Below are positions 1-47,131 of a stretch of 47,131 nucleotides of DNA, piece after piece. Origin of the DNA: an uncultured Chlamydiae bacterium (GTDB lineage: Bacteria; Chlamydiota; Chlamydiia; Chlamydiales; Parachlamydiaceae). The position numbers were made by a program, and so were the translations under genes. Under the pieces are notes generated by a model. The model made no database searches. It saw only the letters and a list, made by a program, of their open reading frames with translations, and was not told where the DNA came from. Position 1 is the stretch's first letter. The number at the start of each line of letters is the position of its first letter. Location of the stretch: NCBI GenBank assembly GCA_963830365.1, contig CAWHMU010000025.1, forward strand, positions 1 to 47,131. Reading direction: 5' to 3'.

Positions 1-23
1 TGGCCGATCCGGCACGCAACTGG

Positions 24-964
24 GTGCAGGAGCGGGCCCAGGACTGGGCAGGGCGGCAAGGTCTGGACACATCGCCCCTGACGCTGCTGCGGCAGCGCAT
101 TTACATCTTGCCCACAGCACAAGGTCTCGTCTTCGCGACTGCTCTTGCTGGGCATGTTGCTGGGTTCAATGAACTCGGCGATGACCTTGGCTTCGGCATC
201 ACGTTCCTGCTGGCAGGTTTGGCGTTGGTCAGCATGTACCACTGCCACGGCAACCTGGACGGCCTGTCGCTTACCACCGGTCACTGCGAACCGGTTTTCG
301 TTGGCGCAACCGCGCACCCGAAAATCGTCTGGAAAACACTCGCGACAGGCCGCGTTTCGGCCTGACCCTGTGGCATGAAAATCGCCAGCAGGCGATGCTG
401 GACGTGGCTGGTGCGGCCTCGCCAGGCTCGAGCGTTCAGTCTTGCGGCAACGCGACGCGGACGCGTGCGCATCGGCGGTTCTCAATCGCCAGCCGTTTCC
501 CATTCGGACTTTTTCGCGCCTGGACCTGGGTCCATATGCCCCTCGAATGCGTCGTATACCCGCGGCCCGCGGACATCGCACCGCCGCCACCGGTGAGCTA
601 CACCGATACGGGCGGCGCGCAGCAATCCGGCAAGGGCGACGAGGATTTCGCCGGGCTGCGAGATTATCGCCCCGGTGACTCTCCCAGACATATCGCCTGG
701 AAAGCGTTTGCCCGCGGTCAGGAACTGCTGGTCCGCCAGTTTGCCGGCACCCGCGTGGTGAAACATATATTTGATCTCGATGACGTCCCGGCAGCAGGCC
801 TCGAGGAAAAACTGTCCATCATGTGTCGCTGGATTGTGGATGCGCATACAGCAGGCGAGGCGTTCGGCTTGAGATTGCCAGGTGTTGCCGAGGAACCCGG
901 CATCGGCCGCGCGCATCTGCAGAACTGCCTGACAAGGCTTGCGCTGTTCGGTGAACACGATTGA
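24..964 (+). pseudogene. DUF58-family protein (MoxR-associated), frameshifted in its 5' part
   Basis: Pieces in alternating frames: IYILPT..GL.F, MLLGSMN, LGFGITFLL, then FPFGLFRAWTW, EDFAGLRDYRPGDSPRHIAWKA. Several indels in nt 130-480 may be sequencing errors. Confidence 0.75.
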
Positions 965-2208
965 ACGAGAATATTGAAGAGCGAGACAGCAGTACCAGAC
1001 TGCGCTGGGTACTGCTTGCCGCCGGCATTGCGATTGTCCCACATGTAGGGCACATGCCCGCCTGGATATCGCTGCTCGTGTTTACCTTGCTTGGCTGGCG
1101 CCTGGCGGTCACTTTCAGTCGCTGGCCCTTGCCGCCCCGCTGGCTGCGTCTTGGCCTCGCCATTCTGGTGGTGGCAGGTGTATTTCTCAGCTATCAAACC
1201 ATCAACGGGCTTGATGCGGGCAGTGCCCTGGTGGTGGGCATGCTTGGCATGAAGTTGCTGGAAACCCGCCAGGCGCGCGACTTGCTCGTCATCGTCCTGA
1301 TTGCCTACTTCCTGCTGGTAGTGAATTTTCTCTATTCGCAGGATGTCTTTATATTGGTCTACAGCATCCCCGCCACCTGGATCATCACCGTGGCGCTGCT
1401 GCAGGTGGCGGGCAGTCATCGGGCATTGCCGGCAGGTAGCGCGGCCAGGTTCGCCGGCTCGGCTCTCTTGCAGGCCGCCCCGCTTATGCTGCTGCTGTTC
1501 CTGCTGTTCCCCCGGGTGCCGGGGCCGCTTTGGGGCCTGCCGGCGCGCAATGAAGCGGTGACCGGCCTCGACGATGAAATGAGCCCGGGGACCATTACCC
1601 GCTTGAGCCTGTCGGACGAGGTTGCCTTCACGGTGCGATTTGAAGGCAAGCCGCCGCCACAGGAAGAGCTCTACTGGCGCGGACCGGTATTGCATCGCTT
1701 TGACGGCCGCACCTGGCGGCGCAGCTGGCGCAACTATGCGAACCAGAGCGGCTTCACTTATCGCGGCCAGCCGTGGCGTTATGAAGTGACGCTGGAACCG
1801 CACAACCGCCACTGGCTGTTTGCGCTCGACCTGCCCGGCGAACCTGGGAAAGGACAACGCCTCGCCTACGACTTCCAGCTGCTGAGCCAGGAACCGGTAA
1901 CCAGTCTCAGACGCTATTCGGTTGCCTCTTATCCCGAACACAGTCTCGATCCGTCGCCCGGCCCGGGTCTGCTGCGCTACGAGCTTTACTTGCCGGAAGA
2001 CCGCAATCCAAGGACAGTGGAATTCGCACGTAATTTGCGCTCGCAGGTGAGCAGCGATCGGATATTCGTGCAGCGTGCGCTCAGCCAATTTAACCAGCAG
2101 GAGTTTATCTACACCCTGGAGCCGTTGCCGCTGGAGGGTACCGATCCCGTCGACCGCTTTCTTTTCGAAACGATGGAAGGCTTCTGCGAGCACTACGCAT
2201 CGGCATGA
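961..2208 (+). pseudogene. tgpA: TgpA-like membrane transglutaminase (DUF3488 + TGase domain), truncated at the 3' end
   Basis: Multiple TM helices; LFPR..GPLW, TGL.D.M.PG, LYWRGPVL..FDG..W. Ends at GFCEHYASA, the catalytic Cys motif, so the rest of the TGase domain is missing. Overlaps the DUF58 stop. Confidence 0.85.
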
Positions 2209-2259
2209 AAAGCTGAACGGCTGATTATCTTTTATCTTTAAAACCGACAGAGCGGACTC

Positions 2260-2293
2260 AGCGGACAACAGCATTATAAAACGCTGTTGTCCG
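2260..2293. terminator. Hairpin downstream of hsp20 (GCGGAC repeat family)
   Basis: gcggacaacagc-loop-gctgttgtccg inverted repeat just past the hsp20 stop. Confidence 0.55.
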
Positions 2294-2309
2294 TCGCCCG
2301 TGAAGATCG

Positions 2310-2759
2310 TTATTTCTTAGGATTACCAGCTTTAACGGCAATTTTCTTAGTTTCACCGGCCTTAGCTAACTGTAAGGACACCTTCAAGACGCCATCGACA
2401 TACTCAGCTTGAGGTTCTTGTTTCTCATCGGTCTGCGCAGGCAGGGCGACGGAGTAGGAATAGCTTCTGCTTGATGAGCGGTAGAACTTTCTCTTCTTGT
2501 CTTTCTCTTCTTCTTTAGCTTCGCCTTTGACCAAGAGCACGCCTTTGTTGAGGCTGACTTCAATATCTTTGGGATTTAGGCCGGGCAGTGGCACTTCGAC
2601 ATGCAGATGATTATCTTCTTCATAAATCCTAGCTCCTTTAGCTGTAATATCATCCTTAAAAGGCAAAAAATCTTCATCAAAAATATTTGACAGCAGATTT
2701 GGAAATTGTCTGATTGGTCTATCCAGAAGTTCTGGCAAAAAATTGCGTACCATAACCAT
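2310..2759 (-). CDS. Small heat-shock protein, Hsp20/alpha-crystallin family
   Basis: 149 aa; VEVPLPGLNPKDIEVSL, LLVKGE, AEYVDGVLKVSL motifs. Confidence 0.93.
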   Translation of the reverse strand: MVMVRNFLPELLDRPIRQFPNLLSNIFDEDFLPFKDDITAKGARIYEEDNHLHVEVPLPGLNPKDIEVSLNKGVLLVKGEAKEEEKDKKRKFYRSSSRSYSYSVALPAQTDEKQEPQAEYVDGVLKVSLQLAKAGETKKIAVKAGNPKK

Positions 2760-3026
2760 TATCCCTAATTTTTAAATATTTAAGTAATTTCATTTATTGG
2801 AAGAAAGCGCCTTGCTATGACTAATAACAAGTTAGTATTTTAAATTAAAGCTTATCATTCCTGCTGCAGCATCCAGAAGTCCTGACGCTGGCCGAATTCA
2901 TACGGCTCTTTGAAAAGCTCAATAGCTGATTCTCAACAACTGATTTTTGAGCCATTCGGACACGACAACTGTGGCTACATGCGCTGCCGCCTATAGTTTT
3001 AGGTTTCTTGAGCTCTTGTGCATATG

Positions 3027-3532
3027 TGTGTTAAGTCCGGAGCGCATGCCGAGGACGTTTGCTAATAGCCCACCGTGACTGAGCGATTAGCGAAGGAACG
3101 GTGGGAATGGCGCAAAATTTTATCGAGCCCGGAGCGAAAGCGAAGGGCGATTGATTCTATTTTATATGGACCGAAATTTGAGCTGTTGACATGAATACTT
3201 CATTGATCAAAAAAGAGGGATTTGGAATTTTGTCTTGGCAAGAAAGATACGGAGGATTCTCGGTTAAAAATCTCATGTAGAACAAATTAAAGGATATATT
3301 GAAAATCAAAAGGAGCATCATAAATTAAAATCCTTCGAGGATGAAATTGTACTATTGAATCGTCAGTGGGGCGCGACTTGGATGCAAGCGTGATCTGCAT
3401 AAAATCAATCGCCCTTTGCTTCCGCTCCGGGCTCGATGAGACTTTGGGCCGTTCCCACCGTTCCTTCGCTAATCGCTTAGTCACGGTGGGCTATTAGCAA
3501 ACGTCCTCCGCATGCGCTCCGGACTTAGCACA
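3027..3532. mobile_element. Decayed IS200/IS605-type (Y1/RAYT-like) element with ~130-bp inverted repeat arms
   Basis: 3027-3160 (tgtgttaagtccggagcgcatgc...gggcgattgatt) is the reverse complement of ~3398-3532 with few mismatches. The interior encodes a tnpA C-terminal remnant. Confidence 0.8.
3200..3393 (+). pseudogene. tnpA: IS200-family Y1 transposase C-terminal remnant
   Basis: Manual translation: SLIKKEGFGILSWQERYGGFSV / frameshift near 3266 / KSHVEQIKGYIENQKEHHKLKSFEDE...*. Matches the WQxGYGAFSV...YIxNQxEHH consensus. The HUH N-terminal part is absent. Confidence 0.8.
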
Positions 3533-3611
3533 GAAAAAAAGTATTAAGAAATATATAAACTACATGCTGCCGCCGTATGCACGGCTAACTTACAGTCAAT
3601 GTTTTTTTAAT

Positions 3612-3725
3612 GCGGACGAAGCGGACCGCAACCACGGACGAGGCGGACAATAGCATGAAATCCTGCCGGAATCAACTGTCCACCTAATCCGGGGGCGGCT
3701 GTCCGTTCTGTCCGCTTCGTCCATT
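3612..3725. repeat. Imperfect hairpin of GCGGAC/GTCCGC units
   Basis: gcggacgaagcggac...gtccgttctgtccgcttcgtcc; related motif at 2245-2300. Confidence 0.55.
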
Positions 3726-3824
3726 TCGGCATGATGAAAGCATGATGAAAGAGTGATTGCTAAAATGCCCTCTCTAATGCCAAAATGAACGCTTTCACCC
3801 CCAATAGATAAATAAAAGTCATCG

Positions 3825-5858
3825 ATGAAAGTCATTCTCACTGAAAAGCCCTCCGTGGCCCGCGATATCGCCGCCTTCTTAGGCGCAAGGCAACGCCATG
3901 AGGGCTACTTCGAGGGTAATGGCTACCAGGTGACGTGGGCCTTTGGCCACCTTATCTCGCTTAAAGAGCCCGAAGACTACGATCCGGCGCTCAAACGCTG
4001 GACGCTGGCCACCCTGCCCTTCATCCCCAAAGAATTCGAATTGAAAGTCGTGGCCGACAAAGGCATAAAAAAGCAATTTGGGGTCATTAAAAGCCTTTTC
4101 AAATCGGCCGCGGAACTGATCTGTGCCACCGATGCCGGACGGGAAGGCGAACTCATTTTCCGCTATATCCTCAGCATGACGCAATGTGGCAAGAAACCCT
4201 GGAAGAGGTTGTGGCTGTCATCGCTCACCGATGAAGCTTTGCAAAAAGCCTTCCAAAACCTAAAAGCCGGCAGCGACTATGACAACCTTTATGCCGCCGC
4301 CAGATGCAGGAGCGAATCGGATTGGATTGTCGGACTCAACGCCACGCGCAACTTCACGGTGCGCTACGGCAGGGGCAAGACATTATGGAGTGTCGGGCGC
4401 GTGCAGACGCCGATTTTGGCCATGATCGCCAAGCGCGACGATGAGATACGCCTCTTCAAAGCAGAGACCTTCTGGGAGCTTTTCACCAAGTACAGGGAGG
4501 TGGCCTTCAAGCTCAAGGGCAACCGCTTCAAAACCAAAGCTGAAGCGGATGGTGTATTGCAGCGGGTGCAAGGCCACCCATTTTCCATAGACAAGATGGA
4601 AAGCAAGAAGGAAAATGAACTGCCTCCCCTGCTCTACGACCTGACCGAGCTGCAACGGGATATGAACCGCCGCTTAGGACTGTCGGCAGCCGATACGCTG
4701 CAAGTGGCTCAGGAGCTATACGAACAGAAACTCATCACCTATCCCCGCACAGACTCACGCTATCTTACCAGCGACCTGAAAACACAAGTCGCTAATACCC
4801 TACAGCAACTAAAGCAACTCAAATCTAAAGAAATCGAACCCCTGGATTTGGCCCAGCTGCCCTTTTCGCCCCGCATCATCAACGATAAAAAAGTCACCGA
4901 CCACCATGCCATCATCCCCACGGGAAAACTGCCAAAAGGCTTATCGATGCACTCACAGGCAATTTACGACGCCATCGTCACCAGGCTGATTGCCGTTTTC
5001 TACCCTCCATGCGTCAAAGAACTCACCACCATCGACGGCCTGGCCAATAAAGAACCTTTTCAAGCCAAAGGCGTAAGAGTCCTGGTGCCGGGCTGGACGG
5101 CGCTTTATCCCAAGAAGTCGGAAGATGCCAAAGAGGCCCAAAAAGAACCTCAAGAGATGCAGGAACTGCCCCCCTTTCAGAAAGGGGAAAGCGGCCCGCA
5201 TGCACCATACGTCAAAGAAGGCAAGACCAAGCCCCCTGCCCATTACACCGAAAATGCCCTGCTGGGAGCCATGGAGACGGCAGGCAAGCTGATCGACGAT
5301 GAGGCCCTCAAAGAGGCCTTAAAAGACAAAGGCATCGGCACGCCGGCGACGCGGGCCTCGATCATCGAAACGCTGCTAAAGCGCAAATACATCCAGCGCG
5401 GCGGCAAAGCGCTGACAGCCACAGACTTAGGAAGATATTTGATTGCGCTGATCCAAGACCCAAACCTAAAATCGCCTGAGCTGACGGGAGAATGGGAATC
5501 GAAGCTTAAGGAAATCGAGCAGGGCAGGCTCAACGCGGTAGATTTCATGCAGCGCATCGGAAAGTTTACCGAGCAGTTGATCGCCAACAGCGATATCACC
5601 AGAATAAATTATGACGATTATGGCTGTTGCCCCAAATGCAAAAGCCCTGTCATCAAAGGAAACCGCGGCTATGGCTGCTCGAAATGGCGCGAAGGCTGCC
5701 CTTTCGTCCTCTGGAAAGAACATAAAGGCGTTGAACTCAATGAAGGACAAATCCGCAGTCTGCTGCAGAAGCGCATCCTATTGCAGCCCATCGGCAACAC
5801 CATCCTGACCCTTGCCGATAGCGGCGAAGTCTTGGAAATCCCCAATCCCATCATTTAA
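3825..5858 (+). CDS. topB: Type IA DNA topoisomerase, topoisomerase III-like
   Basis: EKPSVARDIA, ATDAGREGE, SVGRVQTP, ITYPRTDS (catalytic Tyr), DHHAIIPT, GIGTPATRA; C-terminal Zn ribbon. Confidence 0.92.
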   Translation: MKVILTEKPSVARDIAAFLGARQRHEGYFEGNGYQVTWAFGHLISLKEPEDYDPALKRWTLATLPFIPKEFELKVVADKGIKKQFGVIKSLFKSAAELICATDAGREGELIFRYILSMTQCGKKPWKRLWLSSLTDEALQKAFQNLKAGSDYDNLYAAARCRSESDWIVGLNATRNFTVRYGRGKTLWSVGRVQTPILAMIAKRDDEIRLFKAETFWELFTKYREVAFKLKGNRFKTKAEADGVLQRVQGHPFSIDKMESKKENELPPLLYDLTELQRDMNRRLGLSAADTLQVAQELYEQKLITYPRTDSRYLTSDLKTQVANTLQQLKQLKSKEIEPLDLAQLPFSPRIINDKKVTDHHAIIPTGKLPKGLSMHSQAIYDAIVTRLIAVFYPPCVKELTTIDGLANKEPFQAKGVRVLVPGWTALYPKKSEDAKEAQKEPQEMQELPPFQKGESGPHAPYVKEGKTKPPAHYTENALLGAMETAGKLIDDEALKEALKDKGIGTPATRASIIETLLKRKYIQRGGKALTATDLGRYLIALIQDPNLKSPELTGEWESKLKEIEQGRLNAVDFMQRIGKFTEQLIANSDITRINYDDYGCCPKCKSPVIKGNRGYGCSKWREGCPFVLWKEHKGVELNEGQIRSLLQKRILLQPIGNTILTLADSGEVLEIPNPII

Positions 5859-5941
5859 TTTGCTGGTTTCCTGGTTGAAAAGAATAGGGCATCTCTTGAT
5901 CATGAGGCTAAAATAGCACCGGATCGTAAGGAGACTTCCCC

Positions 5942-6997
5942 ATGGCAGAAATCAGCATCGGCGGCCGCAAAATCGGCGTGAACCACCCTCCTTATATCGT
6001 GGCTGAATTGTCCGGCAACCATAACGGCTCGTTAGAAAATGCGCTCAAGCTGGTGGAAGCGGCCAAAGCCGCCGGCGTGCATGCCGTCAAGCTGCAAACC
6101 TACACCCCCGACACCATCACCTTGGACGTTAAGGAAGGGGAATTTTTCATCAATGACCCGGCCAGCCTATGGCAGGGAAAGAGCCTCTATCAGCTGTATC
6201 AGGAAGCCTACACCCCGTGGGAATGGCATCAGCCGCTCTTCAAGCGCTGCCTGGAATTAGGCCTTACGGTCTTCAGCACGCCATTTGACGAGACGGCGGT
6301 GGATTTTTTAGAAACGCTGCAGGTGCCGTGCTATAAAATTGCTTCGCTGGAAATCGTCGATCTCCCCCTGATCCGCAAAGCAGCCGCGACGGGCAAGCCA
6401 TTGATTCTTTCCACCGGTGGATCGACCTTGGCTGAAATCGGCGAAGCGGTGGCGGCGGCCAGAGAGATCGGCTGCCGGGACCTTATCCTGCTGAAATGCA
6501 CCTCGGCCTATCCGGCGCTGCCCGCTGATTGTAATTTACGCACCCTTCCCCATCTGGCGGCCAGTTTTAACACCTTGGTAGGGCTTTCGGACCACACCTT
6601 AGGTCTTGGCGTGCCGATAGCCAGTGTGGCGCTGGGCGGCTGTTTCATTGAAAAACATCTATGCCTATCTCGAGAAGATGGCGGCGTGGATAGCGCCTTT
6701 TCGCTGGAACCGGCAGAATTTAAGAGTCTGGTCGCGGAAACCAAAACCGCCTGGGAGGCTTTGGGCAAAATCAACTACTCGGCCTTAAACTCTGAAAAAA
6801 CCACTATTGCTTTCCGACCTTCCCTCTACTTCATTCAGGATGTGGCGGCCGGTACCATCATCCAACCCGAGCATATCAGATCCCTAAGGCCGGGCCACGG
6901 CCTGCCGCCAAAGGAATTCGACAACCTTATCGGCTTACGGCTGGATAAAGGTGTCAAGAAAGGCACGCCTGTGTCCTGGCAGCTATTCAAAAGCTAG
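5942..6997 (+). CDS. pseI: Pseudaminic acid synthase (NeuB family)
   Basis: IVAELSGNHNG, VKLQTYTPDTIT, AYTPWEWH, KCTSAYP, GLSDHT, GGVDSAFSLEP; C-terminal SAF domain. Confidence 0.88.
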   Translation: MAEISIGGRKIGVNHPPYIVAELSGNHNGSLENALKLVEAAKAAGVHAVKLQTYTPDTITLDVKEGEFFINDPASLWQGKSLYQLYQEAYTPWEWHQPLFKRCLELGLTVFSTPFDETAVDFLETLQVPCYKIASLEIVDLPLIRKAAATGKPLILSTGGSTLAEIGEAVAAAREIGCRDLILLKCTSAYPALPADCNLRTLPHLAASFNTLVGLSDHTLGLGVPIASVALGGCFIEKHLCLSREDGGVDSAFSLEPAEFKSLVAETKTAWEALGKINYSALNSEKTTIAFRPSLYFIQDVAAGTIIQPEHIRSLRPGHGLPPKEFDNLIGLRLDKGVKKGTPVSWQLFKS

Positions 6998-7017
6998 CTT
7001 CAACCCTGCCAAAAAAA

Positions 7018-7123
7018 ACACCACCACAGAGACACCGAGGCAGAGAGAAGGGAATTAGAGATGTAGCATAATACCTATATTTCTGAATCCTTTCTCTGTG
7101 CCTCGGTGGCTCTGTGGTGGTGT
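7018..7123. repeat. CACAGAG-family long hairpin between convergent pseI and dacC (possible bidirectional terminator)
   Basis: acaccaccacagagacaccgaggcagagagaagg pairs with cctttctctgtgcctcggtggctctgtggtggtgt. Confidence 0.8.
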
Positions 7124-7138
7124 ATTATCTTAAAACAC

Positions 7139-8458
7139 CTAGTTTTTGCGCAGTTGCATGCCTACAATACCCAAGAACGACATGATGAGGATGAAACCGA
7201 AGATTTTAAGCAGCGTCCCGCCTAGACCTTGGTTAAAGAAGGTTTTCATGCGGAATATCCAGGTGGCTTTGACATCATCCTGTGCATAGAGGGTTGTCTT
7301 GGCTAAAACCTGTCCATTTTCCAGCTGCAGCGCGATTTCTCCAACAGACTGCATTTTAGACACCGGCAGCTGCACCTCCTTATCCCAATACAGCAAGCAT
7401 TTGACCTTCGGCTCTTCGGCCGGATAGTATGCCAAGGCCAGATCCTCGGTGGTGAGTGTGTGGATCGGCCGGACAGCGCCCGGCAGGTTGAGCTCAAACT
7501 TATGCGGGCCTTGCTTCACTAAAATGCGTTCAACCATGGGCTGGTTGAAGGCGGCTTCAAACATCTTCTTGGAATCCAGGAAGATATCCTTGCGGTCCTG
7601 CACTTTGAGCAGCACAGCAATCAAGGTGCGGTCGCCATCCCTGGCGGCTGCCACGAGGGTGCTGCCGGCGGTTGAATAATAGCCGGTCTTGATGCCGATG
7701 GCCTTTGGATAGAAATAGGGACCGCTGCGCAGCAAACGGTTAGTCTGCATCAGTACTGTCGGTTCTTGCTTGTTTGTCTTTGGTCTCGTATAGCGCACCG
7801 TGGAGACGATTTCGCAGAACAAAGGATCTTTGATGGCTGTGCGTGCCAGCATGGCCATGTCATAAGCTGTCGTCTGCTGTTTAGGATGATGCAGTCCGTG
7901 GGGATTGTAGAAGGTCGTCTCTAGGCACCCGGCCTGCTTGACATACTCATTCATCGCTTGCATAAACTGCGGAATGGTGCCGCCGACATATTTGGCAATC
8001 ACATTGGCGGCATCATCCCCCGAAGCCAGCATCATGCCATATAACAAATCGCGCAGGGACAACACCTCCCCTTTCTTGATGCCGATATGGGAGCCGTCTG
8101 GAATAAGAAAATATGCCGGCAGGGTGTAATTTGAGCGGCGTAGCGCCTCTTCGGTGACGGTGCCTATGCAATCCTGGTCGGCCGCGATCCCGGCATCCAG
8201 CTTGTCGCGGGCCATTTTCAGCGCGTAGCTGGCGGTGGCAATTTTGGTGATGCTGGCAGGGAAATGGGGATTATGGGCATTTTTCTCGTAGAGAATGGCG
8301 CCGGTGTCGGCATTCATGAGAATGGCAGCTTCGGCATTGACTTCCAGAGCCAACTGTTCTGCATTCGCGGTCGATGAAAGCGTCAGTATCACCGTGCACA
8401 TCATCACAAAGGGGGCAATAGCACAACGCGGCTGAAAGCACCTAAAACAGTTCATCAT
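7139..8458 (-). CDS. dacC: D-alanyl-D-alanine carboxypeptidase (peptidase S11, PBP5/6-like)
   Basis: Signal peptide, PASITK (SxxK), SGD in place of SxN, NPHGL, IKTG; C-terminal membrane anchor. Confidence 0.9.
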   Translation of the reverse strand: MMNCFRCFQPRCAIAPFVMMCTVILTLSSTANAEQLALEVNAEAAILMNADTGAILYEKNAHNPHFPASITKIATASYALKMARDKLDAGIAADQDCIGTVTEEALRRSNYTLPAYFLIPDGSHIGIKKGEVLSLRDLLYGMMLASGDDAANVIAKYVGGTIPQFMQAMNEYVKQAGCLETTFYNPHGLHHPKQQTTAYDMAMLARTAIKDPLFCEIVSTVRYTRPKTNKQEPTVLMQTNRLLRSGPYFYPKAIGIKTGYYSTAGSTLVAAARDGDRTLIAVLLKVQDRKDIFLDSKKMFEAAFNQPMVERILVKQGPHKFELNLPGAVRPIHTLTTEDLALAYYPAEEPKVKCLLYWDKEVQLPVSKMQSVGEIALQLENGQVLAKTTLYAQDDVKATWIFRMKTFFNQGLGGTLLKIFGFILIMSFLGIVGMQLRKN

Positions 8459-8630
8459 TCAAGCAATCCTTAAGTATCTTGGCAAGTATGCAAAGGGAAG
8501 TCCATTATACCAAATGGTTTCTAAATTCCAATTGAAAAGGTAAACGCCAGCGTCTTTGCGCAAACAAAAAAAATACTTTCCGTGGCATAAAACTTGCACA
8601 TGCAGTAATAAACAATAATTAAATTAATTA

Positions 8631-8660
8631 TTGATGAATAAAAACGATTTATTTTATAAT
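8631..8660 (+). promoter_or_regulatory. Putative sigma66/sigma70-type promoter
   Basis: TTGATG-18 nt-TATAAT in an AT-rich region ~25 nt before the ATG at 8685. Confidence 0.45.
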
Positions 8661-8684
8661 TAAAAATATAACAATGGCACAATC

Positions 8685-9113
8685 ATGACAAATCCATCAA
8701 TTTTAGAAGCTTGTTATAAACGCTATATGCAAGATATCGGCAAATGGCTGCCCGATGGAATTATGGATGTCAACCTTGAACTTTTGCATCGGCTGGATCT
8801 ATTGCATTATCACAGCAGAGACAATTTGGACTCTGCCTTGACGCGCTATTTTCATGTGGTGGAATCAGATGAAAAGCTCACGCTGGCAAATGATGATTTC
8901 GTGGTGTGGATTGTCCCTGAAAAAATCGAAAACACCTCTTTGACATACACCCTGATTGCCTTAAACAAAAATGACGAGTTGCAGCTGGAGATGGCCTTTT
9001 CCACCACCGGCATCTACAATAACTCGCATCTTGTCTTACGCCTGCTGGAAAGATTTCTGCTTGAAATTCAAAGTACAGAGGAGCTGCTGGCCAAACTGAA
9101 GCATACAGCGTAG
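8685..9113 (+). CDS. Conserved chlamydial hypothetical protein (CT550-like by position)
   Basis: 142 aa ORF between dacC and rsbW, as in the chlamydial gene order; FHVVESDEKLTL..F.VWIVP. Confidence 0.75.
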   Translation: MTNPSILEACYKRYMQDIGKWLPDGIMDVNLELLHRLDLLHYHSRDNLDSALTRYFHVVESDEKLTLANDDFVVWIVPEKIENTSLTYTLIALNKNDELQLEMAFSTTGIYNNSHLVLRLLERFLLEIQSTEELLAKLKHTA

Positions 9114-9140
9114 GATTAATTTTGGTTTTTGGCATTAATT

Positions 9141-9554
9141 TTAGTTTTTGGCATATTTAACCAATGTCAACACATTAGAATCACCAAGGCGCTGATAGCT
9201 GGCCTTATCCATAATTTTCTTCATCAAATACACGCCATATCCGCCGATTGGTTTTTGATCGATGGGCACGTTTGCACTGATGGGAGGAGCTTGTGTTAAA
9301 GGATCATAGGCAAAGCCCTGATCCTTAAGGGTGACTTCGATTCCAGCCGGCGAAGCCAGCTGTTTGCAGCTAATTTCGATGAACCCGTGGTTATTTGGAT
9401 AACCGTATTTGATGATATTGACCAAAGCCTCTTCCAGAGCTAATTCGATCTTTGAGGCCAAGTTATCATCGAAGCCGACTTGGGCAGCCTGGCTATTGAT
9501 GAACTGCAGCATCTCATTGAGTTTATCCAGCGAAGCCGAAAATGTGACGTTCAT
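9141..9554 (-). CDS. rsbW: Anti-sigma factor / Ser kinase RsbW (HATPase_c)
   Basis: LALEEALVNIIKYGY (N box), D.G..YDP, GGYGVYLMKKIMD. Confidence 0.9.
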   Translation of the reverse strand: MNVTFSASLDKLNEMLQFINSQAAQVGFDDNLASKIELALEEALVNIIKYGYPNNHGFIEISCKQLASPAGIEVTLKDQGFAYDPLTQAPPISANVPIDQKPIGGYGVYLMKKIMDKASYQRLGDSNVLTLVKYAKN

Positions 9555-9590
9555 TTCTCCAACCTATATCCAACATGATCATTTGGATTG

Positions 9591-10178
9591 TTACCAGCTT
9601 TGGTTCACATAATCAACAATTTTTTTTGCCAATGTGCGTTGCAACGGAATTTCTACGGCGTCATAAGCGGCATCAATATCGCTAAGCTGACCGAGTGAAA
9701 ACACATTCACACTATCCCGGCTGAAGTAATAGTCATGATCGAAATCTACGCCGGCAGCCAATCTAACAGGGCCAAGCATAGTCGCACATGAGGCAGCATC
9801 AACCACAGAAACTTCGACAAAGACTGTCATCCGCGTTTCTGTGGGAATGATCTCTTTCGTGAGTTGCCCTCTCTTTTTGCGATCATAGCGAAAGCCGATA
9901 TTTTCCTCACGTAAATCAACTTTCTTTATGTAAAGAATTAATCGGCCGCCTGTATGGCGGTATTCAAAAGTCCCTGATTGTACGATTTCCTTGATGACAG
10001 CGGCCGTCAAGGAACCGTCCGTATCTCCTTCAACGTAAGGCACACTGATGCTATTAAAGCGCGCCGCCAGGCCTTCATTTTGCATGTGATAGCCGCAACT
10101 TGAAAGCACGGCGCCAAGACTGCAAATAGCCATGCCGATCAGGAATAAACGCCTCGATAAAGAAATCACATCACGCAT
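9591..10178 (-). CDS. lptE: LptE-like LPS-assembly lipoprotein
   Basis: Lipobox LSSC followed by GY; size and position downstream of bamD. Confidence 0.65.
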   Translation of the reverse strand: MRDVISLSRRLFLIGMAICSLGAVLSSCGYHMQNEGLAARFNSISVPYVEGDTDGSLTAAVIKEIVQSGTFEYRHTGGRLILYIKKVDLREENIGFRYDRKKRGQLTKEIIPTETRMTVFVEVSVVDAASCATMLGPVRLAAGVDFDHDYYFSRDSVNVFSLGQLSDIDAAYDAVEIPLQRTLAKKIVDYVNQSW

Positions 10179-10190
10179 AAAGTTTCATGT

Positions 10191-11255
10191 TTAGCTGCCG
10201 GACAACTGCTCTCTATGTTCTATCGTCCCTAGGGAGCGGGGTTCCTCTTCCTCAAGTTCTTCCTCCCAGGTATCGGCGGAGTCCTCGTAAGGAGCGCTGT
10301 AGGTACTATCCAGGCAAAGCAATCTCTCGCGACAAAGCTCGGCTACACTGGTATCTGGAAATTGATGGATGGCATTGTGATAATAGATGATGGCTGCGCG
10401 GGGATGGCGTGTGCGCTCATAAAAACGTCCCGTGCCATAAAGCCCCTGGGCGTAGATTTCCTTGATTTCCCTGACCACTTGCTGGACTTCACACACGCGA
10501 TCTTCGCGTGGAAAATCCCTTTCAAACCTATTTAAATTGATTTCGGCAAAGGCGATGAGATCGGGATTTTGAAATTCATACCAGCACTGTTCCAGATATA
10601 CCTTGCCAATAAGCACGTAGCACTCAGGCGAAAGTTCATGTTTGGGAAAACGACGGATGACGAGTTGGAAAGATTCAATGGCACCTTGATAGTCTCGCAT
10701 GCTCCACAATAGGCAGCCCTTGGAAATAAGCGACTGGGCAGCAATATCATGGCAGGGCACGGCAGCCACCACTTCATCATAAATCTCCACCGCCATATCC
10801 TTGCCGCAAGCCCATTTTGGTAGTTGTTTAGTGCCAAAAAAGCGTCGCTTGGCACCGCCGGCAAATTTCTCGGCGATGGCAAATTTGTACTCCATGACCT
10901 CTTGGAAAAATCGCGGATTGCTCTGGCATTTCAGATAATCTGTCAGAGATTCATTGGCAAAATCATATTCGGTGAGATTGAAATAGCAAACTCCCAGGTA
11001 GAAATAGGCTTCTTGCCCATAGGCGGTGGCAGGAAAGCTTGCCGCGATGATGCGGAACTGGCAGGCGGCATCGGCCCATCTATCATTTTCAAAGGCTTTG
11101 GCGCCCAATTTAAAATGCTCCTCCACTGGCATGGTGGCCACTTCATTGGCATCCATGATCTGGCCATTGTTGATTGTATATGCCGCCTGTAAAGGGATGT
11201 CAGCTTCAAAGAGTGCAAGTGCGGAAGCCAGCAGCAAAAAGACTCGTGATTTCAT
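10191..11255 (-). CDS. bamD: Outer-membrane assembly factor BamD-like TPR protein
   Basis: Signal peptide, TPR repeats, C-terminal YGTGRFYER...AAIIYY...FPDT pattern. Start at MKSRVF chosen. Confidence 0.75.
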   Translation of the reverse strand: MKSRVFLLLASALALFEADIPLQAAYTINNGQIMDANEVATMPVEEHFKLGAKAFENDRWADAACQFRIIAASFPATAYGQEAYFYLGVCYFNLTEYDFANESLTDYLKCQSNPRFFQEVMEYKFAIAEKFAGGAKRRFFGTKQLPKWACGKDMAVEIYDEVVAAVPCHDIAAQSLISKGCLLWSMRDYQGAIESFQLVIRRFPKHELSPECYVLIGKVYLEQCWYEFQNPDLIAFAEINLNRFERDFPREDRVCEVQQVVREIKEIYAQGLYGTGRFYERTRHPRAAIIYYHNAIHQFPDTSVAELCRERLLCLDSTYSAPYEDSADTWEEELEEEEPRSLGTIEHREQLSGS

Positions 11256-11347
11256 GGTTGCCTCAGGATAATAAAAAGACAGGTTCAAAAGGCAAAAGTT
11301 TAGGCCAGCACAACGCTTCCTGTCAACAGCTAAACATAAGGTTATCG

Positions 11348-11845
11348 CTATCGATCATGCTTTTTTATTAGCAGCCATTGCTTGCCTTTCGGATCATTGG
11401 CCATCTTGACAAGCACAAACTCTCCCTGTAGCTTTTTGCCATAAAGAGTAAATTCCAGCTCGCCTTCTGCCAGTTGTTGGCGGATAGACTGTTCTTGCTC
11501 TTTTTTGCTTTTGCCCGCTACACCATATGTCCCATGATCCCAGATGGCAACTTCACCTGCGCCATAATGCCCGGCGGGAATGGTGCCCTCAAATGAAGCA
11601 TAGGCCAGAGGATGGTCTTCCACCTGGATAGCCAAACGTTTTACGGACGGATCAATGGAGGGGCCTTTTGGAATCGCCCAGCTCACCAACACACCGCCAA
11701 GTTCAAGCCGGAAATCGTAATGCAAATGCCGCGCAGCATGTTTTTGGACAACAAAGCGCAATTTCCCTGAAGTGATTTTCTCTGTCCCCGCAGGCTTGCC
11801 GATTGCATCCAATTGGCGTTTAGCATGATAAGATTTCAGGTTCAT
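11348..11845 (-). CDS. Stand-alone LigD 3'-phosphoesterase (PE) domain protein
   Basis: FVVQKHAARHLHYDFRLE, SWAIPKGPS, RLAIQVEDHP, YGAG.V.IWD.G. Start taken at MNLKSY because the upstream extension runs into a repeat. Confidence 0.9.
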   Translation of the reverse strand: MNLKSYHAKRQLDAIGKPAGTEKITSGKLRFVVQKHAARHLHYDFRLELGGVLVSWAIPKGPSIDPSVKRLAIQVEDHPLAYASFEGTIPAGHYGAGEVAIWDHGTYGVAGKSKKEQEQSIRQQLAEGELEFTLYGKKLQGEFVLVKMANDPKGKQWLLIKKHDR

Positions 11846-11950
11846 GACGACAGCTCCATTTAGCTGCGAAATTACGCCAGGTATATTTTTTGTGGAACAT
11901 CTATTCTTTAAGATGAGGGTGCTAATTATAAATATCTTTAGCCAATTACC

Positions 11951-12746
11951 CTTGTCGTTACCCACAACTATCAATCGAATATTTTAAGTATCTTTTTGGC
12001 CATTCTCATCTTCGTAGGGAAAATATTCGGTCACCAAAGCAAAAAGAGAGGAACTCCTACGGAGTTAAACAAGAATATGCGTTTTCCCGTAGCTGCGGGT
12101 GTCTTCGCTTGCGCTCGCACGCCTTAGCCATGGGCTACAAAGAGATAAGCTCCGCCAACAAAAAAACTTTGAAATATATTCACAATGAGGTTTATCAATC
12201 TACCTTCTTTGCCGCTACATAGGCCATGAGTTCTATTGAGGTCTTGCAGATCGATCTCTTTGTAGCCCGTAGTTAAGGCTCGCGAGCGCAAGCGAAGACA
12301 GCCGCAACTTCGGGGAAACGAATAATTGCATTTAACTCCGTAGGAGTTCCTCTCTTTTTGCTTTCTTGACCGAATAAGCGAGGTTCATCACGCAAATGAG
12401 TACCTAATTAACAAAACCCTAAGAGCAATCTCCATTTTTCTTCTCTGTGCCTCTGTGTCTCGGTGGTGAAGCTTTCCGTAACACTCCGATTGATAATACT
12501 ATACATCCAGCAAGCAGATTTCACCACAGAGGCACAGAGTCACAGAGAAGGTCGGGAAAACCTCATGGGTACTCATTTGCGTGATGAGCCTTAATAAATT
12601 GTCTGCTTCTCTTTTTCAACTAGTCTAAACTAGGTCCATTTCTCCTTTCTCCTCGGTCAGGTACTCATTTGCGCTATGAGCCATAAGCGATCATGGCAAA
12701 AAAAATGACTTAAAATATTCGCTTGATAGTTGTGGGTAACGACAAG
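11951..12746. mobile_element. Non-autonomous long-palindromic element with 9-bp target duplication
   Basis: Terminal IRs cttgtcgttacccacaactatcaa.cgaatattttaagt at both ends. Flanks are ccaattacc (11942-11950) and ctaattacc (12747-12755). Inner arms 12022-12148 and 12255-12378 are also complementary. Confidence 0.8.
12382..12682. mobile_element. 301-bp MITE-A, copy 1
   Basis: TIR ggttcatcacgcaaatgagtacc; perfect 8-bp TSD ATAAGCGA (12374-12381 / 12683-12690); near-identical inverted copy at 43780-44080. Confidence 0.92.
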
Positions 12747-12952
12747 CTAATTACCCTTTCTTTTGCTAGATAAAGAGATAGTTAAAACCCCGGTGCTTTT
12801 AAAAATATCATTTACATATATCCGCCAATTTATATACAGTCAGCTTTAAGGGAATAAGGTGTTTATTTGATAGCGCTCACGATGATTTGCAGAACAGTTT
12901 AGCGCCAGTAACCCGCCTTATTTTTGCTTTATGTCAACCAATGGGATTTATT

Positions 12953-13387
12953 ATGATTATTGAAATTAGCCTTGTCATCATTGCGGTTTGTTTGGTGTTG
13001 CTCATCGTTGTGGCTTTGATCGTTGGCATCAGCCTGCAAAAAAGCCTTAAAAATATCGACCAAGCCATCACATCCGTAGAATTCAAACTCGATAATGCGC
13101 TGGATGAAGTCAGCACCACTCTCTGCCAAGCTACCGCCACCTTAGACTCCCTGAACGAACTCACGATCTCCATTAAAAATAAAATCGATTCAACGGACCC
13201 TCTATTTGATTCGATTGCTAAAGTCGGCCACGTCGTGCAAGGTTTTTTAAGCTCTATGCCCAAGGAAAATAAATTCCAGAACATCATCAACTTTACGAGC
13301 TCCAAAGAAAAATTCAATATCGCCGATCTTGCCGAATGGGTAGGGCTTGGAGTCATTTTATGGCAGAAACTAAAAAAAAGGATTTAA
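12953..13387 (+). CDS. DUF948 (YoxC-like) general stress membrane protein
   Basis: N-terminal TM, coiled coil, C-terminal WVGLGVILWQK; precedes YtxH genes. Confidence 0.7.
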   Translation: MIIEISLVIIAVCLVLLIVVALIVGISLQKSLKNIDQAITSVEFKLDNALDEVSTTLCQATATLDSLNELTISIKNKIDSTDPLFDSIAKVGHVVQGFLSSMPKENKFQNIINFTSSKEKFNIADLAEWVGLGVILWQKLKKRI

Positions 13388-13389
13388 TT

Positions 13390-14016
13390 ATGAGAAAGCA
13401 AGAATCTTTTCACGTTTCTAATCAAACGATCGTCGGTGGGGTACTCATCGGTACTGCACTGGGAGCGCTGACAGCCTTCCTAATGTCAAATTCAGGCAGG
13501 CATGTCAGGCAGAACCTTTCAAAAATGTGCTGCGATATTAGCGAACAGGCCCAAGATATCGCCCACCACATTGCTAAAAAATCAGAAGAAGTCTCTGAGC
13601 AAGTCTCTGAGCGCCTCTTCAACAACGGCAATAGCCGCCATACCCCGCAACATCTGAATTTGATCATCGGCAGCATCGCCGGCGGCATCTTGGGCATCTC
13701 GGCCATTGCCTTCTTGACACACGATTCCACTAAAGACGTGCGCAAAAACCTCCTGAAAAATTTTCAATCATTCACTAACAAAACCTATAAGATGGCCGAC
13801 AATCTTGAAGAAACTGCTCACGACGTGGCCGAAAACTTTGAAGAGCATGTGACATCATGGGTCAAGACGGCCCAGAAATTTATCGACACCTTAAACGGCT
13901 GCGCCAAGACGGCCTGCGAAAAATCGCATCTAAGCGAAGTGACAGATTCAACAGTCGACAAAGTTGTCGATTGGGCCTCCTTTGGAATTCGGCTATATCA
14001 AAGTCTAAAAAAATAG
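13390..14016 (+). CDS. YtxH-domain protein (two TM + helical repeats)
   Basis: GVLIGTALGALTAFLMSNSGRHVRQNL and a second similar unit. Confidence 0.65.
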   Translation: MRKQESFHVSNQTIVGGVLIGTALGALTAFLMSNSGRHVRQNLSKMCCDISEQAQDIAHHIAKKSEEVSEQVSERLFNNGNSRHTPQHLNLIIGSIAGGILGISAIAFLTHDSTKDVRKNLLKNFQSFTNKTYKMADNLEETAHDVAENFEEHVTSWVKTAQKFIDTLNGCAKTACEKSHLSEVTDSTVDKVVDWASFGIRLYQSLKK

Positions 14017-14025
14017 GAGTTCACC

Positions 14026-14472
14026 ATGACAAAACTTAAAATTCTAACAGGTGCAGCTATTGGGACTCTGCTAGGTTCTTTGGCCATCGCCTTATATCCC
14101 AGACGGCAAGAAATTATGGATGCCATCGCAGACCAAAGCGAAGGGCTATCTGACAAGGCCAGAGACTATATCGATGCGCTCATCAGCAAAGGCGCCGTAC
14201 TGACACACCTGAGAGAAGAGGAAGAAGATCGCAGCGTCTACTGGAAAAGCGGACTGGCCGGGGTGTTATTCGGCGCAGGCGCGGCCCTATTTTTGGCACC
14301 CAAATCCGGCAAGCAGCTGCGCTCTCAAGTCCTTCGCGTATACAATGACCTCTCAGGCAGAACGCAGGAAGTCATCCGCGATTTTAAAAACAACGGACAT
14401 CCTTTCCACCACGTAGAGACGATTCGCCCGGTCAAAAGGGCCGTTAAACGCGCTGTAAAACCGAAAAGCTAA
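14026..14472 (+). CDS. YtxH-domain protein
   Basis: GAGAALFLAPKSGKQLRSQV signature; RBS aggag. Confidence 0.8.
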   Translation: MTKLKILTGAAIGTLLGSLAIALYPRRQEIMDAIADQSEGLSDKARDYIDALISKGAVLTHLREEEEDRSVYWKSGLAGVLFGAGAALFLAPKSGKQLRSQVLRVYNDLSGRTQEVIRDFKNNGHPFHHVETIRPVKRAVKRAVKPKS

Positions 14473-14477
14473 AAAAT

Positions 14478-14510
14478 CCGCAACTCCGGGCAAACGCCAG
14501 GAGTTGCGGG
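14478..14510 (+). terminator. Hairpin after the ytxH operon
   Basis: ccgcaactcc...ggagttgcgg stem right after the stop. Confidence 0.6.
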
Positions 14511-14857
14511 TGTCTATTGGATTGAGAATTCACTAAATTTATCAGCACCTTGCGTTGCCATGGATTTACACCCACAATGAGGCATAAGTCAACTCTGGTC
14601 ATAAGTTTCAAAAAAAGGGTAGAGGGGAATTTTCCGAACGGATTTTTCCACTGCGGATGGCAAGGAATGTGAATTTTTCACTTGAGATGTTAAATATATT
14701 TCTATACACATTAAGATATAACTACCCCACTTCGAAAATGGCTCGAAGGGCTTAAAACACTTTTATAAAACATCCAAAAGTCACTTTATCTAGTTTTTTT
14801 TCGCTTCACACTCGCTACAACCGTAACTAAAAGATCGTCTTAAACCAAGGAGATCTC

Positions 14858-16123
14858 ATGTATAGATTGCTGATGGCCCTGTGCTTGTTAGCTTCAAGCA
14901 ACCTCTTAACAACCGCTGCTTTAGAAGCAGCTCCCGCCTACTATTCAAATCAAAACCAATATTATAGCAATCAAAACTTCGATTGCAACCCAGACCAGGC
15001 GCCATGCGTGCCGGAAGTCATCTGTGGACCGCAAGGACCTCCCGGCCCTCAAGGGCCATGCGGACCCCAAGGTGAATGCGGTCCTCAAGGCCCATGCGGC
15101 CCATGCGGACCTTGCGGGAATGACGGCGCTTGCGGCCGCGATGGAGCTTGCGGCCGCGATGGAGCTTGTGGTCCTTGCGGCCGTGATGGTGCCTGCGGAC
15201 CTTGCGGACCTGAAGGGGCTTGCGGCCCTGAAGGGGCTTGCGGAACTTGTGGTCCTATCGGTCCTATGGGGCCTCCAGGACCAATCGGAGCCACCGGGCC
15301 TCAAGGGCCTGCCGGCATGATTGGTCCGGCCGGAGCTGCCGGATCTCAGGGCCTACAAGGACCAGTTGGAGCGCCTGGACCTGTTGGCTCTCAGGGTCCT
15401 ATGGGACCTGGCGGCCCACAAGGCTTGCAAGGACCGACCGGTCCACAAGGTGAAACCGGCCATCAAGGGCCTAAAGGCGATACAGGCGCCCAAGGCCCTA
15501 GAGGCGAAGCCGGCCCAAGAGGCTTGGACGGAGCACAAGGTCCTGCCGGCATCCAAGGATGCTGTGGTGAGCATGGCTGTCAAGGGCCTTGTGGTGAATG
15601 TGGTGCATGTGGTCCTTGCGGCCCTTGTGGTCCTTGTGGCCCTATTGGCCCTTGCGGTATCGGAATCAGCGCGGCCTTTGGCGCGACGACGGATGTAAGG
15701 CAGCAAATATGTGCCAACGGCATTATAAGCGGCTTTTATATGCGTTCGAATGTGTCATTTGGAGGAATTGGATATGACATCAATGGGATATTATTGCCAT
15801 CCAAAGGTTTGTATCAGGTGACCTACGGTGTATCCGTAGAGGGGTCAGCTGATGGGCAAGGCTGTGTGGTGCCGGCAAAGTTCCAATTGACGTTAGCCTC
15901 GCAAAACACCCCGACGGCTCCAGGAGATGTGGTGCCAGGGAGTGCAATATCTGCAAGTAGTCCAAAGCAACTGGTCACTACTACAATATTGATCGAGCTG
16001 TGTGATGCTTCATTTCTGCGCATCCAAAACGTCAGTACAAATCCGGCAGGAGCCTTCCAGCCGGTAGTATTGAATGGCAACGGAGCTACCGCGGCCTTCA
16101 TCACCATCGTCAAACTGCAATAG
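14858..16123 (+). CDS. Secreted cysteine-rich collagen-like protein with BclA-like C-terminal domain
   Basis: RBS aaggag, signal peptide, ~71 uninterrupted Gly-X-Y triplets (15026-15664), beta-rich C-domain ([22 protein letters not shown]). Confidence 0.88.
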
Positions 16124-16140
16124 CTGCAGTGAAAGCGTGG

Positions 16141-16180
16141 AAAAACACCTCCTAAAAATTTTAGGAGGTGTTTTTTTTTA
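16141..16180. terminator. Rho-independent terminator (bidirectional form)
   Basis: aaaaacacctcctaaa-aa-tttaggaggtgttttttttt. Confidence 0.9.
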
Positions 16181-16357
16181 AATAAAAATAAATAGTCGTT
16201 AGGCTTGAGGCTGACCTTCACCTTTTTTGCCCAGCCTGATCCCATTCTCAGACAGAATATTAAAATTTCGGTGTGCCAAAGCGCACCATCGGCTAGTTTG
16301 CAAAAGTGGCCATTACAAAAGAAATTGGTTATGCCGTGAAAAATTGCTGAGATATTT

Positions 16358-16987
16358 ATGCTAAAGACGACATTTACATTTTTTTTTCTGTCATTCTTTC
16401 TGATGTCAAATATATTTTCCATCAGTCTGACCAATAGAGATGCGTCATGGTTAACGAAAAACAACCCGGTTTATAAAAATTATGATATCGGCGAATGGAC
16501 GTATGGTGCACCTACGATTCTCTTTCCGGAAGCAAAATTAAAAATCGGTCGGTTTTGTTCTATTGCCGGCGATGTCAAAATCATGCTGGGGGGTGAGCAT
16601 CGTTCCAATTATATTACGACATATCCGTTTCATGGGGTTTGGCCTGAAGCTGGCCCCTATTCCTATGTTGATTTATGCCAAGCCAAGGGCGATGTCATCA
16701 TTGGAAACGACGTCTGGATAGCATCCGATGTACTTATTCTTTCGGGAGTTACGATTGGCAATGGGGCAATTATTGGAGCTAGAAGTCTTGTTACCAAAGA
16801 CGTCCCTGCCTATGCCATTGTGGGTGGCTGTCCTGCCAAATTCATCCGCTTCCGTTTTCCCGAGCAGGTGATTGAAAAACTGGAAGCCATCGCCTGGTGG
16901 AATTGGCCCGAGGAAAAAATTGTTTCCGCCATGCCTTTGCTGCTTTCCGGTGATTTGGAAGCTTTTATTACTAAATATGGATCTTGA
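16358..16987 (+). CDS. Vat/CatB-related hexapeptide-repeat O-acetyltransferase
   Basis: KIGRFCSIA, GGEH...ITTYPF, KGDVIIGNDVWI, GVTIGNGAIIGA, VTKDVPAYAIVGG.PAK, WWNWP. Confidence 0.9.
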   Translation: MLKTTFTFFFLSFFLMSNIFSISLTNRDASWLTKNNPVYKNYDIGEWTYGAPTILFPEAKLKIGRFCSIAGDVKIMLGGEHRSNYITTYPFHGVWPEAGPYSYVDLCQAKGDVIIGNDVWIASDVLILSGVTIGNGAIIGARSLVTKDVPAYAIVGGCPAKFIRFRFPEQVIEKLEAIAWWNWPEEKIVSAMPLLLSGDLEAFITKYGS

Positions 16988-17495
16988 TTTCTCATTCGAA
17001 TCGCTTGTCGCCAGCCTAACCCCAAGCCGTCCAGCCGAAAATTCGCCATGCGCTTTTGAACTCAGAGCTAGTCAAAAAAACTAACCGTCGCTATTTGCGG
17101 CTAACAACCATACTTCAAATATCGAATCTATAAACCAAGTCGCATTGACCTGATGAACCAAATCTAATAGAAAGCGCAGTTTGGAGGTTCTTCCGGTTTT
17201 GCAGGCCTTGCATAGAGGAATGAGCAAGCAAAAATAGCAGGATATTACGATCCTGCTATTTTGTTCCGATGTGTTGCCTACATTCCCCCCATTTCTACGC
17301 ACCCTTTTCTAGCCGGCCGCTACAAAACCGGATGAACCATTTTGATGCTTGACATTGAAAAATGTTATACGCATTTTAAAAAACGCAAGGACTCGCTGCA
17401 AAAAAACTCGCATATGCTTGTTTTTAGACCCCTGCAGTGTTGGCATACCATTGCGTTCACGTTCAATGCTCGCAGAAAGTTGTAAAAGGATATTG

Positions 17496-19007
17496 ATGAA
17501 TGTTTTTTCGAACAGTTTATTAACTTCCGTGCGGCATATCCTTACCTTTTGCAGGCAGCGGCTGGGAGAAGGGCTTGCTATCGGCATAGGGCTTGGTTTG
17601 TGCAGCTGCGGGCTTACGCCTTCCCCGCCTATCCTTAAAGAGGCGCCAAGCGCCGTCTTGGAAAATGCCCGGCAAACGGCACTTGACAGTTGCACCTTCA
17701 CTAATGATGACTGGCCGGCAGAAGAGTGGTGGCGCCTTTTCGGTGATCCGCAACTGGATATGCTTATTTTACAAGCCATTGCCGATAATCCTTCCATCGT
17801 GGTTGCTGAAGCGCGCGTGCATGCAGCCTTGGCTGCTAGCGACAAGGCCCATGCCCCCATGTTCCCTACGCTTGATTTTGAAAGCGATGTCTTTCGGATG
17901 CACAATAGCAAAAATGGGATTGTCGGTTTGCTGGCGGTTGCAGACCCACTCTTTCCGCTTACATTTTTGGAAAGGGATATGAATCTGCTTTTTTCCTACC
18001 AGTTTGATTTCTGGAAAAAAAATAGAAATCAAATCATCGCCTCTCTGGATGAAGTGCAGGCGCGCAAAGCCGAGGCTTATGCGGCGCGGCTGACGCTTGC
18101 TCTTTCCGTCGCCGAATCCTACTTCCAATTGCACATTGCCAAGGCCCGCGAAAAGTTGGCGCAGCGTTTTCTGGCCAATCGACAGGCCATTGATTTGCTT
18201 ATGCACAAACGGCAAGGGCAGGGATTGGAAAACATATGGAATGTCAACAAAGCGCAGCAGGCCGCGTTGGCAGCGCAGAAGTTTCTGTATCAAACACAGC
18301 AAGAAGTACTCATCAGCAACCATGAATTGCAGGCGTTGCTGGCAGATGATTTTGCCATCCCGATTGCCGATATTGAATTTTGTCAAACTTTAGACAGATT
18401 CCCCATTCCCTGCTCGCTGCCACTGGATTTGTTAGCCCATCGTCCGGATGTGTGGGCGCAACGCTTTCGCCTGGAAGCCGCCGCCCGCCTCATCTGTGTA
18501 GCTAAAGCGGATTTTTATCCGAACATCGATATTTCGGGATTGGTGGGGTTGCAGGCCATTCAATCCAATCCTTTATTCTCTCCGGCCAGTTATTTCGGAT
18601 TAATCTTCGGCCCGGCCCTGCATCTGCCGATTTTCAAAGGAGGGGCCTTGCAGGCCGAATATGACTTGAGATCCAGAGATTACGATATGGCTGTCGGCCA
18701 ATATGACGCAATCGTCCTTACAGCCGTTAAAGAGGTCTTAAATGCTTTAACGATGTTGCAAAAGACAACTGAATTTTACCAGCTGGCCATAACATCCGAA
18801 GAAATTTCCAGGAGAAATCTTGAAGTGGCACTAGCACGCCTGCGCCTTACGCTCAATTCGCGCATGGATGCATTGTCTTATGAGAATGAATGGCTGCAGG
18901 CTGAAGATGCGCGCCTCCAAGCCTTATTGGCCGGTTTGCAGGCGCGTTTAAATTTGATCCTTGCTCTTGGAGGCGGATTTGATGCGTCATGCGAAAACAT
19001 AGATTGA
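17496..19007 (+). CDS. Efflux outer-membrane factor lipoprotein (NodT/OprM family)
   Basis: Lipobox LCSC, WWRLFGDPQLD, LLAHRPDV, ADFYPNI, ALGGGF. Start chosen after RBS aaagga. Confidence 0.9.
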   Translation: MNVFSNSLLTSVRHILTFCRQRLGEGLAIGIGLGLCSCGLTPSPPILKEAPSAVLENARQTALDSCTFTNDDWPAEEWWRLFGDPQLDMLILQAIADNPSIVVAEARVHAALAASDKAHAPMFPTLDFESDVFRMHNSKNGIVGLLAVADPLFPLTFLERDMNLLFSYQFDFWKKNRNQIIASLDEVQARKAEAYAARLTLALSVAESYFQLHIAKAREKLAQRFLANRQAIDLLMHKRQGQGLENIWNVNKAQQAALAAQKFLYQTQQEVLISNHELQALLADDFAIPIADIEFCQTLDRFPIPCSLPLDLLAHRPDVWAQRFRLEAAARLICVAKADFYPNIDISGLVGLQAIQSNPLFSPASYFGLIFGPALHLPIFKGGALQAEYDLRSRDYDMAVGQYDAIVLTAVKEVLNALTMLQKTTEFYQLAITSEEISRRNLEVALARLRLTLNSRMDALSYENEWLQAEDARLQALLAGLQARLNLILALGGGFDASCENID

Positions 19008-19025
19008 TAAAGACAGGATGAGAAG

Positions 19026-20201
19026 ATGACAGATAGCGCTGAAATTAAAAACACCCCATCGGATGCCCAATTAAAGAAGACCAAGAAGCGCAATTTTATT
19101 TTAATATGCATGCTTATCTTGCTGACTGGCGCCGCCATTTGGTGGTGTGTGACTTGGTGGCTGGTCTATCGCAATTACGAAAGCACTGATGATGCCTATA
19201 TTGGAGGCAATATGGTGGTGTTGTCTTCGCGGCAAGACGGCAGTGTTATCGCCATCCATGTGGATGATACAGTTTATGTCAAACAAGGGGATGTGCTTGT
19301 TCAATTGGATTCAGCCGATTACCTTGAAAATTTTAATCAGAAAAAAGACAGCTTAGCGTTGGCTGCAAGGCATGTGGTAGGTCTTGATGAAGACGTACAG
19401 CAGCAGAAAGCCAATGTACTTTTGCAAGAAGCTAAACATGAGCGGGCTGCACTTGATGCCAGCAGTCGCGGGGCATTGGTGGATTCAGAAGCTATTGCCG
19501 TAGAAGATTTCCAACATGCCACAGCAGATTTACAGATAGCCAAAGCCTCTTTGGAGCTGGCTCGCCATCAGTTAAAGGCGGCCCAAGCCGCATTGGGCAG
19601 CACTGAATTGGCAGAGCATCCGATGATCGAAAATGCCAAAAGCGAGCTTAAGGTGGCATATCTCAGGTGGCAGCGCTGTACGATTAAAGCGCCTGTCACA
19701 GGCTATATCGCTAAAAGAAATGTGCAGCTTGGCCAGACCGTCGGCGCAGGAACTTCTTTGATGGCCATTGTGCCACTGGATGCGATTTGGGTGGATGCCA
19801 ATTTCAAGGAGACCCAGCTTGAAAAGATCAGGATCGGCCAGCCGGTACAGCTTAGGGCAGATATCTACGGCAGCGCCGTCGTTTTCAATGCCAAAGTGGC
19901 AGGCCTGATCCCTGGCAGCGGCAGCGTATTTTCTTTGCTTCCTCCGCAAAACGCCTCCGGTAACTGGATAAAAATTGTGCAGCGCGTGCCGGTGCGCATT
20001 TATTTAGATCAGGAAGAGATGAAGAAATATCCGCTGGTACTGGGGCTGACCGTATACACGACAATCGATATTTCAGATACTACGGGATTGATGCTGGCAG
20101 ATAAGCCGATCGAGCAGTTGACCAGGACTGATGTATTTGAAATCGATATGCATCCGGTCGAAACCATTATCAGTGAAATTCTAAAGGCTAATTTGCCATG
20201 A
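19026..20201 (+). CDS. emrA: EmrA-type membrane fusion protein
   Basis: STDDAY, IKAPVTG, WVDANFKETQL, LLPPQNASGNWIKIVQRVPVRI. Confidence 0.92.
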   Translation: MTDSAEIKNTPSDAQLKKTKKRNFILICMLILLTGAAIWWCVTWWLVYRNYESTDDAYIGGNMVVLSSRQDGSVIAIHVDDTVYVKQGDVLVQLDSADYLENFNQKKDSLALAARHVVGLDEDVQQQKANVLLQEAKHERAALDASSRGALVDSEAIAVEDFQHATADLQIAKASLELARHQLKAAQAALGSTELAEHPMIENAKSELKVAYLRWQRCTIKAPVTGYIAKRNVQLGQTVGAGTSLMAIVPLDAIWVDANFKETQLEKIRIGQPVQLRADIYGSAVVFNAKVAGLIPGSGSVFSLLPPQNASGNWIKIVQRVPVRIYLDQEEMKKYPLVLGLTVYTTIDISDTTGLMLADKPIEQLTRTDVFEIDMHPVETIISEILKANLP

Positions 20202-21736
20202 AGCAACCGCCGCTCACTGGCTTTACGCTATTTCTGCTGGTTTTTGCGCTCGGTTTAGCCACCTTTGTCGAAAGCTTGGATTATTCCATTGCCAATGTGG
20301 CCATTCCATCCATCGCCGCAGGCTTTGGTATGAGTGCGCAGCAAGGGACGTGGGTGATTACGCTATTTGCCGTCACCAGTGCGATCACCTTGGCCTTGAC
20401 GGGATGGCTGGCCACGCGTTTTGGCAGTGTGAAAGTGGCGATTTGGTCGCTGGTAATTTTCACCATCTCTTCATTTTTGTGCGGTGCGGCCTGGAGTTTT
20501 AACTCGCTGATATTCTTCAGGGTGGTACAAGGGGCGGCGGTAGGGCCGCTGATCTCCCTGCCGCAAAGTCTTGTTTTGTCAAATTGTCCTGACGAAAAGA
20601 AAGCGATGTCGCTTGGTTTTATCATCATGATTCTTGTGCTAGCGCCTGTTCTAGGACCTGTTATCGGGGGTTGGATTACCGAGAATTATGGCTGGCCCTG
20701 GATATTCTATATCAATGTGCCGGTTGGCATAGTATCAATTCTGATAATTTTGAAAATTCTATATGGCAGGGAGACTCCGGTCATCAAAATGCCGGTGGAT
20801 GTGGTCGGCATTTTTCTGCTGGTGATCGGCATCGGTGCCCTGCAGATATTTCTAGATAGGGGCAATGACGAGGATTGGTTTGCGTCGCATGAGATTCTGA
20901 CGCTGGCGCTTATGGCATTGGTGGCTTTGGCATTCTTTTTTGTATGGAATGCCTATGCCGAGTATCCGCTGATAGATTTCTCGTATTTCAAGGACACTAA
21001 TTTTAGAGTCGCCACCCTATTGACAGCTTTGGCCTTCTTAGTGCTTCTCGGCACAACGGTGCTTATCCCCCTCTATGTACAAACGCAGCTGGGTTATACG
21101 CCTTATTTGGCAGGGTTGGCCGTAATGCCCGTCGGCATCCTGCCCATATTTATCACGCCAATTGTCGCCGTTGTCATGTTCTCTGTTGGCCTGCGCTCCA
21201 TAGTATCGCTAAGCTTGCTGATTTTGGCTTACACCTGCTTTTGGTATAGCGAGTTGAATACGGAGGTCTCGCTTCGACAGTTGATGGAACCGCGTTTCTA
21301 CCAGGGTCTGGCCGTAGCCCTTTGCTTTTTACCGCTGCAGCAGCTGGCGTTAACGAACATCTCTGAGGAGTCGCTCGCCAAAGCGACCGGAGTCTATAAT
21401 TTCACGCGTCTGATCATCGGCGGGGGGGGGCTAAGCACAGCGCTCTATGTCACAGTCTGGCAGCGGCGCACGAGCTTGCATCATAGCGACTTGACACAGG
21501 TGATGCACCCTTTTGCGACGCCGACGGTAGAATCCTATAAAATTTTAAAAACTGCCGGTTTTGATGATCAGACGGTGCCGTTACTTTTTGACGGCATTGT
21601 GACCAACCAATCCTACCTGATGGGATTTAATGATGTGATGTGGCTTTCGGGCTGGATGTTGATTCTGCTAGTGCCTTTTGTGTGGAGATGCAAAGAGCCC
21701 CCTAAAGGCAAGAAGGTTTCGCTGGCCATGGACTAA
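20198..21736 (+). CDS. emrB: EmrB-type DHA2 MFS efflux permease
   Basis: LDYSIANVAIPSI, QGTWVIT, PVLGPVIGGWIT, WIFYINVPVG, LQIFLDRG..DWF; overlaps the emrA stop (ATGA). Confidence 0.92.
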   Translation: MKQPPLTGFTLFLLVFALGLATFVESLDYSIANVAIPSIAAGFGMSAQQGTWVITLFAVTSAITLALTGWLATRFGSVKVAIWSLVIFTISSFLCGAAWSFNSLIFFRVVQGAAVGPLISLPQSLVLSNCPDEKKAMSLGFIIMILVLAPVLGPVIGGWITENYGWPWIFYINVPVGIVSILIILKILYGRETPVIKMPVDVVGIFLLVIGIGALQIFLDRGNDEDWFASHEILTLALMALVALAFFFVWNAYAEYPLIDFSYFKDTNFRVATLLTALAFLVLLGTTVLIPLYVQTQLGYTPYLAGLAVMPVGILPIFITPIVAVVMFSVGLRSIVSLSLLILAYTCFWYSELNTEVSLRQLMEPRFYQGLAVALCFLPLQQLALTNISEESLAKATGVYNFTRLIIGGGGLSTALYVTVWQRRTSLHHSDLTQVMHPFATPTVESYKILKTAGFDDQTVPLLFDGIVTNQSYLMGFNDVMWLSGWMLILLVPFVWRCKEPPKGKKVSLAMD

Positions 21737-21748
21737 TAAAAAGGATTA

Positions 21749-22591
21749 ATGAAGAGGTTTATGATCCAGAGTTCAAAAACAAAAATTAAAGCGGAACTAT
21801 TTCAACTGCGCCGCTTTAGCGTACGCCCGCCGAGCGATGATGACCTGGCTGCCGCCCAGGCATTTTTCCATCGCGGTGGAAAAGAGCGTGGTGAGATCGG
21901 TATTCTGCTGATCCATGGATTTACGGTTACGCCGGCCTGTTTCTATGCATATGGGAGAACCCTGGTCCAGGCAGGGTACACGGTTTCTGTCCCCCTGTTG
22001 CCGGGGCATGGCACGGTGCCGGCAGCTCTAATGGATGTCACGTGTGCCGATTGGCTGGCGAGTGTACAGAAGAGTTACGACGCCCTCAAAAAAGAGTGCC
22101 AAAAGGTTTTCGTGATTGGGCTATCACTAGGGGGCGCTTTAGGCCTGCAGCTGGCGGTGAGCCGGCCGGACATCGCCAAACTCTTTTTGCTTTCGCCTGC
22201 CGTATACCCCAATCTCCCACTGCGTTTACTCCTGCCTGTCATGCAGGTATTGCCACTGACATACATATTTCATGTTACCGGTGATGTGAAGGATCCCAAA
22301 GGGTATGAAGTTGGCTATCGAAAGGTGGCCATCAACGGTGTCAAGCAACTGGCCGCTTGCATGGCACAAACGCAGCAGATTCTGCCTTTGGTTAAGACGG
22401 ACACTCTGATTTTCCAAGCACGCATCGATCATGAAATTCCGGCAGAAAAAGCGCAGCAGATCTTCGATTTATTGGGATCGGATAAGAAGGAGCTGATATG
22501 GCTTGACGACTCCCGCCATGCCATCTCGGTGGATTTGAATGCCGGCCAGGTATTGCAGCGGATAATGCAGGATATCAGCAAATTGGTATAA
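21749..22591 (+). CDS. Alpha/beta-hydrolase, carboxylesterase / monoacylglycerol lipase-like
   Basis: LIHGFT, LLPGHGT, GLSLGG nucleophile elbow, D and H near the C-terminus (DHEIP, SRHAI). Confidence 0.85.
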   Translation: MKRFMIQSSKTKIKAELFQLRRFSVRPPSDDDLAAAQAFFHRGGKERGEIGILLIHGFTVTPACFYAYGRTLVQAGYTVSVPLLPGHGTVPAALMDVTCADWLASVQKSYDALKKECQKVFVIGLSLGGALGLQLAVSRPDIAKLFLLSPAVYPNLPLRLLLPVMQVLPLTYIFHVTGDVKDPKGYEVGYRKVAINGVKQLAACMAQTQQILPLVKTDTLIFQARIDHEIPAEKAQQIFDLLGSDKKELIWLDDSRHAISVDLNAGQVLQRIMQDISKLV

Positions 22592-22652
22592 AATGATTAT
22601 AAAAAAATGCTTTCTAATGCTAGGTTAAAAAAAATACTATCATATTAACAAA

Positions 22653-23987
22653 ATGGCCATCTTTATGAAAGCACTCCCCATTCGCTTAGCGATATTTTTC
22701 TTCTCGCTGCCCCTATCTCTATCGGCATGGGATAACCATGCCATGCTGACTTCGACTGCGGTAAGCCGCATGCCGGAAGTTCAACAGGCCGCGTCTGTTA
22801 AAGTCGAGGCGCTGGAAAGTTTTATCACTGCCGAGCAAAAAGGCCTCGTCACCCTGCTGGATGAGGTCGAAAATTGGGCTAAACAAAATGTTGCCACCTA
22901 TCCGCCGCTGCCGGCCGAGCTGAAATTCACTGACGGTGAGGATGAAAAGGCCTTAAAAGACCGTTTCATCGCCAGCCTGCGCCTCAATCCCATCTACGCC
23001 ACCGGCGAACCCTATTTCCAACTGCTGCCGGGTGTAAAAGGGCATAAAAAGCATGCCCCTTTTATCAAAATGCAGCCTTTTTGCGCGGACAACCCCACCT
23101 GCCATACGCATAACCCTTTTGAAATTCTAGAAATCGGCGAGACGATCTCAGCCCTTGATGCGCTTGCTACCGCCGTCGATGAGCCGGATTATGGTTTTGA
23201 TGTGGATTTGTGGGAAAACAATGACACACAGTTTGCGAAGAAGTACCATTGGGGAAAGCAGCCATTCGGCTCATCGGCCAGTTTCGGCACGCAGGCTCCC
23301 TTTCATATGGCTTTTTACCACGAGCCCTCCCTCATTTATACGCTAGCGCCCTTTTTGCAACGCACCTATCCCGATTACCGCACCCACGTCTATCTGTCCT
23401 TGGCGCGTTTCGCTTTTAAGACCGGTCATCCCTATTGGGGATGGCGCTTTTTGGGGTATGGCCTGCATTATCTTCAAGACATGACGCAGCCTTACCATGT
23501 ATCGGTCATCCCCGGCCGCAGCACAAGCCAAATGCTGTGGACGTATTTCTTGAAAACAACGCACCTGGGCAGCGATCAATTCATTACCAATGAGCATTTT
23601 GCGCTTGAAAACTATACCTTTTATAGAATGGTAGAGCTGCTTTCGTCCCATGACAAGGAAAGCCCTATCATCAAAGCCCTGCAGGATATGAGCCTCGACG
23701 CTTCCTTCCCTGCATATAGCAATGCTGTCATTCGCGATGTCATCTCTCAAGAGGCTTATGATAAAGGCTCCATGATTAAAGATGCACTCTATAGCTTCAT
23801 CCCTAAGCATTATCTTTCCGACCCCGATTATATTTTCTATGAAACAAATCCCGATATCGACCTCATCACAGAAACTAGCAGCCAGCCGGCCGAGAAAAAG
23901 GCCGCCTTTGACCAGACCTTGGCCATTTTGCTTAAGCCATTTGGCATCTATACGCGAAACGTCATTCGCTATATCCTAAAAGAGTAA
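22653..23987 (+). CDS. Secreted zinc-dependent phospholipase C / P1-nuclease superfamily protein
   Basis: Signal peptide ending LSA followed by mature W-D-N-H; DEPD, FHMAFYH, LHYLQDMTQPYH, H..LE metal ligands. Confidence 0.7.
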   Translation: MAIFMKALPIRLAIFFFSLPLSLSAWDNHAMLTSTAVSRMPEVQQAASVKVEALESFITAEQKGLVTLLDEVENWAKQNVATYPPLPAELKFTDGEDEKALKDRFIASLRLNPIYATGEPYFQLLPGVKGHKKHAPFIKMQPFCADNPTCHTHNPFEILEIGETISALDALATAVDEPDYGFDVDLWENNDTQFAKKYHWGKQPFGSSASFGTQAPFHMAFYHEPSLIYTLAPFLQRTYPDYRTHVYLSLARFAFKTGHPYWGWRFLGYGLHYLQDMTQPYHVSVIPGRSTSQMLWTYFLKTTHLGSDQFITNEHFALENYTFYRMVELLSSHDKESPIIKALQDMSLDASFPAYSNAVIRDVISQEAYDKGSMIKDALYSFIPKHYLSDPDYIFYETNPDIDLITETSSQPAEKKAAFDQTLAILLKPFGIYTRNVIRYILKE

Positions 23988-24001
23988 AAGGGAGCCATCA
24001 A

Positions 24002-25246
24002 ATGCCTATACCTTCCAAGCAATATTTCTCCTCATTCTCATATCTCAATGTCAGCCAATGTTTAAGTGCTTTCAACGACAATTATTATAAAATGCTGGTC
24101 ATATACTTTCTGATAGAGTTGGAGGGTGTCAACAATAGCGAAAGCGTGCTGGCTATGGCCAGCGCCATTTTTGTACTGCCATTTCTCATTTTCGCCCGTA
24201 TCGGAGGCATTTTGGCTGACCGCTTCAGCAAGCGCAATGTCATCGTCATGACGAGATTTGCACAGCTGGCCGTGGCCATCGCGGCATTTCTGTCTTTGTA
24301 CACACAAAGCAAGACAGGATGTTATGTCACTCTATTTGCATTGACCACATTTAGTACGATTTTTATTATCACCAGAAACAGCATTTTGCCTGAATTGGTC
24401 CTAAGCGAGCATATCTCCAAGGCCAATGGTTTGATGACCTCTGTTGGCTTTCTGGGCGTGATTTTGGGTACGTTTTTCGCCTCCTTTATCCTCGAGTTCA
24501 GCGGACGCAATTACGTCATTGCCGGCCTGGCTTTGATCCTCGTGGCCATCCTCTCCTTACTGACAAGCTTGTTTGTCGAATATACCAAGCCTGCCGGCAG
24601 CCCGGAAAAGATTAAATTGTTTTTTCTGTCCGAAATCTTTTCATCCTTGCAGCTGGCGGCGAAGTATCCTTCTCTTTTGCCTGCCGTCATTGGCACAGCG
24701 ACCTTTTACTTCTTTGGTGCTTTTTTTCAGCTGAATATCATTCCGTTTGCCATGCAGTCATTGCATTTAAGCGATGTACAGGGCGGTTATTTGTTTTTAT
24801 TGACGGCCCTGGGAATTGGCGCAGGCTCAATTTTGGCCGGCAGGATTTCCGGTAAAACCGTCGAGCTTGGTTTGGTGCCTGTGGCAGGACTCGGCATTGC
24901 CTTAGGTTGCATTTTGATGTACTTCTTCGCCGGCAGCTTTGCCACAATTATTGTCCTTACCATTATGCTTGGGCTTTTTGGCGGCATGTTCGATATCCCG
25001 CAAGAGACCTTTATCCAAACCAACAGTCCGGCTAATGCCCGCGGACATATCATCGCCGCCACCAATTTCGCGAGCTTCTTTGGCGTGCTGTGTGCTTCGG
25101 GATTGCTATATTTGGTGAGCGTGGTTTTTGGCTTTAGTGCCGCCGTTGGCTTTTTGGTTTTGGCCTCTATCATCCTCCTCGCTAGCGCCTTTCTTGCCAT
25201 AGCCTACAAGGACCATCTAAAAAGCTTCATTGCGCGCATGAAGTAA
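24002..25246 (+). CDS. MFS transporter, LplT/Aas N-terminal lysophospholipid transporter-like
   Basis: SQCLSAFNDNYYKM, GGILADRFSKR, ILPEL...ISKANGL, GIGAGS.LAG.IS, RG.IIAATN. Confidence 0.8.
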   Translation: MPIPSKQYFSSFSYLNVSQCLSAFNDNYYKMLVIYFLIELEGVNNSESVLAMASAIFVLPFLIFARIGGILADRFSKRNVIVMTRFAQLAVAIAAFLSLYTQSKTGCYVTLFALTTFSTIFIITRNSILPELVLSEHISKANGLMTSVGFLGVILGTFFASFILEFSGRNYVIAGLALILVAILSLLTSLFVEYTKPAGSPEKIKLFFLSEIFSSLQLAAKYPSLLPAVIGTATFYFFGAFFQLNIIPFAMQSLHLSDVQGGYLFLLTALGIGAGSILAGRISGKTVELGLVPVAGLGIALGCILMYFFAGSFATIIVLTIMLGLFGGMFDIPQETFIQTNSPANARGHIIAATNFASFFGVLCASGLLYLVSVVFGFSAAVGFLVLASIILLASAFLAIAYKDHLKSFIARMK

Positions 25247-25283
25247 ATTTCATAGTTAGATTGAAGTCTGAGCTGCGTGTATT

Positions 25284-28200
25284 TCAGCTGCAGGACTTGA
25301 CTGAGGCGATGGCCTGCAGCTCCTTATGCAGCTGAGGTGCGCTAACGACGCCCCATTTGCTGTCGATGTGGAGGGTGGCCAAGGCTTTGGCTTCGCTGCA
25401 GAATTCTATCTGCACCGGCACGCTGCCGCGGTGCTTTTCAAAGAGCTCTTTAAGCTCCAGAATGTGGCTTAGCTTGACGCTATCGGCGTCGACCTTGATG
25501 GCCAGATGGGGGGCAGGTTCGGCTTTAGGAGATGTTTTAGCTTTAATTTCCGGGGCTTCGTTTTTCATTGGTTTCTCATTTTTTGGCTGCGTGCCATTTG
25601 CTTTGGGAGCGGCAGGGCTTTTGTGGCTGAATCTGGCGCTTTGATGTTTGGCTTTATCGAAAGCCTGGTCGCAGGCTTCGATCATGGTTTCGTCAGCCCG
25701 CGACAAATCATCCAGCCATTTGCAGGAAAGGCGCACCGCTTCCTCTTTCATTTCCGCATGCAATACCGCATACAGCACCTGATTTTCCTTAAGCAGCGGG
25801 CTCTTTTCTTCATACAAATCGGCCCAGACCGGCAGCTCGTAGCGTTCGATGCCATCGCTGATCACCAGGATGGCAAATTTCTTCTGCGTTTTGGCAGAGA
25901 CGCGCACCTGGACAGTTTCGACGATAAAAGCGCAGCGGTAGGTGGCTTCGGTCGTCACTTCCTGCACCTTATTCAGCGGCACACAGGAGAGGCGCCCTAA
26001 AACATCGCGATAGGCATCCAGCGGATGCCCCGTCAGGAAAAAGCCCATCAGTTCTTTTTCCCTCAGCAGCACATTCTGCTTGGCGCGGCGGCTTTTGACT
26101 TCCGGCGGCTTGGCAAAGCGCGCTTCGGCGGTGTCGCCCATCAAAGAAAATAGGCTCATCACGCCGGCGGCAGCTTCTTTTTGTTCCTGCATGGCCGTTT
26201 CATACATAGGATCGATGCTATGCCGTAAGGCATCACGCGTCCAGCCGGTGAAGTCGAAACACCCCGCGTCAACCAGATCTTCGATGACCTTCTTGCCGAC
26301 TTTTTTGGTATCGATGCGTTTGCAGAAACTATAAAGGCTTTTGAAAGGGCCCTTTTTGCGCCTTTCTTCAATGATGGCTTCCACAACGCCTGTGCCGACA
26401 CCTTTGATACCCGACATGGCAAAGCGGATGCCCTTGGGGGAGGCTGAAAAAGAGCTGCCGGCTTCATTGACATCGGGCGGCAGCATCGGGATGCCCATCG
26501 ATTGGCATTCGCGGATGAATTTAGCCACCTTGGTCAAATCGTCGCTATCGCATGTCATGAGCGCCGCCATCCACTCCTTGGGATAGTTGGCTTTTAGGTA
26601 AGCCGTTACATACGAGACAAAGCCATAGGCGGCGGCGTGGGATTTATTGAAACCGTAGGATGCAAATTTCTCCATTTTGTCAAAGACGCGCATCGACACT
26701 TCCTCATCAATGCCGTTTTCTAGAGCCCCTGTGCGGAATTTCTCCCGCTCTTTGCTCATCTGCTCCATGTCCTTTTTACCCATGGCCCGCCGCAGGACAT
26801 CGCCTTCGCCGAGCGAATAGCGCGCCAGCTTACTGGCAATCTGCATCACCTGTTCCTGATACACCATAATGCCGTAAGTCTCAGACAAAATATCCTTCAT
26901 CCATGGGTGGTCGTATTCGATCGGCTCACGCCCATGCTTGCGGTTGATGAAGGAGGGGATCATATCCATCGGACCGGGACGATAGAGAGCGCCTACGGCG
27001 ATGATCTCTTCGAACTTATCCAGGTGCAGCTGGCGCGCCAGATCCTGCATGCCGCCGGATTCCAACTGAAAGATGCCCATCGTCTTGCCCTGGTTGAGCA
27101 AGTCGAAAGTCGGTTTGTCATCGAGTGCCAGATTCACCCAGTCGATATCACGCCCTGTGCTATGCTTGATGGCGTCGACACAGATCTTGATGGCCGTCAG
27201 CGTTTTAAGTCCGAGAAAGTCCACCTTGAGCATGCCGACCAACTCCACAGGCTTCATCGAATACTGCGTCACCGGCATATCGGAGTCTTTGGCATTGCAT
27301 AAGGGGATGTAGTTGGTCAGCGGCTCGCCGCTGATGATGATGCCTGCGGCATGGATGCCGGTATTGCGGATGGAACCTTCCAATTGGCGCCCGATATCAA
27401 GCACGCGCCTGGCTTCGTCATCGCTTTCATACATATTTCGTAGATCGGCATCTTTTTCCAAAGCCTTGTCGAGGGTGATATTAAGATCTTCCGGCACGAG
27501 TTTGGCGATCTCATTCACCTTGGCAAGAGGCACGCTGAGCACCCTGCCCACGTCCTTGATGGACATCTTGGCCTTCATAGTGCCGAAGGTGATGATTTGG
27601 GCGACGTTGTCTTTGCCATATTTTTGCAAGGTGTAATTGATCACCTCGCCGCGCTTGTCCATGCAGATATCAACGTCGATATCGGGATATGAGAGGCGTT
27701 CCGGATTGATGAAACGCTCAAAGAACAGGTGGAAGCGCAGCGGTTCGATATCGGTAATGCCGATCAGATAAAGCACGATGGAGCCAGCGCCGGATCCCCG
27801 GCCGGGCCCCATGGGGATGCCGTTGCGCTTGGCCCAGTTGATGAAATCCCATACGATAAGCAGATAATCGCTCATCCCTTTAGGTACGATCACGGCAAGC
27901 TCGTAAGCCAGACGTTCGCGCACCACTTCCATCGGATCGCGTCCGGGATAGATTTCCAGAACCTTTGCCAGGCGTTCGGGGGTATACCGCTGCCCAATCC
28001 CCTCTTCGCACAGCTTCCATAAGAATTCCTCGACAGCTTTGGCCTGTTCTTCTTTGCTATATTGCTTTCCATCCAAACTTGCGGGCAGATAAATGGGATA
28101 ATGCTTTGTTTTGAAATCCATCTCGACATGGCAGCTTTCGGCGATGCGCACGCTATTGGCCAAGGCTTCGGGGATATCGGCAAACAGGGCTGCCATTTGC

Positions 28201-29054
28201 TGCGGTGATTTGAAATAATATTCATGTGAAGGATAGGTATGGCGCTTCGGATTCGGCACGCGCACCTTGGGGTTGCCGTAAGAATCCTTCTCCCAGATTT
28301 CACAAGGTTCGCCAGACTGGACATTGAGCAGGATCTCGTGGGCCTGCCAATCTGAACGATCGATATAATGACTATCATTGGTCGCCACCAACGGGATGCC
28401 GAGTTCTCCCCCCACTTCAAGCAAGGCTTGATTGACCTTGGCCTGCTGCTGCATATAACTTTGATAGTGCTGATGAAGCCATGACTCCTGATACATGCCA
28501 TCGTCTTGCATATCCTGCTCGCTCATAGCATGGCGCTGCAACTCAAGATAATAATCCTCACCAAACAGCTCGCGATACCACTTGATCTGGGCAACGAGCG
28601 TCTCGCGCGTGCCATGCAACACTTCATGTGCCAGACGACTGTCAATGCCGCCTGATAAGCAGATCAGCCCTTCGCTATGGCTCTTCAATATTTCTTCATC
28701 GATGCGGGGAGTATAGTAGAACCCCTCTAGATAGCCCATCGATGAGAGTTTGCAAAGATTGTGATAGCCCTGTTTATTTTTGGCCAATAAGACAAGGTTA
28801 AAGCTTGCACGCGGCCCCTCTTTTTTCTTATCTTGGCGCCTGCCTGGTGCTACATATAGCTCGCAGCCTATGATTGCCTTGACCTTTGCATCTTTGCATG
28901 CTTTGTAAAAATCCACCGCCCCATACAAATTGCCATGATCTGTAAGAGCTACTGCCGGCATGCCAAAGTGTGCGGCCTTTTCAGCCAGCTTATGCACGGA
29001 AGCCGAAGCATCGAGAATAGAATATTGCGAATGGACGTGCAGCGGGACCCACAT
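25284..29054 (-). CDS. dnaE: DNA polymerase III subunit alpha
   Basis: LHVHSQYSILD, ALTDHGN, GPGRGSGAGS, PDIDVD, KVDFLGL, YGFNKSHA. Confidence 0.98.
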   Translation of the reverse strand: MWVPLHVHSQYSILDASASVHKLAEKAAHFGMPAVALTDHGNLYGAVDFYKACKDAKVKAIIGCELYVAPGRRQDKKKEGPRASFNLVLLAKNKQGYHNLCKLSSMGYLEGFYYTPRIDEEILKSHSEGLICLSGGIDSRLAHEVLHGTRETLVAQIKWYRELFGEDYYLELQRHAMSEQDMQDDGMYQESWLHQHYQSYMQQQAKVNQALLEVGGELGIPLVATNDSHYIDRSDWQAHEILLNVQSGEPCEIWEKDSYGNPKVRVPNPKRHTYPSHEYYFKSPQQMAALFADIPEALANSVRIAESCHVEMDFKTKHYPIYLPASLDGKQYSKEEQAKAVEEFLWKLCEEGIGQRYTPERLAKVLEIYPGRDPMEVVRERLAYELAVIVPKGMSDYLLIVWDFINWAKRNGIPMGPGRGSGAGSIVLYLIGITDIEPLRFHLFFERFINPERLSYPDIDVDICMDKRGEVINYTLQKYGKDNVAQIITFGTMKAKMSIKDVGRVLSVPLAKVNEIAKLVPEDLNITLDKALEKDADLRNMYESDDEARRVLDIGRQLEGSIRNTGIHAAGIIISGEPLTNYIPLCNAKDSDMPVTQYSMKPVELVGMLKVDFLGLKTLTAIKICVDAIKHSTGRDIDWVNLALDDKPTFDLLNQGKTMGIFQLESGGMQDLARQLHLDKFEEIIAVGALYRPGPMDMIPSFINRKHGREPIEYDHPWMKDILSETYGIMVYQEQVMQIASKLARYSLGEGDVLRRAMGKKDMEQMSKEREKFRTGALENGIDEEVSMRVFDKMEKFASYGFNKSHAAAYGFVSYVTAYLKANYPKEWMAALMTCDSDDLTKVAKFIRECQSMGIPMLPPDVNEAGSSFSASPKGIRFAMSGIKGVGTGVVEAIIEERRKKGPFKSLYSFCKRIDTKKVGKKVIEDLVDAGCFDFTGWTRDALRHSIDPMYETAMQEQKEAAAGVMSLFSLMGDTAEARFAKPPEVKSRRAKQNVLLREKELMGFFLTGHPLDAYRDVLGRLSCVPLNKVQEVTTEATYRCAFIVETVQVRVSAKTQKKFAILVISDGIERYELPVWADLYEEKSPLLKENQVLYAVLHAEMKEEAVRLSCKWLDDLSRADETMIEACDQAFDKAKHQSARFSHKSPAAPKANGTQPKNEKPMKNEAPEIKAKTSPKAEPAPHLAIKVDADSVKLSHILELKELFEKHRGSVPVQIEFCSEAKALATLHIDSKWGVVSAPQLHKELQAIASVKSCS

Positions 29055-29083
29055 AGAAACACCGTTTTAAGTTGGAATTAGAC

Positions 29084-29248
29084 TATACCATGATCTAGTG
29101 AGAATTTGACATATGTGACTGCGCCAAAGCCCCGCGATTGCATGGTTGTAAGCCACCCCATATTTGCAATATGGGGTGGCTTACAATTATGCAACCCCGG
29201 GGCTTTGGCGCAGTCACATATGTCAAATTCTCACTAGATCATGGCATA
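29084..29248. repeat. ~165-bp near-perfect palindrome (TA-flanked MITE-like)
   Basis: ta-taccatgatctagtgagaatttgacatatgtgactgcgccaaagcccc ... ggggctttggcgcagtcacatatgtcaaattctcactagatcatggca-ta, with a tiny central loop near 29166. Confidence 0.9.
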
Positions 29249-29457
29249 CAGCTTATCCTATTTCTGCTTGCTTCGCAAGAGTTTGGATAATCCATCTCTT
29301 TTTGGACTCTTTAATTTCAATAAATCTATTACACACTATTTTGTTGACGGTTTCCCCCAGATATGCTAGAAATCCAAAATGCAAAAGCTTCTCTTTTTCA
29401 AACATTCACAATATAAAAAGTTGTATTAATTTTACTGTTTAATAATTGAAATAAATA

Positions 29458-32040
29458 ATGTTTAAACTCGTCGTCATTTCCCCTTCACAGACCCCTGCGA
29501 CGCATTGCTTCGATCGTAATTCAATTGTCATTGGCGCTCAAAATTCAACCCTGGCTGATTTCACTGTGGCTGAAGATCTGCTTGATCGCCACGTCCAAAT
29601 CCTTACTCAAATTACTGAAAATAAACCTTATTATTTTATAATCAATCTCGCCCAAGATCCTTTTGTCACCTTGAATGATCTGCCTTTTGGTAAGCGCCCT
29701 CTGCATGACCAAGATGTCATTCAACTTGGAAACACTTCACTGCGCTTTGAACTGGAGGAAATCCAATCCCCGGCTACAGCAGCTGCACCTGTGCCGCAAA
29801 AGAAACTCGAACTGCCGAAGAATAAAGAAGAATTTACCTTTTCCGATATCGATGCCCTTATGCAACAGGTTGAGAATATCGCCGCTGCATCCCCTGAAAA
29901 AAAAGATCTTTCACCACCTGCGGCTGAGATGACAGCCCCCACGGCAGCTCTGCCTGCCACGCAAATAACGCTAGCCACACCAGAAGCGCTTGCTCCTCCA
30001 ATTGCGATTCCCCATGCACCCGTATCCGAAGAGGCTAATGGCGCTTTGCTGCCAGTGGAAACACCCAGCGCTGCGGCTGAATCCCAAGCCGTAATAAACG
30101 CCCCTCCCCCCCCTGCTGAAGCCGAATCTGCCGCGCCATCCTCAACAGCACATACCCCTAAACTTTGCCTCAAAGATTACTATTTGAGCGAATACGACGA
30201 AGACCATGAAAGCAATCACCCTGTGCGCGAACCCGTCCAGAAAAACACTACAGATACTGTAGAGAAGACCTATTGGTCCGAAGGTTTCAAAATCCTCGCC
30301 TCCTTAGTCGGTGTTTTCAGCATCATCATGAGCTTAGCCTACCTTTGGATCAGCGATCAAAGTGGTGAAGCGGAAATCCGTGCCGCCAGAAGCATTGCCG
30401 ATGTAACGATGGCCCTCACCTATGCCGATATCAAACATATCCATCCTCAGAATCAAAATTGGTCCGATCCCGAATTCATCAACAATACGCTTACTGCCGT
30501 GCTTGCCCCCGAATACCCTTCGCTGGCCCAATTCGATACCCATAGCCAATTTGCCTCTTGCCCATATATGCTTAGGATATATACCAGCAGCAACTTGGCG
30601 CAATTCCTGGTGATCGCCCAGCCCGCCCCAAGCTTGCTGCAGTGGATGGTGCCTAAAGCGACTATCATCATCGATTCCTCTGCCATGGAAATGCGTAAAA
30701 TCAAAGATCTAAAAGCCCTCAACCGGCTATTAGTTAATGCCAATATGGCCGAGGGAACCCACTCCGATGAAATTTCCGGACTTGTTAAACAAGGGGAGCT
30801 CATTCCGCTGACTATGCTTAACGATAAAAAGGAAAAGTATGGCTTTGCTCCCCCCAAAGCTTTGGCTTTGATCCGACCAGGCGCCGAAAATCTTGTCTAT
30901 AACGCTCCTCGCTATTATTTGCTTGGCCAAAATCTTATCGGCAAAGCTTTTGAGCTTATCGAAAAGCCTGCCAGCAATCATGAAGTGGCCATGTTCCAGC
31001 AAGAACTCACCGCTTTGGCGGACTTCCCAAATCTTATTTTATATTCCCCCGAAGGACTGCAAGAAGCCCTGGAATCGCAAAAGGCTTTGACATTGCTTGC
31101 GCCGAAAGAAAAATTTCTCATAGCATACCTGCAACACAACGCCCAAGGAATCATCACCGGCGCACATTTATTGATGGATGATGCCCCGGACGAAGAGGTT
31201 GTCGGCAAACAGCCCCTCCCCCAAGCAGAATCCCCGAGCCATAGTAAGCCCTCCCAAATAGCAGCTTTAGCGACATCAGTATCATTCCACCCCAGCACCA
31301 TTTCGCTGGCCGAACAATTCGGCATCGATCAAAGAGACCCTCTCTTCATACGATTATCAGCCCTTACAACAAACCGTCAGCAAGAATTACAGCCGATCAG
31401 CGACGAAATAACTTCGCTCCTGCATGCCCAAACACTAGCCTGGCAGCCATCTTTTGCAGAACATTTTTTGAAACTGCAGGCACAATATTTAAAAATCGAT
31501 GAAGAACAGCTTGGAAAGATCGTGCAGAGTCTGGCCGCCATCTCTCGTGACACCACGTATCTGCCGGCTTCGCGTTTCCTGGAATTTGTCAAAGCCGCCG
31601 CACTTGAACCGTTTCTACAGCAATGGCTGACTACCCTTAAGCAAGATCCCGCCACCAACCAGATTTCTGCCGAAGAAATAGAACAATTGCATAAGCAAAT
31701 TGAAATGAGCGCCACCTGGCAGGAACTGGAAAACAATATAGATCCGGTGGCCGATCTCTTATATTTGGGCAATATACCCGATGAAGAAAATCTAATCTCC
31801 TATCAAAATGCGATCCGCACTCACGTCATCCAGAAATTGAACCTCTTCTTTTTGTCTGCAGATAACCAAGCACTCCCCAAAGAGGCTTTTATGCCCGAAT
31901 ATCGACAAATCCTGATCAACATCCTCGAATCGGCCTGGATCATCGATTCCGATACCTATAACTTCTATCTGGACGAATTCGACTTAAAATCCGCTCCCAT
32001 GCGTACTTTAAAACAGGTGAAAGACAATGGATCCCTTTGA
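29458..32040 (+). CDS. Large FHA-like domain membrane protein, function unknown
   Basis: N-terminal FHA-like fold (IVIG...RHVQI...VTLND...LHDQDVIQLGNTSLRF), Pro/Ala linker, one TM (~aa 278-298), long C-terminal region. Confidence 0.65.
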   Translation: MFKLVVISPSQTPATHCFDRNSIVIGAQNSTLADFTVAEDLLDRHVQILTQITENKPYYFIINLAQDPFVTLNDLPFGKRPLHDQDVIQLGNTSLRFELEEIQSPATAAAPVPQKKLELPKNKEEFTFSDIDALMQQVENIAAASPEKKDLSPPAAEMTAPTAALPATQITLATPEALAPPIAIPHAPVSEEANGALLPVETPSAAAESQAVINAPPPPAEAESAAPSSTAHTPKLCLKDYYLSEYDEDHESNHPVREPVQKNTTDTVEKTYWSEGFKILASLVGVFSIIMSLAYLWISDQSGEAEIRAARSIADVTMALTYADIKHIHPQNQNWSDPEFINNTLTAVLAPEYPSLAQFDTHSQFASCPYMLRIYTSSNLAQFLVIAQPAPSLLQWMVPKATIIIDSSAMEMRKIKDLKALNRLLVNANMAEGTHSDEISGLVKQGELIPLTMLNDKKEKYGFAPPKALALIRPGAENLVYNAPRYYLLGQNLIGKAFELIEKPASNHEVAMFQQELTALADFPNLILYSPEGLQEALESQKALTLLAPKEKFLIAYLQHNAQGIITGAHLLMDDAPDEEVVGKQPLPQAESPSHSKPSQIAALATSVSFHPSTISLAEQFGIDQRDPLFIRLSALTTNRQQELQPISDEITSLLHAQTLAWQPSFAEHFLKLQAQYLKIDEEQLGKIVQSLAAISRDTTYLPASRFLEFVKAAALEPFLQQWLTTLKQDPATNQISAEEIEQLHKQIEMSATWQELENNIDPVADLLYLGNIPDEENLISYQNAIRTHVIQKLNLFFLSADNQALPKEAFMPEYRQILINILESAWIIDSDTYNFYLDEFDLKSAPMRTLKQVKDNGSL

Positions 32041-34567
32041 TCTGCGCCTGTGGAAGGGTTTTGCTGCGGCCGGCGGCGACACAACCAAACCCGCCATCAC
32101 CGATCAAATAGCTATCGATTCCCGCCGCATAGATTCCAACAACGCCCTTTTCGTCCCCCTTGCAGGCAGCGTACATGACGGCCACAAATTCATCGTCCAG
32201 GCCGCCAAAGCCGGCGCCCGCTATGCCCTGGCTAGAAAAGACTGGTCCCCGCAGGACCCATTGGAAAGCGCCGCCCTTAAACATCTCCAACTGCTGCCTG
32301 TCGATGACCCTTTGCAAGCCTTTCAGCAGATTGCCAGCGCCTACCGCAAACACCAGAGCTGCCTCGTCATCAGCATCGCCGGCTCTTATGGCAAGACGAT
32401 GGTAAAAGACCTCTTACAGCGCATGCTGGCAACTACATTTTCCGTCGTCGCCTCTCCCGAAAGCTTTAACAGCCAAATCGGCGTGCCCTTAAGCCTGCTT
32501 ACCATCCGCAAAGGACATGATATCGCCCTGATCGAAGCCGGCATTTCCCATAAAAATGAAATGGATATGCTAAGTCAAACTATCGCCGCCGACTGCGGCA
32601 TTGTGACACATATCGGCAAAAAGCATCTGGCCACTCTGGGCGATCTGGATACCGTGGCCGCCGAAATGCTAAAAAGCCTTTCAATGCCTTCAAAAAAACG
32701 CTGGGGCATCGTCCCTAAGGACCTCCACCTGCTGCCGCTGCTTGGACAGTTGACTGCCGATTATCATTTCTGGAATGCCCCCTCCCCCATGCTGCCGCAT
32801 GCCAGCTTTGTCTCCGAAGAGCGAGGCGCCAAAATCCCCTACCTCATCGATTTCCCCGATGGGAAGCAGCATTTCGGCCAGATCACGTCAGGCTTCTACT
32901 ACTTTCTTGATTTAATCAATATCACCGTCAAAGCCGCCTGGCTGCTCGGCATTTCGGCTGAGGCCATCGGCGGCGTGCTGCGCGATTATGCCCCTGAGCC
33001 TATGCGTACCGAGATATGGAAATCTCCCATTGGCACAACCTTCATTAACGACACCTACTGTTCCGATCCCCAATCGGTGGACCTTGCCCTCAACTATTTC
33101 CAGCAAAACACCCTCAACAGCCGCAAGATCTTTGCCTTCGGCGGCATGCGCGGCAAACACCAGCATCACGATATGGCCTATCGGCGCATCGGCAAAGCCA
33201 TTCACCGCTCTAAGGTAGATCTGCTGATGCTCTTTGGCACGCACGATTTCCAGCCGCTGATCGATGAAGTCCAGACACTGGCTCCCGGCGTTGAAATTTT
33301 CCAATGCGCTTCCTACAAAGACGTCCTCCACCTCATGCAGGCACGTGTCAAGCAGGACGATGTCGTGCTTATCAAAGGTGAAAGCAAGCATACCATCGAC
33401 AACCTCACCGAAGCCTTTAACGACAGTATCTGCAGCAATCAATGCATCATCAACCTGGCCGCCATCGCCGACAACATTGCCACCATCCGCAAAAAGCTGT
33501 CATCCAACACGCGCTTCATGGTCATGGTCAAAGCGCTGGCTTATGGCACCGATGAAATCCGCATGGCCAAATTTCTTGAGACCCAGCATATCGATATCCT
33601 GGGCGTTTCTTATGTCGATGAAGGCGTAGTTCTAAAGCGGGCCGGCGTCAGCCAAGCCATCTTTGTGATCAATGCCGCCATCTATGAAGCTGCCAAAGTC
33701 GTGAAGTGGGGACTTGAAATCGGCGTCAGCGACAAATTGCTGATTGAAGCCGTCGCCGGCGAAGCCATGCGCCAGAATAAAAAGATAAAAGTGCACCTCC
33801 ACGTCGATAGCGGCATGGGGCGTTTCGGCTGCCGCTCTGAGGAGGTACTGGGACTAGCCAAATTGATCATGGACTGTCCGTCGCTTGAATTCGAGGGTAT
33901 CATGACCCACTTTGCCTGTGCCGACGACCCAAGTCAGGATGAGTTTACTCTTGCTCAGGCAGAAAGATTTACCCAGTCGATACAGGAGCTAACCACCCAC
34001 GGCGTATCTCCTCGTTGGTGCCATGCCGCCAATTCCAGCGGCGCTATGCGCTTCAACTTCCCTCAATTCAACATGGTACGCATCGGCCTGGCCGTCTATG
34101 GCCTTTATTCCTCCCAGGCCACCAAAGAAGCGCAGGAACTACGCCTGGCGCTATCATTGATCTCGCGCATCGTCGGCATCAACACCTGCAAGCAGGGCGA
34201 AACCATCAGCTATGGCAGAAGCTATAGTGTGCAGCGCGAGAAACGGCGCATCGCCGTGCTCCCCATCGGCTATTTCGACGGTCTCCACCGCAACTATAGC
34301 GGCAAAGGCGCTGTCATCATCCGCGGCCAAAAAGCCCCCATGGTAGGTAAAATCTGCATGGATTTTATGATGGTCGATGTCACCGATATCCCCAATGCCG
34401 CCCCTGGCGATGCCGTCTTGATCTTCGGCGAAGACGAATATGGCCACTACCTCTCACCTGAAGAACTTGCCACCCGCGGCGATTCCATCATCCATGAACT
34501 CATCACCTGCCTTGGGCCCCGCATCCAACGCATCTTCGTCTATGAAGAAGCCCACCGCAGCCACTAA
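32027..34567 (+). CDS. alr: Bifunctional MurF-like ligase / alanine racemase fusion
   Basis: IDSR, DGHKF, GSYGKT, SFNSQIGVP, IEAGIS, INDTY; then VMVKALAYG (PLP Lys), HVDSGMGRFG, ISYG, IGYFDG, VGKICMD. Confidence 0.93.
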   Translation: MDPFDLRLWKGFAAAGGDTTKPAITDQIAIDSRRIDSNNALFVPLAGSVHDGHKFIVQAAKAGARYALARKDWSPQDPLESAALKHLQLLPVDDPLQAFQQIASAYRKHQSCLVISIAGSYGKTMVKDLLQRMLATTFSVVASPESFNSQIGVPLSLLTIRKGHDIALIEAGISHKNEMDMLSQTIAADCGIVTHIGKKHLATLGDLDTVAAEMLKSLSMPSKKRWGIVPKDLHLLPLLGQLTADYHFWNAPSPMLPHASFVSEERGAKIPYLIDFPDGKQHFGQITSGFYYFLDLINITVKAAWLLGISAEAIGGVLRDYAPEPMRTEIWKSPIGTTFINDTYCSDPQSVDLALNYFQQNTLNSRKIFAFGGMRGKHQHHDMAYRRIGKAIHRSKVDLLMLFGTHDFQPLIDEVQTLAPGVEIFQCASYKDVLHLMQARVKQDDVVLIKGESKHTIDNLTEAFNDSICSNQCIINLAAIADNIATIRKKLSSNTRFMVMVKALAYGTDEIRMAKFLETQHIDILGVSYVDEGVVLKRAGVSQAIFVINAAIYEAAKVVKWGLEIGVSDKLLIEAVAGEAMRQNKKIKVHLHVDSGMGRFGCRSEEVLGLAKLIMDCPSLEFEGIMTHFACADDPSQDEFTLAQAERFTQSIQELTTHGVSPRWCHAANSSGAMRFNFPQFNMVRIGLAVYGLYSSQATKEAQELRLALSLISRIVGINTCKQGETISYGRSYSVQREKRRIAVLPIGYFDGLHRNYSGKGAVIIRGQKAPMVGKICMDFMMVDVTDIPNAAPGDAVLIFGEDEYGHYLSPEELATRGDSIIHELITCLGPRIQRIFVYEEAHRSH

Positions 34568-34572
34568 GAAAC

Positions 34573-34713
34573 TTCACCACCGAGGCACAGAGGAGTACCA
34601 GTTCCAAATAGTTCCAGAATAGACTTTCTTCTGTTCCCTCTGTATTTAGCCTGCCTGATGCATATTTATCAAGAAGACCGACCTTCTCTGTGTCTCTGTG
34701 CCTCTGTGGTGAA
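34573..34713. repeat. CACAGAG-family inverted repeat
   Basis: ttcaccaccgaggcacagagg ... ctctgtgtctctgtgcctctgtggtgaa; same family as 7018-7123 and the MITE-A interior. Confidence 0.75.
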
Positions 34714-34814
34714 CCTGCTGCGTTGTTTATTCTGCAATAAAAATCACTGGGAAGTTATTGCGCGGTTGGCTTATGGTGGATGCAGCTTGAATCAACCAAA
34801 AGTCCTGGGGTATC

Positions 34815-36341
34815 ATGGATCAATCGCAACAAACCTACGCCAAACTGCATCATCTCAGCCGCCAAGGGCGCATCTTAACGGGCATCTCCCACATTTTAGA
34901 TTGGGACCAGGAGACCTATATGCCGCCGGGAGCGGCCGGCATCCGCGGGGAACAGCTCAAAATGCTGGCAGGTCTTATCCACAGCGAGAAGACAAGCAAA
35001 ACATTCGCCTCAACGCTTGCCAAACTGATCGATATTTCCACCGGCGAGGTGCTGGCCACAAAACTCCCGCCTGCCCAAATTGCCGCGCTGCATCAATGGA
35101 GACGCGACTATGTCAAAGCTAAAGCGTTGCCGAAAATCTTCGTCGAAGACTATGCCCAGCTATCCTCCCAGTCGATTTTGGCTTGGCGCCAGGCCAGGCA
35201 CGACAATGACTTTAAACACTTTGCCCCCTACCTTGAAAAGCTCATCGGCATGGCCCGCAAGAAGGCTGATTATCTGGGTTATCAACAGCACCCTTATGAT
35301 GCCCTGTTGGACGAATATGAACCTGGAGCTACCACGCAAGAGATTAGCGACGTCTTTAGTGTACTGCGCAAATCCATTGTCGGTTTGCTAAAAAAAATTT
35401 CTTCCGCCAAACAAATCGATGACAGTTTCCTGCAGGGCAACTTTCCGCAAGACAAACAGCTCGAATTTTCAAATCTTATTTTACGCGACATGGGCTATGA
35501 CATGAATTATGGGCGTCTCGACTGCTCCACCCATCCTTTTTCATCCGCCAGCCATCCTACAGATAGCCGCATCACGACGCGCTTTCACCCCACTTCCCTG
35601 ATGAGCTGCTTTTCCGCCGTGTTGCATGAAGCCGGCCATGCCCTTTATGAAATGGGCCTGCCGGTGGAGCAATATGGCACCCCGCTCGGCGATGCCATCT
35701 CACTCGGCATGCACGAAAGCCAATCGCGCTGGTGGGAAACACGCATCGGTCAAAGCAAGCCCTATTGGCAGCACTATTTACCGCCCTTGCAAAAGCTCTT
35801 TAAAGGCGAACTAGCCAAGGTCAGCTTGGACCAGTTTTACCGCGCCATCAATAAAGTCGAACCTTCCCTGATCCGCATCGAAGCCGATGAAGTAACCTAC
35901 TCGCTGCACGTCATCCTGCGTTTTGAACTGGAACGCGCACTGATCGAAGGTTCATTGGCCGTACGCGATGTTCCGGCAGCCTGGAATGCCAAAATGCAGG
36001 AGCTGCTAGGCATTAAGCCCGCCCATAATGCTGAGGGATGTCTGCAGGATATCCACTGGTCGATGGGCGCCTTCGGCTACTTTCCCACCTACACCTTGGG
36101 CAACTTATACGCCTCACAATTTTTTGAGACCTTTGCCGCAGCGCATCCCGATTGGGAAAAGCGCGTAGCCGCCGGCGACTTGCTGTTCATCAAGGCATGG
36201 CTGAACGACAAGGTACATAAACACGGCCGCCGTTATTCCAGCCTGGAATTGCTAAAGAAAGTCACCGGCAAGAAATTCAGCGCCGCCCCTTTTGTCAGCT
36301 ATCTGACAGAAAAATACGGCGCCGTTTATGGACTTAAGTAG
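34815..36341 (+). CDS. Carboxypeptidase, M32 (Taq) family
   Basis: WDQETYMP, YDALLDEYEPG, HPF, HEAGH (HExxH), HESQS, IRIEADE, GCLQDIHW, GYFPTY. Confidence 0.96.
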   Translation: MDQSQQTYAKLHHLSRQGRILTGISHILDWDQETYMPPGAAGIRGEQLKMLAGLIHSEKTSKTFASTLAKLIDISTGEVLATKLPPAQIAALHQWRRDYVKAKALPKIFVEDYAQLSSQSILAWRQARHDNDFKHFAPYLEKLIGMARKKADYLGYQQHPYDALLDEYEPGATTQEISDVFSVLRKSIVGLLKKISSAKQIDDSFLQGNFPQDKQLEFSNLILRDMGYDMNYGRLDCSTHPFSSASHPTDSRITTRFHPTSLMSCFSAVLHEAGHALYEMGLPVEQYGTPLGDAISLGMHESQSRWWETRIGQSKPYWQHYLPPLQKLFKGELAKVSLDQFYRAINKVEPSLIRIEADEVTYSLHVILRFELERALIEGSLAVRDVPAAWNAKMQELLGIKPAHNAEGCLQDIHWSMGAFGYFPTYTLGNLYASQFFETFAAAHPDWEKRVAAGDLLFIKAWLNDKVHKHGRRYSSLELLKKVTGKKFSAAPFVSYLTEKYGAVYGLK

Positions 36342-36361
36342 GGTGGAGGTGAGCTCTACTC

Positions 36362-37129
36362 TCACATCCTTCCAATACCACACTTAAAATCTGCAATGTT
36401 GCTAACAATCGTCAGGCTTTCGCTTTTTATACGCTCACAGCGATCCTCAAGCCATTGTCTGACGGTTGTATTAATCACATCATTCAGTAATTTCGCAGCC
36501 TCTTTTTCAACCCCAAACTTCTCAAGGAAAAAGCGGAGCCGATCTTCTCCTGCTACGAAATCAATGAAAGCATATCCCCCCACTTCTGTAACCTTACGCT
36601 CCTCCAGCCATGGCTTGACGACGGCATTAATAGCATCATTAAGGGATTGCTTTTCCTTATCAATTTTCACACCATGCTTGGCCAGGTAAGATCCTAGCCA
36701 GCCCCCTCCCCGTGTAAAATTAATGTTAACGTTATATGATTTCTGATCTCCATCCATCGTTAGGATTTTCTGCGTTTCGCGTGCAAGGAGGCCTTTTAAA
36801 TTCTTTAGGTCCTTCTCATCGAAATATGCTCCGATAATGGAGCCAACGTCTTCGCCTAACTGCCGAAACCCTTGATTATTAGCATAAATCACATGCTCGC
36901 CAGCTGCCGATAACGCGCCCGGTCCATCACCATTTAAAACATTTTGGACCGCACCATCTGTTTTTTGTTCGGTGGCAAAATTTGGCGAGCGTGAACGCGA
37001 ACCGCCCATTGTGAACCCATTGAGTCTGTGTGCGTAAGGGGGCAAAGTTGCCATAGGGCAACCATGTGTTTCTGCAAAAAAGGCTGATGAAGAGGACGAT
37101 GATGAAGAGGACGATGATGAAGATGACAT
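36362..37129 (-). CDS. Hypothetical protein with poly-Ser N-terminus and internal duplication (candidate effector)
   Basis: 255 aa ORF, RBS aggag; poly-Ser encoded by a 15-bp tandem repeat; two ~45-aa repeats ending LNDxIN..V..WLE.R. Confidence 0.65.
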   Translation of the reverse strand: MSSSSSSSSSSSSSSAFFAETHGCPMATLPPYAHRLNGFTMGGSRSRSPNFATEQKTDGAVQNVLNGDGPGALSAAGEHVIYANNQGFRQLGEDVGSIIGAYFDEKDLKNLKGLLARETQKILTMDGDQKSYNVNINFTRGGGWLGSYLAKHGVKIDKEKQSLNDAINAVVKPWLEERKVTEVGGYAFIDFVAGEDRLRFFLEKFGVEKEAAKLLNDVINTTVRQWLEDRCERIKSESLTIVSNIADFKCGIGRM

Positions 37130-37318
37130 AACGACTCCTGGGTAGAATCATTCGTTGACATAGGGGCTGACTTGTGCAGCTAGACACTGATATCACGCAG
37201 TTTAAGACTTGCGGATGCAAGCGACGCCGCGTTGCACTGCCCCGCGTTGTCATTGGAATTCTGCATAACACAAATTCAAGCAGCTAAGCAATCAGATAAA
37301 AGCACAAACAATAAAGAT

Positions 37319-37566
37319 GATCCTAGAAACGGCAGTTGCCCATGGACAACTGCCGTTTCTAGGATAATTATGAGCGGCAGCAGCAATATCTTTTTCGCCC
37401 TTTCTCTCATTCTGTAGCCCATACCTATGCGCAGCAGAGGTGTGGGCTACAGAATGAGAGAAAAAGGGCAAAAAAGATGAGACTCCGCTACTAAATAAGC
37501 TTTAAAATGAAAATGAATTCGCTCAATTTCAAGGCTTGTATGTGGATAATCTTAGAAACGGCAGTC
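37319..37566. repeat. Hairpin cluster / MITE-like element with ACTGCCGTTTCTA(G/A)GAT ends
   Basis: Hairpin 37319-37365; hairpin 37388-37478; terminal IR pair 37349-37368 / 37547-37566. Confidence 0.7.
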
Positions 37567-37661
37567 ATCCGGCAAATTGGTACTCTGGACGAAGCACCGA
37601 TTTGCCGGCTGATTCACTTTTCAGAAACATGCGCCGTTGATGACCTTACACTCGATCTCTG

Positions 37662-39887
37662 CTATAGCTCATCAGTATGGCTTTGGATGATTACTTTCCC
37701 ACGCAGCATGGGAATTTGGAAGAGATATCCAAAAGCCTCATGCATGACTTTGACAAAATTGACATGTCCCAGACGCTCATGCACCGATTCGATGGCTTTA
37801 ATTGCACTGAGCATACGGTTGAAACGCTCCGGCATAATGGCGCGTTCACGGAAAAGCAGGCATGGTCCATAGATCATCAGATCCAGCTGCTCCCGATCCA
37901 TCTCCGATAGGCGCTCCTGATTGAGGAATTTCAAGAAGACAAACAATTGCGCGCTTGTCGACAAGCTGATATCCAGCCCGTCCTTGCAGCAGAACCCTAC
38001 CACATCGGCTTTGGCAAGTTCGACAATCTTCAACTGCAAGAAGAGGTAGAAGATCTCGATAAAATCCATACGGTTCTCTCTTGGCAAAACATTTTTTCCC
38101 GAGAAGAAGATGCGGTGCACAGCCTGCATGGCGTCATTGATGAAGCCTCCCATAAGGACTTTCTTAATGCCTTCAGGAAACAGGTATCCACAGCTTTCAT
38201 CCACCAGCTGCTCTTTAAAACCCTGCATAAACACATCTGCGTGATTCTCCTGCTGATATGGGGCCAGCTGATGATAAAACTCGGTATCTTTAGCCAGCGT
38301 CACCACCTCAATATGCTTATCATAGGTTTCCTGACTTTGCAGCTCTTCGATAGCCACCGAGCGGAAATGCTCTTTCCATGTAGCCCGGTCCTGCAAGTTA
38401 ATGACCAAACACTTCTTCATGCGATGTTCATGCAGGCAGGCCCGCAAATAGCCTTTAAATTCATCAATAACCGTCGCCTTATGGATAAACTCCTGATGCG
38501 TCGGCGTCGGCCAGCGCGCAAACAGACACTTACTTTCCTGCACATACAATGTATATAGTTGTGAAGGCAAATTTTCCTGGATTAGCGGATCATACTCATG
38601 GTAACTGCCCTCTTCTAAAGCCCCTAGGATCTTATTCAACGGCCCATTGGGATGCAATTTGAGCAACTTAGCCATCCCCTTATAGTCACCGGCCAACTGG
38701 CCTACCAAAAGATGCGAAGCTTCATCGGCATGTGCTGCCGCCTGTTCCTTATGTGCCCGCTGTACAAAGCCATGCACCAGCGACAAAAGCGACTGAATAC
38801 CATTTAGCTGGGTGTAAATGGCCATGCACAAGATGTGAATCGTCTCAAGCAGTGTGATGGCAATCTTGCTGGACTTTGCCGGCGGATAGGCAATCAGATG
38901 TTGATAATCGCGTGAATGAAGGCATATTCTTAAAAAAACCTGGAAATCATGCAGGTAATCACGGCAGTTTTTGATCGGTAGATTGTGTGACAGATTATGC
39001 GGATTGGCGGCCATCATTAAGGCCATAAAAGTCTTATTGAGGGTTTCTATCAGTTCGCGATCTTTATAATGCAACGCCTCCCGATAGAACTTCTCGATAT
39101 GCCTATGAGTGGCTTTTATGATATTTCGGGCGCAGCCCAGCGCCACTTTGTCATGCCAGATGCCGGCATCCAATAAAAGATCTTCTTTTTTCTCATCGCC
39201 AAAATAGTCGCCAAAATCGCTCACGAGCTTGATATTGCGAATCAAACGCGGACTGAAAAAGCGCGTACCATCTTCTTTGCGCATGAAAAACAGTTCATAT
39301 TCGAGATCTTTTTTCACAGATTCCAGATCGATAAATACATGCTTGGTCTGATTGCTTTTCCTGCCTATCAACTGCACGTTGCTGTTGGGCAACTTCTTTT
39401 GCGCTAAGGCCAGAATCCATTTTCCGAGCACGCCTTCATCAATCTTGCGATCGATGCGGTTGAGGTAAAATTCCTGTAATTTTTTGTATTCTTTAAGTTC
39501 TGTCACACTTTTTGTTTGTGTGTTGCGAAAGACTTCCGTGTATTTATCCAGCTTCTTGGCTGCTTCCCCAACCAACACCATGATCGTCTTGATGCCCTCA
39601 ACGGCTTGCAGATTGGCAATATGTCCATATTCATTTTTGTAAAAATTACGAAGATAATTCAAAATCACACGGAAAATATCTTTTACCATCCCAATGGTGA
39701 TATCTGCATCTTTATGATGCAGCCAATGCACGGTGTGGTAGCTTAAAGGCTTATCCTGGACAATGAGATCATGTTTCTGTGCTATTCCCACATCATGGTC
39801 GAATTCGAGATCGGCAATATTCGAAAGCGTCTCAACTGCCTCAACTATGGTCAGTGTCGCCGCTTCTTTTTTGTCTTGATTACTCAT
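37662..39887 (-). CDS. Large hypothetical protein, probably conserved in Chlamydiae, with a degenerate CX5R-like loop
   Basis: 741 aa ORF with chromosome-typical composition; CCKDGLDIS near the C-terminus. Confidence 0.7.
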   Translation of the reverse strand: MSNQDKKEAATLTIVEAVETLSNIADLEFDHDVGIAQKHDLIVQDKPLSYHTVHWLHHKDADITIGMVKDIFRVILNYLRNFYKNEYGHIANLQAVEGIKTIMVLVGEAAKKLDKYTEVFRNTQTKSVTELKEYKKLQEFYLNRIDRKIDEGVLGKWILALAQKKLPNSNVQLIGRKSNQTKHVFIDLESVKKDLEYELFFMRKEDGTRFFSPRLIRNIKLVSDFGDYFGDEKKEDLLLDAGIWHDKVALGCARNIIKATHRHIEKFYREALHYKDRELIETLNKTFMALMMAANPHNLSHNLPIKNCRDYLHDFQVFLRICLHSRDYQHLIAYPPAKSSKIAITLLETIHILCMAIYTQLNGIQSLLSLVHGFVQRAHKEQAAAHADEASHLLVGQLAGDYKGMAKLLKLHPNGPLNKILGALEEGSYHEYDPLIQENLPSQLYTLYVQESKCLFARWPTPTHQEFIHKATVIDEFKGYLRACLHEHRMKKCLVINLQDRATWKEHFRSVAIEELQSQETYDKHIEVVTLAKDTEFYHQLAPYQQENHADVFMQGFKEQLVDESCGYLFPEGIKKVLMGGFINDAMQAVHRIFFSGKNVLPRENRMDFIEIFYLFLQLKIVELAKADVVGFCCKDGLDISLSTSAQLFVFLKFLNQERLSEMDREQLDLMIYGPCLLFRERAIMPERFNRMLSAIKAIESVHERLGHVNFVKVMHEAFGYLFQIPMLRGKVIIQSHTDEL

Positions 39888-40106
39888 AAATCCCTACCTT
39901 TTGCTTACTTTTTATCCTAAGCTTTGCAATAATGGCCTCTTCAAAACTTTGCGAGGAAAGATCTTTTTCAACTCCTTAAAGTTATTATTACACAAAAGGC
40001 TAATATATAAAACAAAACCAGTTAATTTATATTAATTATTTAATTTGAATTTATTGGTTTGTTTTGTTACAGTTATAATAACAATTTTACATTACCTAGG
40101 CGGCAG

Positions 40107-41510
40107 ATGATTATTGCGCATTTTTCTCTCCTGAAAACCATCGATGATTTTCTCTGGGGATATGCCGCGCTGCCAGCCCTCTTGCTGATGGGCGCCTATC
40201 TGACGTATAAATCCGGCTTCGTGCAGGTGCGCCGTTTTCCCAATATCCTACGCGCTTTTTTCAAGACACTGACAAGAAAGCACTCCGGTTCGGGAGTGCA
40301 CCCTCTCAAAGCTTTCTTCGTGTGCATCGGCGGCTGCATGGGCGTCGGCAATGTGGTAGCCGTCTGCACCGCCACCCAGATCGGAGGTCCCGGCGCCCTA
40401 TTCTGGATCTGGATTACAGCCATCTTGGGCATGATCCTAAAATATTCCGAAGTTTACCTCGGCATGCTCTATCGCATACCTGACGGCAAAGGCGGCTACC
40501 GCGGCGGGCCCATGTATTTCCTGCAGAAAGCTTATACGAAATCATGGGTCCCAAAAGTCGCCAGCTTCTTGCTATGCATCTATGGGGTCGAAATCTATCA
40601 ATTCTGCGTCGTCACCGAAAATATCGCCACTAACTTTGAAATCAATAAATATCTCATTGCCCTTGTGCTGATGACCCTGATCATCGCCACCAGCCGCAAA
40701 GGCGTGCACCACATCGGCCGCATCGCCTCAGTGCTTATCCCTGTTTTCATTGTCTGCTATCTCGGCATGGGCGCCTGGGTGCTCTTTCAAAATATACACA
40801 CCCTACCGGCCATTCTTCAGACCGTCATGCAGTCGGCTTTCACCGGCCATGCCGCCGTCGGGGCATTTGCCGGCAGCACCATCCTGCTAACGGCTTCACA
40901 AGGCATCCGCCGCAGCTGCTATGCCAGCGATATTGCCGTGGGCTACGCCTCGGTGATCCATAGCGAGACCGGCGAAGTGATGCCTGAAAAGCAGGCCTCG
41001 CTGGCTATCATGGAAATTTTCCTGGACAGCTTCGTCATCTGCACCACCAGCGTGATGATGGTGCTGACGACAGGCGTGTGGAACGAACCGATTGAAGCCT
41101 CCATGCTCGTGCAACAAGCCCTGGCAAATTATTTCCCGGCCATGCACATCTTTATGCCCCTATTCCTGCTCTTGCTGGGCTTCACCACCATCATCTCATA
41201 CTTTTGCGCCGGCATCAAATGCGCCGAATTCATCTCACCAAAAATTGGCCGCAAAATCTATTACGTCTATGGCAGCGCCATTTCGCTGCTTTTTGTCTGC
41301 CTGCAGACGACCCAAGCCCTGACGATGATGTCGATCACGGCGGCTTTACTGCTGATGCTTAACTTGTATGGCATGTACAAATTGCGGCACGAAATTGTCT
41401 TCAACCTGCCGCATCACTCTAAGCATGTGCCGTTTGAGAACAACCCGTCGTTGGCAGAAAACTCCCTGATCGAGCCAGCCATCTCGGCCGGCTGTTCAGA
41501 AGCCGGCTAA
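40107..41510 (+). CDS. Alanine/glycine:cation symporter (AgcS/DagA family)
   Basis: GVGNV, IGGPGALFWIW, KYSEV.LG..YR, YRGGPMY, F.DS.VICT. Confidence 0.92.
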   Translation: MIIAHFSLLKTIDDFLWGYAALPALLLMGAYLTYKSGFVQVRRFPNILRAFFKTLTRKHSGSGVHPLKAFFVCIGGCMGVGNVVAVCTATQIGGPGALFWIWITAILGMILKYSEVYLGMLYRIPDGKGGYRGGPMYFLQKAYTKSWVPKVASFLLCIYGVEIYQFCVVTENIATNFEINKYLIALVLMTLIIATSRKGVHHIGRIASVLIPVFIVCYLGMGAWVLFQNIHTLPAILQTVMQSAFTGHAAVGAFAGSTILLTASQGIRRSCYASDIAVGYASVIHSETGEVMPEKQASLAIMEIFLDSFVICTTSVMMVLTTGVWNEPIEASMLVQQALANYFPAMHIFMPLFLLLLGFTTIISYFCAGIKCAEFISPKIGRKIYYVYGSAISLLFVCLQTTQALTMMSITAALLLMLNLYGMYKLRHEIVFNLPHHSKHVPFENNPSLAENSLIEPAISAGCSEAG

Positions 41511-41544
41511 ATCCCGCTTTTTTACAATATAGGCTAGGTACTGC

Positions 41545-41573
41545 TTGAATAAATAGCCGCCATCGGCTATAAA
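41545..41573 (+). promoter_or_regulatory. Putative promoter of the tRNA-Ser pair
   Basis: TTGAAT-17 nt-TATAAA about 40 nt upstream of the tRNA. Confidence 0.5.
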
Positions 41574-41612
41574 TGATGTTTCTTTCATGAACTCATTAGT
41601 TCATGGCTTTAA

Positions 41613-41697
41613 GGAAGAGTGGCAGAGTGGCCGATTGCGTCTGTCTTGAAAACAGAAGACCTGAAAGGGTCCGTGGGTTCGAATCCTACCTCTTCCG
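41613..41697 (+). tRNA. tRNA-Ser(UGA)
   Basis: Acceptor ggaagag/ctcttcc, anticodon arm tctgt-ctTGAaa-acaga, long variable arm, GGTTCGAATCC; CCA not encoded. Confidence 0.96.
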
Positions 41698-41792
41698 TCC
41701 TTTTTTTGTCCCATCCCCAGCCATCCCCTAACGTCCATGACAACATGCACGACACTGAGGGGGCTTTTTGAGGGATGACTTTTTTACTCTCT

Positions 41793-41877
41793 GGAAGAGT
41801 GGCAGAGTGGCCGATTGCGTCTGTCTCGAAAACAGATTCACCGCAAGGTGACGTAGGTTCGAATCCTACCTCTTCCG
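41793..41877 (+). tRNA. tRNA-Ser(CGA)
   Basis: Same scaffold with anticodon loop ctCGAaa and variable arm tcacc-gcaa-ggtga. Confidence 0.96.
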
Positions 41878-42072
41878 TTTTAAGAGGCGCCGTTTAGGGG
41901 GCTCCGCCCCCTAAAAACCCCCGCCAAAGGGTCGAAGACCCTCTGGACTCCCCTCCTCCTAAGCTTCGCCTAACTCCAGCACCTTTGCCAACTCCACAGC
42001 TTGGCCAACAATCAAAGAAATCCCAAAATGCCAAGCCTGCCCCCATTTCCATCATTTTCTTTCAAGTTATTT

Positions 42073-42107
42073 TACACAAAACCTATCAAAATGATAAGAT
42101 TTGTGTA
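42073..42107. promoter_or_regulatory. Palindromic operator immediately before abiEi
   Basis: tacacaaaacctatca-aaa-tgataagatttgtgta (14/16 match), ending on the A of the ATG. Confidence 0.6.
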
Positions 42108-42553
42108 TGAGCAACAAAGATCGCTTATTTCAAATTGCCGATAGGCAATAGGTTTTTTTTACAAGCAGACAAGCCAGGGAAACTGGTTTTCCTGATTCGA
42201 ATTTCCATCGCCCTCTTTCAAGGCAATTTCTATCGAACAACAATTTGCAGAAAAACTTCATGCCTACACTCTACCTCGTGGCGATCAACGAATAAACACC
42301 CGCGTAAAAGACCTAGTGGATATGGTGCTTCTTGCAAGAATGCGCTCCTTTGATTTAGTCAAATTAAAGGAGGCGATGCGCTTGGTCTTCAAAGTTCGAA
42401 ACACTCACCTCCTGCCTCTCCAACTTGATCCTCCGCCAAAAGCAATGGGCGCTACCGTTTGACGAGTTAGCCAAGGAATGCTCCTTGTCAGTAAGTTTAG
42501 ATGATGCGTTTAATGAGTTGCAAAACATCCAAAATAGATACATGTCGCATTAA
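42107..42553 (+). pseudogene. Collapsed type IV toxin-antitoxin locus: AbiEi N-terminus joined to AbiEii C-terminus
   Basis: MSNKDRLFQIADRQ*VFFTSRQA..GF..SNFHR, then in another frame ISIEQQFAEKLHAYTLPR...NTRVKDLVDMVLL...THLLP..L.PPP / W..PFDELAKEC. Confidence 0.75.
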
Positions 42554-42577
42554 TTTATTCTTAAAGGTTTTAATTTT

Positions 42578-43458
42578 ATGCCAAAACTCGGTCGCTATGC
42601 ACCTATTTTAGATACCGTTTTTTTTCTTTACCCACTCGTGAAGATGCACAAGCTGGTATTGGATCGGGTGGTACGGGATTTTTAGTTGCTGTTCCTTCGG
42701 AAAAATGGCCTGGCCACATTCATATTCATGCTGTAACAAACTTGCATGTTGTGGAGTCAGCGCCCTGTATTCGACTAAATACGCATTCAGGTAAATCAGA
42801 AGTGATAGAATTCGAAACTCATGAATGGCTTTTTGAGCCTAATGGAAATGATATTGCTGTCTCACCCCCGCTCAAAATAAAAAAGCAGATTAACAAACAA
42901 TCTTTCTTAGACATAAACTCATTTTTTTTGACTCCTGAGCAAGAATTACGAGATGAAATTGGCCCTGCTGATGATGTCTTTATGATAGGATGCTTTATTG
43001 ATTATGATGGCATTGAAACTAATGTTCCTGCGTGCCGCTTTGGCCATATCAGTATAATGGATGCTAAAATCGTACAAGATCAAACCGGATTTTTAGGTCG
43101 TTCAATACTACTTGATATGAATAGCCGAACAGGTTTTTCAGGCAGTCCTGTTTTCATATTTAGAACTCTAGGCTCACATTTTCTAGATGAACCCCAACCC
43201 TGGTAATTTCTAACTGGAGGAGGAAGTTATATGAAATTATTGGGAATACATTGGGGACAATTTCCCGAAGTTTGGGAACTCGAAAATCCTTATGCCTCTA
43301 AATCAATTATTCATGATGCTTCTCTTGTGACAGATGGCGCGTATGTAAAAGGGTTTAGTGGGATGACATGCGTAATTCCTGCAGTTTGTATCGTTAAACT
43401 TCTTAAATCTGCAATGGTAGAAGGGCAAAGAACGGATACAAATTATCATCTACCATGA
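42578..43458 (+). pseudogene. Trypsin-like serine protease, disrupted
   Basis: GGTGFLV, VTNLHVV (His), DIAV (Asp), GFSGSPVF (Ser), LLGIHWG. Frameshift near 42633 and in-frame stop at 43204-43206. Confidence 0.75.
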
Positions 43459-43632
43459 GATTTTAACGATCCAGACAATCGTGAAAAAGTGGGTTCATCG
43501 CACAAATGAGTACCTGCCCATGATGATTCGTCAAAAAGCCTTAGTAATTGATTGTTGAAATATGAGAAGTAATGATCTATTTGTAATGTTCTTTTTGAAA
43601 CAAATCGACATTCTAGCACAGAAGGTCTAATT

Positions 43633-44179
43633 AGCCTCGATAGAGGCGGCAGCATGTAGCCATAGGTGTCAACCTATGGAATAAAATGTAGTATAAAGAG
43701 AGCCGTGAATACGGCGACAGCAATTTCGATGGAAGCTGAATTAGATGCAATTATTATAGTATATACTATCCTTTAGTCAGGCTCATCGCGCAAATGAGTA
43801 CCTGACCGAGGAGAACGGAGAAAAGGACCTAGTTTAGACTAGTTGAAAAAGAGAAGCAGACAATTTATTAAGGCTCATCACGCAAATGATTACCCATGAG
43901 GTTTTCCCGACCTTCTCTGTGACTCTGTGCCTCTGTGGTGAAATCTGCTTGCTGGATGTATAGTATTATCAATCGGAGTGTTACGGAAAGCTTCACCACC
44001 GAGACACAGAGGCACAGAGAAGAAAAATGGAGATTGCTCTTAGGGTTTTGTTAATTAGGTACTCATTTGCGTGATGAACCTTTAGTCATTGCTGCCGCCG
44101 TATTCACGGCTTTGTTTCTAAACATGCGATGACCACACGCTGACGCATGTGGCTACATGCTGCCGCCTCTATCGAGGCT
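43633..44179. repeat. REPIN-like inverted doublet interrupted by MITE-A
   Basis: agcctcgatagaggcggcagcatgtagcca...agccgtgaatacggcgacagcaat is mirrored at 44088-44179; related units at ~2885-2995 and 3559-3587. Confidence 0.75.
43780..44080. mobile_element. 301-bp MITE-A, copy 2 (inverted relative to copy 1)
   Basis: Reverse complement of 12382-12682 with a few substitutions; perfect 8-bp TSD TTTAGTCA (43772-43779 / 44081-44088). Confidence 0.92.
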
Positions 44180-44360
44180 GTAAAAATGTTCTCATGGCTT
44201 GTGCCCTATCTCTTGTATGGCAGTGCCAACTCAAATCCTTCCTTCACAGGGTCGAACGCGCAATTTGCCATTATGTATGATTTATTTAACATCCTCCATT
44301 AGTTTACATATGGGGAGGTACGCGATTGTGCGATGAACCAAAAAGTGTCGTGTAATCTTT

Positions 44361-44382
44361 CAAATTAGGCACAAATTCGGCA
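44361..44382 (+). promoter_or_regulatory. Putative integrase arm-type sites
   Basis: Tandem 11-mer CAAATTAGGCA CAAATTCGGCA about 115 nt inside the right att. Confidence 0.45.
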
Positions 44383-44687
44383 CACAAACGAACAACTTTG
44401 GGCATTATTGGGCAGTGTAGAGACTAAGCATTGCCATTCTATTTTTGCTGTGAAATTGGTTGGATAATGTTGGGTGTAATTGGAAAGCATCGGATTCGAA
44501 AACAGATTCACTGCAAGGTGACGTAGGTTCGGATCCTACCTCTTCCGTTTTAGGGGGCGCTGCCCCCTAAAAACCCCCGCCAAAGGGTCGAAGACCCTCT
44601 GGCACCCATTTACGTAAGCTCCGCCTATTTCCAGCAGGGCCTGACCTTTTTCTGCCCTTTGCAAGGAGAAGCTCTGTCACTCCCAAA

Positions 44688-45266
44688 TTAAATTCTGCTG
44701 GCGCCCGCCTCAACGAGGGCGTTTACTATTTCAACATTTTCGAATTCTTGTGCCAGACAATAAGGGGTTTTGCCAAATTTATCAGGCGTGTTTACTTGCA
44801 GGTATGGTGCCTCAAGGAGAACCATGACTACCTCAAGGCTGCCATACATCACGGCAAGGTGAAGTATGGTTGTATTCTGGCCCACGTGCCAGCCATTGAT
44901 ATCGAATGCTCTACAGCCTGCCGTCTTTAACAGACCTACCAATTCCGAAATCATTTTTGGATCCCGGCTAACAATGGCCTCCTGAAATGCTTTTATATAC
45001 TCTCTTTTCGAAGCTGCCCTTTGTCCAGCAAGATCCTTCTTTGTGGGATTTCTAAGGCCTTCAAAACTCCCTGAAGAAAACTGCCTCCCCATAGCCTTGG
45101 ACACTGTCATACGACATGGATTTAGTTGTGACCTGGATGTTGACTGTATGGCTTTAAGAGCTTCGAAAATAGGTCCGGGTCGGCATGTTTGCCTGACATG
45201 ACCTACGGAATGTACCAGTGGGGAAACCAAAATGCGCGATATTAAGTTCATGAGCATTCCATCCAT
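44688..45266 (-). CDS. Ankyrin-repeat protein (candidate effector)
   Basis: TTILHLAVMYGSLEVVMVLL and DKFGKTPYCLA...NVEIVNALVEAGA. Start uncertain (45251-45275). Confidence 0.8.
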   Translation of the reverse strand: MDGMLMNLISRILVSPLVHSVGHVRQTCRPGPIFEALKAIQSTSRSQLNPCRMTVSKAMGRQFSSGSFEGLRNPTKKDLAGQRAASKREYIKAFQEAIVSRDPKMISELVGLLKTAGCRAFDINGWHVGQNTTILHLAVMYGSLEVVMVLLEAPYLQVNTPDKFGKTPYCLAQEFENVEIVNALVEAGASRI

Positions 45267-45515
45267 TAATTTCAAATCGTCTTAAGTTAATCAAGGCTTA
45301 ATTTAAAGACAATTGGGTAATTTTGATGCAGAAGAACATCACCGGCCAAATGCCTTGGATTTTTGACAGCTCATCGACACTATTCGAGGGATTTATACAA
45401 TCTCCAGAACGGCTGAATGTGATCAGGCTAGGTCTGACCCCATTCTGAATTTTATGTCCTGTCGCTTGCGAAAATTGGCTATTATTCTGTACAAGAAGCA
45501 AAAATGGGAGATTTT

Positions 45516-45779
45516 ATGACCGAATCAATTGTTATTGGTGGGTGTGTTAAAATTCCAGACGGTCGCATCGCACGTGTTAGAGAAAAAATTAAGAATCAGT
45601 ATAAGGTACGAGTTCGGCGCCAAACAAGCCCATCGCATCAGTTTTTATTTTTTGAGGCCAATGAGCTAATCCCTATTGCATGTCCAAAAGGCTGGATGAG
45701 TGTGGAAGGATATAAACGTTACCTTAAAGTAACTCTTGCAAAAATGAAGATTAGAGAGGAAAGTAAAAAAAATAAATAG
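45516..45779 (+). CDS. Small basic hypothetical protein
   Basis: RBS ggag before ATG 45516; VKIPDGRIARVR suggests an SH3/KOW-like beta fold. Confidence 0.6.
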   Translation: MTESIVIGGCVKIPDGRIARVREKIKNQYKVRVRRQTSPSHQFLFFEANELIPIACPKGWMSVEGYKRYLKVTLAKMKIREESKKNK

Positions 45780-45859
45780 GTCAGGTTTGGTATTCGGGTT
45801 TTCTCATATGAAATAAAATTCACTCTTTAAAGAAGAAAACCCATCTACCAAGCCTGACC
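45779..45859. repeat. Inverted repeat / possible terminator
   Basis: ggtcaggtttggta..gggttttct ... agaaaaccc..taccaagcctgacc. Confidence 0.6.
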
Positions 45860-45957
45860 CCATTTTCTACCGATTGCAGGCCGGAGCTGTGTGCTGTGAT
45901 GACAAAGTTATGCAGTTATGCACGAACCGTCCCCAATGTTTTTTAACGAGAGATCAC

Positions 45958-46593
45958 ATGAAACTTAAAACACATAGCGGGATTGCATTCTTGACGGGCC
46001 TGCTGCTCGGAATAAAGGCATATGCAGAAACAACGACAGTAAATAGCTATCACTTCGATATTTACAAACAAATTTATCCTTTGTCGACATTTTTCTCGAT
46101 CCAGGCGGACGATACCTATCACGGCCTAGTAAAAAGCAGCCGTCTCTGCGCGCGCACCAATTATGAACTCTCCGATAAAAACGGATGGCAAGCCACCGGC
46201 ATCAAACGCCTATTATCCCTGGGGTGCATCTATCCATGGGCCACAGAATTGGATATCTACAACACGCAATGGCAAGCCATTGGCATGATCGATGGCCAAG
46301 TGGTCACAACAGCTGCGGCGCGCTTCAGTATCTACGACGAATTTGGCACACTCGTCGGTATCGCCTATCTTGATCAATCCCTCAACCATTACAATATTGT
46401 TTACCCTGACCGGGAGATGTTTCCCATCGTTGAATTGACCCGTCAGTTTGAAGACCTTGGACAGGACTCCTGGTCAGTAATAGTGCACGATCCCGATCAG
46501 ATCGACGAACGCATCCTGCGCATTTTCGCTGCCATGGCCTGCGACCTGCAAGAAGCTATCGACAATTATTATGCAAAGTCCATAGTGAAGTAA
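45958..46593 (+). CDS. Exported hypothetical protein, possibly LURP-one/scramblase (Tubby C)-like fold
   Basis: Signal peptide (…AYA); repeated 'I/L-Y-D/N-x-x-G/W-x-x-I/V-G' beta hairpins; C-terminal IDERIL helix. Confidence 0.55.
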   Translation: MKLKTHSGIAFLTGLLLGIKAYAETTTVNSYHFDIYKQIYPLSTFFSIQADDTYHGLVKSSRLCARTNYELSDKNGWQATGIKRLLSLGCIYPWATELDIYNTQWQAIGMIDGQVVTTAAARFSIYDEFGTLVGIAYLDQSLNHYNIVYPDREMFPIVELTRQFEDLGQDSWSVIVHDPDQIDERILRIFAAMACDLQEAIDNYYAKSIVK

Positions 46594-46694
46594 CGACCTC
46601 TAGCATCGGAGTCAGAAGGCCTGGCCGGACTGTTTCAAACAGGCTGACTAAACTTGGCTCGGGCTATATTCTACAGGCTCCTGCCTGAACAAGG

Positions 46695-46715
46695 GAGGGA
46701 GTCTTCGACTCCCTC
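46695..46715. terminator. Hairpin between convergent genes
   Basis: gagggagtc-ttc-gactccctc. Confidence 0.6.
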
Positions 46716-46720
46716 ACAAG

Positions 46721-47131
46721 TTAGAACTTAAACTCTAAGCCCACATTTAGGCCTTGCGCCCATAGCCCCTCGGACTTGGTCGATGGCTTTGGACTTGGCT
46801 CTCCCCACCAGCACAGGTGTTTGTGTGAAAGCGATGTTGGCGGATTGGCTGGGATTGATATGGCGGTCGATTTGCTTGCCTGCCCAAAGGACATTGCTGA
46901 CATAGAGGACTGAATAGCCCAGTCTGACGCGCAAGCACTCTGTAATTTGATACCCGATGTTGACATCGAGTTCAGGAAGCACAGCAAAGCGCGTTTTCTT
47001 ATGATGCCCGATATTTGTAGGGAGGGCAAAGAAACCGCCCACAAAAGTCTCGGGTTGTCCCGTGAACTCATTGGTCGTAAAGACGCCGTCGATGGTAGTT
47101 TCCTGGCACATGGCTCCAAGCGCCACTTTAC
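46721..47131 (-). CDS. C-terminal part of a BBP7-like outer-membrane beta-barrel protein (5' end outside window; frameshift near 46800)
   Basis: GGFFALPTNIG, FAVLPELDVNIGYQIT..LRVRLGYS.LY.SNV...G.QID..INP; the true end LWAQGLNVGLEFKF* is in the adjacent frame. Confidence 0.7.
   Translation of the reverse strand, partial: VKWRLEPCARKLPSTASLRPMSSRDNPRLLWAVSLPSLQISGIIRKRALLCFLNSMSTSGIKLQSACASDWAIQSSMSAMSFGQASKSTAISIPANPPTSLSHKHLCWWGEPSPKPSTKSEGLWAQGLNVGLEFKF

Follow-up and report, generated by a model that had tools for sequence, protein, structure and literature searches.

A probably exported chlamydial collagen-like protein with cysteine blocks at both ends of its predicted triple helix

Introduction

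Cysteine inside collagen helices is held to be rare and, where found, to be committed to intermolecular bonds. A gene in the window analyzed here, the whole 47,131-nucleotide stretch of DNA, raises the question of what a bacterium would do with a probably exported collagen-like protein whose predicted helix is crowded with cysteine near both ends and bare of it in the middle. The original prediction, made from the sequence alone, proposed trimeric rods crosslinked at both ends into a redox-reversible coat of a chlamydial cell, analogous to minicollagens. The host is indeed chlamydial: the genome belongs to an uncultured member of the family Parachlamydiaceae (2.73 Mb, 48.6% GC, 82% complete). 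Among open-licence papers, we found no description of this Cys-block family or of dense Gly-X-Cys bacterial collagens, and no dedicated paper on the collagen-like genes of Parachlamydiaceae.

Results

The collagen gene and its surroundings

The collagen gene (positions 14858-16123, forward strand) encodes 421 amino acids and lies between two hairpins, with the following features.

14476..14511, +, hairpin closing the upstream ytxH-like gene, between that gene and the collagen gene (-27.7 kcal/mol, z -6.7)
14847..14852, +, Shine-Dalgarno-like AAGGAG, read from the sequence
14858..14929, +, predicted Sec signal peptide, aa 1-24, likely cut after LEA (LEA-A), no lipobox, assigned by eye
14930..15025, +, Tyr/Asn/Gln-rich tail, then a Cys-Pro linker (C43, C50, C56) into the helix, aa 25-56, read from the sequence
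15026..15250, +, N-terminal Cys block of triplets 1-25 with 14 Cys, each at Y; some 21.5 nm long if helical
15251..15556, +, spacer without Cys (triplets 26-59, some 29 nm), with the conserved GPKGDTGxQGPRGE
15557..15664, +, C-terminal Cys block, triplets 60-70, 10 Cys (8 at Y, 2 at X), plus the final triplet
15665..16123, +, predicted BclA-C/C1q-TNF-fold head, aa 270-421, with the stop codon (AlphaFold2, Foldseek)
16139..16177, +, intrinsic-terminator-like hairpin, then a T-run (-22.3 kcal/mol, z -6.4; none of 200 shuffles equally stable)

Hairpins on both sides suggest that the gene is likely transcribed alone, as a single unit. The downstream hairpin and its T-run agree with the strong terminator that had been anticipated 3' of the gene, and a consensus terminator scan missed this element. 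An operon or multi-gene system was rejected in view of the flanking hairpins and of the differing neighbors in G007, G074, G094, G073 and L178. According to Pfam, the neighbors in the window comprise ytxG/ytxH-like genes on the upstream side and, downstream, genes for a hexapeptide transferase and an efflux pump; genes beside Cys-block collagens differ at every locus examined, and one of the five L178 neighbors matched our genome, at 57%. A reading as a modified peptide (RiPP) was dropped, the modifying enzyme being absent nearby. An antisense or frame artifact was rejected as well, since the signal peptide, the unbroken register and the BclA-like head all lie on the forward strand; the GAC, GEC and GRD triplets do not encode collagen on the other strand. 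In the sequencing-run search, no RNA run carrying the gene was listed and one DNA run was (share 0.08). Run X1 contains one 167-nt contig identical to positions 15149-15315, which supports the sequence weakly because the run may be the source sample.

Several other parts of the window drew our attention. Positions 1-2208 have a GC content of 60-63%, against 48.6% for the genome, and could be a foreign island or a chimeric contig end; the ORFs there (395-964 and 961-2208), which lack an NCBIfam match, presumably resemble a DUF58/transglutaminase-like membrane gene pair. A stand-alone gene for a LigD 3'-phosphoesterase domain lies at 11348-11974. At 12887-14472, a DUF948 gene is followed by two consecutive YtxH-like genes (Pfam), a row similar to the Bacillus ytxGH general-stress genes. 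An 860-aa ORF at 29458-32040, with a Pro/Ala-rich stretch, one predicted membrane segment and no match in the Pfam scan, overlaps the start of a murF-alr fusion.

Cysteine layout of the collagen stretch

Glycine occupies every third residue from aa 57 to 269, forming 71 unbroken Gly-X-Y triplets, and PF01391 (E 5.8e-29) is the sole family in the Pfam scan of the protein. Triplets 1-25 carry 14 Cys, triplets 26-59 none and triplets 60-70 ten, with 22 of the 24 helix cysteines at Y and two at X. Every count in the original prediction, from the roughly 71 uninterrupted triplets in three blocks to the almost exclusive use of Y, was thus exact. Cysteine occurs in 23 triplets, the two end patches span 36 of the 71, and a Cys-free run as long as 34 triplets arose in none of 100,000 triplet shuffles. 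The signal peptide that had also been proposed shows a hydrophobic core and an LEA-A site, judged by eye, and an xEA-A site recurs in five of the six full-length members described below.

Relatives and conservation

A two-row alignment of the head matched five of 73 family genomes, our own included. The fifth match, P0005 (L011:7233-8468, reverse strand), is a distant sister protein, its Cys clusters lying at both helix edges and out of register, so that the Cys-block form is carried by only four of the 73 Parachlamydiaceae genomes. Near the head, the cluster of P0005 reads GECCCGGGGC; this protein might have come to the same kind of end crosslinking in a different way. Other species of the carrier genera, several of them at least 96% complete, gave no match to the close head alignment. 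From 238 candidates, a metagenome scan yielded three loci, namely the full-length members L178 and L179 (the latter cut near its end) and one distant protein with a Cys-free helix. Of ten further hits, four were unrelated or distant (P0010, P0014, P0015 and, more weakly, P0016), and the first three were left out.

Across the six full-length members, helix cysteines per triplets amount to 24/71 (window protein), 6/132 (P0002), 27/110, 23/98, 32/86 and 22/94, with 116 of the 134 at Y and 18 at X. The block-gap-block layout is found in all six, P0002 being a weak case with 4+2 Cys, and two-ended blocks appeared in none of 100,000 shuffles for each of the four members tested; these members are kin and so are not independent samples. 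The C-terminal block is also kept in the fragments P0006 and P0008. A homolog survey had been suggested as a check on the blocks, and their layout is indeed retained in five further full-length relatives, one weakly. The triplets that carry the cysteines vary (GAC/GRD in the window protein, GCP/GEC in P0004), so it is the content and place of cysteine that are kept. Each full-length member also has a Tyr/Gln/Asn tail, then a Cys-Pro linker closed by Cys-Gly-Pro. The head tree has 31 rows, L178 and L179 not among them, and in it a single branch with a support of 96/98 unites the seven Cys-block rows with a head-only fragment. Given a gene that stands alone, with unconserved neighbors and in 4 of 73 genomes, we regard it as accessory and not as part of a core envelope system.

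Could such blocks be a neutral by-product of repeat slippage or local inversion, in what is otherwise an ordinary collagen-like adhesin? We consider this highly improbable. The gene does contain 18-nt tandem repeats and 70-76% inverted repeats, and the GPQ-GPC unit of P0002 is self-complementary, because codons for Gly-Pro-Gln give Gly-Pro-Cys when the opposite strand is translated. This ambiguity can mislead both ORF callers and motif scans. When viral contigs were scanned for GPC-run DNA (L044-L177), the longer Gly-X-Y run was not that of the GPC reading in 129 of 134 matches, which fits the neutral reading. We therefore rejected the scan as a means of surveying Cys-rich collagens, and numbers of such proteins drawn from databases need care. 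Against a neutral origin, however, the blocks of all six members occupy the two ends and are never central, as the shuffles above underline, the GAC, GEC, GQC and GCP triplets are impossible to derive from inverted collagen DNA, and the GPQ-rich collagens of the family remain Cys-free. Inversion may have been a possible origin of Cys triplets, not of their upkeep, and the neutral reading appears largely refuted.

Cysteine in other collagen-like proteins

Collagen repeats are found in 63 of the 73 Parachlamydiaceae genomes, some with dozens of matches, while genus g2 mostly lacks them. To set a baseline, we took the 30 loci listed out of about a thousand family matches and removed three clade members; the remaining 27, with 1,701 triplets in all, contain 2 Cys. 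Across the phylum, 40 of 400 genomes gave a match to a wider head alignment, and the distant head homologues hold 3 Cys in 366 triplets (15 of 27 distant loci scored). These low values indicate that dense helix cysteine is special to the Cys-block branch among the chlamydial collagens examined. The same genome encodes a second secreted collagen-like protein (G000:C42:62107-62913, reverse strand), which is short and Thr-rich and has a helix without Cys.

A search with the N-terminal block retrieved 29 proteins, several of them equally Cys-dense (19 in 50, 23 in 74 and 22 in 73 triplets), with the cysteines mostly spread along the helix. P0029, which has a precomputed BclA-C match, and P0036 share a similar stalk-and-head layout with mainly one N-terminal Cys block, and P0042, which lacks a signal peptide, approaches a two-ended Cys map in that its far end carries 2 Cys. 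P0028 looks like an antisense reading. P0017-P0024, P0035 and P0042 are unrelated collagen-like proteins, mostly with 9-23 Cys at Y, and several resemble phage or giant-virus proteins. Collagens with cysteine in the helix thus seem to have arisen several times.

Head domain

Single-sequence searches with the head were empty (0 of 575 candidates; no PDB sequence, plasmid or viral match), and the model folded from the single sequence was too poor to use (pLDDT 43). It was replaced by an AlphaFold2 model on a 13-row alignment, calculated as a monomer (pLDDT 86.4, pTM 0.83). The model compares with 1wck at TM 0.72/0.81 (Foldseek), its top structural match is BclA-C (Z 16.6, rmsd 2.0, 128 aligned) and F-BclA comes second (Z 16.4; rmsd 2.0-2.1 for the two), followed by TNF and C1q domains. 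The BclA-like beta-sandwich proposed for this region thus corresponds to a predicted BclA-C/C1q fold, and comparison of aa 270-421 with BclA_C/C1q, put forward as a check, gave an agreeing single-chain fold. PF18573 was found in three of the five aligned heads (best E 4.1e-7), the window head alone having no match, and a protein atlas places the window head near BclA-C clusters at 0.90-0.93, as a lead only. The fold, predicted with high confidence, is that of trimer-forming heads, from which a trimer is inferred here.

Helix geometry and disulfide chemistry

We built ideal 7/2 and 10/3 triple helices, adjusting the starting angles until twist, rise and hydrogen bond took their standard values; such models are valid for a folded helix only and silent on frayed or unfolded blocks. 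In them, the closest approach of two Y sulfurs, on the same or another chain, is 6.0 Å (7/2) or 6.4 Å (10/3), and an X-Y pair on neighboring chains approaches to 2.3 Å. This agrees with the statement that two cysteines both at X or both at Y lie too far apart (PMC13138384, section 10, Fig. 8 legend) and with the Yaa-Xaa pair geometry of bioRxiv 10.1101/2024.09.30.615841. The window protein has a single computed site able to bridge chains within the trimer, Gly-Cys-Cys at aa 234-236. Three relatives have such a site in Gly-Glu-Cys-Gly-Cys-Pro, two members are without it, and in all four members concerned, out of six, it lies 6-11 triplets from the head. The remaining 66 Y cysteines per trimer of the window protein point outward in the ideal helix, covering all six 60-degree sectors at 2.0-2.5 per nm. 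With Y-Y sulfurs at least 6 Å apart, most cysteines would have to pair with other molecules, as most helix cysteines are described to do (PMC13138384, section 10). The geometry hence favors the crosslinked trimeric rods of the original prediction insofar as it sends the Y cysteines to other molecules.

Polymerization itself is not guaranteed by these distances. According to PMC3491313, peptides with Gly-Pro-Cys at both ends air-oxidize into polymers of 1-6 helices, with disulfides forming within as well as between helices, and PMC8968730 reports that Scl2 with Cys added at its ends made mostly intramolecular links and no gel.

The end blocks might also not be stably helical, forming CxxC loops or binding metal as a tethered thiol reservoir against oxidants or copper/zinc in the host vacuole, or as a latent reshuffling form; we find this quite unlikely. 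The window protein contains 10 CxxC pairs, thioredoxin has Cys-Gly-Pro-Cys as its motif, and runs of two Cys triplets exceed chance in the N-terminal block of three of the six members (p 0.0008, 0.036 and 0.041, uncorrected for six tests or kinship). The excess is not significant, though, in the window protein (p 0.25) or in two others. The glycine register is unbroken through both blocks in all six members and the proline content of the blocks equals or exceeds that of the spacer, which points to selection for a helix, and within a folded trimer the sulfurs, 6 Å apart, are too far from each other for one metal ion.

Export and envelope machinery

On another contig than the collagen gene, the genome carries two OmcA-like small Cys-rich proteins before an OmcB-like gene (G000:C41:96056-98513, reverse strand). 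Its OmcB has 56 Cys, an expanded N-terminal CPPVC-type repeat and eight CX3CX3C matches, and DsbB is present as well. OmcB was found in all four relatives searched, and both Omc proteins are known from Protochlamydia outer-membrane fractions (PMC3561449). A search of our 82%-complete assembly gave no type II secretion F gene, which the three other carriers do have (3/3). In the collagen protein itself we found no anchor, lipobox or transporter domain. A 60-nm rod would be too long to stand upright in a periplasm. The collagen and omcA upstream regions (about 400 bases each) share only one 10-mer as a promoter motif and have no match to sigma-54- or sigma-28-like patterns. Elsewhere, this genome encodes a secretin with a long low-complexity Gly/Ala/Gln insert (G000:C18:18095-21097, forward strand) and a small protein that looks secreted and carries a (GHH)n repeat (G000:C17:24513-24965, forward strand).

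The chlamydial disulfide coat that had been predicted is consistent with the OmcA/OmcB-like genes and DsbB of this genome; as a general system it is disfavored, the collagen gene being a likely single unit with unconserved neighbors in 4 of 73 genomes. This patchy occurrence would suit a host-specific adhesin: a fixed, small number of parallel rods tethered through the N-terminal block or Cys-Pro linker to OmcA/OmcB, heads toward the host surface and without a mesh. Rods tied into a stalk or bouquet are known from C1q and collectins. The outward Y-Cys geometry applies here equally, the predicted head fold is that of the adhesive tip fibrils F-BclA and L-BclA, and the linker CPQPCLPQC of two members resembles, by eye, the CPPPCKPVC repeats that OmcA and OmcB of this genome contain. 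Cysteine patches covering half the helix (36 of 71 triplets), on the other hand, far exceed what a bouquet needs, and we regard such a bundle as unlikely.

Discussion

Taken together, we lean, with some reserve, toward a trimeric rod some 60 nm long, headed by a domain of predicted BclA/C1q fold. The rod would be exported and disulfide-linked through both ends into a mesh or fiber around the cell, with a probable role in protection or adhesion. Judging by its N-terminus, the protein would leave the cytoplasm through Sec, and the head, as its fold family suggests, would trimerize and start the helix. The Cys pair near the head may, on geometric grounds, staple the three chains in those members that have the site (four of six). 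The 66 outward Y-thiols per trimer, in patches of about 21 and 10 nm and out of mutual reach in the folded trimer, would on oxidation form bonds with those of other rods or with Cys-rich envelope proteins. The Cys-free middle could act as a spacer and so determine the mesh size, which would be 29 nm in this protein and as much as about 100 nm in its relatives. Within the host cell, reduction might then loosen the mesh, by analogy with OmcA/OmcB; this is the step with the least support. A stronger version, in which a collagen lattice of fixed mesh on the infectious body is held by end-block disulfides and tied to OmcA/OmcB, sets on host exit and dissolves on entry, is conceivable though rather doubtful.

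By its stalk and predicted head fold, the window protein is a BclA-C-headed bacterial collagen-like protein. BclA, L-BclA and F-BclA (PF01391 + PF18573) likewise combine an unbroken Gly-X-Y stalk with a C-terminal BclA-C/C1q-fold head. Unlike Bacillus BclA, it has a Sec-type signal, a non-sporulating diderm host, a head identity of only 14-18% and dense in-helix Cys blocks, and neither an exosporium leader nor appendage genes beside the gene. No exosporium leader family was among its Pfam or NCBIfam matches, and it is not BclA proper; we assume that NCBIfam holds such a leader model. The NCBIfam cut-offs for Lcl, Scl1 and Scl2 were not reached (114 of 500, 98 of 400 and 106 of 325 bits, from the collagen repeat only). 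In length, the stalk is similar to that of L-BclA (173 residues, about 52 nm; PMC11362473).

Cnidarian minicollagens also have a collagen core with Cys-rich ends and form intermolecular disulfide polymers, and in PMC4863159 they are described with 12-16 Gly-X-Y triplets, polyproline and CX3CX3CX3CX3CC domains outside the helix. The window protein differs in its 71 triplets, its cysteines inside the register, its globular head and its lack of polyproline and of that cysteine pattern, of which a partial CX3CX3C occurs in the linker of two relatives; there is no homology. The predicted analogy therefore stands for the Cys-rich ends of a collagen core, but the defining features of minicollagens are absent: the protein may work like a minicollagen without being one.

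Proteins of the otolin-1 type combine a collagen with a C1q head. In Otolin-1, two cysteines in one triplet can bridge chains and others are left for other molecules (PMC13138384), much as Gly-Cys-Cys at aa 234-236 could do here; the window protein, however, has 23 Cys-bearing triplets against one such triplet there, and otolin-1 and similar animal proteins depend on hydroxyproline. OmcA and OmcB are also exported and Cys-rich and would in principle share the compartment, collagen export being predicted, but they have no sequence or fold relation to the window protein, which lacks the chlamydial Cys-rich outer-membrane-protein domain in the Pfam scan, and OmcB was found in every relative searched whereas the collagen gene is confined to few genomes. 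Synthetic CRPcys peptides and Cys-capped Scl2 hydrogels likewise carry cysteine at both helix ends (Gly-Pro-Cys) and are crosslinked by oxidation; those are engineered with one Cys per end, whereas the window protein is natural and has 10-14.

A natural collagen with cysteine in a third of its triplets, in two end patches around a variable spacer, matches what engineers construct deliberately to obtain redox-sensitive hydrogels. Were it to polymerize, it would be a hydroxyproline-free, self-trimerizing and self-crosslinking scaffold. Should the lattice reading be true, it would represent a bacterial reinvention of the minicollagen principle, a redox-switchable biomaterial and the first natural collagen crosslinked through dense cysteine within its own helix. 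The finding draws attention to the collagen-like genes present in most Parachlamydiaceae genomes and, if the rods do polymerize, would mean that environmental chlamydiae supplement their disulfide envelope with accessory layers.
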